Origin: a virus
Reading direction: 5' to 3' (one strand)
DNA length: 32,938 bases
UHGV virus genome: UHGV-2167056
How positions within the stretch are numbered: the stretch's first letter is position 1; the number at the start of each line of letters is the position of its first letter. Below the pieces are notes generated by a model. It ran no database searches, was not told the DNA's origin, and worked only from the letters and a program-made list of their open reading frames with translations. A program made the translations under genes and the position numbers. Shown here in pieces: positions 1 through 32,938 of the stretch.

Positions 1-4
1 GGCT

Positions 5-30
5 TTCCTGAAAACCTCGGTTTACGGGAA
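5..30. other. hix/gix-like site-specific inversion crossover site (left)
   Basis: Plus strand reads TTCCTGAAAACC-TC-GGTTTACGGGAA, two imperfectly palindromic 12-bp half-sites around a 2-bp core. It closely resembles the Hin hixL and Gin gix sites as I recall them. Confidence 0.7.
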
Positions 31-86
31 ACGGTAAACAGGGCGGCGAATGCCCTGCCATCGGACGGCACCGCCGTTGCCGCGAA
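19..86. repeat. Inverted-repeat arm (left) of invertible segment
   Basis: About 68 bp that is roughly 94% identical to the reverse complement of 1299..1366, including a perfect 32-bp core CTGCCATCGGACGGCACCGCCGTTGCCGCGAA at 55..86. Confidence 0.8.
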
Positions 87-378
87 CAGGCTGGCAAATG
101 CCCACACAATTAATGGTGTTCCCTTTGACGGGACGCAGGACATAAACATCACTTCTGGTATAACACAGCAGGATGCGGATTCCCGATATATCCAGGATAT
201 CAGGCTGGGAGCAGAGAACAGGCAGGTAATGTACGGTGGGGCATATTACTCTGCGTACGGTAATGTTATGGCAGGCCTGCAGATTGACAGTAAAGTTGAT
301 GCTTCAAACGATTTTATAGCATTCAGACCCCTGCAAAAATTAGTCGGAGGTACATGGATTACGGTATCTCAGTTATAA
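19..378 (+). other. Silent alternative tail-fibre C-terminal cassette (Sv'-like), with no start codon of its own; would be fused to the constant fibre N-terminus after inversion
   Basis: Frame 1 is open from position 1 to the TAA at 376..378. Its translation parallels residues 178-303 of the minus-strand fibre and ends in the motif FRPLQKLVGGTWITVSQL, similar to the other fibre's C-terminus and to P2 gpH-type fibre ends. Confidence 0.6.
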
Positions 379-429
379 ATAGTCAGTAAATAATATATTT
401 TAAAACAGATTTATTTCCAGGAGGATTTT

Positions 430-951
430 ATGGAACTAAAAAATATAACCCGTTATTATCCTGAAAATATGCCATATGGTAATAATGTTCAGTATTTCCA
501 GAGTGAAGATGGTAAGGATTTCTACGAATCCCTGCCATTATTCACCAAAAAATATAAACTTTGCATAACCCCTGACAGCGGTGTTATCTGCTCAATATCA
601 CAGGATGCTTCGGCGCTGTATCCTGCGGGTTTTTCCGTTGTTGAGACAGACGAATTACCTGAAGGTACTGATATTTCAGGTAACTGGAAGTTTGATAATG
701 GTGTCATCTCACAACTCCCGGTTAACTATACCAAAAAAGCGGAAGCACTGCGCCAGTCATATCTTAATCAGGCATATGAAAAGATTAATGACTGGAGAAC
801 TGAGTTACAGCTGGGCACGATTAGTGATGAAAACAGAGCTGCGCTTACACGATGGATGAAATACATCAGTCAGGTGAAAAAAATGGAACTACCAGCGATT
901 AAAAACAAAGCTGAATTTGACGCCATTAAATGGCCGGAGAAGCCTGAATAA
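430..951 (+). CDS. Tail fibre assembly (chaperone) protein, U'-like, inside the invertible segment
   Basis: 173-aa ORF with a strong AGGAGG Shine-Dalgarno upstream; directly follows the alternative fibre cassette; Tfa-like size; AT-rich. Family assignment is by position and general resemblance. Confidence 0.6.
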   Translation: MELKNITRYYPENMPYGNNVQYFQSEDGKDFYESLPLFTKKYKLCITPDSGVICSISQDASALYPAGFSVVETDELPEGTDISGNWKFDNGVISQLPVNYTKKAEALRQSYLNQAYEKINDWRTELQLGTISDENRAALTRWMKYISQVKKMELPAIKNKAEFDAIKWPEKPE

Positions 952-985
952 CATAAAGGGTGCTTATCGCACCCTTTTCCTTTAA

Positions 986-1897
986 TCAGACGGATGAAAC
1001 TGTGCGCCAGGCATTACCGATATATATCTGCACCGGACGGTAATAAACGCCTCCGATATTATCGGCTGAACTTTTCCCGGTATCCTGCACGTTAATGCCT
1101 GAAAGCATACAACCAGAAGGTGCACCATAACTCCAGGACATTTCATTACCTCCGGGTGAATGGTAACTCTGGGCACCAAGCTGAACGTTGCTAACGTATT
1201 TGTTATCAGCAGTAGCTTCAGTCATACCGGAGGTAATGTATATGTCCTGCGTCCCGTCAAAAGGAACGCCATTAATATTTCTTGGGGTGGAGAGTTTATT
1301 CGCGGCAACGGCGGTGCCGTCCGATGGCAGAGCATTCGCCGCCTTATTCACCGTTTCCCGTAAACCGACGTTATCGATAAAAGCCCCTTTATCCGGAATG
1401 TCTGCGCCGTTCTGCTCCCTGCGCAGGTAACGGTTATCACCTTCGCTTTTGCTGTAAACATCCAGATTATTACGGGCGGTTCCCTTATTCTCCAGGTCGG
1501 CGAGATTCTGATCCTTCGCCAGGGCATTAACGTCACCGGGACCAAGACTGTTTTTTGTGGCAAGTGTCCCCAGACCAAGATAACCACGGGCCAGACGCTG
1601 GGCCTCCGCACCGGCATCAGCAATTTCTTTCAGGTTATTTTTCCGGGAAAAGGCATTCGCAGCGATAATGGCTTTAATGGACAGCGTAAGCTGGTTTAAC
1701 TGCGCCTTATCCGGCTGAATACTGGCTTCAGCCAGAATATTCAGCAGTTCGGCCTGGAGAATATTCAGCCAGTCCTGACCAATCCAGCTGATACCTTTTT
1801 GTCCGTCACCTTCGGTAAACCAGGTGGTGGTATTACTCTGCGCCGGTGCCAGCGCAGGCATATTCGCCACGCCGGAATTATTATCAACATGAAACAT
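986..1897 (-). CDS. Tail fibre protein (Mu S-like): constant N-terminal part 1367..1897 plus currently joined variable C-terminus 986..1366
   Basis: 303-aa ORF at the end of the tail operon; start overlaps the upstream gene's stop (TTAATG); the crossover site lies within the ORF at codons 173-181. Confidence 0.8.
   Translation of the reverse strand: MFHVDNNSGVANMPALAPAQSNTTTWFTEGDGQKGISWIGQDWLNILQAELLNILAEASIQPDKAQLNQLTLSIKAIIAANAFSRKNNLKEIADAGAEAQRLARGYLGLGTLATKNSLGPGDVNALAKDQNLADLENKGTARNNLDVYSKSEGDNRYLRREQNGADIPDKGAFIDNVGLRETVNKAANALPSDGTAVAANKLSTPRNINGVPFDGTQDIYITSGMTEATADNKYVSNVQLGAQSYHSPGGNEMSWSYGAPSGCMLSGINVQDTGKSSADNIGGVYYRPVQIYIGNAWRTVSSV
1299..1366. repeat. Inverted-repeat arm (right) of invertible segment
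   Basis: Reverse complement matches 19..86; it encodes the same peptide (GLRETVN.AANALPSDGTAVAAN) in both alternative fibre C-termini. Confidence 0.8.
1355..1380. other. hix/gix-like site-specific inversion crossover site (right), inside the tail-fibre ORF
   Basis: Minus strand reads TTATCGATAACG-TC-GGTTTACGGGAA. The inner half-site is identical to the inner half-site of the 5..30 site and in inverted orientation; the core dinucleotide is compatible. Confidence 0.7.
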
Positions 1898-2457
1898 TAA
1901 ATAGTCTCCTCTTCATGGCTGTTTGCATAAACGTAAATAAACGTCTGCCATGCAGGCTTATAACGGTTCAGAATACATTCCAGCGCACCGCCTTCATAAA
2001 TACGCAGCGGCGTGAGAATATCATCCAGCACATTCATATTCCGGTAGCCGGTTTCACTGTTAATCGTGACAATACTGACCCACTGCGAATCCGGTGAGGG
2101 CTGAATGTCAATCTGATAACCAAACTCCGCCGCAAACCGGATATAAAATTCACGGTTCAGCGAGGGCTTCATCCGGTATTTATTGCCGGCATAACGCTGT
2201 CGCTCCGTGAGGGTGGCTCCGGCCATATCACACTCGGGAAGCCCGAGATAACGCTCCCAGTCTTCCAGCAGCAGGCGCGACGTGTCAGGGAAACGCTCGG
2301 CAAGCAGCTGTTTACCCGTCCAGGATACACGCGCTGTCGAATGACTGAGGCCCAGACATAATGATGCCAGTACGGATGACGGACGCTTGTCCCATGCCAG
2401 CCCGTCAGGCAGTAACTGCAACAGGGCGCGCTGATGTGGGGTCAGGGTTACAGCCAT
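1897..2457 (-). CDS. Tail/baseplate protein, Mu gp48-like (DUF2313/YmfQ-like)
   Basis: 186-aa ORF at the position of Mu R between baseplate J and the tail fibre; translationally coupled. Confidence 0.6.
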   Translation of the reverse strand: MAVTLTPHQRALLQLLPDGLAWDKRPSSVLASLCLGLSHSTARVSWTGKQLLAERFPDTSRLLLEDWERYLGLPECDMAGATLTERQRYAGNKYRMKPSLNREFYIRFAAEFGYQIDIQPSPDSQWVSIVTINSETGYRNMNVLDDILTPLRIYEGGALECILNRYKPAWQTFIYVYANSHEEETI

Positions 2458-3530
2458 GTGATTTCTCCTACCGTCAGCAGCTCACTGTCTCCCGCCTGAA
2501 CTGACGTCAGCGGACTGCGCACTTCAAAATCCTCCAGATTTTTCACCCCTGCCACCGCCCGCCAGAAAGACGACGGCAGAACCAGACCGCCGGGCCGGGA
2601 TTCGTTGTATAACAGGTCGGTCAGCGCCTGTTTTACGGCCGCCTGATTCTCCGGTGTTTTCGGGATGATCCTGATGCTGAAGGGCACCGGCTTATTGGTC
2701 AGTTTAAACACGGTCACCGTCGGCCCCAGAGGCTGTCCGACAGGCTGGCCGGTCGCCGGATCATCATGACTGCGGATATAATCCGCCACCCGCTGAACAT
2801 CACCGTCACCGGGGAAAATATCCGGGTTATTATCCTGAACAAACGTTACCCCCACGCTGCCCGCCTGCGGCCATTCCGGGCGGCACCATGCCCGCGTCAC
2901 GCCCGGCACTTCACGCGCCCAGCGTTCAAAATCATACTGCGTGCCGCCGGACGGTGGATTCTGCACCCGGAAAACCAGACGGGAAAGCAGCTCCGGCACG
3001 GTTTCCACATCCGCACCACCGGTGATCCCCGTTCCGGTCACCGTGGCCGTCTGGTTGATCCCCGCCTGCGGTGTGATAAATGTCAGTTTTGTCCCTGCCG
3101 GGGCATTCCCCGCACGACCGGCACTTTCGGCTTCCACACTGACATTCAGCGTACCGGCCTTACCGGTCAGTGAGGTGGTGATACGGTAAACCACGCCATC
3201 ACTTCGCTGGAGAAGCACACCTTCCTTGATCCCCGCATCCGTGGTCAGCATCAGCTGAACCGGCCCGTCCCCCCGAGAGGCAGGCTTACGCATGACGCCC
3301 CAGAATGCACAGTGTTTCAGCAGTTCGGCTTCATCGGCTTCGGTCGGGATGATCTGACGCGCAATCCAGGCCAGATGCTCATGCTCCTGAGCAGATAACC
3401 CTGCCTGAGCGTAAGCAATGGCATTCAGGGTGGTTTCATTCACACCCGGCTGCGAGCCGGGCAGGCGCTGGCTGATATCCTGCTGTGTCTGCGTGATTAA
3501 CTGTGCCAGCGGTAAAGGCTGATAAGGCAT
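2448..3530 (-). CDS. Baseplate J-like protein (Mu gp47-like)
   Basis: 360-aa ORF; size and position match Mu W / baseplate J family. Confidence 0.7.
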   Translation of the reverse strand: MPYQPLPLAQLITQTQQDISQRLPGSQPGVNETTLNAIAYAQAGLSAQEHEHLAWIARQIIPTEADEAELLKHCAFWGVMRKPASRGDGPVQLMLTTDAGIKEGVLLQRSDGVVYRITTSLTGKAGTLNVSVEAESAGRAGNAPAGTKLTFITPQAGINQTATVTGTGITGGADVETVPELLSRLVFRVQNPPSGGTQYDFERWAREVPGVTRAWCRPEWPQAGSVGVTFVQDNNPDIFPGDGDVQRVADYIRSHDDPATGQPVGQPLGPTVTVFKLTNKPVPFSIRIIPKTPENQAAVKQALTDLLYNESRPGGLVLPSSFWRAVAGVKNLEDFEVRSPLTSVQAGDSELLTVGEITWL

Positions 3531-3967
3531 TACTCCCCCTTAAGATCAGCATAAAAAATCATGGGCCTCACTGAACCATCAGGCAGGGTTATGCGCACCG
3601 AAAGCGCCAGCCGCGCGTGCCCCACACGTTCTGCATGACAGACCACGGATGACGCCACGCCATCCTGACTGAGCCAGCCCAGCGCCTCATCCGCATAGGC
3701 ACGGGCACGGCTTATCACGGAGGCCAGCGTTTTTTCCCGGCGGAGAAGCCACAGACGGGAGCCAATGGGACGCGGGCGAAAACTGTCTCCCCACCATCCC
3801 CGGCGGTCACGCGTACCATCAGGGATTTCATCCGATGCCAGCGCCCGGCGGTCAGTAAACAGCGAAATCAGAACGGCCGTCAGCAGACTGTCATCCGTCA
3901 GCAGGTCGGCACCGTTCAGTTGCAGCGAACCGCACCCCTGATCCCATACAATTGCAATATCAGCCAT
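3530..3967 (-). CDS. Baseplate protein, Mu gp46-like (GP46 family)
   Basis: Taken from the internal ATG (MADIAIVWD...) at 3965..3967; the longer ORF start would overlap the upstream gene by 150 nt. Confidence 0.6.
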   Translation of the reverse strand: MADIAIVWDQGCGSLQLNGADLLTDDSLLTAVLISLFTDRRALASDEIPDGTRDRRGWWGDSFRPRPIGSRLWLLRREKTLASVISRARAYADEALGWLSQDGVASSVVCHAERVGHARLALSVRITLPDGSVRPMIFYADLKGE

Positions 3968-4574
3968 TCTCCGGCGCTCCTGTCTTACTGCCTTTGCCGT
4001 TATCCTGATGCACATGGCCGGAATAGGTGATCCCGGCAATAACGGCATCAGACATCGTGAACAGCCCGTCTGATTTACCTGTACCATCAAGCACGAAATT
4101 ACCCTTAACATGCAGGTTTTTATCCACCGTCACATTGCCCGTAAAGGTGGCCTCCGGCGTATCCACCCGCATCCCCTCATCGGCGTAAATCTCCAGCATT
4201 TTGCATGTCACAATAATGCGACCATCCTTTGTTAACCGTATCCGGTGCCCCTCATGGTGATACACCCCCGTATCTCCGGCTGTGAGTCCGGTCGGGCGGC
4301 TGCGCCGGTCTTCCACCACAAGCACCACAATCTGATCCCGCTGTCCGCCCAGACAGGCAAAAAAGGTTTCCGCACCCGGCAGGGGAACGCTGATCTGCCC
4401 GTACTGCTGGGGACGCTCCACATCATCAAAGGTTTCGCCGTCCATGCCGGTGAGCTGCACATTCTGCATTTTCAGTTCGTCATGTGTGCCGGTCAGAACG
4501 CCCCGGCCAAACAACAGGCGAATACCGCGCGTTACCGGGGCAATCAGGCGGCTGAACACTTCATCATTCATCAA
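3960..4574 (-). CDS. Baseplate assembly protein V / spike-like (Mu gp45-like)
   Basis: 204-aa ORF; position and size match phage baseplate V family. Confidence 0.65.
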   Translation of the reverse strand: MMNDEVFSRLIAPVTRGIRLLFGRGVLTGTHDELKMQNVQLTGMDGETFDDVERPQQYGQISVPLPGAETFFACLGGQRDQIVVLVVEDRRSRPTGLTAGDTGVYHHEGHRIRLTKDGRIIVTCKMLEIYADEGMRVDTPEATFTGNVTVDKNLHVKGNFVLDGTGKSDGLFTMSDAVIAGITYSGHVHQDNGKGSKTGAPENG

Positions 4575-5688
4575 AGCTGATCCCCTGTTTTTTCATCTGC
4601 TGGCGAATAAAGGCATCAACATCGTCACCGGAACCACCCCGGCCCTTACTGTCCGGCTCTGCCGGAACGATAAAGCCGTCACGCGGTGCCAGTACCAGCC
4701 GGGTGACTTCCCCGTTATGTTCATCAAGTAAAAACTCCACCTGACAGACCAGCAGTTCAGTCTGTTCTATACCGAAACGCAGGGCTGAAACACCGGTCAG
4801 CAGATTGACATCCCATAACCGGCCATCATCCCGGAACCAGCCACGCACGGTGGCAGAAAACCGTTCTGAACGGGCAATCGCACGGCGCATTTCACGCAGG
4901 GCACGCTGCCGTGCACCGGTGGTGTCTGTCTGTTGATCGGCGAGGATGATTTTCGGCCGGTAGCGGCCGATCTGCTCATCACTGATGACGCCCACAGGTG
5001 CTGCCAGACGGGCGGCGGATTCGCTGTCTCCCCGTTTGCCACCACCGCGCCCGTGTCCCCGGACACGGTATTCGCTGTATCGTCCTCGCCAGTCCGTGTT
5101 GTAATCGGCATCAAGCAGGTTATCTCCCAGCACCAGTCTGTCCGTCTGCTGGCTTCCTGCCTGGGTGAACACCAGATCGCCGTCAGCATTACTGGTCACC
5201 AGCACCCCGCGATGCCGGGCAGCACGGGTCAGCGCATCCGCCACGGTTTCTGAGTTTTCCAGCGTAAAAGAGCTGAAGGGGCGTGCAGCCGTGTCGTCGT
5301 TAACCTGCCAGCGCACGGCTATCCCGAAGGGCGCACATAAATCTGCGGCAATCTGTGCCAGCGTCCGGTTGCGCCACTGGCTGCCGGGATGGATGGCGGC
5401 ACAGTCCACCAGGTCGCCGGTTTTATCCCGACCGCTGATGCTGATCTGATGACGGGTTGCACTGATCCGCTGACTGACCTGATCCAGCCAGCCACTGATG
5501 ACCGTCTGCCCGTTAATTCTGAGCGTCAGGGACTGACCGGTTCGCAGGGCTGAGGGGATGCGCTCACCGGGCAGCATCAGCCCCAGTTCAAACGACCCGG
5601 CCAGATGCTCCAGCGAGCGACGGACGCTGACCGTCAGCCAGCCGGAAAAAATACTGCCACCGATATACAGTTCAATCCTGCTGCTCAC
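4564..5688 (-). CDS. Tail protein, P2 gpD-like / Mu P (gp44)-like
   Basis: 374-aa ORF between the N-like and baseplate genes. Confidence 0.65.
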   Translation of the reverse strand: MSSRIELYIGGSIFSGWLTVSVRRSLEHLAGSFELGLMLPGERIPSALRTGQSLTLRINGQTVISGWLDQVSQRISATRHQISISGRDKTGDLVDCAAIHPGSQWRNRTLAQIAADLCAPFGIAVRWQVNDDTAARPFSSFTLENSETVADALTRAARHRGVLVTSNADGDLVFTQAGSQQTDRLVLGDNLLDADYNTDWRGRYSEYRVRGHGRGGGKRGDSESAARLAAPVGVISDEQIGRYRPKIILADQQTDTTGARQRALREMRRAIARSERFSATVRGWFRDDGRLWDVNLLTGVSALRFGIEQTELLVCQVEFLLDEHNGEVTRLVLAPRDGFIVPAEPDSKGRGGSGDDVDAFIRQQMKKQGISFDE

Positions 5689-7030
5689 TGATCACCTCCA
5701 CGCTGCGGCCACCCGGAACAAAAACCGGATCGGGGATATTGTTTCTGCGGACAAAATACTGCCAGCGACTGCTGTTGCCGGTGGCACGGTACAGCGTGAC
5801 CAGTGCCGGTTCGGTGGTGCGAACCATGACCTGAAAAGCACCGGGAAGATGCACGCTCCGTGTGGTTAAATCTTCTGTCAGCGCAAGCCCTGCATCACGT
5901 AATGCAAGGGCAGTCCCGGTATAGCCCTGTGCGGACAGATCCAGCACCTGTTGTTCCATGGCATCGCTCAAATCCCGGTTGATACGCTGCACATCAGCAG
6001 AACTTTCCAGCCAGGCCAGTCCGCCCGAACGGTCAGTATCCTGAACGTGCGTCGTATTCTGCCGGATGACCTGATCCAGCAGTTTTCCGAGCGTCTGTGC
6101 CTGCGACACCAGGGTTGCACTCTGCATCACGCTCCGCAGCAGACGGATATTTTTCTGTGCCGCAGGCGTCAGGCCAATCAGGCGCTGTGGATCATCCTGT
6201 TCGCTGAGGGTGTAACGCAGGGAGGAAAGTGTGCGGTACAGCTGCGGCATGGCCTGCTCTGCCATGCTGTCACGGTTTGTGGTCAGGCTGCCGGACGGCG
6301 TTCCGGCTTTTCCGGTCAGAGACAGGGAAGGATCGCCGGGCAGCCCGGTCAGCACGGCAAACATTCCGGCCAGCGATTCAGCCATGCGACGGGGCGCATT
6401 AATCAGGGCGGCGGCATTGCCTTTCAGGGCAGTAAAACTGGCCGTAAAGGCACTGATATCCTGCACAATCCCCATCCCCGAAACGGCATTCTCCAGTGCA
6501 TCAATCTTATCGCTGATGGTGTCGGTCATGGCCTGTACATCATGCAGACCGTCTGAAATCACCGTCCAGCCGTCTGAAAGCGTGTTAAACAGCTGATTCA
6601 TTGCTGAGCCGCTTTTCTGCTCCAGCGCAGCTGCCGTATCTTCTGCCACCGCAGGGGCGGTATCGTCACTGGCGGGGATCACGTTGATCGTGAACTCAAC
6701 CGTTCCCTGCTCGCTGGCGTTATAACGGCTTTCAAAGCTGTTTATCAGCACGTTTAACGTGCCGTAATCCGGGTGCATCAGTTCACCGGCACCGGGTGCA
6801 CGCAGCGCATCACGCAGGCGGCTTCGCTGTGTCTGAAGATCGTCTCCGGTAACCAGAACCGTGAATGTGAACTCCGGGAGTTTTGGCCCCAGATCATCCG
6901 CACCGCCGCTTTCACGCAGTGGGTATTCACGGCGCACAATGTTACGTCCGCCCCGTTCCCGCTGCTCCTGATAAACCAGGAACGGTACGCCACGAAAGGA
7001 GCCACGCCCCGGCGTGTCAGTAGAGGCCAT
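5672..7030 (-). CDS. DNA circularisation protein N-like (Mu gp43-like)
   Basis: 452-aa ORF immediately downstream of the tape measure gene; N-terminal region resembles the DNA_circ_N family. Confidence 0.65.
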   Translation of the reverse strand: MASTDTPGRGSFRGVPFLVYQEQRERGGRNIVRREYPLRESGGADDLGPKLPEFTFTVLVTGDDLQTQRSRLRDALRAPGAGELMHPDYGTLNVLINSFESRYNASEQGTVEFTINVIPASDDTAPAVAEDTAAALEQKSGSAMNQLFNTLSDGWTVISDGLHDVQAMTDTISDKIDALENAVSGMGIVQDISAFTASFTALKGNAAALINAPRRMAESLAGMFAVLTGLPGDPSLSLTGKAGTPSGSLTTNRDSMAEQAMPQLYRTLSSLRYTLSEQDDPQRLIGLTPAAQKNIRLLRSVMQSATLVSQAQTLGKLLDQVIRQNTTHVQDTDRSGGLAWLESSADVQRINRDLSDAMEQQVLDLSAQGYTGTALALRDAGLALTEDLTTRSVHLPGAFQVMVRTTEPALVTLYRATGNSSRWQYFVRRNNIPDPVFVPGGRSVEVISEQQD

Positions 7031-9074
7031 AGTTCCCTCCGTTCCAGACGTTCACATCCAGGCCATGCTGTGCGGTATCATCCACATCAATACTGCGCGC
7101 CCGCCAGCCTTCAGGGGCCACAAGCTCCACCCGTGCGGCGGTTTTCGCGGTGGCCTGTCCGCCGTTTTCGTCACTGCCGCCACGCAGTTTCTGCCAGGCC
7201 TGCGTCAGCCAGCCCCCCAGATAATCACCGAGATAGCTGCCCACCGTGGAACCAATGGCAACCCCGACCGGACCAGCAGCCGCCCCCAGCGCGCCACCGG
7301 CGATACTTCCGGCAAGGGAACCCACGGCACCGGCTTTATCGGCTGCACTGGCGCTGCTGTCCAGCAGTACAGGAGCCGCCATGGCACCGGCCCACAGGGC
7401 ACCACCACCCAGCCGACCGGCACCACGGAACAGCCCGGCAAAACGCCCCAGCCCCATGCGGTTTCCGGCCGCCGTTAGCAGACCACCGGCACGGCTCATC
7501 ATACGACCGAAGAAGCCCTGTTTACCGGCACTCTCCGCCAGTTGCTCACCGGCAGTCACGATGGTCGTGACACCCCGTCCACGTCCGGGGCCGCGTTTTT
7601 TACGGCCGCGCACGATTTTGCCGTCACCGCTGACCACCACATCCCCGCCACCTGAGGCCAGGCCACCCGCAGGCCAGTTGGTGACCAGCACGGGCTGAAC
7701 GGCAGCCGGATTTACCCCGGTAAGGAAATTCAGGAACCGGCCAGCGCGTCCGGGCTGCGTTCCCGGCACAGTGGTCTGCGGTTTGCGGAAGGGCGACGTC
7801 AGCACGGAGGTCATCGCCATGCCATAGCGTAAGGGGGTTGCGCCGAGACGTAATGCCCCCGTCCCCGCAAACCTGAGCACCTTCAGCGCACGGGAGGCGA
7901 GATACATATACATCAGGTACTTTGCGGCGGTCTGCGCACCCTGACCAATGCGATCCAGCGCATCGCCATAACCGGCGTCGCGCAGTGCCTGAAGCGTTTC
8001 CCTGACTTTCTGAATGACCCGGTAAAAGCCGGTCGCAGCGTCTCTGGCATACTCAAATCCCTGATTCAGAGCTGAGGCCGTCTGTGTGGCCAGCTTATCC
8101 TGTAAGCCGCTTTTCTGTGCCGCATCGGCATAATCCAGGAAGCCTTTCAGGCTCTTTTTCAGGCTGTCAAACGGTCCCTTTGCCATCACCTCGCGGGCAA
8201 ATCCGTCCCAGACGTCGCCCATCATGGACGTCATTCCCGTCCAGGAATTCATGGCGTTTTTCTGGGCACCTTTTGCCTGTTCGGCCATCACCTGAAATAA
8301 CAGGCGAATGCTGTCCGGCCCCAGTTTTCCTTTTTCGCCTTTCTCACGGATGATCTTCTGGTTTACGCCCAGCTTATCGGCCAGTAACTGGTAAACGTTA
8401 ATCCCGTATCCGGTCAGAATATTGGCGTCCGCTGCCTGGATACTCTGGCGGGCAAACATCTGTTTGAGTTGCAGGGACGCACCCTGTGCATCTGACAGTG
8501 ACCAGCCGTGATAGCCGCCCTGATCCTGAAGCATGGTAATAAAGCGACGGGCTTCCCTGTCACTCATGCCAAACCCGCGACTGGAGGCGTATTCCTGCAT
8601 AACCCCCGCCAGCCCCCAGGTGGTGTCTTTGGCGTTCTGTACTGCCCAGGCTTTCACTGCTTCCGTTTTTGCCGTATCGCCATGATTAATGGCGTTGAGA
8701 CGCAGAATATAGTTCTCCATCTCTGCGGCCGGGCGGATAAAGGCTTTATTAAAACCGTAGACCGCAGCCCCTCCCGCCAGCATCCCGTAAAGGTTGCTTA
8801 TCCGCCCGATGGTGCCGGTAATGCTGCCCTGCAGGCGGTCAAAATCTGACGTTACCGTGCGGATGCTGCCACGAACACCGGCAAGCGTTCGCTGCATACG
8901 GGAGCCGACAAGTTCTGTTTCCTGACCGGCCCGGCGGGCTGCATTTCCAAGACCACCCAGGCCTGTCCTGCCGGAACGGGAGAACGCCCCCAGCTCCTGT
9001 GACCACTGGCGGGATTTGGCGGAAATATTGCCGAGTAAATCGACAATCAGGGAGGCTTTCAGGTTTTTTGCCAT
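7017..9074 (-). CDS. Tail tape measure protein (Mu gp42-like)
   Basis: 685-aa ORF, largely low-complexity, with a Gly/Ala-rich hydrophobic segment near the C-terminus; located after the tube and chaperone genes. Confidence 0.8.
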   Translation of the reverse strand: MAKNLKASLIVDLLGNISAKSRQWSQELGAFSRSGRTGLGGLGNAARRAGQETELVGSRMQRTLAGVRGSIRTVTSDFDRLQGSITGTIGRISNLYGMLAGGAAVYGFNKAFIRPAAEMENYILRLNAINHGDTAKTEAVKAWAVQNAKDTTWGLAGVMQEYASSRGFGMSDREARRFITMLQDQGGYHGWSLSDAQGASLQLKQMFARQSIQAADANILTGYGINVYQLLADKLGVNQKIIREKGEKGKLGPDSIRLLFQVMAEQAKGAQKNAMNSWTGMTSMMGDVWDGFAREVMAKGPFDSLKKSLKGFLDYADAAQKSGLQDKLATQTASALNQGFEYARDAATGFYRVIQKVRETLQALRDAGYGDALDRIGQGAQTAAKYLMYMYLASRALKVLRFAGTGALRLGATPLRYGMAMTSVLTSPFRKPQTTVPGTQPGRAGRFLNFLTGVNPAAVQPVLVTNWPAGGLASGGGDVVVSGDGKIVRGRKKRGPGRGRGVTTIVTAGEQLAESAGKQGFFGRMMSRAGGLLTAAGNRMGLGRFAGLFRGAGRLGGGALWAGAMAAPVLLDSSASAADKAGAVGSLAGSIAGGALGAAAGPVGVAIGSTVGSYLGDYLGGWLTQAWQKLRGGSDENGGQATAKTAARVELVAPEGWRARSIDVDDTAQHGLDVNVWNGGNYGLY

Positions 9075-9201
9075 GGGTTACTGCTTCGTTCTGAGAATTT
9101 TTTCGGTCTGTCGGCAGTGCCGGTAAAGCTGCGATAAAGGGAGGTTAAGCGCCCACTCCGGGCCGCTTTTTGTCACCATCCCCAGCACAATTGCGGCTTC
9201 T

Positions 9202-9681
9202 TCAATCTGATCCCGGCACTGCATCTGGTCGCCCCCGTTCAGCGACCAGCTTTCCTGCCATCGCGGAATCAAGCAGGCTTACCGCCGCCATCAGACGGGA
9301 GAGATCGCGCTCGCTGAGCTGTCCGATCTGACGCGGAGACAATGGCCCCTCAATCTGGCCAACAGCGGCAATCTGACGGCGCAGCAGTGCAATGCCGCGC
9401 AGTGCCGGCGAGGCTATCAGAACCGGGCCGCCATTTCGGGTTTCCATAAGACGCTCGGCCTCGGTTTCCGCGTCAATGCTGTCTTTCGCCGTCAGTTCGC
9501 GGAAGGTGACGCGGTATTCACGGGATTCCCCGAACGGCAGACCGTCGAGCAGATCCACATAGCCGTTCGCCAGCTGTTCAGCCAGCCCGGCGGTGCGGGG
9601 ATCGCCGTCTTCAAGTGCATCCCGGATAGCCTCCATCACGGCCTCGTCAGAAACCGCCGTTTTTTTCTTACGTGTGGTCAT
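9202..9681 (-). CDS. Tail assembly chaperone-like protein (Mu gp41 position)
   Basis: 159-aa acidic ORF between the tail tube and tape measure genes. Confidence 0.5.
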   Translation of the reverse strand: MTTRKKKTAVSDEAVMEAIRDALEDGDPRTAGLAEQLANGYVDLLDGLPFGESREYRVTFRELTAKDSIDAETEAERLMETRNGGPVLIASPALRGIALLRRQIAAVGQIEGPLSPRQIGQLSERDLSRLMAAVSLLDSAMAGKLVAERGRPDAVPGSD

Positions 9682-9695
9682 TGCATTTTTCCTGA

Positions 9696-10061
9696 TTACT
9701 GGACACGGGTACTGGTGGCGCTGGCGAACTTCGCGGAGATATCACCGCCACCGTCAAGCGAGGCCGGTTCACTGCTCCAGGCCTTCGTCATCATGTGGAC
9801 TTCACCGGTATCGGCCACGAACTCAATCGTGACCGCAGTCCAGGTGTTGATTTCATCGGCAGCCGGTGAACCTTCTCCGCCTGCCGGAAATTTACAGTCC
9901 AGCGTCGCCTCACGGGGTTTCTCACGATAGCCATAGACTTTCGCGCCTTTCACCACTTCACGCTCAAAGCCGGACGGGGAGAACGTGGCTCCCTCAAGGG
10001 TGGCGTACTCCTGTCCGTTCACACGGATGGTGGCCGTGCCCTGATGCTGTTTTCCGCTCAT
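9696..10061 (-). CDS. Tail tube protein (Mu M / gp40-like)
   Basis: 121-aa ORF directly downstream of the sheath gene. Confidence 0.75.
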   Translation of the reverse strand: MSGKQHQGTATIRVNGQEYATLEGATFSPSGFEREVVKGAKVYGYREKPREATLDCKFPAGGEGSPAADEINTWTAVTIEFVADTGEVHMMTKAWSSEPASLDGGGDISAKFASATSTRVQ

Positions 10062-10069
10062 GCCTTACC

Positions 10070-11572
10070 TCACAAAATGAAACGGATCTGCGCGGCCATG
10101 AAGCGGAACTGGTTAACCAGATCCGGTGTACACATCACATCCAGACGGTTACGGTCTTTTGTGTTGCGCTCCACGAGCAGATTCTTTTTAAAGGTGTCCA
10201 GATTTTCGACCAGCCCGAGTTCCACCCATTCTTCCCCCAGTGCAATCAGCTGGAGCGTCATAATCTCCGGCGTCACGATATTCTGACCGGGCCGGACGGG
10301 AGTACCGTTATCAGCCAGTTTATGGCGCGGAAAACGCTGCGTGATAAAGGTGCGCAGGGAATAACGCAGATATGACAGGGTGTAGATGGTTTCTACATCC
10401 AGATAGCTGGGATCGCTTTCGCCGTATGCATTCTGACGGTACATCGTCACCTGACGTTCAATCTGCACCACATCAGCGGCCGCAACGGTCACCGTGGACA
10501 TGCCGGTATAAAGCAGGCTGTTTCGCTCTTCCCGCGTCAGACGATCCGGTGCTTCAGGTGCCATACGGGCAGGCAGCGCCAGTGTCTGTAATGGTCGGGC
10601 CGGATCCGTTGACAGGGAGGGCGCACAGACCGCACAAATGGAGGCAGCCCAGACATAATCCGGCTCTGGTGCTTTAGGAATAGAAGTGCAGGTAAACAGG
10701 AAGTCATTACGGGATTCACCAAAACTGGTTGCCGTACCGAAGGTGCCGGTATGCGCCATCCAGACCATACCGTCCGACATTTTTACCGGTCCCCAGCGTT
10801 TCAGCAGTTCATCCGCCAGAATTTTGAGATTTGCCGCATCCTTATAGGGCATGACGATGTAGTTGTACTGACGATTCCCCATCCCTGAGACGCTACGGGT
10901 GATATCGGGGTTTGTTGCCTTCTGTGTTGGCGCGACGAGCTCCAGCGTAAGACCGGCCGGTGTAGTTTCACCGTCATAATAGTTCACCCGTAAATCATGA
11001 GCTGAGCATTCACCGATAAAGCGGGCGTTAACCCCCATGCTGCCTTTAAGTCCTTCAGCATTATCACCACTGACTTCAGCTGCGATAGCAGTGAATGGCG
11101 CATCAGTGTCAGCGTTAATGACCTTAGCCAGCTCTTCCACAAGCTCTTTACCTTTTTTCCCCTTACTGACGGGCAGGAGGTAACGGCGACCGCCGATGTA
11201 AACACTTAACACCCCGTCTGCCAATGCTGTTCCAATGATATTCATCACGCATGCCCTGGACTGACCTGTTCCAGCCCCCTGTGCAATGGCATATAACTCT
11301 GTGTCAGGGTTAATGGCGATAAATTCCTCTACCATCAGTGCAATCATGGAACCTCGCCCCCAGAGTTCTCTTGCTTGTGAAGCTCGGGTAATACGTACTG
11401 GTACATCAAGCTGACCGCGCCCCTGAATGGTGGTGTCTTTCATTGCAGCCTGACCAAACAACAGTACCGCCTGACGCTGTGGTGGAGTGCCGGTCACGGC
11501 CATTGAATTATTGATTTCAATCTGTACCAGCGGAATGCGATTGTTATCGCCGATATAATCAAAGTTAATCAT
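10070..11572 (-). CDS. Contractile tail sheath protein (Mu L / gp39-like)
   Basis: 500-aa ORF; size and position match the Mu sheath protein. Confidence 0.85.
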   Translation of the reverse strand: MINFDYIGDNNRIPLVQIEINNSMAVTGTPPQRQAVLLFGQAAMKDTTIQGRGQLDVPVRITRASQARELWGRGSMIALMVEEFIAINPDTELYAIAQGAGTGQSRACVMNIIGTALADGVLSVYIGGRRYLLPVSKGKKGKELVEELAKVINADTDAPFTAIAAEVSGDNAEGLKGSMGVNARFIGECSAHDLRVNYYDGETTPAGLTLELVAPTQKATNPDITRSVSGMGNRQYNYIVMPYKDAANLKILADELLKRWGPVKMSDGMVWMAHTGTFGTATSFGESRNDFLFTCTSIPKAPEPDYVWAASICAVCAPSLSTDPARPLQTLALPARMAPEAPDRLTREERNSLLYTGMSTVTVAAADVVQIERQVTMYRQNAYGESDPSYLDVETIYTLSYLRYSLRTFITQRFPRHKLADNGTPVRPGQNIVTPEIMTLQLIALGEEWVELGLVENLDTFKKNLLVERNTKDRNRLDVMCTPDLVNQFRFMAAQIRFIL

Positions 11573-11850
11573 CAGGACGTCCCCTTATCTGATGCTGCGG
11601 TTTTTTCAGCCACCGCCGCAGTTTTTTCTGCTGCCGCTCCCGCTGGTTTTGCCGCCGCGCCGGTATTACCTGTTGTGGCAGCCGGGGCAGGCTCCTCCGT
11701 TTTATCCACCACAATGACGTCACCATCATTAAGACGGCGGCACCAGAACGGAGTGAAGGGTTTCTCTTCACCGTCCTGTGAGAGCGGAGTCATCGTGTCG
11801 GGATCGCGAATCAGGCATCCCGGCGCAGGTTTAATAAAAATGGTTGTCAT
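11572..11850 (-). CDS. Hypothetical protein, Mu gp38 position (DUF2635-like)
   Basis: 92-aa ORF with an Ala/Lys-rich C-terminal tail; translationally coupled to the sheath gene. Confidence 0.5.
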   Translation of the reverse strand: MTTIFIKPAPGCLIRDPDTMTPLSQDGEEKPFTPFWCRRLNDGDVIVVDKTEEPAPAATTGNTGAAAKPAGAAAEKTAAVAEKTAASDKGTS

Positions 11851-11853
11851 CTG

Positions 11854-12417
11854 TTATTCCTCTGACGGTCCGGCGTTTTCACCGGCGGCAGTTGCACCAG
11901 GCAGACGGATGTGTGCCTTAAACTCCGGCGTGCCTTCCGGTTCGGTAAAGGTTTCGTAATGGCGCAGGAAATCATCCAGCGAGCTGATATCCGTCAGCGG
12001 GTCGATCATTTCCTCGCATGAGAAATACAGGGCGTACATCACGGCACCGCTGCCTGCCTGCGTTTCGGTGTAACCGTTGACCGCCTTTTCAAAGTAAAGC
12101 GGTGAGGTTTTTTCTGCTCTGAAGCCGTCCAGCAAGGTAATCAGGCGGGCCACAATCTGATAAAGCCCGGGACGGCTGACCTCACGGCCATTGAGCATGT
12201 CGCCGATGACGTAGAACACCCAGTGACTGACCAGACGCCCACGGGTACGCCCTTCACCGGCACCCAGCCAGGCAACATAGATAGCCGGGGCGTTAATCAG
12301 CATGGTACGCAGTACGCTGTCGCTCCAGTCGCCGGGATGTGTGTCAACAGACACCAGTTCATTCCCGAAATACTCACGGATACGGGCGATGTACGCTTGC
12401 TCGGTTTCCGTAATCAT
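11854..12417 (-). CDS. Virion morphogenesis / neck protein, Mu gp37-like
   Basis: 187-aa ORF in the head-tail joining block. Confidence 0.55.
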   Translation of the reverse strand: MITETEQAYIARIREYFGNELVSVDTHPGDWSDSVLRTMLINAPAIYVAWLGAGEGRTRGRLVSHWVFYVIGDMLNGREVSRPGLYQIVARLITLLDGFRAEKTSPLYFEKAVNGYTETQAGSGAVMYALYFSCEEMIDPLTDISSLDDFLRHYETFTEPEGTPEFKAHIRLPGATAAGENAGPSEE

Positions 12418-12833
12418 ATAAAGCCCTTCTGGTTGCGCCCGAACACCGCCGCATCAGACTGCACCTGCGGTAAATCCCCGGATTCAGGGGCCGCACCGTC
12501 TGTATCCACGCCGACCGGCACGTTACCGTTCATGACATCTTTCAGCCAGGCCAGCGCCTCACGGTAACGGTCACGCGCCTGATCGGATGCCCGCTGATCG
12601 CACAGGTAATAAAAGGCAATCGTGCAGCAATGCTGAACAAGGACCGCCGGAACCACCGCCAGCGGCAGCGTGTAACGGGCAGACAGGTAACTGTCGATAA
12701 GGGCAGACGCGTCCGTCAGTGCCCGGTTCAGCTTGCGTGTGTCCGGCTCATCCGAACGGGGCACGGCCAGTAATGGCCTGAGCAAATCCTCGCGGTAACG
12801 TGCCCGCATATCGGTTTCGGTGGCGTAATTCAT
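12414..12833 (-). CDS. Head-tail connector protein, Mu gp36-like (DUF1320)
   Basis: 139-aa ORF, 4-nt overlap with the downstream gene. Confidence 0.55.
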   Translation of the reverse strand: MNYATETDMRARYREDLLRPLLAVPRSDEPDTRKLNRALTDASALIDSYLSARYTLPLAVVPAVLVQHCCTIAFYYLCDQRASDQARDRYREALAWLKDVMNGNVPVGVDTDGAAPESGDLPQVQSDAAVFGRNQKGFI

Positions 12834-13183
12834 GCGCGAGCCTTTTTCGCCTGTCTGGCGTTATTGCCGGTCTTTTTCCGGGGAGCATCCTGTCCGGCTT
12901 CGGCTAAATCTGCACCGGTCTCTGCATGAACCACACCCGCCACGGCTCCCGCATCATCACCAGGCGTCTGTAGTATTCGTACAGTGAGGCATGGCTCCGC
13001 TTCCAGTCGGGCAAGCTGCTCCGGGGTGACGTCAACCTGCTGGCGTCCCCGCATGAACAGGAACCCCGCACGACGAAACTGCGCACGACTGCAACGCACT
13101 TCTGCCAGTACCGTGACAGGACTGTCACCACTGACCTGAAGGCCTGAATCATCTGTTGCTGCCACAGTGTGATGTTCATTCAT
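12830..13183 (-). CDS. Hypothetical head protein, Mu gp35 (J) position
   Basis: 117-aa ORF between the major head gene and the gp36-like gene. The overlapping alternative ORF 12904..13179 has W/R-rich off-frame composition, so this frame was preferred. Confidence 0.45.
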   Translation of the reverse strand: MNEHHTVAATDDSGLQVSGDSPVTVLAEVRCSRAQFRRAGFLFMRGRQQVDVTPEQLARLEAEPCLTVRILQTPGDDAGAVAGVVHAETGADLAEAGQDAPRKKTGNNARQAKKARA

Positions 13184-13226
13184 ATTTGCCCTCCGCAGGG
13201 GCCGGGCCGTAAGCCCGGCTCACCGT

Positions 13227-14174
13227 TTACAGATAATCCGCGACAACCAGCTCCAGCTTGCCCTTCATCTCGTTAGAGACGGTGGTGTTACCGTCCGCGA
13301 ACAGCTCGCGCTCCAGCAGCTGCACCGCCTGTTTTTCCAGCGAGGTGGGGACAACAATATGGGTGGGTTTGATGCCGAGTTTGCGGCCACCGTCAGCCTT
13401 AAAGTCACGCATGGCTGACCAGCCGTGCCACAGCGCATCCAGCGTCAGCGGTGACTGCATCATGTAGGCCATCTGCCAGAAGCCGTAGCCCACATTGCGA
13501 CGGGCGGAAGCACCGAACACAAACTCGTTATCAGTAAACGCACGGCCTTCATCGACTTTTGTCTGGGCAACCAGTTCGGCCTTGCGGCGATCCTGATAAA
13601 TCAGCGGTTTTACCGCGCGGGAGCAGTCAAGCAGATACCAGGCCGGGCCGCTGTAATCCGCCTGTGCACCGACAGAGCCGGTTTTTGCCACAAACATATT
13701 GCTGACCATCTGTGCATCACCGGAGCCATCCACTTTGGGGTAAACAGGGTGTTCGGTATCAAAGAAGTTCTGGCCGTCATAGCAGGCCGCATTCAGACCA
13801 TCACGCAGTGCAGCAAAGACCAGTTCATCCGGTTGTGCCGCCGCAGCGCGCCCCATCTCCTGGAACAACGGGGAGTAGATGCCAAGATTGTCGTCTTCAA
13901 AGTCATCGCGGCTAATGGCAACGGTGCCTTCAAAGGTTTTGTTCACGATGGCGTAGCCATAGGCTTTCATCTTCTCGATGACGCGGGAGCCGATCCACTC
14001 ACGGAACTGCGGGAACTGCCCCAGCCAGCCGTAGGTGTTGGATTTCGACGTGGACGGTACGGTCATCGCAATTTTCTGGTACTGAGACGGAGCCATGGAC
14101 ATCCCGGCCTGAAAATCAGAACGGTAGCCCGTCATCAGGGCGGTGATCATCGCCGGTGTGATCGGGGTAGGCAT
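13227..14174 (-). CDS. Major head subunit (Mu T / gp34-like)
   Basis: 315-aa ORF immediately after the protease/scaffold gene. Confidence 0.85.
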   Translation of the reverse strand: MPTPITPAMITALMTGYRSDFQAGMSMAPSQYQKIAMTVPSTSKSNTYGWLGQFPQFREWIGSRVIEKMKAYGYAIVNKTFEGTVAISRDDFEDDNLGIYSPLFQEMGRAAAAQPDELVFAALRDGLNAACYDGQNFFDTEHPVYPKVDGSGDAQMVSNMFVAKTGSVGAQADYSGPAWYLLDCSRAVKPLIYQDRRKAELVAQTKVDEGRAFTDNEFVFGASARRNVGYGFWQMAYMMQSPLTLDALWHGWSAMRDFKADGGRKLGIKPTHIVVPTSLEKQAVQLLERELFADGNTTVSNEMKGKLELVVADYL

Positions 14175-15298
14175 TATTGCATTTCCTCTTTCATTTTCAG
14201 GAACTCGGCTTCGGTTTTACCCAGCAGATGGGCGGCGGCGATATCTTCAGCCGACAGCGCAGCGGTGGCGGTCTTTTTATCCGGCACGGTTACGGTGTCG
14301 GTCTGAAGAGTGGTCAGAGCCGCAACCGGCTGGCGGGCGTCAAGCTGTGCAGAAAGTGCCGCAACACCAATCTGTTGTCCGAGTCCTTCCATGTATCCGC
14401 GTTCGCTTTTGAAAATGCGTCCTTCGGACTCGGCCTTATCCAGCAACTGCTCCAGCGTGGTGCTGCCGTGTTGTGCCGACAACGCGACATATTCGGTACG
14501 CAGGGCGTTATACGTCTCAACGGGCACGTATTTCGTCAGATCAATAGTGCCGCCAGTTGGTGTGCCTTTTGCGGTTTCCAGCTCTGCCGACAGGCTGGCA
14601 ACCTGCGTTTTCAGGGTGTCGTGCGCATCCGCACGGGTTTTGATCCCGGTAAGGGCAGACAGCGCCGCCGTGCCCAGTTCCGGTGTAAATTCGTCACCGT
14701 CGGCCACGGTCAGACCGAGCGCCGTCAGCAACTGGCGTAATTGCTCATTCATGGAGGTGTCCTTTAAAGGAGGGTTTAAGGCGTTATAAAGGTCATCCGC
14801 CGACAGTGCGGCGACAGGATTCATGCCAGTCAGACCGGGGTCACCGGTAATAGCCAGCATCCGAAGCTCAACAGGTTCACCGGTGATTTCGTCATAACCA
14901 ATCACCGGGGAAAACCAGGGAAATTCGTTATTGCGCAGGTGTTCAATGGCCGGAGGGTTCCAGTCCGGACGCACTTCAAAACCCCGCTCTTCACTGAAGC
15001 GGAAGTTTTCCGGTGAGGCCATGACAAAACCGGCAGCCGGTGCCGGATGCCCCTTAATCAGGGTCTGGTGGTTGTAGTCAATTTTTACCGGCTGATTGAG
15101 CGCCACAACCCGGGATACCATGCGCTCAACGGCCGCATGGTTAATCAGCCAGCCTTCCGCCGGTTTTTCCGGGCGACCGTCACGGGCCTTTACCCGACCG
15201 GCTGGCATGATCTGACACCAGTCACCGTCCCCGTCTGCGGACAGGCTGATGGCATTCAGAATGGCATAAGCAAGTTTGGGCGTGTTTTTCGTCTTCAT
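14174..15298 (-). CDS. Head maturation protease / scaffold (Mu I / gp32-like, with Z-like C-terminal region)
   Basis: 374-aa ORF with an Ala-rich coiled C-terminal half; 1-nt overlap with the major head gene. Confidence 0.8.
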   Translation of the reverse strand: MKTKNTPKLAYAILNAISLSADGDGDWCQIMPAGRVKARDGRPEKPAEGWLINHAAVERMVSRVVALNQPVKIDYNHQTLIKGHPAPAAGFVMASPENFRFSEERGFEVRPDWNPPAIEHLRNNEFPWFSPVIGYDEITGEPVELRMLAITGDPGLTGMNPVAALSADDLYNALNPPLKDTSMNEQLRQLLTALGLTVADGDEFTPELGTAALSALTGIKTRADAHDTLKTQVASLSAELETAKGTPTGGTIDLTKYVPVETYNALRTEYVALSAQHGSTTLEQLLDKAESEGRIFKSERGYMEGLGQQIGVAALSAQLDARQPVAALTTLQTDTVTVPDKKTATAALSAEDIAAAHLLGKTEAEFLKMKEEMQ

Positions 15299-15475
15299 TC
15301 CGGCAGCATAAGCCGGTGTTTTTCGGGGCCGGTTTTGCGGGACTTCAGAAAGTGCTGACAGGGGAAAAATGAGAAAGGCGCTTCACGCAGATTTTAAAGC
15401 CCGTTAAATACAGGTTAGAAAATCACGACACGCGCCTGAAGAGGGTAAGGCAATGCGTTTGTATACCTTAAACCA
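15299..15475 (-). promoter_or_regulatory. Candidate activator-dependent late promoter (PI-like) in the G-I intergenic gap
   Basis: 177-nt non-coding gap in an otherwise tightly packed operon, at the position of the Mu PI late promoter. Contains TTTTTCCC on the coding strand, the same motif seen upstream of the endolysin gene. Confidence 0.35.
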
Positions 15476-15949
15476 TTACGGCGTTTCTGTGGCCTTTTTA
15501 AAGCGTTTTCTGATTTCGTCCATGATCTCCTGTTCTGCCACCTGATCAAAGCCCATATACGGACGTGCGCCAATGGCCGCCGGTCCCGGTGGCATACCAG
15601 GCAGGCCACCCCACTGATGAATGGCCGCATAAGGTTCATTTGATCCAATCAGCGCCCAGGTATCGCCATAATCCGTGGTCAGGCGGCGGGCCAGATCGCC
15701 GTTCAGTGTCAGGATTTTTCCGGGCGTGTATCCCTTACGGGTACGCCACTTGCGGTAAGGATCTGACCAGTCATGCCAGCGTTCGCCGTCCGGCTCTTTT
15801 TCCTGTTCAAACGCCATTTCTGACGATGACAGAAGACTCTCCGCCACACTGCGGGCCAGGTCTTTTCCGCCGCCCACAAACTGAAGCCGGGCAAACACCC
15901 GCTGGAGACGCGTAACGTCAACAACGACAGCGGCATCAATGGATGACAT
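15476..15949 (-). CDS. Virion morphogenesis protein (Mu G / gp31-like)
   Basis: 157-aa ORF after the F-like gene. Confidence 0.7.
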   Translation of the reverse strand: MSSIDAAVVVDVTRLQRVFARLQFVGGGKDLARSVAESLLSSSEMAFEQEKEPDGERWHDWSDPYRKWRTRKGYTPGKILTLNGDLARRLTTDYGDTWALIGSNEPYAAIHQWGGLPGMPPGPAAIGARPYMGFDQVAEQEIMDEIRKRFKKATETP

Positions 15950-16070
15950 ATTGCCTCCGCATAAAGGATGAATATAAAATAAACAGGCGGTCAGTGTACG
16001 CTTAACTGGTAAAGTCGGTGCCTGCCTCCGGGTGGATCATGTATGCGGGTTCGACCCCCGCCACTGACCG

Positions 16071-17402
16071 TTAATCAATTTGTCCTTCCAGCACCTCAAG
16101 CATTCCGCCCCGGATATCCGATTTCAGCTTATCCATATTGATAACCCGGTAAGCATTCACAATCACATCCAGTTTGTCGGGCTGACGTTTCAGACTGTAC
16201 GGTGCATTAACGGCAATCTGCACACTGCCATCCTTATTTTCCACGATATACATCAGATTTTTGTGCCGTTTGTCCCACAGCACCGCTTTTGGCTTTGCCA
16301 GCATTGCCGGTAAGCGCCCGAAGTCCTCTGGCATCAGGGCGATGCCGTCATTCTGATGTTTCACACTGTCTGCATGGAGCACATTTTTACCGCTCATCGC
16401 CAGCAGGCGGGCCGGTGGCGTTCCCGTCCGGCTTTCCACTGCCTGCGCAATGCTTTCAGTCATAAAGCCCAGCGTGCGGATATCGTTACCACCTCGCCGG
16501 GTCTGCATGATGTTTTTTGCCCAGATGCGGAACGCCAGCTGCCGCTCCGGGCTGTTGTTCATCTCCTGAACCACCATTTCCCGTAACGCCGGGCTTTTCA
16601 CCTCGATCAGTTTGCGGATCAGCGCCTGGTCTGTGCCGAACGCTGCCGAGCCGGGGTTATATGACCAGCCCACATCCGGTGTCATGGTTCTGGTGCCATC
16701 TGAATATGTGGTCACCGGCATTTCTCTGACTTCTCCGGTCTGTTTATCCACGCCAGCCTCAACATTGCGGGTGGAGAGATGATCCTCACCGGATGAAACG
16801 GATAACCCCATTGCATCCAGACGAGCCTGAGACAATGGCCGCACACGGCAGCGGCAGTTCCAGCCATTAGGTGGGTAGTGTGTTTTCCAGAACGGATCGT
16901 CATAGCGGAATACCAGACCGTTAAGGGCGGAATGCGACGGGCGGGTACGGCTGTCCATGACCGCCACATACTGCCAGAACGGATGCGTGTCCGTGTTGTT
17001 CATCATCTGCGTGTAACGCCCGGCATTGTAAGCCACCCGGGTGTTCACGTTGTAAATCAGCGCCAGACGACGGGGACTGCCCAGTTGCACTTCTTCCGCG
17101 TTACCGTCGCTGTCCACCACAATCTGCTTTCCCCACCATCCCAGCTTTTGCAGGCGTGGCGTCAGCGTGCGGATAAATGCTTTCTGTGAAATTCCCTCAT
17201 CAATGGCCCGCTGCACTTCGGCCTGTAACGTGGTCACCACATCCAGGCGTGCCGCTTTTGCTGCCGTGAATGAGCGGGCATGAACATCCGCGGCTGTTTC
17301 GAACCAGTTCCAGCTGATATGCGCCCCTTTGACACGGAAGTATGCTACCGCCTCTTTTGAGGGAAGCGTGGCGGCATAACCTAAATCAATCCCCTGTGTC
17401 AT
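16071..17402 (-). CDS. Head morphogenesis protein (Mu F / gp30-like minor head protein)
   Basis: 443-aa ORF overlapping the portal gene end. Confidence 0.8.
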   Translation of the reverse strand: MTQGIDLGYAATLPSKEAVAYFRVKGAHISWNWFETAADVHARSFTAAKAARLDVVTTLQAEVQRAIDEGISQKAFIRTLTPRLQKLGWWGKQIVVDSDGNAEEVQLGSPRRLALIYNVNTRVAYNAGRYTQMMNNTDTHPFWQYVAVMDSRTRPSHSALNGLVFRYDDPFWKTHYPPNGWNCRCRVRPLSQARLDAMGLSVSSGEDHLSTRNVEAGVDKQTGEVREMPVTTYSDGTRTMTPDVGWSYNPGSAAFGTDQALIRKLIEVKSPALREMVVQEMNNSPERQLAFRIWAKNIMQTRRGGNDIRTLGFMTESIAQAVESRTGTPPARLLAMSGKNVLHADSVKHQNDGIALMPEDFGRLPAMLAKPKAVLWDKRHKNLMYIVENKDGSVQIAVNAPYSLKRQPDKLDVIVNAYRVINMDKLKSDIRGGMLEVLEGQID

Positions 17403-18975
17403 CCAGCATCCCCTTCATTTCCGCAGCAAACATGGCATCACTGAGCAGCGTCATCAGGCGGGAATCATCCATTTCACGATAAAGGGCAGGCAGGTCTGCC
17501 AGCGCATCCGCCAGCCCCCGCGTTCTGATGGCATCAATGACCGGCTCCAGTACCGGGTCGATGGCCTCCTGTAAGCGGCGGGCAGGCACCGCGTCCCCCA
17601 TATCATCCAGTTCATCACGCGGCGTGCTTTTCGCTTCCGGCAGTCTGGCTGACAGCGCCGTCTGCTCTGTTTTTTCCTGTTTTTCCGGTGGTGTTTCCCT
17701 GTCGGTCTGAGCCGGTTCATTGCCACTCTGACGGACACGGAATATGGCTTCACCGGGCGTGGGCTGCGGAATACCGGTCTGCTCACGTATCCAGGGATCA
17801 GAAATATCCATCCCCGTACTGAGCTGCATCACCGCACTGGTGATTTTGGTGATATCACCTGGTTCTTTTGTCTGGAAGCAGATACGTGGCAGACGGCGGA
17901 TATCAATAGTGTGCGTGGTGTTCAGGGCGTACAGCGGATACACCAGATCGCGGTTCAGGGTTGCAGCCAGCTGTCGTAAATCAGAATCCCTGATTTCCCG
18001 GCGCACCTCGTTATGTACCTCACCCAGTGAGCGCGCGCCTTTGTCTCCGGCTTCCGTGGTCAGCGTGCCGCCGAGTATTGCTTTGGAGATGGAACGCTCC
18101 CCCCACGAAATCATGGTTTCAAACGGATCGGCCTGACCGTTCGCTGCCGCCTGAAACTCCAGCGACATCCCGGCCGGGATGATCCCGCCTGTACGTCGCC
18201 CGATATCCATCACCGCCCGCATCAGGGCACTTTTCTGCTCCGGTGTTGCCCCGGACGGGTATTTCCCGACCTTCATCGGCAGGCCGTACACCTCCAGAAA
18301 TTCCGCCAGATCGCGCACGGAATAGTTTTTGAAAATGAACGGCCAGATAAGCGTCCGGACAAGCCCGGTTGCACCACCGTAACCGGTGCGTGAACGCGAC
18401 TGATGCACTATCCAGCCAAAGGGCTGAAACGCCACCCCGGAATGGCTGCCGTCACGCAGCCGCAGTTCGCTCAAATCATCCGGGTTAAGGCAGAAATGCC
18501 CGCTGTCACGCCAGCGGATGGCGCGGATGATGTGCATTTTACCGAGCATCCCGTGCTCAATTTCCATGCAGGAATAGCCCTTCAGGATGGCATCCGTGGC
18601 GTCAAACAGCATGGCATCAAACCAGTCTGCGGAATGCAGATATTCGTCGAGCATTTCCGCGTCCTTTTTCTCATTCGCGCTGGCGTTCGGTGGCGGCTCA
18701 ATACTCCATGGCACCCCCTGAATGGCAAGACGTCGCTTGCCCAGCTCCGCAAAAAGGTGGGTGTCCTTTTCTTCAATATCAGCGGCCAGATCGGACTGGG
18801 CAATCAGATCGCCACGTTCAGCCCCGCGAAGGCACTGCGCCGCCCGGTTCGGGGTGATACCCGAAGCCGGATGTTCAATATAACGGCTGGCAATCTGCGG
18901 AATATCCAGCGCGGCACTCTGCATCTCCGGGTCAAAGGAGAAAGGTTTTCCGTCAGTATCAATGATGCGTCCCAC
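17386..18975 (-). CDS. Portal protein (Mu H / gp29-like, DUF935)
   Basis: 529-aa ORF immediately after the large terminase gene. Confidence 0.8.
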   Translation of the reverse strand: MGRIIDTDGKPFSFDPEMQSAALDIPQIASRYIEHPASGITPNRAAQCLRGAERGDLIAQSDLAADIEEKDTHLFAELGKRRLAIQGVPWSIEPPPNASANEKKDAEMLDEYLHSADWFDAMLFDATDAILKGYSCMEIEHGMLGKMHIIRAIRWRDSGHFCLNPDDLSELRLRDGSHSGVAFQPFGWIVHQSRSRTGYGGATGLVRTLIWPFIFKNYSVRDLAEFLEVYGLPMKVGKYPSGATPEQKSALMRAVMDIGRRTGGIIPAGMSLEFQAAANGQADPFETMISWGERSISKAILGGTLTTEAGDKGARSLGEVHNEVRREIRDSDLRQLAATLNRDLVYPLYALNTTHTIDIRRLPRICFQTKEPGDITKITSAVMQLSTGMDISDPWIREQTGIPQPTPGEAIFRVRQSGNEPAQTDRETPPEKQEKTEQTALSARLPEAKSTPRDELDDMGDAVPARRLQEAIDPVLEPVIDAIRTRGLADALADLPALYREMDDSRLMTLLSDAMFAAEMKGMLDDTGD

Positions 18976-20639
18976 TACCAGCCCCCCCGATCAAATTCAT
19001 GATATGCCTCATCGTCATCACGATAACCGCCCTCCATTGCCCGCGACCGCTCCGGTAGCGCCTGACAGGCTGATTCATCCAGGATGAAGCCCTCCATGTA
19101 TGACGCCCGGTTTGCCATACAGAGCGCCACGGCAAAATCACCATGGCGGCGGGCGTTCGCAGCCGTTGCGTTCTGGTCCTTCGTGCGCCCCTTGTCGATT
19201 TGCGGGATACCATTCACTACCTTCACATGGCGCAAATCATCAAGCGTGGTCTGATGGCGGGCGACGAGGATATTCTGATCTTCAAACTCGGCTTTCAGTT
19301 TTGGCATCCACTCGCCGTACCACTTCGGCGACAACATCACGCAGTCGATGATGTCCGGGCCAAAGGCCAGCAGTGCGGCCTCTGCCAGATAGCCGCCGTT
19401 ACCGGTGGCGTCGAACGCCGCACCGACCAGCGCCGGAACGCGGGTCAGGATGTACATCATCACCTGTTCCTGCTGGGCATACGGCAGGTTGCGCAGCTCC
19501 ACGCGAAACACCTCGCGCTTTGCCAGGGATTCGGTGATTTCCAGCAGCACAAAGCAGGACAGGTCACCGGTGCGGGCAAAGTCTTCCCCGAAGCTGAAGC
19601 GGGAACGGGGATTTAATTTCTCTAAAAGCGGTTTTAAATGTTCTTCACACCAGGTTAAAACTTCCGATTCACGCAGCCATGCGGCACGGCTGATGAAGTT
19701 GTCCGGGGCTTCAAACGTCAGAATCGGGATGTCGCGGATCATCGCCATTTCAATAAGCGCGTGGGGGATATAGGCACCGCCGGATTTTTTCGGGATACAG
19801 CCGTATTCCTCGTCGGCATCCTCACGGGGCGGGGCATTTTTGTAGAGATCATCACGCCATTTCTGCTCGCTTTCCGGTGACCATTCCTGATCGGTGACGT
19901 AACAGATACGACGGTACAGCCCGTCCGCAATGGCATCATCCAGGGTTATGCGGTGGACGCTGTAATCCTTGCGCCCCTCGCGGGCTTCCTGAATGTACTG
20001 ATTAAACAGATTATCGACGCCGTTATGCGTGGAGATAATACGCACGCGCGCGCCCCACATAGTGAGCGCCATTGCCGCCTTGAGAAGTTCATCCAGCGAC
20101 TCGTGGAACGCGGCTTCATCAATCACCACATCCCCCTGAAGGCCGCGCAGGTTTGACGGACGGGAAGACAATGCCTGAATTTTGAATCCACTGTTCGGAA
20201 AGCGGATCATGTAGGTCAAAATTTCTTCTTTTTTATCCCGATCCCAGAATGTCTGCTCATACACATCAGCATCTGCCAGCTGGTTAAAGGCACGGGAGAA
20301 CAGCGCGCAGGCAGAAATATATTCCAGCGCCATCTCCTGCTTTGATCCCACATAAAACACATTGCGGCCACCACGACGCTTCGGTTTTGCAGCAGTAATG
20401 ACGTTACGCCCGGCTTCCGCCCAGGTAAGACCGGTGCGGCGGGATTTTTCCGCAATGCAGACCTGACTTTCATCCTCAAACCAGCGGGCCTGATAATCCA
20501 GAAACACCGGCATATCACCGGGCAAATCAAGTCTGTCCGGCACATCCACGCCCAGCAGGGCTTTTTCACCGGACAGATCAATTTTGCGGGGAGGCGTCAT
20601 TTGTATCAGTGAAGGAGACGTTTCTTTGGCTTTGTTCAT
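18975..20639 (-). CDS. Terminase large subunit (Mu gp28-like)
   Basis: 554-aa ORF; ATG overlaps the stop of the upstream 82-aa gene (ATGA). Confidence 0.85.
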   Translation of the reverse strand: MNKAKETSPSLIQMTPPRKIDLSGEKALLGVDVPDRLDLPGDMPVFLDYQARWFEDESQVCIAEKSRRTGLTWAEAGRNVITAAKPKRRGGRNVFYVGSKQEMALEYISACALFSRAFNQLADADVYEQTFWDRDKKEEILTYMIRFPNSGFKIQALSSRPSNLRGLQGDVVIDEAAFHESLDELLKAAMALTMWGARVRIISTHNGVDNLFNQYIQEAREGRKDYSVHRITLDDAIADGLYRRICYVTDQEWSPESEQKWRDDLYKNAPPREDADEEYGCIPKKSGGAYIPHALIEMAMIRDIPILTFEAPDNFISRAAWLRESEVLTWCEEHLKPLLEKLNPRSRFSFGEDFARTGDLSCFVLLEITESLAKREVFRVELRNLPYAQQEQVMMYILTRVPALVGAAFDATGNGGYLAEAALLAFGPDIIDCVMLSPKWYGEWMPKLKAEFEDQNILVARHQTTLDDLRHVKVVNGIPQIDKGRTKDQNATAANARRHGDFAVALCMANRASYMEGFILDESACQALPERSRAMEGGYRDDDEAYHEFDRGGW

Positions 20640-20887
20640 CAGGCTTTACCTGTCAGAATGCTTTTGATTCGGAACTCAAGCTCTTCAGTCATCACGTCCA
20701 CGCCACTCAACTCATCAGTGACAGCCTCTGCCAGCAGCGAATGCAGTTGTTCCAGGGATATTTCCCCGGCAATGCTGAGTTCAGTCAACTCACGACACGC
20801 TTTTATGGTTTCAGGAGGTAACTGTGTTGCAAGACTGAATGCCTTCTGATGAGCACTACTCATCAGTGAGCGGTTATCTGTTACCAC
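20639..20887 (-). CDS. Small protein paralogous to the C-terminal domain of the gp27-like protein
   Basis: 82-aa ORF from GTG, preceded by AGGAGGTGA overlapping the gp27-like stop; its stop overlaps the terminase ATG. The C-terminus AVTDELSGVDVMTEELEFRIKSILTGKA parallels gp27-like AVTDELRGVDGMSEQIEFRIRQMLLGKA. Confidence 0.55.
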   Translation of the reverse strand: MVTDNRSLMSSAHQKAFSLATQLPPETIKACRELTELSIAGEISLEQLHSLLAEAVTDELSGVDVMTEELEFRIKSILTGKA

Positions 20888-20897
20888 GATTCACCTC

Positions 20898-21479
20898 CTA
20901 CGCCTTACCAAGCAGCATCTGCCTGATACGGAATTCTATCTGCTCGCTCATGCCATCCACGCCGCGCAACTCGTCGGTGACGGCGTTCGCCATCTCTTCA
21001 GCAAATGCGGCCCGGATTTCTTTTTCACGCTTAATACTGCGCTCGGCGGCACTTTCTGCACGCTGTGCCGACAGGAGGATGTCCTTGATGAGGCGCATAT
21101 CCACATCGCTGTCGCTGTTCAGGGATTCGGTGGCGGCACGCAGACGGCGGTACATCAGGGCACGGGACATCTCCAGAATCAGTGCCGTGGTTTCACCGGT
21201 CGGCTTATCCCCCAGTTCGGCCATCATGGCTTTTGTCTGCTCGCGTAAATCACGCAGATTACGGGCAATCAGCTCATTACGGGAGGCTTCCCGGCTGATG
21301 GCCGCCGGTGAAAGCTGCTGCTCTTCCGGCAGGCCTGCCTCACGGATCAGACGGTTGATTTCCTCGCGGATCTGGACCTGCGTCAGGCGTTTTTCACGCA
21401 GCATTTCCAGCAGCGGCTTACGGATGCTGTCGGGGAGCAAATCCACCTTGCGTACACGGCCACGCGTCGGCTTATCCAT
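20898..21479 (-). CDS. Mu gp27-like protein (DUF3486; small terminase subunit candidate)
   Basis: 193-aa ORF immediately upstream of the terminase large subunit gene. Confidence 0.7.
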   Translation of the reverse strand: MDKPTRGRVRKVDLLPDSIRKPLLEMLREKRLTQVQIREEINRLIREAGLPEEQQLSPAAISREASRNELIARNLRDLREQTKAMMAELGDKPTGETTALILEMSRALMYRRLRAATESLNSDSDVDMRLIKDILLSAQRAESAAERSIKREKEIRAAFAEEMANAVTDELRGVDGMSEQIEFRIRQMLLGKA

Positions 21480-21481
21480 CG

Positions 21482-21772
21482 TTACCCCCTTGCGCGTGGT
21501 TTCTTCACACCCGGAACAGTGGCACGACCTTCCGCCACATCCTGACCCCGGCCGGTCAGTTCAGCGATGAAATAACCGTTAACAAGCGTGCGCTTACGCA
21601 CCAGTCCCTGCTCAGCAAGCCAGGCAATGTGGGTGTGAACGGTGTCGCGGGACACGCGGTGGCCGTAATCATCCAGGCAGTCCTGAAGCACGGATTCGCC
21701 CAGTTCGCCGTTGTAATCCGCCAGCGACCGCAGAATGACAAGACGCTGATCTTCAGTAATGAAATCACTCAT
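21482..21772 (-). CDS. Mu gp26-like small protein
   Basis: 96-aa ORF between the gp25-like and gp27-like genes. Confidence 0.5.
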   Translation of the reverse strand: MSDFITEDQRLVILRSLADYNGELGESVLQDCLDDYGHRVSRDTVHTHIAWLAEQGLVRKRTLVNGYFIAELTGRGQDVAEGRATVPGVKKPRARG

Positions 21773-22076
21773 TGTGTTTTTTCCTTACAGCCTGCTCCAG
21801 CAGCAGTTCGTTCTGGTGGGAGACGGATTTCAGGGTGGCATTGGTGGCCTTAAGCTCACCGCGCAGGGTGGTGATTTCGATATTGAGTCTGTTCACCTCC
21901 TGCTGCGTGGGCAGGCCGGAAATCCGGCTCTCCACCCGCTCAACCCGGTCGGAGAGTTTTTCAAAGGCCTCGCGGGGGACAAAGGTTTTGCGCATCAGCG
22001 CCATAAAGATCCCCCCGGCCGTGGCTGTTGCCGACAGGATCGGCACGACATAATCTTTAACGATGCTGACCCACAT
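21765..22076 (-). CDS. Mu gp25-like membrane protein (DUF2730; releasin candidate for the SAR endolysin)
   Basis: 103-aa ORF with an N-terminal hydrophobic segment (VVPILSATATAGGIFMALM) followed by coiled-coil-like sequence. Confidence 0.55.
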   Translation of the reverse strand: MWVSIVKDYVVPILSATATAGGIFMALMRKTFVPREAFEKLSDRVERVESRISGLPTQQEVNRLNIEITTLRGELKATNATLKSVSHQNELLLEQAVRKKHNE

Positions 22077-22284
22077 GACCGGCCTCCATGATGCTCTGGC
22101 AGTTCACACAACGGATGGCATCCGGCACGGCAACCAGACGGGCGGCCGGAATGTCACCCCCGCAGTCTGCGCATACACGCCTGCCCGGAGTCTCCTCCAC
22201 CCGGCACTTACGTGTCAGCCGGTCACAAAGGGCGCGTTCTGTTGCCCGCTCCACGACTGCCTGAGCACAATCTGAATCATCCAT
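22057..22284 (-). CDS. TraR/DksA-family C4 zinc-finger protein
   Basis: Taken from the internal ATG (MDDSDC...) at 22282..22284; contains CxxC...CxxC (CADCGGDIPAARL...CVNCQ). Confidence 0.7.
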   Translation of the reverse strand: MDDSDCAQAVVERATERALCDRLTRKCRVEETPGRRVCADCGGDIPAARLVAVPDAIRCVNCQSIMEAGHVGQHR

Positions 22285-22294
22285 ACCTTTTTCC

Positions 22295-22666
22295 TTACTT
22301 CGTCTTTCCTGCCGGAACAGCAGTCGTTCCGGCCATATCAGTAAATTCATGCTGTCGCTGTACCTCCAGACGGCGGATGCTGGCCTTGTCCACGTTGCAG
22401 TTCTTAATCACCGCCAGCAGTTGCAGGTTGTAAGTGACCGATGCGCCAAACGTGAACGGCTGCGGCACAGGAGGAACCAGACAGTCAGCCAGCCATTCAG
22501 CGGGGATCGGCACCGGCTTCACCGGCACGTATTTCACAGACGGCCCGCCGCACCCGGTCAGCCACATCATCAGGCACAGGAACAGAGGCCGCAGGCACCG
22601 TTGCCAGCGACCGGCGGACAATGCTCTGCTGTTCCTCGCTGTGCTGCATGTTCTGCTGTTTTTCAT
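22295..22666 (-). CDS. Outer-membrane spanin (Rz1-like lipoprotein); start uncertain
   Basis: Lipobox LTGC followed by a Pro-rich mature region; the ORF overlaps the i-spanin gene in another frame. Confidence 0.5.
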   Translation of the reverse strand: MKNSRTCSTARNSRALSAGRWQRCLRPLFLCLMMWLTGCGGPSVKYVPVKPVPIPAEWLADCLVPPVPQPFTFGASVTYNLQLLAVIKNCNVDKASIRRLEVQRQHEFTDMAGTTAVPAGKTK

Positions 22667-22847
22667 TCGTGGCCGCCTTACTGATTTGTGAAATGAGTTG
22701 CAGGGTGCGTTGCTGGTTTGCCAGCACCAGACGGGCTTCGTCCCGTTCACGCACAAGCACATGATTATTGTCTTCAAGACGCTGTGTCTTCTGGTGCATT
22801 CCCCATACCACGGCAGCCAGCACGCTCATCACCCCCAGCGCCGCCAT
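22497..22847 (-). CDS. Inner-membrane spanin (Rz-like); start uncertain
   Basis: N-terminal transmembrane segment (MAALGVMSVLAAVVWG) followed by a Gln/Arg-rich coiled-coil region. Confidence 0.5.
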   Translation of the reverse strand: MAALGVMSVLAAVVWGMHQKTQRLEDNNHVLVRERDEARLVLANQQRTLQLISQISKAATNEKQQNMQHSEEQQSIVRRSLATVPAASVPVPDDVADRVRRAVCEIRAGEAGADPR

Positions 22848-22959
22848 ACACCCTCCGGCAATCAGGGCCGGTAAGGGATTATTCACCGCAGCCACAGCAC
22901 ACCCCGGAGCACCACAACGACACACAACAGCGCAATCATGAGTGGTCGCCAGAAGCGGT

Positions 22960-23460
22960 TCAGACTTTCGGCAAATCGTAGCGACACAACCATTCATCCG
23001 CCGAACGGCGGGCCTCAAGACCGGGGAGTTTTACCCCCTTTGAATAAATCCAGCGGATATACTGCTTACAGGACCCGGGCATCTGCCCGGCATTGATAAG
23101 GCGCAGGAGCGTGGAGTTGCGAAAGTTCGTTTCACCGGCCCAGAAAATCCAGGAGGCCAGCGCCACCGTCTGACCACGGGTAAGCGGCACCTGAACATGA
23201 CGATCGATAGCCGCAAAGGCCCATTTCATGTCCTTTTCCAGCAGCTCCAGACATTCTTCATCAGTTTTTGTCATCCCCGGTTTCACATCCGGGCCGGTAT
23301 GGCCGTAACAGATGGTGGGGGTGCCGGTGGGATCAATGTACGTGGTGTTTTCTTTCCCTTCCCAGTAGCCGGTGTAGTGCGTGGCAATGGTGAACGTCCC
23401 GGCTCCGGCCAGAACAAGGGCAATCAGCTTTTTACGCAGGGGTGCGGGGAGTTTTGGCAT
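22960..23460 (-). CDS. lys: SAR-type endolysin (T4/P21-type lysozyme, Mu Lys-like)
   Basis: 166-aa ORF with an N-terminal Gly/Ala-rich weakly hydrophobic segment (LIALVLAGAGTFTIA) and a catalytic E-x8-D-x5-T arrangement (YWEGKENTTYIDPTGTPT). Confidence 0.85.
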   Translation of the reverse strand: MPKLPAPLRKKLIALVLAGAGTFTIATHYTGYWEGKENTTYIDPTGTPTICYGHTGPDVKPGMTKTDEECLELLEKDMKWAFAAIDRHVQVPLTRGQTVALASWIFWAGETNFRNSTLLRLINAGQMPGSCKQYIRWIYSKGVKLPGLEARRSADEWLCRYDLPKV

Positions 23461-23531
23461 TGTTACGCTGTCTCATGGTGTTCTCTGAGTCAGCGTAACC
23501 GTGGGAAAAAGTGGGCAGGATTTGCGGAATA
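23461..23531 (-). promoter_or_regulatory. Candidate late promoter / regulatory region upstream of the endolysin gene (Plys-like), with a perfect 9-bp dyad
   Basis: 71-nt gap at the position of Mu Plys. GTTACGCTG at 23462..23470 and its reverse complement at 23491..23499, with a 20-nt spacer, end 2 nt from the lys ATG. TTTTTCCC on the coding strand about 50 nt upstream. Confidence 0.35.
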
Positions 23532-23954
23532 TCAGAAAAGCCGTGGCTGCGTGCGTTCCTGATGCAGGCGACGCTGGTTGCGGATAACGGAGTAAATCTG
23601 CGTCTCTGACATCTGGTAGTGGCGGCGCAGGGTTTCAATTTTTTCGCCCTGGCTCCAGCGGGAAAAAATTTCATTATTGCGCAGTTCGGTGAAAAGGGAT
23701 TCACCGACCGGGAGATAATAACCACGCCCGCCCATGTACCCGGCCTGTGCGGCTGCAACCTTACGGGCAAGCATTCCCGCCTGAGCAGGTTCAATCCCCT
23801 GACGGTGCAGTTCAGCACTGATCACATCAACCAGGTCCCGCAGCGTGCCGGGCCAGTTCTTTTTCAGCTCATCATCAGGAATATCATCCAGACGGTCAAT
23901 CAGCGCGTGCAGCTGTTCGCTGTCACCAAACATGCTCATCTGTGTTTCAGCCAT
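23532..23954 (-). CDS. Mor/C-family transcriptional activator
   Basis: 140-aa ORF whose C-terminal half (GGRGYYLPVGESLFTELRNNEIFSRW...IYSVIRNQRRL) has the Mor/C-family pattern. It sits between gemA-like and lys, where Mu has mor and C. Confidence 0.75.
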   Translation of the reverse strand: MAETQMSMFGDSEQLHALIDRLDDIPDDELKKNWPGTLRDLVDVISAELHRQGIEPAQAGMLARKVAAAQAGYMGGRGYYLPVGESLFTELRNNEIFSRWSQGEKIETLRRHYQMSETQIYSVIRNQRRLHQERTQPRLF

Positions 23955-24024
23955 ACCCGCCTCCGGTCATCATTACACAGGGCAAGTTTAAAATAAAAAT
24001 CCCGCGCTGTGGCGGGATTTGGGG

Positions 24025-24537
24025 TTAAAAGGGGGAGGATTCTTCATACAGCCTGCAAACGCGCTCATAACTCATCACTGTACGCGCTGACATCCCCAGC
24101 ACATCCAGCATCTTGCGGCGGTGCCAGCGTTTGAGACGCTCCAGCACATCAGAGGCCAGCGCGGGGTGTTGTTCCAGCCACTGCCAGTTAGCCACACCTT
24201 CGCCGCCGTTCTGAGCGGCCGTCTGCGATTTCACCCAGCGGTTAAGGGCTGTTTCCCCGCCATCAGAGATAAAGCCCTGCCGGTGCATCACCTTCCAGAT
24301 GGCGCGAATTTTGGCGGTCACCGTACCCGGTTTTAAGGCCCGGTTAACCGGCTTCTGACGCACTTTAAAACCGCGTTTTTTGAAAACATCCAGCACGCGG
24401 GATAACTCATCCGGTGACATATCCCGGCAACTGGGTTTGCCGGTGGCTGCCAGTAGTACGGATGTGTAGGTCTCATGGTCAAGCTGTAGATCGCGTTTTG
24501 CGACATGTATTAAGGTAATCAGGGAAGCGCGATTCAT
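24025..24537 (-). CDS. gemA: GemA-like protein (Mu gp16 family, DUF1018)
   Basis: 170-aa ORF immediately upstream of the Mor-like gene, as in Mu. Confidence 0.7.
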   Translation of the reverse strand: MNRASLITLIHVAKRDLQLDHETYTSVLLAATGKPSCRDMSPDELSRVLDVFKKRGFKVRQKPVNRALKPGTVTAKIRAIWKVMHRQGFISDGGETALNRWVKSQTAAQNGGEGVANWQWLEQHPALASDVLERLKRWHRRKMLDVLGMSARTVMSYERVCRLYEESSPF

Positions 24538-24601
24538 TATCGTGTCTCCGTAACAACAGGCGGCATGGCAACGCCGCCCGGATAAAACTAAAGGTATCGA
24601 T

Positions 24602-25012
24602 ATGAAAATAGATTACGATGAAGTATTAAGTATTCTCACAACTTTTCAGGATGCTGAAACACCTTTCCTTACACTACAGGATCTGGGCATGGCTGAGGCA
24701 GAAGGAGAGGAAAAGGATAAAAAAGTTTTTCATCTTATGCTTCTCGCTGATAATGGCTCAATTGTTAATGGTGATATGCGGTCAGAAACACCAAAATATA
24801 TTGGTTTCTTTTTTCATTCTCTGGGCGTTGGTTTCAGAAACACGCCCATTATGCTTACTCAGCAGGGGCATGATTTAGCTAACGCCCTGAGAAAAAAACC
24901 AATCCTTGAAAGAATCAAAAAGGAGTTTACAGACGCGCCATTTGATCTAATCAAAGAAGTTACCAAATCAATGTTAACCAGGTTCGTCAAAGAACGTATT
25001 GGGATTGACTAA
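24602..25012 (+). CDS. Opposite-strand accessory gene, DUF2513-like small protein
   Basis: 136-aa ORF on the plus strand in an AT-rich stretch. LTQQGHDLANALR and FHLMLLADNGSI resemble the DUF2513 pattern as I recall it. Its 3' end overlaps the 3' end of a minus-strand ORF. Confidence 0.5.
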   Translation: MKIDYDEVLSILTTFQDAETPFLTLQDLGMAEAEGEEKDKKVFHLMLLADNGSIVNGDMRSETPKYIGFFFHSLGVGFRNTPIMLTQQGHDLANALRKKPILERIKKEFTDAPFDLIKEVTKSMLTRFVKERIGID

Positions 25013-25282
25013 ACAACTTAATTCAGCCAGTAATCGCAGGGCGGCGACAGCCGCCTGCTTGTCACTTCTTTTAGCTATTTCCGCAAGGGTATGCACAATC
25101 CATAACGGACTTAACGCTACGGCTGAATCCAGAATCATGTCATCCATAATAATTTCTGGCATATCCCGCTTGTCACATTCTTTATCCATAAAAGAAACGA
25201 ATTTTTCAGCATCTTCCGGTTTCATCCCTCCGGCGATAAGGATTTTGCGATATTCATAAGACGATCTTAATTCAATACTCAT
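24974..25282 (-). CDS. Hypothetical protein (AT-rich accessory gene)
   Basis: 102-aa ORF, AT-rich codon usage unlike the phage core. Confidence 0.4.
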   Translation of the reverse strand: MSIELRSSYEYRKILIAGGMKPEDAEKFVSFMDKECDKRDMPEIIMDDMILDSAVALSPLWIVHTLAEIAKRSDKQAAVAALRLLAELSCLVNPNTFFDEPG

Positions 25283-25297
25283 TATTCACCTGCCTGC

Positions 25298-25690
25298 TTA
25301 ATCTGTTTCCAGTGCTTTGCTACGAGCTATAGCCTCACATTCAAAAAATACCGACTCCGGCACGCGCCCTTTTAATTCACGAACAAGGAAGTCATTAACG
25401 CGTTCATGACGTCTTATATTTCTTTCCTTTTCCTCCTGGCGCAATACAGCAAGGCGGTATTCAACAGCCCGGCGTTGTTTCTGAAAGACAGCCAGTGCTT
25501 TTCTGGCAGCATTACGCCATGCATCATCGCCACATGGTGCGTATTCAAGCTGAAATTTAATCTCTTCAATAGTTTCTTTGATTTTTGCCAGCAAGCTAAG
25601 ACAGTCGCTTATTGTCTCCAGCTTTTCATTATCAATATAACTTCTCACGCATTCACCTCCCGTAATTCCGGTAAAGCCGAAATATGACAC
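25298..25690 (-). CDS. Hypothetical protein (charged, coiled-coil-like)
   Basis: 130-aa ORF; start uncertain (overlaps the upstream gene by 46 nt). Confidence 0.4.
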   Translation of the reverse strand: MSYFGFTGITGGECVRSYIDNEKLETISDCLSLLAKIKETIEEIKFQLEYAPCGDDAWRNAARKALAVFQKQRRAVEYRLAVLRQEEKERNIRRHERVNDFLVRELKGRVPESVFFECEAIARSKALETD

Positions 25691-25974
25691 CAGTGCGTCA
25701 CCTGTCCGTCTTCATCTTCAAGGCAGGCTCCGGTTTCTTCATCAACAAAAAAGCCTTCATACCCCATATGGCCGATGCGCAGCTCCTGACGGTGACCATA
25801 CTGAACAATCAGCACGACAGCCTCCATATCAGGTGGGAAAGCATCATTCAGTGAATGCCAGGGATAACCGCGTAAATCCCCGAAATAAACACCGGTCAGC
25901 GTTCCGCCACAGAGCGGCATTCCGGCGGCACACACAAGAGGTTCATCTGATTCAACAAATAAGGTCGTTATCAT
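25645..25974 (-). CDS. Hypothetical protein, DUF551-like C-terminus
   Basis: 109-aa ORF whose C-terminal VTHWCHISALPE resembles the THWMPLP signature of DUF551 proteins found in prophage early regions. Confidence 0.4.
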   Translation of the reverse strand: MITTLFVESDEPLVCAAGMPLCGGTLTGVYFGDLRGYPWHSLNDAFPPDMEAVVLIVQYGHRQELRIGHMGYEGFFVDEETGACLEDEDGQVTHWCHISALPELREVNA

Positions 25975-26522
25975 GGCGTTAACTCCCGTAATACAGCGTC
26001 CTCGGCAGTCCGGCGACGGTAATAAACTGCGTGAGCAGAATGTTCAGATATTCCAAACTTTTCGCCAATTTCCCGGAATGACAGACGGCGTGGGTAATCG
26101 GAATCACGCAGCGCACGTATAAGACGTACATCATCATCAGATATGCGCGTGCCGGGGCGTAACTCTCCGCACTTTGTTAATCCAGCACCAATCATTCCTG
26201 CCCGACATCTGACAGAATCTTTATTACGTCCGAGATATTCTCCCATTTGCTGGCAGGTCATTGTTCTGGCATTGTTTCGAATAAACTTATCTTCATCAGG
26301 TGTAAATCTTGGGTGTTTATATTTCAGTAACTCCGGGTATGAACTGCGCAATACACCAGTCCGGTTATATACAGCCCAGACAGTTCTTTTTATTCTGGCA
26401 GCAATATCCTTAACCGGGGTGGATGAATAAAGCGCAATCAGCAGCGCATCTTCTTCAGGTGTCCACGGACGGACATGAGCGGGGGCGCGACCTTTTCGCC
26501 CCATGGGTTGTAAAATCATCAT
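25971..26522 (-). CDS. Putative DNA-binding protein with three Myb/SANT-like helix-turn-helix repeats
   Basis: 183 aa with three repeats of the same pattern: RPWTPEEDALLIAL...IAARIKRTVWAV, then RFTPDEDKFIRNN...MGEYLGRNKDSVRCR, then ISDDDVRLIRAL...REIGEKFGISEHSAHAVY. Confidence 0.5.
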   Translation of the reverse strand: MMILQPMGRKGRAPAHVRPWTPEEDALLIALYSSTPVKDIAARIKRTVWAVYNRTGVLRSSYPELLKYKHPRFTPDEDKFIRNNARTMTCQQMGEYLGRNKDSVRCRAGMIGAGLTKCGELRPGTRISDDDVRLIRALRDSDYPRRLSFREIGEKFGISEHSAHAVYYRRRTAEDAVLRELTP

Positions 26523-26525
26523 ACA

Positions 26526-27041
26526 TCACCCCCTGACTCGCTTTTCAGCAGCATAAAACTCATCAGACAGTATTTCGGTCATTTTCTGTTTTGCGGGTTT
26601 TACGCCGCACTGAAGGTAAATCACATCGTCAACGCAGAACCACTTCACAGGGCCAAACAGGATTGCCGAGAAATCAATACCCAGCCAGAACAACAGCGCA
26701 TCGGTTCTGGCATACGTGACGGGCGAATATTCACGCCACAGACTGTTCAGTTCATCAGAGGCAACACGCAGGGTTTTAGGGATACGTGATGTGCGCGGTG
26801 TGCAGCTCCAGCCATTCGACGCAGTCGGTTTTCGCCATAAGTCGCGATGAAAAGGATATTTGTCCTCCGTAAAACGCAGTCCCTTAAAGCAAAATCCACT
26901 GATACCGGATACAAATACCGACCGGCACGCAACATTCAGCACGGCCTCAAGGCGTTTTGCCTCATCCTTAACTTTCTGGCAGTCCTGCTGGTATTTTTGC
27001 CACGCAGCCAGCGCGGAAGGGTTTGATGTTTTAAAGAACAT
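26526..27041 (-). CDS. Hypothetical protein
   Basis: 171-aa ORF; its start overlaps the upstream gene's stop. Confidence 0.45.
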   Translation of the reverse strand: MFFKTSNPSALAAWQKYQQDCQKVKDEAKRLEAVLNVACRSVFVSGISGFCFKGLRFTEDKYPFHRDLWRKPTASNGWSCTPRTSRIPKTLRVASDELNSLWREYSPVTYARTDALLFWLGIDFSAILFGPVKWFCVDDVIYLQCGVKPAKQKMTEILSDEFYAAEKRVRG

Positions 27042-27574
27042 TACGCCACCTCCGCAGATATCCCGGCAGGCGCTGCTGTCCGGTCAACAATCAGGTAGCG
27101 CAGAACATGTTCAGTGATATTCCAGCCGCTTAAACCGCAGATAATGACGCCCAGGCGTATGTCGATATACGCCATCACAAACTGGGGCACGCCTTCTTTC
27201 ATGGCCTGCTCATCAACTTCAGCCACCACATAAACGGTTTCACAGGTCAGAACGCCCTGAGCAAATTCCCACGCCATCGACGGAATATCATGCCCCTCAA
27301 TCCATGGCAGGGATTTTCTGAAGCCGCACCACTGAACATCATCAGCCGCAGATTCCTGGCTGCATTTGCGACGAACCGGCTGCACCGGGCGGGGGCGCGG
27401 AATATCATAAAAACCGTTACATTCCGTCAGCACGCCTGCATCAACCGCATCACGCAGAAAATAAACCATGGAGGATGGCGGCATATTCATTTTTTCAGCC
27501 AGTACACCGCAGGTCAGGCGGCCATAAATACACAGCCAGTTTTTAACCCCTTCAAGCACTTTTGCATCAATCAT
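27041..27574 (-). CDS. Hypothetical protein with a possible N-terminal winged-helix region
   Basis: 177-aa ORF, first gene after an AT-rich 145-nt intergenic gap downstream of gam. Confidence 0.45.
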   Translation of the reverse strand: MIDAKVLEGVKNWLCIYGRLTCGVLAEKMNMPPSSMVYFLRDAVDAGVLTECNGFYDIPRPRPVQPVRRKCSQESAADDVQWCGFRKSLPWIEGHDIPSMAWEFAQGVLTCETVYVVAEVDEQAMKEGVPQFVMAYIDIRLGVIICGLSGWNITEHVLRYLIVDRTAAPAGISAEVA

Positions 27575-27719
27575 GATTTATTTCCCCACCACATTATTAA
27601 TGACGATATAAACGTATTTCATATTTCTTAACCCTTATTTTCTGTTTTCAGGCGCAAGCAGTCCCCTGACGCGAGCGCCATAATTAAAATGAAGTGATAT
27701 TTAATTGATTAATGCGGTG

Positions 27720-28250
27720 TTATTTATTCAGTCCGGCGTCCTGTTCAAAAGGCTCGACATAAAAACTTTCAGCGCCTTTATTCACCTTGATACCGGCAAT
27801 GCCTTTCACAGCATCCGGCTCCGCCAGGACGGCTTCCTTGTTCACTTCCTCTTTCGTGCGGATGAAACGCTCAAGCCCCATACGGCGCAGCATTTCAATC
27901 ACACCTTCCACATCACGGCTGACGCTGCATGATGGCGTTCCCAGCCGCCATGACACCGTTCCGGTGGTCAGATTGGCTGTTTTGGTTTTGCCGCCGTTCG
28001 TCAGCTCATCACGGTTGGTTTTGCACCAGTCCTGAATCCCTTTAAAAAGCACTTTGATTTGCTTTTTAAGATTTTCAATCTGCGGCGTATAACGGGCGGT
28101 GATTTCTGCCACTTCGTCATTCATCGCCGTTTCCAGGCGCAGCGCCTCTCGCTGAATATCTCCCAGGGTGCGGATATCACGGCTGACTTCTTCCCGGGTC
28201 TGCGGTGCCGCCTCGGCTGCGGCCTTTAATTTTGTAACGCGTTTAGCCAT
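27720..28250 (-). CDS. gam: Host-nuclease inhibitor Gam (Mu Gam / Ku-like DNA-end binding)
   Basis: 176-aa ORF, Mu Gam-like in size and sequence character, at the expected position in the early operon. Confidence 0.85.
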   Translation of the reverse strand: MAKRVTKLKAAAEAAPQTREEVSRDIRTLGDIQREALRLETAMNDEVAEITARYTPQIENLKKQIKVLFKGIQDWCKTNRDELTNGGKTKTANLTTGTVSWRLGTPSCSVSRDVEGVIEMLRRMGLERFIRTKEEVNKEAVLAEPDAVKGIAGIKVNKGAESFYVEPFEQDAGLNK

Positions 28251-28261
28251 TTTGTTTTTCC

Positions 28262-28555
28262 TTATTGCAGTGTGCCTGATGCTTTATGCACGCGGTGGCG
28301 TTTAATGATGGCATCCGCTCCAAAAGACTGTGCAGATGCCTGAAATTCCGCTGAGAGAAACTGAATAATTGCAGGACTGTGATACTGGAGAATACTTGCA
28401 TAAACGTCACAGAGTGACGTCGGCCTGTTATCCGTATCACGTTCTGTTTTCACATCCACTCCAATCTTTTCATGCACTTCAACACAGTCATTGCCTGCCA
28501 ACTTTTCGTCATGCGAAACATGATTAAATTCAAAAATAACGCGTACTTTGCTCAT
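28262..28555 (-). CDS. Small hypothetical protein, tandem paralogue 2
   Basis: Taken from the internal ATG (MSKVRVIFEFNH...); N-terminus paralogous to the adjacent upstream gene (MSKVVRIIFEYKED...); AT-rich. Confidence 0.45.
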   Translation of the reverse strand: MSKVRVIFEFNHVSHDEKLAGNDCVEVHEKIGVDVKTERDTDNRPTSLCDVYASILQYHSPAIIQFLSAEFQASAQSFGADAIIKRHRVHKASGTLQ

Positions 28556-28559
28556 GGAA

Positions 28560-28832
28560 TTACCCCTGTTGATTAAATTCATTACCGTTAATAACCCCGG
28601 AAGCCATGCCTCTGTCTTTCATGAATGCACTGGCTTTCATTGCCACAAACTCTGCGAAGTTTCTGCTTTCTGCCAGCATAACCACCCCAAAAATCATGGC
28701 GGGTCCATTATCTTTCTTCTTTATTCCGGTTGAACGTATATCCAGACTTACCCCTCTGTGCGTGCTGCCATCAGAGTTTTTGCAGATAACATCTTCCTTG
28801 TATTCGAAAATAATGCGTACGACTTTACTCAT
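28560..28832 (-). CDS. Small hypothetical protein, tandem paralogue 1
   Basis: 90-aa ORF; N-terminus MSKVVRIIFEY; 4-nt spacing to paralogue 2. Confidence 0.45.
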   Translation of the reverse strand: MSKVVRIIFEYKEDVICKNSDGSTHRGVSLDIRSTGIKKKDNGPAMIFGVVMLAESRNFAEFVAMKASAFMKDRGMASGVINGNEFNQQG

Positions 28833-29110
28833 CCTCTGGTCCTCGTTCTGTTTGGATAACTGACCCGGCGTCTAACCTCACGGCAGAACCGAATCATGGC
28901 ATTAAAGGCTTCTTCCTCCGTCACCGCTTCCGGTATCCCCGGAACCAGTAACTGCTCCTGTTCATCACGTCCATGACGCGCCATAACCTCAATCACATGC
29001 CGTACCGTGGCAGGCTTTCCGGCAACTATCGGCAATGCACCTTCCGGCAGGACGTAACCAAACTCAATAAGACCACTCGACCACGCCCATGCAATGAGAT
29101 TTTTTTTCAC
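28829..29110 (-). CDS. Hypothetical early protein
   Basis: 93-aa ORF, 4-nt overlap with the downstream gene. Confidence 0.4.
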   Translation of the reverse strand: MKKNLIAWAWSSGLIEFGYVLPEGALPIVAGKPATVRHVIEVMARHGRDEQEQLLVPGIPEAVTEEEAFNAMIRFCREVRRRVSYPNRTRTRG

Positions 29111-29111
29111 C

Positions 29112-29378
29112 TCACACCTCCCAGTAAACCGTGCAGCCGCTGATGCGGGTGGCCTTCACACGGCGGCGCAGGCCGTTGGTCTGTATGGTGATTTCAATTT
29201 CACCGGTTCCCTGCACGTTGCCTACCGGCGGCGTGGTTTTCAGTGCAAAACGTTGCGGATAGCGCTTACTGCGTTCCAGTACCGCACCGGCAAGTTCGGT
29301 CAGACGGCGCGCGCTGTTCAGGGAGTCGAATAAATTCATTTTGTTACCGCAGGATTGCATATTCATATAACACCTCAT
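29112..29378 (-). CDS. Hypothetical early protein
   Basis: 88-aa ORF in the tightly packed early operon; start uncertain. Confidence 0.35.
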   Translation of the reverse strand: MRCYMNMQSCGNKMNLFDSLNSARRLTELAGAVLERSKRYPQRFALKTTPPVGNVQGTGEIEITIQTNGLRRRVKATRISGCTVYWEV

Positions 29379-29606
29379 TTAGCTGACTTGTTTCGCACCA
29401 ACAGAACGGCATATTCCGCTGTAAACTTCTGTCGCACCTTCGCGATCAAGTCCGGCAGATATCACCATTCGTGTGCGGTCATTAAATTCAAAAAGTAAAT
29501 CGCCACATTCTTTATTTTCGGCCAGTGAAATCACCTTCACGTTATCGAAATTAACCAGGTAAAAGCGTCCGTAAATATCAGGAATATTAAATACCGCCAT
29601 AATCAC
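29379..29606 (-). CDS. Hypothetical small early protein at the position of Mu kil
   Basis: 75-aa ORF immediately downstream of B with a 4-nt overlap; the assignment is positional only. Confidence 0.4.
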   Translation of the reverse strand: MIMAVFNIPDIYGRFYLVNFDNVKVISLAENKECGDLLFEFNDRTRMVISAGLDREGATEVYSGICRSVGAKQVS

Positions 29607-30544
29607 ACCTGTGAGAGTAATTCAGGGTTGGTATAAACCTCTTTAAAGGCCGCATTAATATGTTTTTCTGTCAGCGCCGCGCCTTCACCGCTGGCGGTGA
29701 GCCACGCCTGGTTAAGCGTATGTGTCAGAACGCGTAACGCTCCCGGTTTTTCAGCGATAGCCTGCATGACGGCCAGCTCGGCCTCACCACTGATACCCCA
29801 TGCCCTGGCAATGGCCAGCACATCCGCCTTTTTAGCCTTGCGAAGTTGTTTTGTACGGGCAAGACGACTGAACAGGCGCGATAAGTCATCAACGGCGCGG
29901 CGTCCACCCTTAAACAGTCCGCGCGGGTTACCAATAAGCACCATCCCGATCCCCGTGGCGTCCTGGATTGCACGCAGTTGTTCCAGACCGTCAATACCCA
30001 GATGATCCGCCTCATCCACAATCACCAGCCCACGCGTTCCCGTCAGGCGACGGCGGATGGCGCGGGATAACGCCCCCTTGTTCGCGCGGGTGTAATCAAT
30101 CCCCAGCGCATCGGCCAGCTCCAGCAGACACTCCGTGACGCTGGAGTGCGCGGGTGACAGGGTGATCATCCAGGTGTTTGGTTGCTCCTGGCAGTAATTA
30201 CGGGCAGTGGCCGTTTTACCCACACCCGGTACGCCCACAATAACGTTAATACAGCCCATCAGGCGAACCGCCTGAAACAGTGCGCGCAGCTCCTGGACTG
30301 TCTGAGTTTCCACAAACTGCGGCGGTTCCGGCAGTGCGCTTTGTTTATTCCAGTTCTCATACCAGGAGCGCAGGGAAGCAGCCACAGCAGCGTTATCGCC
30401 TTTATATTTTCCCTTACGGAAAGCCGATAATGTGCCGTCGGAAATTCCCGCCTCTCTGGCGATGGCATACTGCGTCAGTACGCCGCCATCAATAAGTTCA
30501 TCAATGGTCTTGATTACATCGTTAATATCGGTCATATTATTCAC
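29603..30544 (-). CDS. B: DNA transposition ATPase MuB-like (AAA+ target-DNA activator)
   Basis: 313-aa ORF; N-terminal HTH-like region resembling the MuB N-terminus (DGTLSAFRKGKYKGDN); Walker A GVPGVGKT; Walker B-like VIVDEADHL. Confidence 0.9.
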   Translation of the reverse strand: MNNMTDINDVIKTIDELIDGGVLTQYAIAREAGISDGTLSAFRKGKYKGDNAAVAASLRSWYENWNKQSALPEPPQFVETQTVQELRALFQAVRLMGCINVIVGVPGVGKTATARNYCQEQPNTWMITLSPAHSSVTECLLELADALGIDYTRANKGALSRAIRRRLTGTRGLVIVDEADHLGIDGLEQLRAIQDATGIGMVLIGNPRGLFKGGRRAVDDLSRLFSRLARTKQLRKAKKADVLAIARAWGISGEAELAVMQAIAEKPGALRVLTHTLNQAWLTASGEGAALTEKHINAAFKEVYTNPELLSQV

Positions 30545-30617
30545 CTCGCTTGAGACAGCATTCTCCGAGACTGAAACCTCAAATAACCTGAGTCACCCCT
30601 CGGGTTATTTTTTTATT

Positions 30618-32705
30618 TCAGGCCAGCGGATCACTTTCTTTTAATTTCGCTTCGAGCAGTTGCAATCCCCGCTGGAAATTACGCTCGTATTCTTCATCAG
30701 GTTCATCGTCAGCGACCGGTTGCTGAACGGTCACCGTATTACCCACAGGGCGGTATATGTTTTCCAGCCAGGGCTCCTGCGGCTTGTGCTCCAGCACGTT
30801 GACAACCTCATCCTCGGCATCACGGATTTTTTCCTCTGCGCGTTTACGCATGCCTTTAAGGCGCTGCTGCTGTTTGTAGTATTCCGCGCTGACAGGGAAG
30901 GCTTCGCGTTTATTGCCGTCCCATACCGCCTCGCAAATCACGCTGCCATCCGGGCGGCGCACGGTAATTCGTTCGGCATCATGAATGTCATAGCTGATAA
31001 GTACCTTACGGCCATGCTCGTCACGCAGCTCGGGCGCGTAGTAAATATTATTCAGCCAGCGTATTTCACAGCGTCTTACAGGGCGCTCCACCATCGGCCG
31101 GAACATATCCCGCAGTTCAACATCGGACAGCCATTCAATTTCCGTGTCCTCTTCCGCCAGGCGTTTTTTTCTGAACTCCGCCGGGCTGTAATGTTTACCG
31201 TTCGGCTTCATGGGTAATTCATCGTGCGGCCGGTTGTTGTACCACTCAACACCGTCACGAATGGCATCAATCAGTTCAGACCAGGACGGTAAATCACGCA
31301 TCGCTGACTGCTGCCGGGCGTTCAGCCGTTTGCCCTGTTGCAGGGCACTGAATGCCGAGCGTAAATCGCGGTTGGTTTTACGTAACGTCTCGCGATCTGC
31401 TCCTTTCCCGAAATAGGTGCGGTATTTACGGGCTATGCGCATCGGTAATGTGCGGTTAAGCCGTTCGATAATGCCCCGTCCCTGCGGATTACCGGCAATC
31501 CCTGTCGGGTGATTAATCCCCAGTCGTGGCAGTATCCCCACAATCTCCTTATCCAGGACGTCGGCGGTTTCCCCGGAGCCATTATCCGAGTAATACAGAA
31601 ACGGTTTGCCATGATGGCGAATACCGTGCTGTATGGCACCGGCTACGGCGAAAACATTTTCAGCCAGGTCAAGGCTCCAGCCCACCACAAAGCGCGTGCC
31701 ACCGTCGATAACAAAGGTCACTTCCGGTGCGAATGGCCGCCCGTGAACCGGGTGCGCGCATTTCAGCTTCATGCCGTGACCGTCACCAATCCAGACATAA
31801 TTCACCGGCATTCTGGACCAGTCGCGGCGCGTGAATCCCTCAAGCTGACGGTATTCACTGCCAGTTACCCGGCCTTTTTGTTTCACCACTTCCGGCAGTT
31901 TCTTCATTGCGCGGCGAATGGTGTCATAAGAGGGCATGATATCGAGCATATAAGGCTCATCAGCGTGCCGGTGCTGCCATTCAGCAACAAAATCCTCGTA
32001 AGCCTCGGTCATTGGTCGGCCGTTTGACTGGCGATGCTGCGCCAGAAATTCGGGCAGCCAGTTAATATCTTCGGCTTTTATTTCCTGGCGTTTACCCGGT
32101 GCCAGTAAAAGCAGGCGTTCAGCGGCGTTCTGTGCCTTGTTAAAGGCCGCAATCCAGCGTTTCAGCGTGATTTCACTCAACGCACGGCTGTTTCCCTTTT
32201 TGGCGTTCGCCGTCTCAACCATTGCCACAATGCGCTCGTCCAGTTGCGAACGTGCCAGGTTGTCAACGATAAACCGGATAGCCTTCGCACAGCTGAAACC
32301 AGGTTGTTGCGCGACTTTCAGAACTTCGCTGACGATCGCGATTCGTGCATCAGCCACCTGGCGCTGGTTTTCAGTCAGGGCATTGAGGCGTTCGACCATC
32401 AGTTGTGGTGATCCGCGATATGCCTCCACCGCATCAACCACGGCAGACGAGCGTCTGGCCTTTGTCACCACCGGAGCCGGTGATTCATCGGCTTTTTGCG
32501 TCATCAGTTGCAGGGCATAACGTTCGCGTAATGCCTGCTGTGTCACTTCAGGTAAACAGTCAATGCTGTATTCAAAACCTTTAGCGCCTTTCTTGCGGCG
32601 TCTGCTGGTTTCGCTGGTTGCATACTTCCTGATTGAATAGCGAACGCCTTGCTCCGTTCCCGGCATCCCCGGTAATCCAACCAGTTCTTTGACTGAAGCA
32701 AACAT
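30618..32705 (-). CDS. A: DDE transposase MuA-like
   Basis: 695-aa ORF; N-terminus (VKELVGLPGMPGTEQGV) resembles the MuA enhancer-binding domain; immediately downstream of ner. Confidence 0.9.
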   Translation of the reverse strand: MFASVKELVGLPGMPGTEQGVRYSIRKYATSETSRRRKKGAKGFEYSIDCLPEVTQQALRERYALQLMTQKADESPAPVVTKARRSSAVVDAVEAYRGSPQLMVERLNALTENQRQVADARIAIVSEVLKVAQQPGFSCAKAIRFIVDNLARSQLDERIVAMVETANAKKGNSRALSEITLKRWIAAFNKAQNAAERLLLLAPGKRQEIKAEDINWLPEFLAQHRQSNGRPMTEAYEDFVAEWQHRHADEPYMLDIMPSYDTIRRAMKKLPEVVKQKGRVTGSEYRQLEGFTRRDWSRMPVNYVWIGDGHGMKLKCAHPVHGRPFAPEVTFVIDGGTRFVVGWSLDLAENVFAVAGAIQHGIRHHGKPFLYYSDNGSGETADVLDKEIVGILPRLGINHPTGIAGNPQGRGIIERLNRTLPMRIARKYRTYFGKGADRETLRKTNRDLRSAFSALQQGKRLNARQQSAMRDLPSWSELIDAIRDGVEWYNNRPHDELPMKPNGKHYSPAEFRKKRLAEEDTEIEWLSDVELRDMFRPMVERPVRRCEIRWLNNIYYAPELRDEHGRKVLISYDIHDAERITVRRPDGSVICEAVWDGNKREAFPVSAEYYKQQQRLKGMRKRAEEKIRDAEDEVVNVLEHKPQEPWLENIYRPVGNTVTVQQPVADDEPDEEYERNFQRGLQLLEAKLKESDPLA

Positions 32706-32707
32706 AA

Positions 32708-32938
32708 TTACGCGACCTTACGAATGTAGCGGCTGGGCCAAATCTCCTCGGGCGGCACCCCCAGGCATTCCGCGATAATCCCCTCATACTTGGGAACATG
32801 GCGGTATACCGCGTTGTACAGATTGTTCTGACCCACGCCAGCTTTACGGGCCAGCGCCCTCATGCTTCCTTCTCTGGCTCTGACTTCCCCCAAAATTCTT
32901 TGAGGATGCCAATCAGGCTTAACTTCATTTCTCGCCAT
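32708..32938 (-). CDS. ner: Ner-like DNA-binding transcriptional regulator (Ner/Nlp family)
   Basis: 76-aa ORF with the conserved Ner pattern (DWHP...ALAR..G.....L.NA......P..E.IIA..L...PEEIWPSRY). The start codon is the last three bases of the window, so its promoter and operators are outside. Confidence 0.85.
   Translation of the reverse strand: MARNEVKPDWHPQRILGEVRAREGSMRALARKAGVGQNNLYNAVYRHVPKYEGIIAECLGVPPEEIWPSRYIRKVA

Follow-up and report, generated by a model that had tools for sequence, protein, structure and literature searches.

The fiber locus

The window (by which we mean the entire stretch of DNA that was analyzed, 32,938 nucleotides of the virus genome UHGV-2167056) comes from a Mu-like prophage of E. 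coli that belongs to the Sp18 family. Both the window and its syntenic relatives encode a Mu-type tail and baseplate, with matches to the Pfam families DNA_circ_N, Phage_Mu_Gp45, GP46, Baseplate_J, and Phage_Mu_Gp48, and the window is 83% identical to O157:H7 Z869 over 4.3 kb. Where a MuA-type transposase would sit, there is an open reading frame of 695 amino acids (30618-32705), which is a putative transposase by its position and size only.

Near the left end of the window, a baseplate gene similar to Mu gp48 (1897-2457) precedes the tail fiber gene, which lies on the minus strand (986-1897) and encodes 303 amino acids. Neither Pfam nor NCBIfam assigns the fiber to a family. The fiber's residues 1-172 (1381-1897, minus strand) share homology with Mu S in its constant part, and they lie outside the segment that we believe to be invertible. 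As found by BLAST, the N-terminal part of the fiber is 47% identical to Mu S over 198 amino acids (the homologous span is residues 1-191 of Mu S), and a sequence search against PDB matched it to 5yvq (E = 9.5e-49). Residues 182-303 form the variable tip that is expressed in the current orientation (986-1354, minus strand). Within this tip, residues 228-302 are homologous to residues 434-503 of the tip of Mu S. On the plus strand at 31-378 is a silent alternative tip, which is a cassette of 115 amino acids that resembles S'v and does not have its own start codon. The last ~65 amino acids of the silent tip are also homologous to the tip of Mu S.

Between the two tips is a tail fiber assembly (chaperone) gene (430-951, plus strand), which has the same orientation as the silent tip. 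It matches Caudo_TAP in Pfam (E = 1.1e-20) and the chain of PDB 5yvq_B that corresponds to Mu U (E = 1.6e-15), and it is 30-34% identical to Mu U and U'. It is the only Caudo_TAP gene, and it lies behind the silent tip; the strict pairing of Mu (S with U and S' with U') fails here. An O157 relative has this single-chaperone layout as well. The chaperone gene and the expressed fiber's stop codon are just 34 bp apart, and within this gap is a hairpin terminator (955-977) between the two convergent genes. The hairpin's stem has nine pairs (AAAGGGTGC...GCACCCTTT), and, as read from the sequence, it is flanked by T-rich tails on both strands. On the plus strand of 1-430, we found no sigma-70-like promoter that could serve the chaperone gene in the window's orientation, and a scan upstream of the chaperone gene in loci that cannot invert (see below) was uninformative about a promoter.

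The chaperone gene is a mosaic of two types of alleles, with a junction at around 545-589. An exact 90-mer across this junction had no match in collections of genomes, metagenomes, or viral contigs. The window's set of cassettes (the tip of the 303-residue fiber, this silent tip, and the chimeric chaperone) was found in one complete genome and in four short contigs.

Crossover sites and inverted repeats

An initial annotation of this DNA had proposed that two 26-bp sites of the hix/gix type, in inverted orientation and with a TC core, flank the variable region. Comparison to the authentic gix of Mu (TTATCCAAAACCTCGGTTTACAGGAA, from AF083977) bears this out. The left site, which is proximal to the invertase gene of relatives, is at 5-30 and reads TTCCTGAAAACC TC GGTTTACGGGAA, with the core at 17-18. 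The right site, which is within the fiber gene, is at 1355-1380 with its core at 1367-1368, and its reverse complement reads TTATCGATAACG TC GGTTTACGGGAA. The two sites are in inverted orientation, have imperfect 12-bp half-sites, and share the TC core. Since they deviate from Mu gix at 4-5 positions, we matched them with a Hamming scan; no stretch of the window matches Mu gix with 3 or fewer mismatches. Across both strands of the window, these are the top two matches to gix, with 22/26 identical positions for the right site (the best in the window) and 21/26 for the left site, and the next-best 26-mer has 17/26. The left site is identical in all of the relatives that have an invertase gene. 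An exact 31-mer of the left site is absent from all of the GTDB species representatives. The right site encodes residues 173-181 of the fiber (FIDNVGLRE), which is where gix lies in Mu S (FIQNLGLQE).

The sites overlap a longer pair of inverted repeats. The main repeat pairs 10-86 with 1299-1375 (77 nt, 92% complementary), and a second block pairs 109-164 with 1221-1276 (56 nt, 88% complementary). The second block encodes the conserved start that is common to both tips, "INGVPFDGTQDI..ITSG". The runs of perfect repeat are at 17-35 (19 bp), 42-53 (12 bp), 55-86 (32 bp), and 124-144 (21 bp). The annotation's perfect 32-bp core is exactly the run at 55-86, and its estimate that the repeats extend about 68 bp inward is correct if counting starts at the core.

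What would an inversion do to the fiber? When we inverted 17-1368 in silico, we obtained an open reading frame for a fiber of 296 amino acids, whose residues from 182 onwards are supplied by 31-378. The expectation that the right site is inside the fiber gene, and that inversion replaces residues 182-303 with the sequence encoded at 31-378, thus holds, and the fusion is in frame. The predicted protein of 296 amino acids is already in NCBI, verbatim, as WP_032188097.1.

The invertase in relatives

The window itself does not encode a serine recombinase anywhere (by tblastn). As had been pointed out, it begins just 4 bp outside of the left site, and the invertase gene was expected to adjoin that site. 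This was the case in all of the relatives with a visible left flank: in six genomes, the left site is identical and the gene for a homologue of Gin begins 65 bp to its left, and the same arrangement, again at 65 bp, was found in 19 of the 19 contigs from metagenomes or IMG/VR that share this left site and whose left flank can be seen. (Two contigs give only a partial match to the invertase.) The relatives' invertase has 190 amino acids with the Pfam domains Resolvase (E = 1.6e-51) and HTH_7 (E = 4.9e-15). It is 70% identical to Gin (136/193) and it matches the structures of Gin in PDB (3uj3 and 4m6f, E about 1e-88).

One of the six genomes, CP091391.1, has the window's chimeric chaperone and 303-residue fiber along with the invertase. 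Its invertase gene contains two Fis-like 15-mers (G, an AT-rich stretch, and C), centered at around +101 and +147/149, which are motif matches only; they are at the same positions as those in Mu gin. Inversion may depend on Fis and on an enhancer in the 5' part of the invertase gene.

Could the window be a frozen relic, with its sites and cassettes intact, its adjacent invertase gene lost or inactivated, and no invertase from elsewhere acting on it? If so, the orientation would be fixed and the silent tip would go unused. The nearest relatives of the 303-residue fiber are in loci that are frozen because the invertase, the left site, and the silent tip have been deleted. Such losses are common among its closest relatives (including all 10 of the places displayed), and both the window's lack of an invertase and the partial matches in two contigs would fit with this explanation. 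However, positions 1-545 of the window are identical in NCCP13905, which has the invertase, and so does the sole complete genome with the same combination of cassettes. The invertase's presence in every contig that shares the left site and whose flank can be seen also argues against a relic. Furthermore, an invertase need not be adjacent: Pin-type invertases work in trans on the segments of other prophages, and such cross-acting enzymes are common in E. coli (PMC12529663). We consider it quite unlikely that the window's segment is frozen.

Natural inversion

Relatives with identical sites exist in both orientations in nature, and this is true even of clonal prophages. In E. coli FORC_043 and FORC_069, the same prophage lies at the same insertion site with identical flanks, and the 1,280-bp segments are reverse complements except for one indel of 1 nt. 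The breakpoints are inside TCGGTTTACGGGAAACGGT, which is the 19-bp run around the core (17-35). More broadly, the two orientations were represented by 20 and 11 complete genomes and by 12 and 7 contigs from metagenomes or viral collections. Three genomes (AST46, DLI.5a, and TOE17) each contain copies in both orientations.

A second kind of rearrangement is seen when NCCP13905 is compared to FORC_043. The flanks are identical, and only the inner part is inverted (corresponding to 141-1211 of the window). These breakpoints are in an identical stretch of 21-23 bp within the second repeat block, without a gix-like dyad. There does not seem to be a second internal site behind these breakpoints: the best dyad in 95-140 scores 9.2, and the real sites reach 17.8 and 19.2. 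The arrangement in NCCP13905 could be an artifact of polishing the assembly of a culture with mixed orientations. Otherwise, the inner variant would be a second route, independent of the sites, that reshuffles the stem and the tip. The stem region (31-108) is found in several combinations with the cores of the tips.

These observations bear on whether the inversions in relatives might be due to homologous recombination by RecA across the inverted repeats of ~160 bp, with no site-specific exchange at the 26-bp sites. RecA could account for the inner inversion, whose breakpoints are away from any gix-like dyad, and for the varied combinations of stem and tip. But the breakpoints that distinguish FORC_043 from FORC_069 are within 19 bp that hold the TC core, and 19 bp is too short for efficient exchange by RecA. 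Also, a homologue of Gin adjoins the site in all of the relatives, and the two sites are the window's best matches to gix. We therefore view RecA as a very improbable cause of these inversions.

We also considered stand-alone contigs of ~1.2 kb as potential proof of mixed orientation. We rejected this for contigs from Logan, because the perfect 32-bp repeat is by itself enough to break an assembly with k = 31. In draft genomes from NCBI, similar contigs are only suggestive of mixed orientation.

How the switch would work

Overall, we estimate a probability of roughly 88% that positions 17-1368 are an invertible host-range segment, which is a compact homologue of the G segment of Mu, in a prophage of the Sp18 family. 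A Gin-type serine invertase would cut each of the two 26-bp sites at its central dinucleotide (TC/GA), and the ends would be rejoined after the segment rotates by 180 degrees. The invertase could be encoded just to the left of the window, as in the relatives, or a related enzyme from another prophage could act in trans. The 5' part of the fiber gene (from 1897 to 1381, minus strand) would remain in place while the 3' part is exchanged. In the present orientation, the late operon would express the 303-residue fiber, with its tip encoded from 1354 to 986. In the inverted state, it would express the 296-residue fiber, with its tip encoded by 31-378, and then the chaperone (430-951) on the same transcript. 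The silent tip is just 47% identical to the expressed tip, so the two tips presumably bind different receptors. We infer that the switch is active in the window's own host.

It is extremely unlikely that the switch mainly serves the lysogen, with one orientation yielding a piece of the fiber that shields receptors from other phages: StfE2 of e14 is a reported precedent for this (PMC12529663), and the expressed orientation has no co-transcribed chaperone, but the fiber gene is the last in a complete operon for a Mu-type baseplate and tail, which relies on late transcription, and packaging into particles is documented for the related prophage Sp18 (PMC2669165).

One chaperone for two tips

If the segment is a host-range switch, then its single chaperone gene might make it asymmetric. 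In one state, the fiber would be made together with a co-transcribed chaperone, while in the window's state, a fiber with a tip from the same chaperone-dependent family would be made without a chaperone on the late transcript. The switch would then not be a simple choice between equivalent host ranges. We are doubtful about this and would give it low odds. If the chaperone is truly absent in the window's state, inversion would be an on/off switch, or a quality switch, for the assembly of the fiber. Alternatively, under such asymmetry, the tip might need no chaperone for its folding, or it might borrow one from a resident prophage. A switch with two tips and one chaperone gene bears on the rules for Tfa-dependent folding that were derived from Mu S and U.

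Beyond annotation, the significance of this locus is small. The genes here make up a working host-range switch of the Gin type, although RefSeq describes them with no more than the names "recombinase family protein," "phage tail protein (partial)," and "tail fiber assembly protein." These switch genes are present in about 4% of complete genomes of E. coli, and draft assemblies are prone to break at the switch.

Comparison to known systems

This switch is of a well-known kind, and it has already been remarked on for Sp18: a report from 2009 mentions an invertible host-specificity region that is distinct from that of Mu (PMC2669165). Sp18 and its relatives share the window's gene order (baseplate, fiber, single chaperone, partial tail cassette, recombinase, and DUF6645), and they are 70-83% identical to the window in this region at the nucleotide level. 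They differ in having other alleles of the tips and another allele of the invertase (about 75% nucleotide identity).

The initial annotation likened the segment to the G segment of Mu. This is correct in that the constant N-terminal part of the fiber lies outside the segment, the site is within the fiber gene at FIxNxGLxETVN, and the exchange of tips preserves the reading frame. In Mu, as in the window's relatives, the invertase gene adjoins the distal site, its transcription leads away from that site, and com and mom lie beyond; unlike in Mu, the relatives have a gene for a 684-amino-acid SASA/DUF6645 protein between the invertase and com/mom. The likeness fails in that the window's segment is not a simple miniature of S-U / S'-U', because it has a single tail fiber assembly gene, whereas Mu has two (U and U'). 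The window's segment is also shorter (1.35 kb vs. 3.06 kb in Mu, by the coordinates of the boundaries there), and so is the fiber (303 or 296 amino acids vs. 504), because the central shaft of Mu S, of ~240 amino acids, is missing. The homology between the arms is more extensive than in Mu (~160 bp vs. 34 bp; PMC4406740).

Inversion also exchanges the C-termini of tail fibers in e14 and P1 (PMC12529663). The P/PinE system of e14, the C/Cin system of P1, and the H/Hin system of Salmonella are all like the window's in that a serine invertase flips the DNA between inverted sites of 26 bp. Unlike the window, e14 and P1 have one chaperone for each tip, and Hin flips a promoter instead of the end of a coding sequence.

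Crossover sites and genes of the switch

The initial annotation had proposed a Gin/Hin-type invertible tail-fibre switch at 1-1380, with two sites that resemble gix (the crossover site of phage Mu's invertase, Gin) and inverted repeats. A gix scan and a repeat search bore out every particular. We took the reference gix, TTATCCAAAACCTCGGTTTACAGGAA, from the Mu genome (AF083977), where it is present at both boundaries of the G segment. When both strands of the entire window were scanned by Hamming distance, the left site (5-30, TTCCTGAAAACC-TC-GGTTTACGGGAA) matched gix at 21 of the 26 positions and the right site (1355-1380, reverse complement, TTATCGATAACG-TC-GGTTTACGGGAA) at 22, and the best other position matched at 17. 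Immediately inward of the site, ACGGTAAACAGGGC is common to the window and Mu. Both sites sit at the outer ends of the main inverted-repeat arms (10-86 and 1299-1375; 77 nt, 92%). The search also found a second inverted-repeat pair (109-164 and 1221-1276; 56 nt, 88%), and the two pairs together include perfect runs of 19, 12, 32, and 21 bp.

ORF calling gave a 303-aa tail fibre (986-1897, minus strand), next to a baseplate gene similar to Mu gp48 (1897-2457, minus strand; Pfam Phage_Mu_Gp48). The plus strand has a silent tip, which is an open frame without its own start codon (31-378), and a 173-aa tail-fibre-assembly (chaperone) gene (430-951; Caudo_TAP). A 9-pair hairpin (955-977) lies between the convergent chaperone and fibre genes. 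The switch lies towards one end of the window and a 695-aa ORF (30618-32705), MuA-like in its position and size only, towards the other; the whole resembles the inside of a Mu-like prophage. Records of two Stx-converting phages (LC727881.1 and LC727895.1) contain an inserted Mu-like region with an 85% match to 931-2000.

Residues 1-198 of the fibre are 47% identical to residues 1-191 of the Mu tail fibre S (PDB 5yvq_A, E = 9.5e-49), and its final ~75 residues align with the tip of S (434-503). Because the N-terminus and the tip align to the two ends of S, the 303-aa fibre is S without the central shaft. The right site codes for residues 173-181 (FIDNVGLRE), which are homologous to the gix-encoded FIQNLGLQE in S. 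The silent frame shares 47% identity with residues 182-303 of the fibre and likewise terminates in a Mu-S-type tip. The chaperone is 30-34% identical to the Mu chaperones U and U', and it also matches PDB 5yvq_B. When we inverted 17..1368 in silico, the constant part of the fibre (the N-terminus outside the invertible segment) was fused in frame to 31-378, which gave a 296-aa fibre, and the chaperone gene came next on the fibre's strand. The predicted fusion is an exact NCBI entry (WP_032188097.1 / KDY67625.1).

The invertase in relatives

The 32.9-kb window contains no serine recombinase gene. An invertase had been expected within about 1 kb to the left, and in every relative where this could be checked, it was there. 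In several related loci (L001, L002, and L015-L017), a 190-aa "recombinase family protein" begins 65 bp left of an identical left site and, in these E. coli genomes, is transcribed away from it. This protein has Resolvase and HTH_7 domains, matches Gin crystal structures (E about 1e-88), and is identical to Gin at 136/193 positions. Its gene contains two Fis-like motifs, by motif match only, at the same positions as in Mu gin. One genome, CP091391.1, has the same chimeric chaperone and the same 303-aa fibre as the window, together with the invertase. The prophage family is found in about 230 of 5,426 complete E. coli genomes, and a related invertase in about as many.

Searching metagenome and IMG/VR contigs for exact copies of the left site yielded 20 further loci. 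The invertase match starts at or near -65 in 19/19 of the contigs with a visible left flank. The 20th contig (OKQJ01000823.1), which is unrelated to the window, begins 6 bp outside the left site, and the window begins 4 bp outside. Also, several draft assemblies contain the segment as a contig of its own, ~1.2 kb long, which fits, without proving, an assembly graph that branches at the repeats. The switch seems to be a point where assemblies break.

Left of the invertase, the relatives have a SASA/DUF6645 gene, and then DUF1378, DUF826, com, and mom, on the late-gene strand. In E. coli NCCP13905 (L001, 3227-5281), the product of the first of these (684 aa) has SASA (sialate-O-acetylesterase-like) and DUF6645 domains; it could be an enzyme that modifies receptors or is associated with the tail.

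Natural inversion and recombination

E. coli FORC_043 and FORC_069 have the same prophage inside the same fimbrial usher gene. Outside the left and right breakpoints their sequences are identical, and the intervening 1,280 bp are exact reverse complements save one G-run indel. The breakpoints lie within TCGGTTTACGGGAAACGGT, a 19-bp run that holds the core, and both sites in both strains are identical to the window's. The indel, the sole difference within the segment, is G5 in the silent cassette of FORC_043 (L016, about 8240) and G6 in FORC_069. Either the silent copy carries a frameshift or the homopolymer was misread in sequencing.

Among complete E. coli genomes that match over at least 80% of window 1-2000, 20 are in the window's orientation and 11 are inverted. 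AST46, DLI.5a, and TOE17 each have prophage copies in both orientations. Among the 20 contigs, the silent-tip cassette adjoins the invertase in 12 and the other tip does in 7. This prophage region is matched at 2-6 places in JE86-ST02/ST05, AST46, DLI.5a, and TOE17, and the differing chromosomal positions suggest that it transposed recently.

Between the clonal prophages of NCCP 13905 and FORC_043 (L001 vs. L016), only the inner part is inverted (141-1211 in window coordinates), with 0 mismatches over 6 kb of left flank and 6.6 kb of right flank. These breakpoints lie in GTTCCCTTTGACGGGACGCAGGA, an identical stretch of 21-23 bp that contains no gix-like dyad. Across loci, the stem region (31-108) is paired with tip cores in several combinations. 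Homologous exchange or conversion may now and then occur between the arms and account for the inner inversion, or this inversion may be an artefact of consensus polishing from cultures of mixed orientation.

Two parent types meet within the chaperone gene, at about 545-589: window 1-545 matches the NCCP13905 type, which bears the invertase, without a difference, and from about 589 on there is likewise no difference from the JE86-ST02 type, at whose loci the invertase is absent. The chaperone gene is a recombinant and the window a mosaic. Only one complete genome (CP091391.1) and four ~1.2-kb contigs have the exact chimeric protein. In most relatives that encode the exact 303-aa fibre (among L003-L014), a deletion takes out the left site, the silent tip, and the greater part of the invertase gene. 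This deletion also substitutes the 5' end and upstream region of the chaperone gene, whose ORF is intact and convergent with the fibre.

Comparison with known switches

The Mu G mechanism is the best-supported reading of the switch, and the initial interpretation is supported. A Gin-type invertase would bring the two sites together and make staggered cuts at the TC/GA core, with rotation and religation to follow. The exchange would swap the fibre from residue 182 on and thereby alter receptor specificity. We infer that inversion depends on Fis and an enhancer. Enzymes of the Pin type, encoded by other prophages of E. coli, work in trans on foreign segments (PMC12529663), so a lack of an invertase in cis need not freeze the switch.

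In systematic surveys, tail-fibre and tail-fibre-assembly genes are among the commonest targets of programmed inversion, and one survey confirmed a Mu-S-like case by long reads (PMC9881135). The window is a fresh allele combination of a kind of switch that was already known.

Unlike Mu, the switch has a single chaperone gene. With the segment oriented as in the window, a terminator and then the antisense of the chaperone gene come after the expressed fibre, and a promoter scan found no promoter-like site for independent expression of the chaperone. The single-chaperone layout is also found in an O157:H7 relative and in many frozen loci (relatives without the invertase, left site, and silent tip), where the convergent chaperone gene is intact. 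Fibre assembly in the chaperone-less orientation is the sole non-textbook point. The segment is 1.35 kb instead of Mu's 3 kb and the fibre is short relative to Mu's, while the homology of the arms reaches about 160 bp, beyond that in Mu, because the first ~45 residues are the same in both tips.

Follow-up and report, generated by a model that had tools for sequence, protein, structure and literature searches.

The fibre cassette of a widespread family of Mu-like Escherichia coli prophages switches between two alternative fibre tips and carries one gene for a tail-fibre assembly protein (Tfa), which lies behind one tip and converges on the other. The preferred reading, with a rough probability of 0.45, is that one generalist Tfa of the Mu U type serves both tips, being made antisense to the late operon when the two genes are convergent. 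The comparative data, which are sequence data, favour a shared generalist chaperone of this kind, and we infer both an action of Tfa on the tip that has no co-oriented tfa (the orphan tip) and its expression when tfa is convergent with the fibre gene. The cassette is described here from a stretch of 32,938 nt of the virus genome UHGV-2167056 (the window), and was then followed through related prophages and other phages.

Layout of the Invertible Cassette

Positions 18..1367 of the window form a 1.35-kb Gin-type invertible cassette of a Mu-like prophage of the Sp18 type (E. coli O157 Sakai). The constant 5' part of the fibre gene is outside the cassette and the alternative 3' parts are inside it in opposite orientations, as the expressed tip (986-1220, minus strand) and the silent tip (1-378, plus strand), accompanied by the single tfa (430-951, plus strand). 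The left, invertase-proximal arm of an inverted repeat (1..164) is paired with a right arm within the fibre gene (1221..1384); it is 86% identical to the reverse complement of 1185-1384 over 200 columns, and near-perfect in columns 17-87 and 109-164. The sequence-only reading had closed the region at 1366, a position that proved to lie inside the repeat.

Two gix-like crossover sites of 26 bp were recognized. The first, gix/hix-like with the form TTCCTGAAAACC-TC-GGTTTACGGGAA, is at 5..30, and the second, which reads TTATCGATAACG-TC-GGTTTACGGGAA on the reverse complement, is at 1355..1380, corresponding approximately to fibre codons 173-181. Both sites have TC as their core and an identical inner half-site, and the outer half-sites differ. 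The 19-mer TCGGTTTACGGGAAACGGT has exactly two copies in the window, inverted with respect to each other, where 0.01 would be expected by chance. IMG/VR contigs of relatives (n = 10) end at fibre residues 169-226, around the second gix-like site and the repeat. A multiple-inversion (Min or shufflon-like) cassette was considered and rejected, because the core 19-mer is present only twice in the window and only two tips were detected.

The window begins 4 nt before the invertase-proximal site, and the invertase gene is therefore off the window. Loci with 96-99% identity (L001, L003) have at this place a 190-aa recombinase with PF00239 Resolvase and HTH_7 domains, which starts 62 nt outside the point that corresponds to window base 1. 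The gene upstream of the fibre gene in the late operon encodes a Mu gp48-type baseplate wedge protein (1897..2457, minus strand; PF10076, E 7.5e-22).

Expressed and Silent Fibre Tips

The expressed tail fibre has 303 aa (986..1897, minus strand) and comprises a constant part (1381-1897), a part encoded by the repeat (1221-1380) and the orphan receptor-binding tip (986-1220). Its N-terminal 198 aa match the N-termini of Mu S and S' (E 1e-43), and the fibre matches phrog_1833 (E 1e-161). The orphan tip is similar to the tip of Mu S (residues 434-503) and to the short-tail-fibre (STF) tip of phiTE (9cuy_c, E 4e-15), and the last residues of the fibre align to the last residues of Mu S (up to 503 of its 504) and of the phiTE STF (up to 553 of its 554). 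No Pfam match was obtained for the 303-aa fibre. A C-terminal intramolecular chaperone domain of the T5 pb1 or endosialidase type, a possibility left by the sequence-only reading, was rejected, since the fibre has neither an extension nor a Pfam match; its end coincides with that of Mu S, a fibre that depends on U. Comparison with chaperone-associated relatives revealed no C-terminal extension or other feature that would set the orphan tip apart.

The silent tip, or partner tip (Sv'), is a promoterless alternative fibre C-terminus (1..378, plus strand, frame 1, stop codon at 376-378). It is homologous from end to end to fibre residues 173-303, with 48% identity, and is similar to the Mu S tip over residues 435-502 of 5yvq_A (E 3e-6). 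In flipped relatives the partner tip is joined to the constant part, giving a fibre of 296 aa, and two loci (L003 and L004) together represent the flipped form of the alleles of the window.

The Single tfa Gene and Its Leader

The sole tfa (430..951, plus strand) encodes a Mu U-type protein of 173 aa that matches PF02413 Caudo_TAP (E 1e-20; score 74.5 bits, gathering cut-off 22.1), phrog_136 (E 4e-56) and Mu U itself (PDB 5yvq_B, E 1.6e-15, aligned over residues 18-153). It is co-oriented with the silent tip, from which it is separated by 51 nt, and convergent with the expressed fibre. Open reading frames and strands thus agree with the original observation that tfa is found only behind the silent orientation, unlike U and U' of Mu. 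The ends given earlier for the fibre (986) and tfa were also right, and the gap between the tfa stop at 951 and the fibre stop codon at 986-988 is 34 nt instead of the 35 nt quoted. The absence of a minus-strand gene between them was borne out, as the longest minus-strand open reading frame in 430-986 has 61 aa (522-707) and no Pfam match. No second Tfa was found in 380-990 in any frame, down to 20 aa, and no other Tfa was found in the 32.9-kb window by tblastn with eight Tfa queries or by a family HMM in six frames, so that a hidden minus-strand Tfa, which had been allowed for, was not encountered by any of these routes. A weak Tfa-like match at 24229-24411 corresponds to GemA.

The gene is preceded by an AT-rich, unstructured leader of 51 nt (379..429, plus strand) with an AGGAGG ribosome-binding site, and this leader stays with tfa behind two different classes of partner tip. 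Other members of the family have spacers of 79 and approximately 120 nt before tfa; canonical fibre-Tfa pairs have 1-14 nt. These longer spacers (51-120 nt) move together with tfa through replacements of the tip.

Conservation of the Layout and Selection on Its Genes

A search of 5,426 complete genomes matched the family in 232 of them (233 records). In each of the 22 distinct gin-linked cassettes recovered, a single 173-aa tfa is present in unchanged position, and the same is true for the window and five further loci of complete genomes. The layout is the same whichever of six tip classes, of two invertase types (identity 78-100%) or of three leader types is present, and is shared by the Sp18-type prophages of O157:H7. 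Every member has one tip co-oriented with tfa. The orphan slot is always occupied by one related tip class, with recombinational exchange between two orphan classes, and the partner slot by any of four classes. Both orientations occur in isolates, with 17 of the 22 distinct cassettes having the orphan tip joined to the fibre (orphan-on) and five the partner tip (partner-on).

tfa and both tips are under purifying selection. All 15 DNA alleles of orphan-slot tips are intact and show dN/dS of 0.05-0.13 at dS of 0.8 to >2, and selection of this strength indicates that the orphan-on orientation is not a dead end. Some orphan-on loci are 'locked', with the invertase reduced to a stub; only 7 complete genomes contain the locked junction. 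tfa is intact in these derivatives (dN/dS 0.11-0.23), and its dS is approximately seven times the divergence of the adjoining remnant DNA. The locked tfa alleles are mosaic and were imported by recombination, and the dN/dS of tfa is therefore not decisive for selection in the convergent state. Genome contigs were searched twice with the Tfa, the first search giving no match and the second, with an alignment, only two loci.

Tfa Partners of Related Tips in Other Phages

Tips of the orphan class have the motif VQDxGxxxADNxGGVYY. A Tfa gene follows such tips at a distance of 1-14 nt in SfMu (gp52-gp51), Peduovirus P2_2H4 (gp20-gp21), Cronobacter phage CR3 (gp028-gp029) and a Mu-like locus (L005), and these four settings with Tfa directly behind the tip indicate that the class is normally chaperone-associated. 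The nearest relative of the window Tfa outside the family is that of L005, with 55% identity over the full length, and CR3 gp029 has the N-terminal signature of the window Tfa, GxxVQYFxxxxGxDFYESLxLFTKKY. Both of these proteins are encoded behind orphan-class tips.

The Tfa N-domain is 74-97% identical across the four classes of partner tip, which are themselves only 26-47% identical. Similarly, SfMu gp51 and Mu U are 94% identical and their fibres bear different tip classes. Physical linkage confounds any covariation of Tfa alleles with orphan or partner tips, and the allelic variation is explicable by such linkage and by recombination blocks. At least three further invertase-linked lineages have single-Tfa cassettes. 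For example, in one locus (L052) a single Tfa accompanies three alternative tips, two of which would be co-oriented with it after inversion; another (L114) also combines three tips with one Tfa.

Intergenic Hairpin and Proposed Expression of tfa in the Convergent Orientation

A hairpin with a 9-bp stem, resembling a bidirectional terminator, was located between the convergent stop codons (955..977) by a terminator scan (minus strand) and by folding. The folding energies of the two strands are -14.8 and -15.3 kcal/mol (z -5.0 and -4.1), no shuffled sequence reaching such values, and UUUUCCUUU forms a tail on the plus strand. The distance from the tfa stop to the orphan-tip stop is 31-34 nt in all intact loci.

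No sigma-70 consensus promoter was detected on the plus strand upstream of tfa in the window, in the three spacer types or in a locked derivative; overall, promoter-match counts were near the shuffle expectation in each region scanned. A candidate late-promoter box, TTTCTGAnnTnCCGCAAAnCCnGCC, is common to the upstream regions of lys and I and is significant in itself, and no copy of it was encountered in the leaders or elsewhere in the vicinity of tfa. Nor was an inward-reading promoter common to the two types of invertase-gix intergenic region evident, their sequences being unrelated (8/12 matches by eye).

Inversion between the two gix-like sites couples the constant fibre N-terminus to either of the homologous Mu S-type tips. 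If one Tfa serves both tips, tfa in the partner-on state would be transcribed together with the fibre gene as part of the late operon. In the orientation of the window, tfa would be read from a plus-strand transcript; its start would precede position 430 and could be situated in the unusual leader, in the silent tip or in the invertase-proximal region. Both convergent transcripts may end at the hairpin (955-977), which would limit their collision.

Alternative Explanations

It is possible, with a likelihood somewhat above one in four, that the orphan fibre matures without its own Tfa, either unaided, by host chaperones or with the Tfa of a co-resident prophage, and that tfa is of importance in the partner-on state alone. 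Such maturation would fit the antisense position of tfa relative to the late operon, with neither of the tested kinds of promoter detectable, and the retention of only the C-terminal 75 tfa codons beside an orphan-on fibre in one locus (L023). In a cassette of another lineage (L080), a second Tfa is reduced to a 62-aa stub, so that loss of Tfa seems to be tolerated at least transiently, and the ability of heterologous Tfa proteins to cross-complement (lambda Tfa for T4 gp38) counts in the same direction. However, Mu U mutants are fibre-less, orphan-class tips elsewhere consistently have Tfa next to them, and the orphan tip has no extension or mark distinguishing it from these chaperone-associated relatives. 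The Tfa of a resident prophage would also be an unreliable resource for a family present in 232 of 5,426 genomes.

The asymmetry might itself be functional, following a host-range logic, if the switch toggled between a Tfa-capped fibre (partner-on, with a receptor-binding Tfa retained) and a bare orphan tip that binds the receptor directly. Two secondary accounts report that Mu Tfa stays in the mature virion on the distal fibre and helps in receptor recognition (PMC9608196; PMC11915804, citing North and Davidson 2021), and such retention would suit this toggle, as would the co-orientation of just one tip with tfa throughout the family and the restriction of the orphan slot to one related class where the partner slot admits four. 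The toggle is nevertheless unlikely, because the orphan tip class has an adjoining Tfa in SfMu, P2-like phages, CR3 and L005, and because folding of the orphan tip without a chaperone would still be needed. If it were true, it would be a recurrent design, the layout being known from four or more phage lineages with a linked invertase.

The sequence-only reading had also offered a non-productive orphan-on state with fibre-less or misfolded-fibre particles, for which gene order without a co-oriented chaperone is the one argument. Such a state is improbable in view of the 15 of 15 intact orphan alleles under strong purifying selection, the swapping of two orphan classes by recombination and the predominance of orphan-on in sequenced lysogens, where it accounts for 17 of the 22 distinct cassettes. 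The further possibility that a second Tfa was lost by recent deletion or decay in this prophage only can be set aside almost entirely, since all 22 gin-linked cassettes have a single tfa and the identical layout extends across six tip classes, two invertase types, three leader types and O157:H7, even though some relatives are rearranged (the invertase stub in locked loci; frameshifts in L031 and L046).

Significance of the Proposed Shared Chaperone

In the textbook picture, drawn from Mu and P1, every alternative fibre has its own cognate chaperone; a widespread E. coli prophage family, including the Sp18-type prophages of O157:H7, manages with one. No discussion of the single-chaperone layout was encountered in the literature searched. 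If one Tfa serves very different tips, its specificity would depend on the C-terminal strands of the tip, which are conserved (YRPxQxxxNGxWxxxS), and not on the receptor-binding loops; such a Tfa could be a generic chaperone for many tips when the host range of phages, pyocins or tailocins is engineered. The layout also poses the question of how a gene inside a flipping segment gets expressed in either orientation.

Comparison with Known Systems

The single-chaperone cassette is a variant of the Mu G segment, and is also seen in several unrelated invertase cassettes. The G segment (S, U, U', S', gin; the SfMu layout is alike) likewise adjoins a serine invertase, is bounded by 26-bp gix-like sites with a TC core, and has the constant fibre N-terminus outside and alternative tips inside in opposite orientation. 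A terminator hairpin between the convergent genes and the flanks (gp47 and gp48, com and mom) are shared as well, and Mu S, S' and U are homologous to the fibre N-terminus, both tips and Tfa of the present family. The main difference is that the G segment has two Tfa genes (in the pairs S-U and S'-U') and the window cassette has one. The cassette is also shorter (1.35 kb vs 3.1 kb in SfMu), as are the fibres (296 and 303 aa vs 504 aa in Mu), whereas the leader before tfa is longer (51-120 nt in the family vs 1-2 nt in SfMu).

Sp18 of O157:H7 Sakai belongs to the same family, and an O157:H7 locus (L063) has the recombinase, single tfa, 303-aa fibre and YmfQ/gp48 in the order found here, with a leader of approximately 120 nt in place of the 51-nt leader of the window, and a different partner tip. 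Sp18 DNA was shown to be packaged, and Mu-like particles were observed by electron microscopy and assigned to Sp18 by morphology (PMC2669165).

In three further cassettes (L052, L114 and L080/L091) a Gin-family invertase swaps tips and one Tfa is available for two or three of them, as in the window; they differ from it in having three crossover sites, or another Tfa or tip family. Alternative tips are also swapped by a Gin-family invertase in the multiple-inversion fibre cassettes of the type of Min of p15B. T4 gp57A is a general fibre chaperone that is encoded apart from the fibre genes, outside any invertible element, and serves several fibres. It has no sequence relationship to the Tfa described here, and the likeness, if one Tfa is indeed shared by both tips, would be that of a single, independently expressed chaperone.

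Organisation of the invertible cassette

The right end of a Mu-like prophage occupies the left end of the window, with late genes on the minus strand. The late gene gp47 (2448-3530, minus) and gp48 (1897-2457, minus; PF10076) are followed by a gene for a 303-aa fibre (986-1897, minus), residues 1-198 of which match the N-termini of Mu S and S' (E 1e-43), and the last ~75 residues of which align to the Mu S tip (5yvq_A residues 434-503), the portion crystallised together with the chaperone U. A promoterless, silent fibre C-terminus (1-378, plus) is homologous end to end to the expressed tip (48% identity across 131 aa). It precedes an AT-rich 51-nt leader with an AGGAGG site (between 378 and 430) and tfa (430-951, plus; PF02413, E 1e-20; phrog_136), encoding a 173-aa tail-fibre assembly protein that matches Mu U (5yvq_B) over residues 18-153 (E 1.6e-15). 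The silent tip, co-oriented with tfa, is here called the partner tip, and the expressed tip, convergent with tfa, the orphan tip; the cassette is orphan-on or partner-on according to which is fused to the constant fibre N-terminus. A hairpin with a 9-bp stem (955-977), folding well on either strand, lies in the 34-nt gap between the convergent stop codons.

Inverted repeats (1-164 and 1221-1384) contain 26-bp gix-like sites (5-30 and 1355-1380) with identical inner half-sites and core TC, and therefore the invertible DNA is about 18..1367. The invertase-proximal crossover site begins 4 nt into the window; in E. coli loci 96-99% identical to the window, a 190-aa resolvase-family invertase lies 62 nt beyond, and cargo genes (DUF6645/SASA, DUF1378, DUF826) separate it from com and mom. 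This off-window cargo encodes, in the relative locus L001 (1227-3281) and homologs, a 682-aa DUF6645 + SASA protein and DUF1378 and DUF826 proteins.

The sequence-only reading, which had framed the cassette as having one chaperone gene for two tips, was apt and the asymmetry is real: searches with a Tfa profile and, by tblastn, with eight diverse Tfa sequences detected 430-951 and no second Tfa across the 32.9-kb window. One weak extra match was identified as GemA. The longest minus-strand ORF within 430-986 has 61 aa and no family match, which leaves no overlooked Tfa there, and the 303-aa fibre lacks an intramolecular chaperone domain, because it has no Pfam domain and terminates exactly at the Mu S end.

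Conservation of the single-tfa layout

Tfa, tips, invertase and repeats were mapped in all relatives collected in three sets (fibre-based IMG/VR scan, invertase-based IMG/VR scan, complete-genome loci). Every intact family cassette (22 distinct invertase-linked sequences and the window) has exactly one tfa, of 173 aa throughout, always 3' of the partner tip and convergent with the orphan tip, the stop of which lies 31-34 nt beyond that of tfa. Partner tips in this layout fall into four classes (26-47% identical across the last 70 aa) and orphan tips into two related ones; its leaders come in three types, of 51, 79 and about 120 nt, and its invertases in two (78-100% identity). The O157:H7 Sp18-type prophage is a family member; Sp18 was predicted intact and reported packaged, Mu-like particles seen by EM were assigned to it on morphology, and its invertible region was noted, with genes unlike those of Mu (PMC2669165).

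One Tfa proposed to serve both tips

The best-supported explanation, with a probability of roughly 0.45, is that one generalist Tfa serves both tips and would be expressed independently of orientation. The N-domain is the fibre-binding domain in Mu U (PMC9608196), and that of the family Tfa is 74-97% identical across all partner classes. The closest outside relative of the window Tfa (55% identity, full length), from the Mu-like prophage L005, adjoins an orphan-class tip. The N-terminal signature of the window Tfa is common to gp029 of the lytic Cronobacter phage CR3, itself behind such a tip. SfMu gp51 and Mu U share 94% identity, though the tip classes of their fibres differ. Cassettes that combine three tips with one Tfa (L052, L114; see below) add to the plausibility of a generalist.

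Tips with the orphan signature (VQDxGxxxADNxGGVYYRPxQ) have a Tfa gene 1-14 nt 3' in four settings, SfMu (gp52-gp51), P2-like Peduovirus, CR3 and L005, and the comparison revealed no feature setting the orphan tip apart from these chaperone-associated relatives. In 'locked' derivatives (L002 3700-3960, NZ_AP022811; L009-L012, L018, L025, L028), invertase and partner tip are lost, the expressed fibre is the orphan one, and tfa is intact and convergent, which is compatible with a need for tfa in the orphan-on state. The junction, found in 7 of 5,426 complete E. coli genomes, fuses the last ~60 nt of the invertase to the last ~20 codons of the partner tip. The dN/dS of locked tfa (0.11-0.23) is not decisive, since the alleles are recombinant.

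Expression of tfa in the orphan-on state

As oriented in the window, tfa lies antisense to the late operon. The sequence-only reading had suggested looking for a plus-strand promoter upstream of 430; none of the leader types scanned has a sigma-70 consensus on the tfa strand. Minus-strand promoter-like sites, TGGAAA-16-TATATT (392-419, tfa leader) and CTGTCA-16-TATATT (551-578, inside tfa; kept in L002 and the family contig L040), face the silent tip and invertase, with overall match counts near chance. A 25-nt motif, TTTCTGAnnTnCCGCAAAnCCnGCC, with 0 matches expected by chance, lies upstream of lys (23514-23538, minus) and of a protease/scaffold I-like gene (15327-15351, minus), and is a good candidate for the box of the prophage's Mor/C-family late activator (encoded 23532-23954); no copy lies near tfa. 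The intergenic regions next to the invertase, compared between its two types, likewise have no evident inward promoter in common.

Autonomous tfa expression is indirectly hinted at by leaders of 51-120 nt, where canonical pairs have 1-14 nt, by the way these leaders have stayed with tfa when tips were replaced, by the strong ribosome-binding site, and by the bidirectional terminator-like hairpin. The ~120-nt spacer (L040 6955-7074; L042, L017) retains a fossil of the end of a previous tip, LINGSWRTAGSA*, and so new partner tips came in by insertion upstream of a tip end already present.

That the orphan fibre instead folds chaperone-independently, or is chaperoned in trans, is unlikely but deserves weight beside these promoter searches; the Tfa genes adjoining orphan-class tips elsewhere do not favour it. 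A switch between capped and uncapped fibre is appreciably less probable.

Inversion and origin of the layout

The switch is active. The window's alleles occur flipped in L003 and L004, the orphan tip being silent and a 296-aa fibre co-oriented with tfa; 17 distinct cassettes are orphan-on and 5 partner-on. Ten IMG/VR contigs of relatives (L033-L039, L043-L045) are cut off within the fibre gene, around the repeat (residues 169-226), and these ends and the window start look like assembly breakage from mixed orientations in the sequenced cultures. L032 and L041 (UViG_2617271340_000017 and _000003, same source genome) share their cassette alleles but differ in orientation, which suggests a mixed population or a second prophage copy.

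A non-productive orphan-on orientation is quite improbable, as all 15 orphan-slot DNA alleles are intact and differ mostly synonymously (dN/dS 0.05-0.13, dS 0.8 to >2); judged from these alleles, the orientation appears not to be a dead end. Deletion of a second Tfa in this prophage, which the sequence-only reading had suggested looking for, finds no counterpart in the single tfa of all intact relatives compared, and the identical layout in 22 distinct cassettes makes such a local accident barely credible.

Comparison with other cassettes

One Tfa per two or three tips recurs in invertase-linked cassettes of a different fibre family, in L114 (5590-6900; three tips) and in L080 (6240-6530) and L091 (5574-5815), two orientations of another single-Tfa cassette. 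On the orphan's strand L080 still has 62 aa of the N-terminus of a second Tfa (E 4e-18), a stub that illustrates how two Tfa genes become one. A more distant Mu-like phage (L052 6819-9223, IMG/VR UViG_2878893965_000006; invertase 65% identical) combines three gix-like crossover sites and three tips with a single Tfa of 229 aa, convergent with the expressed 472-aa fibre; two tips would co-orient with Tfa upon inversion. Two Tfa genes, the canonical number, are present in its relative L049 and in L060, L083, L089, L110, L117 and L126 in the same survey. The single-Tfa layout is of moderate interest, since it is conserved, recurs, and appears not to be discussed in the literature searched. Compared with the Mu G segment, which carries U and U', one per tip, the window's family is a variant with one Tfa.

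Follow-up and report, generated by a model that had tools for sequence, protein, structure and literature searches.

The 82-codon open reading frame (ORF) between the gp27-like gene and the large terminase subunit (TerL) gene of the window, i.e. the whole 32,938-nt stretch analysed of virus genome UHGV-2167056, is built of two modules. Codons 1–51 (module A) are homologous to a small accessory gene that occupies this slot on its own in other enterobacterial Mu-like prophages, and the last 31 codons (module B) are homologous to the C-terminal tail of gp27. The ORF is present in some related prophages and absent from others, and it evolves under much weaker constraint than the genes on either side. 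We regard a chimeric origin of the ORF as highly probable. The whole account that we favour, in which the chimera formed in frame at a phage mosaic joint, was filtered by its coupling to TerL and now carries a drifting tail, is rather probable. The gene is real, and such genes are an everyday outcome of phage mosaicism.

Gene organization at the gp27–TerL junction

All genes in this region are on the minus strand; the features are listed in Table 1. The 193-aa gp27-like protein scored 116 bits against Pfam PF11985 (cut-off 28), and a Mu-type portal gene (PF06074) lies 3′ of TerL. As described in the initial annotation, a small ORF is placed between gp27 and TerL, with a strong Shine–Dalgarno sequence overlapping the gp27 stop and with its own stop overlapping the TerL ATG. 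All loci with the 82-aa form and all stand-alone relatives share a gap of 10 nt from the gp27 stop to the small-gene start (window, L002–L007, L009, L016, L019 and L020).

Table 1 Features of the gp27–TerL junction in the window
Feature	Position	Strand	Basis or remark
gp27-like gene, 193 aa, candidate small terminase subunit	20898–21479	−	PF11985 Phage_Mu_Gp27, E 3e-33; PHROG 426 "terminase small subunit", E 9e-55
gp27 C-terminal tail, codons 163–193 (MANAVTDELRGVDGMSEQIEFRIRQMLLGKA)	20901–20993	−	Translation; dN/dS 0.02
Shine–Dalgarno sequence AGGAGGTGA	20891–20899	−	Overlaps gp27 TAG stop (20898–20900); 3 nt 5′ of GTG start
82-aa chimeric ORF, GTG start at 20887–20885, stop included	20639–20887	−	Sequence read; PHROG 30922 match
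Module A, codons 1–51, predicted three-helix unit	20735–20887	−	Homology to stand-alone small accessory gene
Junction zone, codons 52–55 (L-A-E-A)	20723–20734	−	Fits both parents: small gene V-A-H-A, gp27 M-A-N-A
Module B, codons 52–82 (LAEAVTDELSGVDVMTEELEFRIKSILTGKA), copy of a gp27 tail	20642–20734	−	BLASTP, hhalign
TGATG stop–start overlap, ORF/TerL	20637–20641	−	ORF TGA 20641–20639 and TerL ATG 20639–20637, one base in common
TerL gene, large terminase subunit, 554 aa	18975–20639	−	PHROG 2 "terminase large subunit", E 9e-44
TerL codons 2–22, hypervariable N-terminus	20574–20636	−	Travels with the tail in a mosaic block

No promoter-like site was found between positions 20300 and 21900, and terminator-like matches there were at chance level. 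A classical phage moron was considered and rejected, since the ORF lacks its own sigma-70 promoter and intrinsic terminator and is embedded in the late operon by stop–start contacts. Shuffled sequences folded as well as the RNA surrounding the TerL start in the prediction, the hairpin beside the AUG (CAGGUAAAGCCUG) was weak, and Rfam gave no match.

The ORF product aligned over its full length with PHROG 30922 (residues 1–82 on positions 1–82 of 82, E 1.1e-55). It belongs to this 82-aa family and shows no difference from it; the PHROG entry carries no remark on a function or on a chimeric structure, and the RefSeq label is "hypothetical protein". The 82-aa protein had no Pfam match at E ≤ 0.1 and thus did not reach the PF11985 gathering score. 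Scans of the protein and its stand-alone relatives against Pfam, NCBIfam and PADLOC returned nothing.

Homology of the ORF tail to gp27

Residues 52–82 of the ORF and 163–193 of gp27 were identical at 20 of 31 positions (65%) and similar at 26 (BLASTP, E 1e-12), whereas the best 31-mer identity among 300 shuffles of gp27 was at most 13. The two tail copies lie in register, exactly 259 nt apart; their DNA has diverged (62 of 93 nt identical), and the pair was not reported by a DNA repeat finder. The initial annotation had noticed both the paralogy of the C-termini and the divergence of the DNA, and had read the ORF as a duplicated C-terminal domain of gp27. That reading holds for the last 31 codons and fails for the first ~51. 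When the small-gene and gp27 families were compared by hhalign, only columns 54–86 (the last 33) aligned, with gp27 residues 161–193. BLASTP found nothing outside the tail, gp27 matched PHROG 30922 only at positions 51–82, and the N-terminal and central helical body of gp27 (approximately residues 1–160) is absent from the ORF by both methods.

The 31 homologous residues correspond to the conserved tail of phage Mu gp27 and its family (PF11985, DUF3486; PHROG 426), with the consensus A-x-A-V-T/S-D/E-E-L-R-G-x-D-G-x-S-E-x-x-E-x-R-I-x-x-x-L-L-G-K-A, a motif kept as far as Mu gp27 itself. The gp27 family also has the same stop–start junction to TerL; it differs from the ORF in possessing the rest of gp27 and in the constraint on its tail (dN/dS 0.02 versus 0.41). 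In the ORF, the terminal helix still reads LE(S/F)RI(K/R)(S/G)ILTGKA, and the final TGKA leads into TGATG. An AF2 model of gp27, which was poor (pLDDT 55) and served for secondary structure only, predicted with low confidence that a long helix ends in the tail and is followed by a loop (residues 172–178) and a helix (179–189). No solved structure was related to gp27 by sequence, and a literature search on Mu gp27 found nothing relevant.

The closest DNA to the ORF tail was the gp27 gene of related E. coli prophages without the small gene, not the adjacent gp27. The ORF tail differed from the gp27 tail of one such single-gene prophage, L001, at 21 of 93 nt, versus 31–36 of 93 for the neighbouring gp27 tails of the two-gene form. 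A match to another lineage's gp27, which the initial annotation had envisaged, was thus found for the tail; the first two thirds of the ORF are not gp27-derived. L001 is the closest sampled relative of the tail donor and not the donor itself, because the dS of the tail to L001 (~0.6) is above that of the flanks (0.1–0.25).

Module A and its stand-alone relatives

Module A was 38% identical over 42 aa to a 69-aa Salmonella gene (BLASTP, E 2e-8), whose product matched PHROG 30922 only at positions 5–46. A profile search found a 67-aa protein (P0132, E 1e-10), and a further profile search found P0134–P0137 as stand-alone relatives. An exhaustive HMM search of 1.84 billion representatives yielded only five proteins, one of which (P0133) was a spurious match to a repeat protein and was discarded. 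The family was not found in GTDB species representatives, the Salmonella 69-aa protein had no match in deposited phages, and the L016-type stand-alone gene was not found in complete E. coli genomes.

Like the ORF, the stand-alone genes (65–69 aa, without family annotation; Salmonella L008/L009, L016, L019 and L020) start 10 nt past gp27 with a Shine–Dalgarno sequence overlapping its stop; they are homologous to it over residues ~1–51 and have a high dN/dS (0.4–0.8). Unlike the ORF, they share an extra 4-codon segment and a short native C-terminus, both absent from the 82-aa form, and are followed by a non-coding stretch, which in Salmonella contains a reverse-strand ORF, and by a TerL gene with its own start. 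In the window, the small gene's own C-terminus and spacer are replaced by the gp27-type tail and TGATG. Eight columns of the family alignment were invariant and three more were ≥90% conserved. As an accessory protein, module A is genuine, though under weak constraint.

The AF2 model of the 82-aa product (pLDDT 68) had predicted helices at residues 5–22, 25–39 and 45–58 (pLDDT ~70–78), predicted disorder at 58–64 and a predicted tail helix at 68–79. Foldseek searches of PDB and BFVD with this model found nothing at E < 0.1.

Distribution among related prophages

Among ~230 related prophages of complete E. coli genomes, about 25 carried the ORF. The two-gene arrangement that the initial annotation proposed to look for in related prophages therefore exists, and most of these prophages (~90%) lack it. 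Module A was present in only 25 of 5426 complete genomes. Most other sampled E. coli prophages lacked exactly 259 bp at this place, the listed matches mostly spanning 259 bp less. In L001, precisely these 259 bp are missing and TGATG joins gp27 directly to TerL. The Salmonella prophages L010 and L011 have the single-gene form, the gp27 stop overlapping the TerL ATG in L010 as in L001, and phage Mu lacks the small gene, its gp28 starting 7 nt after gp27. The ORF tail and TGATG match the gp27–TerL junction of these relatives without the small gene, in agreement with the earlier suggestion of a recombination scar that kept the coupling to TerL. Deposited phages contained no full ORF, only matches to the gp27 tail. 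The ORF was intact in 11 of 11 loci and in all seven IMG/VR loci that could be read.

Selection on the ORF and its neighbours

The dN/dS value of the ORF (0.4–0.6; module A 0.63, tail 0.41) contrasted with those of gp27 (0.04, nine haplotypes; 0.02 in the tail) and of TerL codons 23–280 (0.04). The ratio of variable sites at codon positions 1 and 2 to those at position 3 was 29:20 in the ORF, compared with 19:115 for the flanks (Fisher p 5e-9), and the distribution in the ORF did not differ from uniform (p 0.29). The tail copy is therefore drifting, almost without protein-level constraint. This relaxation argues against a stand-alone domain that binds TerL, the second reading offered by the initial annotation. 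The tail dN/dS nevertheless stays below 1, and some function could remain.

TerL codons 2–22 were also unconstrained, with 8 synonymous and 90 non-synonymous differences summed over haplotype pairs and with 1, 4 and 3 variable sites at codon positions 1, 2 and 3. The TerL N-terminus was entirely different in L016, L009 and L010. Co-evolution of the tail with this N-terminus was rejected: gp27 of the window and of L016 are identical in amino acid sequence, and their TerL N-termini are unrelated.

We consider it unlikely that the chimera is functional as such: the gp27 tail would tether the three-helix domain to TerL, and the ORF product would act on the terminase as modulator, decoy or adaptor, either competing with gp27 for TerL or bringing module A to the motor. 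Within gp27, constraint is strongest on the tail, which is conserved as far as Mu, and TerL is bound by the C-terminal region of the small terminase subunit (TerS) in both lambda and P22 (review PMC9611059). The usual TerL contact of a small terminase is its conserved C-terminal tail (PMC9611059), and the ORF compares with those of lambda gpNu1 and P22 gp3 by analogy only. The identity retained by the copy, its predicted loop and terminal helix, the strong Shine–Dalgarno sequence and position directly before TerL, the intact frame in all loci read and a tail dN/dS below 1 are in line with this possibility. Against it, residues invariant in gp27 are lost in all ORF tail alleles (R to S, G to V, S to T and Q to E), 7 of 31 tail positions are polymorphic, and substitutions in the tail are spread evenly over codon positions. 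The gene is absent from most related E. coli prophages and from Mu, and the tail is not needed for the native role of module A, because the stand-alone relatives lack it. A more specific version is improbable: the fusion would have created a mimic of the TerS tail that tethers a fast-evolving three-helix domain to TerL. This mimic would tune or protect the packaging motor, for example as a rival of gp27 in binding TerL or by hiding TerL from sensors of the host, and the sublineage would keep it on that account. If the borrowed tail did bind TerL, it would map the TerS–TerL contact of Mu-type terminases.

Proposed origin of the chimera

In the mosaic account that we favour, one parent would be an enterobacterial Mu-like prophage with a fast-evolving accessory gene of 65–69 aa, probably encoding three helices, followed by a spacer and a TerL gene with its own start. 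The other would be a prophage without the small gene, whose gp27 stop overlapped the TerL ATG. Recombination would have fused the small gene at approximately codon 51–55 in frame to gp27 at approximately codon 163–166, and the A-x-A stretch may have provided the microhomology at the crossover. With this joint, the native C-terminus of the small gene would be lost together with the spacer and the independent initiation region of TerL, giving the order of full gp27, module A with a gp27 tail, and TerL joined by TGATG, with the ancestral stop–start coupling restored. Ribosomes would reach TGATG only across an in-frame joint, since frames +1 and +2 of the tail contain 4–5 stops each. The tail would have been kept in its old frame and open because the coupling appears to need in-frame reading, and the ORF would be a passenger held open for this coupling. 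The direction of the event is drawn by parsimony from few lineages.

Mosaic "novel joints" in tailed phages, as described by the Hendrix/Hatfull school, arise by recombination, illegitimate or at microhomologies, on which selection for function then acts. The ORF resembles them in its sharp joint between modules of different lineages within a 95–99% identical backbone and in a cassette history unlike that of the flanks. It differs from the commonly described joints at gene boundaries, as the joint lies inside coding sequence and gave an in-frame fusion protein. The locus is a clean, datable case of phage mosaicism making a new protein, with three states (no small gene, stand-alone and fused) persisting in near-identical backbones. 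The requirement for coupling to an essential gene seems to have acted as a filter on the in-frame joint. For annotation, the PHROG 30922 and RefSeq "hypothetical protein" entries are two-module chimeras, and the gp27–TerL junction of Mu-like prophages is a variable cassette site.

The reverse order of events, which concerns direction only and not the chimeric nature of the ORF, is improbable. Here the two-gene chimera would be older in the E. coli lineage, and recombination between the tail copies would have deleted exactly 259 bp to give the single-gene form. The tails are indeed direct repeats whose distance equals the size of the indel, and the gp27 tail of L001 looks like a hybrid: its first 48 nt have 3–7 differences from gp27 copies and 11–13 from ORF copies, and its last 45 nt have 9–12 from ORF copies and 13–15 from the gp27 copies of two-gene phages. 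The same look would be expected if the ORF tail simply came from an L001-type tail, given that constrained residues have since been lost from the front half of the ORF copy. Moreover, the last 45 nt of the L001 tail are equally near Salmonella gp27 tails (10–11 differences), and residue T79 is fixed in all ORF tails and is L in L001. The single-gene state is ancestral for the group, because single-gene junctions occur in Salmonella and Mu.

That the ORF is a non-coding spacer open by chance is very improbable. The near-neutral substitution pattern and the lack of a Pfam, NCBIfam or PADLOC family would fit a spacer, as would the openness in E. coli, which is not significant by itself: ~2.6% of point mutations create stops, so that ~49 variable sites predict ~1.3. 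Homologous ORFs, however, stay open at the same place with the same 10-nt spacing in lineages between which the dS of gp27 exceeds 1. The conserved alignment columns, start codon and strong Shine–Dalgarno sequence also speak against a spacer, as do two N-terminal alleles that differ at about 20 of 49 nt without disturbing the frame.

A local tandem duplication of the resident gp27 3′ end with later divergence of the N-terminal part is highly implausible: the ORF and spacer (259 nt) do lie directly past gp27, and the alignment of the C-termini runs to the last residue of both proteins, but profile–profile comparison found nothing beyond the last 33 columns, module A has homologues without a gp27 tail, and the tail is nearer to the gp27 of a different lineage than to its neighbour.

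Truncated 49-aa variants (P0008) and the frameshifted P0010 and P0011 also occurred, and these may be pseudogenes, gene-calling choices or assembly errors.

Gene organization

The stretch represents a nearly complete Mu-like prophage read from the minus strand. In addition to the genes tabulated, it encodes MuF, the I protease, the T major head protein, a tail sheath and a tape measure protein. The 82-codon ORF is embedded in a late operon with the order endolysin, spanin-like genes, a TraR/DksA zinc-finger gene, DUF2730, a 96-aa gene, gp27 (the candidate small terminase), the ORF, TerL (the large terminase) and portal. TerL had no match in Pfam or NCBIfam and was recognised by PHROG profiles only; at the fetched loci its RefSeq label is "hypothetical protein", and a single search row gives "terminase-like family protein". 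The 96-aa gene ends only 2 nt before the gp27 ATG and showed weak winged-helix/ArsR-type matches; in one Logan contig the two genes form a single 291-aa in-frame fusion (P0013). At the low-coordinate end, the tail-fibre assembly gene runs against the direction of the remaining prophage, the expected arrangement for an invertible G-segment-like region of Mu-type phages.

Features of the prophage and of the region between gp27 and TerL
Feature	Coordinates	Strand	Remarks
MuA	30618-32705	-	
MuB	29603-30544	-	
Mor	23532-23954	-	
96-aa gene	21482-21772	-	NCBIfam VpaChn25_0724 family; Mu gp26 position, directly before gp27
gp27	20898-21479	-	PF11985, E 3e-33; PHROG 426 "terminase small subunit"
Shine-Dalgarno of the ORF	20899-20891	-	on the gp27 TAG
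82-codon ORF	20639-20887	-	GTG start at 20887
TerL	18975-20639	-	PHROG 2
TerL codons 2-22	20574-20636	-	no constraint
Mu-type portal	17386-18975	-	
Tail-fibre assembly protein	430-951	+	PF02413

The descriptive details of the initial annotation were all confirmed. The ORF has a strong Shine-Dalgarno (AGGAGGTGA) placed on the gp27 stop, and its TGA shares one A with the TerL ATG (TGATG). Over its final 31 residues it shares 65% identity with the C-terminus of gp27 (BLASTP E 1e-12), with 20 identities against at most 13 in shuffled sequences, and the DNA of the two tails has indeed diverged, with only 62 of 93 nt identical. The window allele begins with GTG followed by GTA (20885-20887, minus strand), and the sampled alleles L002-L007, L012-L015, L026 and L027 begin with ATG; in L003 and L004 the Shine-Dalgarno is weakened (GGGGGTTAA). 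No promoter was found around the ORF, and terminator-like matches there were at chance level only. In the AF2 model three helices (pLDDT ~70-78) are followed by a linker predicted to be disordered (58-64) and by a terminal helix (68-79); a fold search with this model gave zero matches, and Pfam, NCBIfam and PADLOC scans of the ORF were likewise without match.

Chimeric structure of the ORF

The sequence comparisons indicate that the ORF is a chimera and not a duplicated gp27 domain. In a profile-profile comparison, the last 33 columns of the ORF family aligned with the gp27 family, and nothing else did. The ORF matched PHROG 30922 from end to end (E 1e-55), whereas gp27 matched this profile at positions 51-82 only and a 69-aa Salmonella protein at positions 5-46 only. 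The Salmonella protein, encoded by a stand-alone gene starting 10 nt after gp27 (L008/L009), showed 38% identity to the 82-aa protein over 42 residues (BLASTP E 2e-8). Four further stand-alone relatives of 65-69 aa (P0132, P0134-P0137) were recovered by exhaustive profile and word-indexed searches, and all those with fetched context (L016, L019, L020) begin 10 nt after gp27. Two features common to all stand-alone forms, a segment of 4 codons and a short C-terminus of their own, are missing from the 82-aa form, in which a gp27-type tail follows Q-L-H-S-L-L-A-E-A. The "recombination scar" reading of the initial annotation was largely right; its "duplicated domain" framing was incomplete, the ORF joining a module A (codons 1-51) that does not derive from gp27 to the tail (codons 52-82). 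Because the stand-alone form occurs in four diverged lineages and the fusion in one narrow E. coli group only, the former is most parsimoniously regarded as ancestral. The independent homologues of module A contradict both a tandem duplication as the origin of the ORF and its reading as a non-coding spacer.

In the Salmonella loci L008 and L009, ~370 nt separate the 69-aa gene from TerL and include a reverse-strand ORF. Such reverse-oriented ORFs of 72-82 aa (L009, 3429-3677; L008; also L020, 2928-3056) had no Pfam, PHROG, NCBIfam or PADLOC match and may represent a moron at this variable site.

Source of the tail

A 1.2-kb query around the site gave 231 matching records in complete E. coli genomes, with module A present in 25 genomes only; the majority of the matches listed span exactly 259 bp less. 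In one such single-gene prophage (L001, within a Stx phage record), a 193-aa gp27 has a stop overlapping the TerL ATG by the same GCCTGATGAA junction. Salmonella L010 and L011 are also single-gene, and in phage Mu gp28 lies 7 nt after gp27. The ORF tail differed from the gp27 tail of L001 at 21 of 93 nt and from the neighbouring two-gene-form gp27 tails at 31-36 of 93, and the L014 allele has two differences from L001 across its last 13 residues. Because of this proximity, the tail, the TGATG and the first ~20 TerL codons probably originated from a single-gene-type phage, and gp27 with module A from a phage carrying the small gene; the gp27 amino-acid sequences of L016 and the window are identical. 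The left joint lies in codons 52-55, where both parents carry hydrophobic-A-x-A, and we infer a microhomology crossover there.

Conversely, a deletion between the two repeats, which are spaced 259 nt apart, could have turned the chimera into the single-gene E. coli form. The hybrid appearance of the L001 tail fits this reading, but constraint on gp27 together with decay of the ORF copy explains that appearance equally well. The chimeric anatomy is unaffected by the direction of the event.

Across the three architectures, TerL backbones show 95-99% identity. The site behaves as an exchange hot spot, since dS of the cassette (0.69 for module A, about 0.6 for the tail) is well above that of its flanks (0.04-0.37). 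Salmonella L009 and L020 show the reverse pattern, with dS 0.18 for the small gene against 1.28 for gp27 and 2.0 for the 96-aa gene, which indicates a recent horizontal exchange; the two contrasts, opposite in direction, indicate that the cassette is exchanged horizontally.

Selection on the ORF and its neighbours

By the Nei-Gojobori method on nine haplotypes, dN/dS was 0.04 for gp27 codons 1-161, 0.02 for the gp27 tail and 0.04 for TerL codons 23-280, against 0.63 for module A and 0.41 for the ORF tail. TerL codons 2-22 gave summed pairwise differences of 8 synonymous and 90 non-synonymous, with 1, 4 and 3 variable sites by codon position; from one lineage to another both their sequence and their length are completely different, including where the gp27 proteins are amino-acid-identical. 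Together with the ORF they form a ~310-nt island of relaxed constraint with a strongly constrained gene on each side. The ORF had 29 variable sites at codon positions 1 and 2 and 20 at position 3, and the flanks had 19 and 115 (Fisher p 5e-9); the distribution in the ORF did not depart from an even spread (p 0.29).

Stand-alone relatives are fast-evolving too: their omega was 0.6-0.8, and gp27 and the 96-aa gene gave 0.06-0.19. Module A is a real accessory gene under weak constraint, because its family keeps start, spacing, frame, eight invariant columns and three that are at least 90% conserved across lineages with gp27 dS >1. The ORF was intact in all 11 loci compared and in the seven readable IMG/VR loci; intactness within E. 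coli was not significant alone, because only about 1.3 stops were expected.

The ORF tail has clearly left the regime governing the tail in gp27: 7 of its 31 positions are polymorphic, and R-to-S, G-to-V, S-to-T and Q-to-E replacements are fixed. A functional TerL-binding tail is possible: in lambda and P22, TerL is bound by the C-terminal region of TerS (PMC9611059), and no part of gp27 is better conserved between these prophages and Mu than its tail. Against this reading stand the relaxed constraint on this copy, the stand-alone relatives without the tail and the fact that about 90% of related prophages lack the gene altogether. A co-evolution of tail and TerL N-terminus was rejected, the window and L016 combining amino-acid-identical gp27 with unrelated TerL N-termini.

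In the proposed translational coupling model the tail would be maintained as an open frame and not in its sequence. L016 TerL has GGTAGG 7 nt before its ATG; this independent initiation region was probably lost from the recombinant, so that TerL translation would rely on ribosomes reaching TGATG, as at the gp27-TerL junction of the ancestral form. A joint out of frame would then have been eliminated; each of the tail's other two frames has 4-5 stops. A small predicted hairpin (CAGGUAAAGCCUG) adjoins the AUG, its fold no better than shuffles, and may speak weakly for coupling.

Distribution and variants

The protein is already catalogued without function (PHROG 30922, RefSeq hypothetical proteins) and is rare, with 11 clusters among 5.8 billion sequences, 5 matches among 1.84 billion representatives in an exhaustive profile search, and 8 IMG/VR contigs; it was not found in GTDB species representatives, nor was a full-length copy in deposited phages. 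Phage recombination is known to make gene fusions at mosaic joints, and we regard the ORF as a new, well-resolved instance. Among the database variants (P0002, P0003, P0008-P0011) are forms with in-frame deletions of 2-3 codons in the junction zone, 49-aa calls that start at codon 34, a 59-aa form carrying a frameshift and one of 80 aa that runs into unrelated sequence; they may be real decay products or artefacts of assembly or annotation.

Follow-up and report, generated by a model that had tools for sequence, protein, structure and literature searches.

Morons are extra genes of temperate phages, and their definition is reportedly due to Juhala and Hendrix. For example, gp15 of HK97 is presented as an exclusion moron in a passage of PMC9936078. 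The same source describes olg1 and olg2 of the transposable Pseudomonas phage Fc02, which are encoded against the early lytic operon, overlap a gene of the lytic strand and are transcribed in the lysogen. Both transcription and phenotype of these genes were measured, and they confer superinfection exclusion (PMC9936078). Another point of comparison is phage Mu, whose GenBank record annotates a 'semi-early promoter' in the 105-nt gap that precedes gemA.

The gap between gene 54 and gemA in Mu (AF083977, features 8151-8217) has the same genomic position as the locus described here, which belongs to UHGV virus genome UHGV-2167056. The window refers to the whole stretch of DNA that was analysed, 32,938 nucleotides in length, and the features of the locus are collected in Table 1. 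It is rather probable that the AT-rich 1.1 kb at this position is a variable cargo slot in the semi-essential early region of a Mu-like prophage, and that it holds an inverted, moron-like gene for a DUF2513 winged-helix protein.

Table 1. Features at the gemA-proximal slot, in window coordinates
Feature	Position	Strand	Basis
gemA (gp16 family), first gene of the gemA-mor unit	24025..24537	-	Pfam GemA 2.8e-28; phrog_286
Variable AT-rich mosaic segment, between conserved gemA and a conserved 109-aa gene	24511..25656		blastn junctions against five other alleles
GC-rich leader hairpin just 5' of the gemA ribosome-binding site	24557..24580	-	Fold; Mu homologue
Shine-Dalgarno-like AAAGG, 7 nt 5' of the plus-strand gene ATG	24590..24594	+	Read from sequence
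136-aa DUF2513/phrog_585-family gene, predicted winged-helix protein, slot cargo	24602..25012	+	ORF list, PHROG match, model
Convergent dual-coding overlap of two 3' ends, 39 nt	24974..25012		ORF coordinates
102-aa early gene, phrog_1988 (8e-38)	24974..25282	-	PHROG match, protein alignment
Hairpin GGCGGC-GACA-GCCGCC, at the right-hand mosaic junction	25040..25055		Codons of conserved motif AAVAAL
116-aa early gene (more likely extent), AT-rich, phrog_6158	25298..25648	-	phrog_6158 3.1e-54; RefSeq 351-nt gene

An AT-rich slot next to gemA

An earlier note on this DNA had judged by eye that about 1.1 kb next to gemA is AT-rich, and a sliding-window calculation agrees. The GC content of 24540-25700 is 0.422 compared with 0.547 for the whole window. 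Values as low as this occur in 0.53% of all 1161-nt windows, and the other equally low windows are confined to the left end of the whole stretch. GC is 0.572 in the late region and 0.515 in the early region apart from the AT-rich segment. Gene by gene, it is 0.384 in the plus-strand 136-aa gene, 0.417 in the 102-aa gene and 0.430 in the gene that follows; the difference between 0.384 and the 0.554 of gemA is the kind of deviant composition by which morons are recognized.

Comparison with other prophages places the segment at 24511-25656 and divides it into two sub-modules, 24511-25037, which contains the DUF2513 gene, and 25038-25656. There are at least four alternative contents of this recombining segment in E. 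coli Mu-like prophages, all of them AT-rich. In common O157-type prophages, two small minus-strand genes take the place of 24511-25037; the homology ends at 24510, within the first gemA codons, and the right junction is at 25038 (blastn). In other alleles, the entire stretch from about 24511 or 24557 to 25656 is replaced. The 116-aa gene is part of the variable segment, and the SCU-106 and M3 alleles lack it. The GC content of the slot is 0.42-0.43 in four different alleles as against about 0.55 in the gemA-mor flank. AT-richness is thus a property of the slot regardless of its cargo, and the slot is swapped among prophages by recombination.

A search of 5426 complete E. coli genomes identified the DUF2513 version in 6 of 232 carrier genomes. 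Such presence or absence in collinear phages, with junctions at 24510 and 25038, is another mark of a moron. The accessory cassette of the earlier note therefore stands, as a swappable segment of deviant composition. Two of the other slot alleles likewise carry plus-strand genes, at or near gemA and unrelated to DUF2513; the 79-aa and 113-aa plus-strand cargo genes were considered as remote DUF2513 relatives and rejected (hhalign probability of at most about 2%). The early operon/gemA-mor junction of E. coli and Shigella Mu-like prophages is mapped as a recombination hot spot for cargo genes on the opposite strand.

By homology with phage Mu, the slot lies at the border between the early operon and the gemA-mor ('gem') unit. 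Transcription of gemA diverges from that of the 136-aa gene, and its counterpart in a 99%-identical prophage carries the RefSeq name 'gp16 family protein'. The leader hairpin and ribosome-binding site of gemA are common to this phage and Mu, and in Mu the same hairpin, GGCGGTGTTGCAGCACCGCC, precedes gemA within the 'semi-early promoter' feature. The hairpin itself is conserved, whereas the sequence upstream of it differs from Mu; the Mu gap is empty, whereas here an inverted gene lies 64 nt from gemA. The earlier placement of this gene inside the early operon was imprecise, as it lies between that operon and the gemA-mor unit, at a junction that bears an annotated promoter in Mu.

On the gemA-sense RNA, the leader hairpin consists of a 10-bp stem followed by UUGUUAC. 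The 64-nt spacer between gemA and the plus-strand gene folds at -20.4 kcal/mol (z = -2.0) on the minus strand, as against a 6-bp stem only on the plus strand. The hairpin is also present in L004, L043 and L045, and the comparison reveals a compensatory change of one pair from T-A to C-G, and a further change from G-C to G-U, which pairs only on the gemA-sense strand. An Rfam scan of 23900-26000 returned only a chance match to a microRNA family (E 0.38). The two GGCGGC...GCCGCC hairpins on either side of the plus-strand gene were also considered as cassette ends. This was rejected, because the one on the left is the gemA leader of Mu, and the one on the right is a consequence of the AAVAAL codons and is present without the gene.

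The 136-aa gene and its predicted protein

On sequence grounds, the plus-strand ORF is a real gene. Its start codon and ribosome-binding site are kept in homologues, and purine-rich AAGGA/GGAG motifs are found in homologous loci at the position equivalent to its Shine-Dalgarno sequence. It is extremely improbable that the ORF is a chance or shadow ORF with the true information on the minus strand. One Klebsiella phage does have a minus frame open across the gene, in the form of a 149-aa ORF bridging the 102-aa gene and gemA. In this window, however, all three minus-strand frames across 24602-25012 are interrupted by 5-13 stops. In addition, the family of the plus-strand protein comprises 251 clusters, the protein is modelled with a pLDDT of 97, and the family is also found where every neighbour shares its strand. 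The shadow reading is thus effectively refuted for this window, and transcription of the gene must run opposite to that of the early genes. It had been taken for the only convincing plus-strand gene in the phage body, which is not the case: a second one, at 430-951 (+), encodes a tail-fibre assembly protein (Caudo_TAP, 1.1e-20).

The description of the protein as DUF2513-like holds for its family and relatives but not for its own Pfam score. The Pfam model DUF2513 (PF10711) aligns with residues 2-111 over positions 1-96 of 100, at 23.3 bits (E 8.5e-5), which falls short of the curated gathering cutoff of 29.6 bits. In contrast, the match to phrog_585 is full-length (E 1.1e-17; residues 1-134 against profile positions 1-126 of 128), and phrog_585 is also matched by a Shewanella Mu-like homologue. 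Because DUF2513 is matched by 91 of 119 aligned relatives (best E 9.2e-15), and because RefSeq names the near-identical protein WP_000687317.1 'DUF2513 domain-containing', the 136-aa protein is best regarded as a divergent member of the DUF2513 superfamily, not as a clean Pfam member, despite its sub-cutoff score.

The model has a winged-helix fold resembling that of MarR, PadR, and TubR. Sequence identity to these proteins is 10-19%, with a best Foldseek E of 0.02, and, unlike in them, the second helix of the HTH is apparently replaced by a loop (residues 24-34). The DUF2513/phrog_585 family is acidic (median pI 5.3; pI below 7 in 96% of members), which is a further difference from MarR/PadR-like regulators. 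A conserved wing arginine, R84, is an indirect hint of DNA binding. On the other hand, the acidic pI and a hydrophobic, net-negative putative recognition helix hint, also indirectly, against strong DNA binding; a protein that binds DNA strongly would not be expected to be so acidic. Searches of PDB sequences gave nothing meaningful, whether started from the single protein or from the family profile. Longer family members were scanned with Pfam in case a fused domain suggested a function, and only DUF2513 and YjcQ turned up. A literature search on DUF2513, on YjcQ in this sense and on WP_000687317 returned no functional study, and its one match for DUF2513 was an unrelated mention.

The acidity could also point to a small protein that binds a host or defence protein, not DNA, and serves as an anti-defence or host-takeover factor in lytic growth. 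The location of the gene speaks for this, as the semi-essential early region of Mu-type phages also houses host-interference genes such as gam and kil (PMC4553209), and the integron, prophage and plasmid contexts of the family are typical of arms-race genes. Nevertheless, this role is quite unlikely, as the orientation against the early operon is wrong for a gene needed early in infection. Furthermore, no known anti-defence or defence family is matched: PADLOC-DB 2.0 had no match with an E of 0.1 or better to the 136-, 102-, 116-, 109-, and 183-aa proteins, an NCBIfam search gave none, and a viral fold library was uninformative.

Relatives, neighbours and expression

In the Mu-like phages examined, DUF2513 relatives occupy the same slot in the same inverted orientation, with copies only about 23-54% identical, and the gene always runs against the early genes, directly upstream of gemA or mor. 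Relatives at 45-54% identity are divergent from gemA, and so are a Klebsiella relative (31%) and a Shewanella relative (32%), the latter with a different 3' neighbour; a relative at 23% identity is located directly upstream of mor. Because slot and orientation recur in copies this divergent, the gene does not appear to be a recent random insertion. That they persist down to 23-32% identity is easier to reconcile with a gene that is long resident, and possibly functionally integrated, than with one that hops freely. The GC content of the gene is below that of its flanks in 15 of 15 loci examined. A scan of genome contigs yielded a single locus, from Edwardsiella, and distances were saturated when the Mu-associated members were tested for a single clade. 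In non-Mu settings, relatives are found as single-gene integron cassettes, on plasmids, and in lambdoid phages at the accessory site between the lysis genes and terminase.

A winged-helix protein encoded divergently from gemA could also be a dedicated regulator of the phage's late switch, as many MarR/PadR-type regulators are encoded divergently from their targets. It would bind the palindromic gemA leader at 24557-24580 or nearby DNA, and, together with head-on transcription and the untranslated gap of about 436 nt that it creates in the early transcript, it would gate transcription into gemA-mor and hence late-gene timing. In keeping with this role, the gemA/mor unit is the sole neighbour retained at every divergence level, the short spacer to gemA (29-70 nt across homologous loci) contains a dyad, and the tight translational coupling of the O157-type allele is broken in the DUF2513 allele. 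Other observations make it unlikely. Close and distant relatives stand alone without gemA/mor in integrons, a lambdoid phage and plasmids, the 136-aa gene is absent from most E. coli relatives of the prophage, and the lineages with a 29-30-nt spacer carry a different palindrome. Because phage Mu and the SCU-106 allele have the leader hairpin without a DUF2513 gene, the hairpin is not a cognate operator travelling with the gene. No Mor-type binding site was identified by eye upstream of the plus-strand gene, where a dyad with 6-bp arms and an 8-nt spacer is unlike the Mu Mor site.

There is likewise only a small chance that the inverted winged-helix gene and the Mu-type leader hairpin act together as a conserved gate from the early operon into gemA-mor in Mu-like phages. 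If they did, head-on transcription, an untranslated gap of about 400-440 nt and a DNA-binding protein encoded at the junction would jointly set the early transcription that reaches the late-gene activator Mor, and would tune the induction threshold or lysis timing. The gate would then be a new regulatory layer of transposable phages, not a passenger gene.

The convergence of the 136-aa and 102-aa genes is as the earlier note described it, and the overlap is exactly 39 nt. It is kept at 29-39 nt in enterobacterial Mu-like lineages in which the plus-strand proteins are 31-54% identical, and the C-termini of both proteins are conserved. The conservation of the overlap is attributed to mutual coding constraint, because Lys codons are Phe/Leu codons on the opposite strand. 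According to the protein alignment, the 102-aa protein is chimeric: the O157 type extends over residues 1-82, the remaining 20 residues belong to the type that accompanies DUF2513, and the DNA junction inside its gene is at 25038.

The overlap had raised the idea of a toxin-antitoxin or antisense-controlled exclusion pair, in which it would provide RNA-RNA control between the two genes. It is true that all enterobacterial Mu-like lineages with both genes have the overlap, and that the 102-aa protein has one or the other type of C-terminal tail according to whether the plus-strand gene is present. Type II toxin-antitoxin pairs, however, are normally co-directional operons, and the genes here are convergent. 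Neither protein matches a toxin, antitoxin or defence profile, and the coding constraint accounts for the conserved overlap. Co-occurrence, which is not obligatory, weakens the idea further, as each gene is widespread without the other; homologues of the 102-aa gene are present without the plus-strand gene in more than 200 E. coli genomes. A pair of this kind is very unlikely.

The second minus-strand gene noted earlier is present and AT-rich, and only its length of 130 aa is in doubt. In the ORF at 25298-25690 (-), the phrog_6158 alignment begins at residue 15, and RefSeq calls the equivalent of 25298-25648 as a 351-nt gene in the 99%-identical prophage; a 116-aa gene is the more likely. The hairpin at 25040-25055 is also found in alleles without DUF2513 and folds with z = -1.8 on the plus strand and -2.5 on the minus strand. 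It has no U-tract and was not called by the terminator scan; it is a possible non-canonical stop for plus-strand transcription.

Promoter prediction upstream of 24602 did not bear out an own promoter: the best sigma-70 score, 6.4, did not exceed the background median of 6.6. A search of both strands with a consensus tool and a position-weight scan found nothing above background, although weak or activator-dependent promoters may escape consensus scans, and no candidate was found at a conserved position across homologous loci. The terminator scan found no canonical terminator downstream of the gene. Two classical moron hallmarks, an own promoter and an own terminator, thus escaped these scans. 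What supports the moron label in the earlier note is the accessory nature of the gene, its deviant composition and its opposed orientation.

Because none of the promoter scores upstream of 24602 rose above background, it is from geometry that we infer independent expression in the lysogen. The gene faces the early promoter head-on, and for this reason it is probably expressed from its own weak or factor-dependent promoter, mainly while early transcription is off. After induction, converging early transcription probably shuts it down. On this reading, the accessory gene in the gemA-proximal part of the slot is inverted and self-contained, and resembles a moron as Hendrix uses the term. Its product is probably a small and probably dimeric regulator that binds DNA or protein and benefits the lysogen, for example by exclusion or by control of host or phage genes. 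It would not be half of a toxin-antitoxin pair.

Comparison with known systems

The 136-aa gene is best viewed as an ordinary phage accessory gene that is moron-like. The uncharacterised DUF2513/phrog_585 family of prophages, integrons and plasmids gains a winged-helix fold, predicted with high confidence, and a precise genomic niche. If the protein were an exclusion factor or a gate on Mor, the slot would be useful for finding further lysogen-expressed functions in transposable phages.

Vibrio-type relatives are single-gene integron cassettes flanked by attC-like repeats. The 136-aa gene, in contrast, is without a flanking attC-like repeat, and exchange takes place by homologous recombination at gemA and at the hairpin that encodes AAVAAL. 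The likeness to olg1 and olg2 of Fc02 is one of arrangement: in both cases a transposable (Mu-type) phage carries, on the strand opposite to the early operon, a gene that overlaps one of the lytic strand. The two Fc02 genes differ in that they adjoin the repressor, not gemA, and they are unrelated in sequence to the 136-aa gene. They are known from measured transcription and phenotype, whereas the 136-aa gene is described here from its sequence and a structural model.

Like the morons of temperate phages, the 136-aa gene is an extra gene, present or absent between conserved phage genes, with a deviant base composition, and its transcription would likewise be independent of the surrounding operon. 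Its relatives also occupy the classic lysis-terminase accessory site of lambdoid phages. In contrast to morons, it has no own promoter or terminator that the scans recognise, and it keeps its slot and orientation even among Mu-like phages that have diverged deeply, as befits a long-term resident of a fixed cargo slot.

Prophage layout and the AT-rich tract

The window is a Mu-like prophage in which nearly every gene lies on the minus strand. Downstream of transposase A, B and Gam come a series of small early genes and then gemA, mor, lysozyme and the late genes, a layout with which the RefSeq annotation of E. coli prophages 99% identical to the window agrees. The tract at 24540–25700, judged AT-rich by eye in an earlier note, proves to be so by computation: its GC content is 0.422, below that of the window as a whole (0.547), of the late region (0.572) and of the remaining early region (0.515). 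GC this low occurs in only 0.53% of 1161-nt windows, and the others all lie at the extreme left end. The 136-aa plus-strand ORF, the 102-aa minus-strand ORF and their 39-nt convergent overlap are all present as described. As for the second AT-rich minus-strand gene, an ORF of the proposed 130 aa exists, but the probable gene is the 116-aa one. The plus-strand gene had been called the only convincing one in the phage body; there is a second, which encodes a tail-fibre assembly protein (Caudo_TAP, 1.1e-20) within the AT-rich left end (GC 0.38–0.44) and opposes the minus-strand tail genes. It may belong to an invertible host-range segment comparable to the G region of Mu.

Coordinates of features in the window and in comparison sequences
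Feature	Position	Strand	Remark
Tail-fibre assembly gene	430–951	+	
Lysozyme	22960–23460		
mor	23532–23954		
gemA	24025–24537	−	
Variable slot	24511–25656		
gemA leader hairpin	24557–24580	−	gemA-sense strand
DUF2513 gene	24602–25012	+	136 aa
102-aa gene	24974–25282	−	phrog_1988
GC-rich hairpin	25040–25055		within 25037–25058; GGCGGC-N4-GCCGCC
116-aa gene	25298–25648	−	phrog_6158
Gam	27720–28250		
B	29603–30544		
Transposase A	30618–32705		
Mu hairpin, AF083977	8193–8212		GGCGGTGTTGCAGCACCGCC
SCU-106 79-aa gene, L045 (NZ_CP053234.1)	2109–2348	+	70 nt from gemA
M3 113-aa gene, L044 (NZ_CP010183.1)	811–1524 region	+	between mor and gemA
Truncated gene copy, L015 (IMGVR_UViG_2619619134_000013)	1731–2078		115 aa
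E. coli chromosomal fragment, NZ_CP145714.1	242482–242574		93 nt
Mor-domain protein, prophage L037	4033–4836	−	267 aa
Stop-free frame, L043 (Kp4866-3)	4925–5374	−	149 aa
Vibrio-type array, L036	2500–10405		
Vibrio-type array, L032	2400–6500		

The plus-strand gene and its protein family

A real gene underlies the plus-strand ORF. Homologues begin with ATG or GTG after a purine-rich ribosome-binding site, and all three minus-strand frames across it carry stop codons in the window (5–13). The claimed likeness to DUF2513 holds: the match to phrog_585 is full-length (1.1e-17), the Pfam DUF2513 match reaches 23.3 bits, under the curated cutoff of 29.6 bits, and DUF2513 is matched by 91 of the 119 aligned family members. 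A small family profile, run in an exhaustive HMMER search, retrieved 251 representative clusters, nearly all of 130–145 aa.

The AlphaFold2 model built on the 119-member alignment has a pLDDT of 97.1 and a pTM of 0.89; an alignment of four sequences gave a pLDDT of only 64.7. Foldseek top matches are weak (E 0.02 or worse, TM about 0.4), though all are MarR-family proteins. The family has the consensus FHxxLLxDxxLI ... PxRLTxxGHDF, in which H44, G68, R84 and G89 are almost invariant; we read it as the usual pairing of a recognition-helix end with a wing. The family is acidic (median pI 5.3); a sequence search of the PDB returned no relative, the defence models and NCBIfam no match, and a literature search no functional work on DUF2513. 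Based on the model, the fold matches and the consensus, we take the predicted winged-helix fold as established; DNA binding by the protein is plausible.

Wherever the gene was met in the Mu-like phages examined, its position and inverted orientation were the same. In enterobacterial lineages (45–54% identity to the window protein) it is divergent from gemA, 29–66 nt away, and overlaps the phrog_1988 gene at its 3' end by 30–39 nt; the arrangement recurs in Klebsiella phage Kp4866-3 (31% identity, overlap 29 nt). A Shewanella algae prophage (32%) has it divergent from gemA with another 3' neighbour and no overlap, and in prophage L037 (23%) it lies directly upstream of mor. Outside Mu-like phages the relatives are stand-alone genes: integron cassettes with attC-like repeats on their flanks, a lambdoid Klebsiella phage gene with the lysis cassette on one side and terminase on the other, and plasmid genes, among them one on a non-mobilizable IncFIB Klebsiella plasmid of approximately 108 kb, whose gene context was examined, with matches on six further Klebsiella plasmids of 109–111 kb. 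Gene GC is below flank GC in 15/15 loci examined. A distance tree did not tell one acquisition by Mu-like phages from several.

Some loci merit separate mention. In the L015 copy, 93% identical, the frame appears to shift near the A7 run (window 24892–24898), which may reflect a pseudogene, sequencing error or slippage. The NZ_CP145714.1 fragment, identical (100%) to window 24538–24630 (the gemA leader and first codons of the plus-strand gene) and free of annotated features, is possibly a prophage remnant. In the Mu-like prophage L037 a protein with two Mor-domain matches, a duplicated or fused Mor, is encoded immediately downstream of the inverted gene. In Kp4866-3 the minus-strand frame across the entire DUF2513 gene is stop-free, from the stop of the 102-aa gene to the gemA start; it is probably a shadow ORF and, if used, would restore translational coupling. 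The Vibrio-type DUF2513 relatives in L036 and L032 are chromosomal integron cassettes: they lie among small ORFs of one direction with attC-like repeats of roughly 70–140 nt between them, and in L036 the array adjoins a tyrosine recombinase.

A variable slot at the early/gemA-mor junction

Among 5426 complete E. coli genomes the prophage region occurs in 232, only six of which carry the DUF2513 version. Against the common O157-type allele, which lacks the gene, homology ends at 24510, within the first gemA codons, and restarts at 25038, within the 102-aa gene; that allele has phrog_17269 and phrog_2358 genes, both small and on the minus strand, in place of the 527 bp between. Against the SCU-106 and M3 alleles homology restarts only at 25657, which defines the variable segment; it coincides almost exactly with the AT-rich tract. 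Slot GC is 0.42–0.43 in each of the four alleles, compared with about 0.55 in gemA-mor; low GC belongs to the slot and not to the present cargo alone. The 102-aa protein is chimeric, with its join at a conserved AAVAAL motif. The codons of this invariant phrog_1988 motif make a GC-rich hairpin that coincides with the mosaic junction; across L002, L004, L006, L018 and L022 it has synonymous compensatory G:C to A:T changes in two lineages and single mismatches in three.

The slot holds opposite-strand genes repeatedly. In SCU-106 an unrelated 79-aa gene overlaps a minus-strand homologue of Mu gp14 (E15) by 20 nt. In M3 an unrelated 113-aa gene separates gemA from mor; with its AT-rich upstream region of 339 nt and two bracketing copies of a terminator-like hairpin (AAATCCCGC-N6-GCGGGATTT), it is a textbook-looking moron. 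Both were considered as remote DUF2513 relatives, and neither is one.

The GenBank record of Mu labels as 'semi-early promoter' the 105-nt gap that precedes gemA, in which a hairpin is followed by the gemA ribosome-binding site. The homologous hairpin of the window is found also in L004, Kp4866-3 and SCU-106. A compensatory change from T-A to C-G sets it apart from Mu, as does a G-C to G-U change, which leaves pairing intact only on the gemA-sense RNA; five related sequences being too few for statistics, we count this as homology and a hint of RNA-level constraint. On the gemA-sense RNA a U-rich tract follows, weak in the window and good in L004 and SCU-106, and therefore the hairpin could either stabilise the gem transcript at its 5' end or attenuate read-through from the early promoter. 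Given the correspondence with the Mu gap, the slot is, to judge from sequence, a junction of transcription units and not mid-operon, a plausible reason for its tolerance of inserts. On its way to gemA in the DUF2513 allele, the early transcript would have to pass through about 436 nt of antisense RNA that is not translated. The O157-type allele has overlapping genes, presumably with translational coupling.

Role of the plus-strand gene

In the main rival reading the DUF2513 protein, encoded divergently, would regulate or gate gemA-mor. The strict conservation of the neighbourhood speaks for this, but family members stand alone elsewhere and the gemA leader hairpin is present without the gene. 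The idea that the 136-aa and 102-aa genes form a toxin-antitoxin pair is weak: they are convergent, have no family matches and each occurs without the other, and their conserved overlap is what would be kept where one stretch codes for a Lys-rich tail on one strand and a Phe-rich tail on the other.

The reading with the best support is that of an accessory gene, moron-like and set in a fixed cargo slot, for a stand-alone winged-helix protein. Of the earlier moron interpretation, partly supported while the underlying observation is confirmed, the accessory, opposite-strand and compositionally foreign character stands; the scans for expression signals gave independent expression no support. Upstream of 24602 a consensus scan found no sigma-70 promoter, and the top score of a weight-matrix scan, 6.4, fell short of the background median (6.6 per 300 nt), no position being common to homologous loci. 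The minus strand upstream of gemA yielded nothing consistent, the hairpin 3' of the stop lacks a U-tract and was not called by the terminator scan, and an Rfam scan of the region found nothing. With these signals absent, it is orientation only that points to expression in the lysogen, where the protein probably acts; converging early transcription would silence the gene after induction.

The gene was already annotated as a DUF2513 protein, and the novelty is modest: the fold, a variable slot defined at the early/gem junction, and an inverted placement conserved across Mu-like phages. The title of Paolozzi & Ghelardini 1992 (ref 71 of PMC3820752) presents the Mu gem operon as constitutively expressed and a case of lysogenic conversion. 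A precedent for the opposite-strand gene is the transposable phage Fc02, in which opposite-strand genes beside the repressor overlap a lytic-strand gene, are transcribed in the lysogen and confer exclusion (PMC9936078).

Follow-up and report, generated by a model that had tools for sequence, protein, structure and literature searches.

The closest described relatives of the locus analysed here lie in the early region of bacteriophage Mu. This phage's semi-essential early (SEE) region is variable, and only some of the phenotypes ascribed to it (kil, gam, sot, arm, cim as well as gem) have been assigned to genes (PMC4553209). Apart from this general description, the literature searched for Mu gp9, gp11, gp12 and gp13 and for Myb-like proteins of phages yielded no relevant data on function. 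In Mu, the gp11 gene lies directly after gam and is followed by those for gp12, gp13 and gp14; gp9 (Mup09, formerly E8), a 99-aa early SEE-region product with two Myb-like repeats, is encoded upstream of gam.

The window, that is, the whole 32,938-nt stretch of DNA analysed, reads as an E. coli Mu-like prophage with its genes on the minus strand. The features that frame the locus are, in gene order:

32705-30618, minus strand: MuA
30544-29603, minus strand: MuB, with several small ORFs between it and gam
27720..28250, minus strand: gam, host-nuclease inhibitor (Pfam Phage_Mu_Gam, E 5.5e-42), upstream neighbour of the gp11 orthologue
27575..27719, minus strand: gam-gp11 spacer, 145 nt
27041..27574, minus strand: gp11 orthologue, 177 aa
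26526..27041, minus strand: gp12 orthologue, 171 aa
25971..26522, minus strand: three-repeat Myb/SANT-like helix-turn-helix (HTH) protein, 183 aa
25645..25974, minus strand: next early gene, 109 aa, acidic, phrog_6925
25298..25648, minus strand: following early gene, 116 aa with the RefSeq start, phrog_6158
24537-24025, minus strand: GemA, followed by Mor, reached from the 183-aa gene via further small ORFs

A preliminary description of this DNA had singled out the 177-, 171- and 183-aa genes as a block lying right after gam in a Mu-like early operon, and both the setting and the genes are borne out. The minus-strand coordinates were confirmed, and a 99.7% identical stretch of E. coli TOE17 has RefSeq gene calls exactly equal to those of the window. 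The block is found in 232 of 5,426 complete E. coli genomes. Close homologues of all three products, together with the purifying selection acting on the third gene (see below), indicate that these are real genes and not chance ORFs. A consensus scan for promoter- and terminator-like sites that might delimit the trio gave no more hits than shuffled sequence, and no terminator-like site was found on the coding (minus) strand within 25971-27574; an internal promoter or terminator isolating the three genes was rejected on these grounds. The early promoter would drive this SEE stretch together with the genes for transposition.

The first protein is acidic (pI 4.9) and shares 68% identity with Mu gp11 (Mup11) over its full length. 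It matches phrog_1949 (E 4e-105) and, across the entire profile (positions 1-78 of 78), Pfam family PF25754 (Gp11_C), where its score of 139.2 bits exceeds the cut-off of 27. Its gene occupies the same place as in Mu, directly after gam and before gp12. By alignment and gene order it is the orthologue of Mu gp11, from which it has merely diverged, with no structural difference between the two. A putative winged helix (about aa 1-57) is followed by a Pro/Arg-rich linker and by the Gp11_C domain (aa 90-167). In the AF2 model (mean pLDDT 60) the C-terminal domain is moderately confident, with block means of 75-90; the N-terminal 50 residues, modelled at low confidence (56-63), are arranged as three helices and a short strand. 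This layout, and the fact that the N-terminus yields matches to winged-helix domains only, make the winged helix that had been suggested for this region plausible, with moderate confidence. Matches of gp11 to MIF in the PDB (E about 0.4-1) were discarded as a short chance alignment.

The second protein is basic (pI 9.3). It is 54% identical to Mu gp12 (Mup12) over 169 aa, matches phrog_2314 (E 1.1e-84, covering 2-169 of 173) and is encoded at the same position after gp11; on these data it is the Mu gp12 orthologue. Its homologues all carry a precomputed match to PF26885. Downstream of gp12 the two phages part ways: gp13 and gp14 follow in Mu, whereas a gene for a Myb-like protein follows here. 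Database names for gp11 and gp12 are 'hypothetical protein' throughout. No NCBIfam family matches any of the three proteins, and PDB sequence and profile searches with all three gave nothing significant. The earlier statement that no function could be assigned stands for each of them.

The three genes had been described as joined by overlapping stop and start codons. This is correct for the first junction, TAATG, where the gp11 stop and the gp12 start overlap by 1 nt as they do in Mu, but not for the second, which reads TGA TGT ATG and places a 3-nt spacer between gp12 and the Myb gene. The sequence GGGGGTGA precedes this second junction. Both gp12 and the Myb gene have a Shine-Dalgarno sequence inside the preceding gene; that of gp12, GGAGGTG, lies 5-11 nt upstream of the start codon, within the end of gp11. 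Further downstream, the stop codon of the Myb gene overlaps the ATG of the 109-aa ORF by 4 nt (ATGA), and the latter in turn overlaps the 116-aa ORF by ATGA, the RefSeq start being used for the 116-aa ORF. With five consecutive genes so tightly spaced, a boundary drawn around three of them is arbitrary; such spacing is the norm in this operon. Where both are present, gp11 and gp12 are probably made by coupled translation, and each of them also occurs without the other.

For the third protein, Mu encodes no equivalent at the corresponding position. The protein is basic (pI 10.0) and aligns over residues 2-182 with phrog_323 (E 1.2e-52), a family annotated as 'transcriptional regulator, D5-like', the regulator label being a putative, family-level one. 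RefSeq names it "SANT/Myb-like DNA-binding domain-containing protein". The NCBI name for the 98%-identical cluster is 'SANT/Myb domain-containing protein', and that of a second allele (see below) is 'AsnC family protein'. On the protein itself Pfam scores fall short of the gathering cut-offs, with 20.4 bits against 24.4 for PF00249 (Myb_DNA-binding, repeat 1) and 17.1 against 22.9 for PF13921; homologues P0005 and P0019 carry precomputed PF00249 matches. The repeats are placed as follows:

26343..26471, minus strand: repeat 1, aa 18-60, RPWTPEEDALL...VYNRTGVLR; AF2 helices 22-31, 37-43 and 48-59
26187..26312, minus strand: repeat 2, aa 71-112, PRFTPDEDKFI...RCRAGMIG; AF2 helices 75-84, 90-97 and 101-111
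26010..26150, minus strand: repeat 3, aa 125-171, TRISDDDVRLI...AHAVYYRRR; AF2 helices 129-140, 149-156 and 160-169

Profile-profile comparison with hhalign relates repeat 1 to repeat 2 with 97.9% probability (E 4e-13) and repeat 2 to repeat 3 with 77% (E 2e-5); the relation between repeats 1 and 3 is weak. Repeat 3, the most diverged of the three, gives weak HTH_AsnC-type and HTH_10 matches. In the AF2 model, built from a 12-sequence alignment, the chain forms three separate three-helix bundles (block pLDDT roughly 84-93), each with an HTH made by helices 2 and 3, joined by low-confidence linkers of about 10-15 aa that are predicted to be flexible. A Foldseek search with the whole 183-aa chain returned nothing significant, as expected for an arrangement of beads on a string. 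The three Myb/SANT-like HTH repeats read from the sequence in the preliminary description are thus recovered by both the alignments and the model. Myb repeats are defined by three regularly spaced tryptophan or aromatic core residues. This triad is partial in repeat 1, where W20 and W49 are kept and V or I stands in the middle, and absent from repeats 2 and 3, which have F73 or I127 at the first core position and no tryptophan. Members of the AsnC/Lrp family combine an N-terminal winged HTH with a C-terminal RAM domain, an alpha-beta sandwich that binds ligand. An AsnC-family identity for the 183-aa protein was rejected, since the HTH_AsnC-type match reaches 19.2 bits against 27 and touches repeat 3 only, and the model is all-helical with no beta domain; in the absence of a RAM domain the name 'AsnC family protein' is a misnomer.

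In Mu, the homologue of the 183-aa protein is gp9. Both belong to phrog_323, and gp9 aligns with residues 66-168, that is, with repeats 2-3 (hhalign probability 97.3%, E 1.8e-11). The 183-aa protein differs from gp9 in having three repeats and conserved N- and C-terminal extensions, and in being encoded after gp12 rather than upstream of gam. A 'DNA binding protein' of Citrobacter phage Shae_phiSM (WOZ57150.1) is 36% identical over 99% coverage and has the same conserved termini, but its gene is an early-operon accessory gene of a P2-like phage (Peduoviridae), upstream of gpA and without gp11 or gp12 neighbours. The likeness to eukaryotic R2R3 Myb and SANT proteins (c-Myb 1h89, WER 6kks, CoREST SANT 2iw5) is qualified by the sub-threshold Pfam scores, the degraded tryptophan triad, the longer flexible linkers and the bacterial virus context. 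SANT-type domains may, moreover, bind proteins such as histone tails instead of DNA. With the GcrA DNA-binding domain (5yiu) and Sulfolobus Cbp1 (2lvs) the likeness is at the level of the fold only. In a profile search with the Myb family, 9,768 of 1.84 billion cluster representatives matched at E <= 0.001; proteins with 4-9 repeats are numerous among them, and in some the repeats are joined to ResIII/Helicase_C helicases. Related repeats are also present in mycobacteriophage and Vibrio phage ORFs; in cluster-J-like mycobacteriophages they are found in or beside ORFs with an HNH endonuclease or DNA methylase annotation. The architecture had been called unusual for a bacteriophage protein, a view that does not survive these findings: the protein is a phrog_323 member, Mu itself has a two-repeat homologue, and multi-repeat forms are frequent among the representatives.

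The distribution of the genes was assessed by seeding viral contigs separately with each of the three proteins and scoring them for gp9, gam, gp11, gp12, the Myb gene and their neighbours. The co-occurrence sample was made up of 69 Mu-like loci that contain gp11 and have 1.3 kb or more of flank on each side. The most frequent arrangement, gp12 with the three-repeat gene and no gp9, was found in 32 of the 69. Thirteen loci have gp9 and gp12 without a three-repeat gene, as in Mu, 19 have gp9 without gp12 or a Myb gene, four have gp12 only and one has none of the three. Overall, gp12 is missing from 20/69 loci and the Myb gene from 37/69, and gp12 occurs without the Myb gene in 17/69. In the loci without gp12, unrelated small ORFs come after gp11. 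No Mu-like locus carries more than one Myb-like ORF: gp9 is present in 32/69, the three-repeat gene in 32/69, neither in 5/69 and both together in 0/69, a count to be read with the phylogenetic clustering of the contigs in mind, most of the 32 Myb-positive loci being close E. coli relatives. The mutual exclusion may consequently reflect lineage and not functional redundancy.

Outside this sample, too, the genes are found apart. The lytic Klebsiella phage SopranoGao (Lastavirus) and a different transposable Klebsiella phage both have gp12 homologues (27-30% identity) and lack gp11. Myb homologues of 36-42% identity were found in 20 P2-like contigs without gp11 or gp12; in all 20 of these non-Mu loci, and also in Shae_phiSM, a P2 gpA-type replication gene lies 1-2.5 kb downstream of the Myb homologue. 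The idea that the three genes form one unit thus fails, as each occurs independently and only 32 of the 69 gp11 loci hold the full trio. A Myb alignment scan of species-representative genomes gave no confirmed locus; as a result, the taxonomic range (E. coli, Salmonella, Citrobacter) is drawn from viral contigs, E. coli genomes and protein names.

The Myb gene behaves as a discrete cassette. In contigs L094 and L097 the sequences on either side of the cassette are 91-92% identical, and what sets the two apart is the Myb gene, inserted precisely after the gp12 stop and ahead of the next gene's start. The boundaries of the insertion coincide with gene boundaries with ATGA overlaps, and neither repeats nor a target duplication are visible there. 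In relatives lacking the Myb gene the 109-aa ORF directly abuts gp12. E. coli harbours two Myb alleles, about 73% identical, which differ in all three putative recognition helices. When the window is compared with O157:H7-type relatives, dS of the Myb gene is 0.60-0.68, against 0.07-0.27 for its neighbours gam, gp11, gp12 and the next ORF, and its dN/dS is about 0.25. The raised dS relative to the neighbours, combined with the low dN/dS, suggests that the allele was replaced by recombination and is maintained under purifying selection. Positive selection as the source of the divergence was rejected, because dS too is raised, three- to five-fold, and dN/dS is low.

The reading that we favour, with a probability of about 0.6, is that the region is a mosaic SEE accessory stretch rather than a dedicated three-protein system, and that the Myb gene is a mobile early accessory gene for a DNA-binding protein. 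In this stretch gp11, acidic and with a probable winged helix in front of Gp11_C, and the basic gp12 constitute a conserved Mu pair, and the third gene is a separately mobile cassette. Its basic product, with three flexibly linked Myb/SANT-like three-helix HTH domains, would insert the third helix of each repeat into the major groove of DNA, by analogy with R2R3 Myb proteins, and a monomer could thereby read an extended site. Most likely, by the same analogy, it is a monomeric multi-HTH DNA-binding accessory factor. It appears to share the role of gp9 because the two never co-occur, and would fill that role here. In the cell it might act on phage or host DNA as a dispensable early regulator or architectural protein at the onset of lytic growth.

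It is quite unlikely, in our judgement, that the three proteins instead work as a single module or complex whose stoichiometric production is secured by translational coupling. The succession of a 1-nt overlap and a 3-nt gap, each with a Shine-Dalgarno sequence inside the preceding gene, would suit such a module, and so would the preservation of the gp11/gp12 overlap in Mu. Moreover, in the Mu-like loci every Myb gene at least 51% identical to that of the window comes directly after gp11-gp12. Against this stand the many loci with gp11 but not gp12, or gp12 but not the Myb gene, the gp12 homologues of Lastavirus and of another transposable phage, which have no gp11 alongside, and the Myb family members that have neither partner in P2-like phages. 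The next two genes are joined by equally tight junctions, and the Myb gene has a recombination history of its own. Some functional connection is still conceivable, given the conserved overlap and the constant place of the closer Myb genes after gp12.

The mobility of the cassette bears on two further proposals. Exchange of a dispensable accessory gene between unrelated types of temperate phage, Mu-like and P2-like, its early expression and the existence of two E. coli alleles with different putative recognition helices are what one might expect if the Myb-like protein, perhaps with gp11 and gp12, served in host takeover, anti-defence or competition between elements, for instance by silencing host defence loci, rival prophages or satellites; relatives of gp12 are likewise found here and there in the early regions of lytic phages of Klebsiella and Vibrio. 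We regard this only as a tentative possibility, improbable on the whole. Seven proteins of the region gave no PADLOC match at E <= 0.01, in a library made of defence and not anti-defence proteins, the literature offered nothing, and a dN/dS of about 0.25 carries no arms-race signature at the level of the whole gene. We consider it very improbable that the Myb-like gene has a selfish origin, being either left over from a mobile element of the endonuclease or methylase type or a DNA-binding module of such an element that now stands alone, with its presence or absence a matter of selfish mobility. The HNH endonuclease, methylase and helicase associations of related repeats and the clean insertion or deletion of the gene point towards it, but the 183-aa protein itself has no nuclease, methylase or helicase domain, in Mu-like and P2-like phages alike it is conserved over its full length and has N- and C-terminal motifs that do not vary, and it is under purifying selection. 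The insertion, furthermore, respects the ATGA gene boundaries with no repeats or target duplication visible.

The analysis sharpens the picture of the SEE region in Mu-type phages: gp11 is almost universal, gp12 is common, and a Myb-like gene takes one of two alternative positions. The sequences, the RefSeq gene calls, the Myb/SANT label and the Pfam and PHROGs families were already catalogued. What is new is comparative only: gp9 and the three-repeat gene occupy alternative slots, P2-like phages share the cassette, and E. coli has two diverged alleles. These observations put gp9 and the three-repeat protein forward as a single function in Mu genetics, where several early phenotypes await genes. 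Carried further, gp9 of Mu and the three-repeat proteins found here and in P2-like phages might represent one interchangeable early function of temperate enterobacterial phages, exerted by a monomeric multi-HTH protein on a long site, which could underlie the arm or cim phenotype of Mu or target host or rival DNA with allele-specific specificities; this extension we consider doubtful. The trio lies in an ordinary mosaic accessory region. In O157:H7-type relatives an additional gene, of 180 aa, is inserted between gam and gp11.

Conservation of the three-repeat protein, the 183-aa product of the Myb-like gene, extends to two short motifs that lie outside the repeats and are kept from Mu-like to P2-like versions. 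The N-terminal motif spans residues 2-21 (nt 26462-26519), with the invariant pattern M-x-L-x-P-M-G-x-x-G-x-x-P-A-H-V-x-x-W-T, in a stretch predicted to be disordered (pLDDT < 50). The C-terminal motif (residues 170-183, nt 25974-26015) reads R-x-T-A-x-D...P at its invariant positions. These terminal motifs could be partner-binding peptides. The profile search with the Myb-like family also returned three large proteins of 807-1115 aa (P0022, P0106 and P0158), in which an N-terminal helicase of the ResIII/DEAD/Helicase_C (SNF2-like) type is followed by 5-8 C-terminal Myb-like repeats belonging to the same family as those of the three-repeat protein.

The Myb-like gene occurs as two alleles in E. 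coli Mu-like prophages, one represented by the window (25971-26522, minus strand) and the other by loci L004 and L024-L044. The two proteins are about 73% identical, in prophages that are otherwise 92-98% identical, and the differences extend to all three putative recognition helices. RefSeq names differ by allele ("SANT/Myb-like" versus "AsnC family").

Variation is also found around gam. A second variable slot is the 145-nt spacer between gam and gp11 (window 27575-27719), where O157:H7-type relatives have an additional gene encoding a hypothetical protein of 180 aa (L004 3179-3721). Directly upstream of gam are two small genes on the minus strand (window 28262-28555 and 28560-28832), in the slot that gp9, the two-repeat homologue, occupies in Mu. 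Both products start with MSKV(V)R(V/I)IFE, and the alignment between them is weak, at 22% identity across 76 aa (E 6e-4); the pair may have originated by tandem duplication. A Salmonella-type subgroup of Mu-like contigs (L094 4332-4970 and the similar loci L112-L114, L116 and L119) has no match to gam, carries a 212-aa ORF in the gam region, and is without gp9 and the three-repeat gene. It retains gp11, gp12 and the 109-aa ORF that lies 3′ of the Myb-like gene in the window.

Within the early operon a single gene lies on the opposite strand (window 24602-25012, plus strand). It encodes a 136-aa protein with a DUF2513 domain, as judged from the RefSeq name, and its 3′ end converges on a 102-aa early ORF (24974-25282, minus strand) with a 39-nt overlap. 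Mu likewise has a single opposite-strand gene, gp15, at the corresponding position. Finally, a strong terminator-like hairpin (23997-24020, minus strand; 9-bp stem with 5 GC pairs, followed by a T-tract) lies directly 3′ of the gemA stop codon, ahead of mor. In Mu, gemA and mor overlap, leaving no gap; the intervening hairpin therefore suggests that in the window phage mor may be separated from the early transcript, or transcription attenuated at this site.
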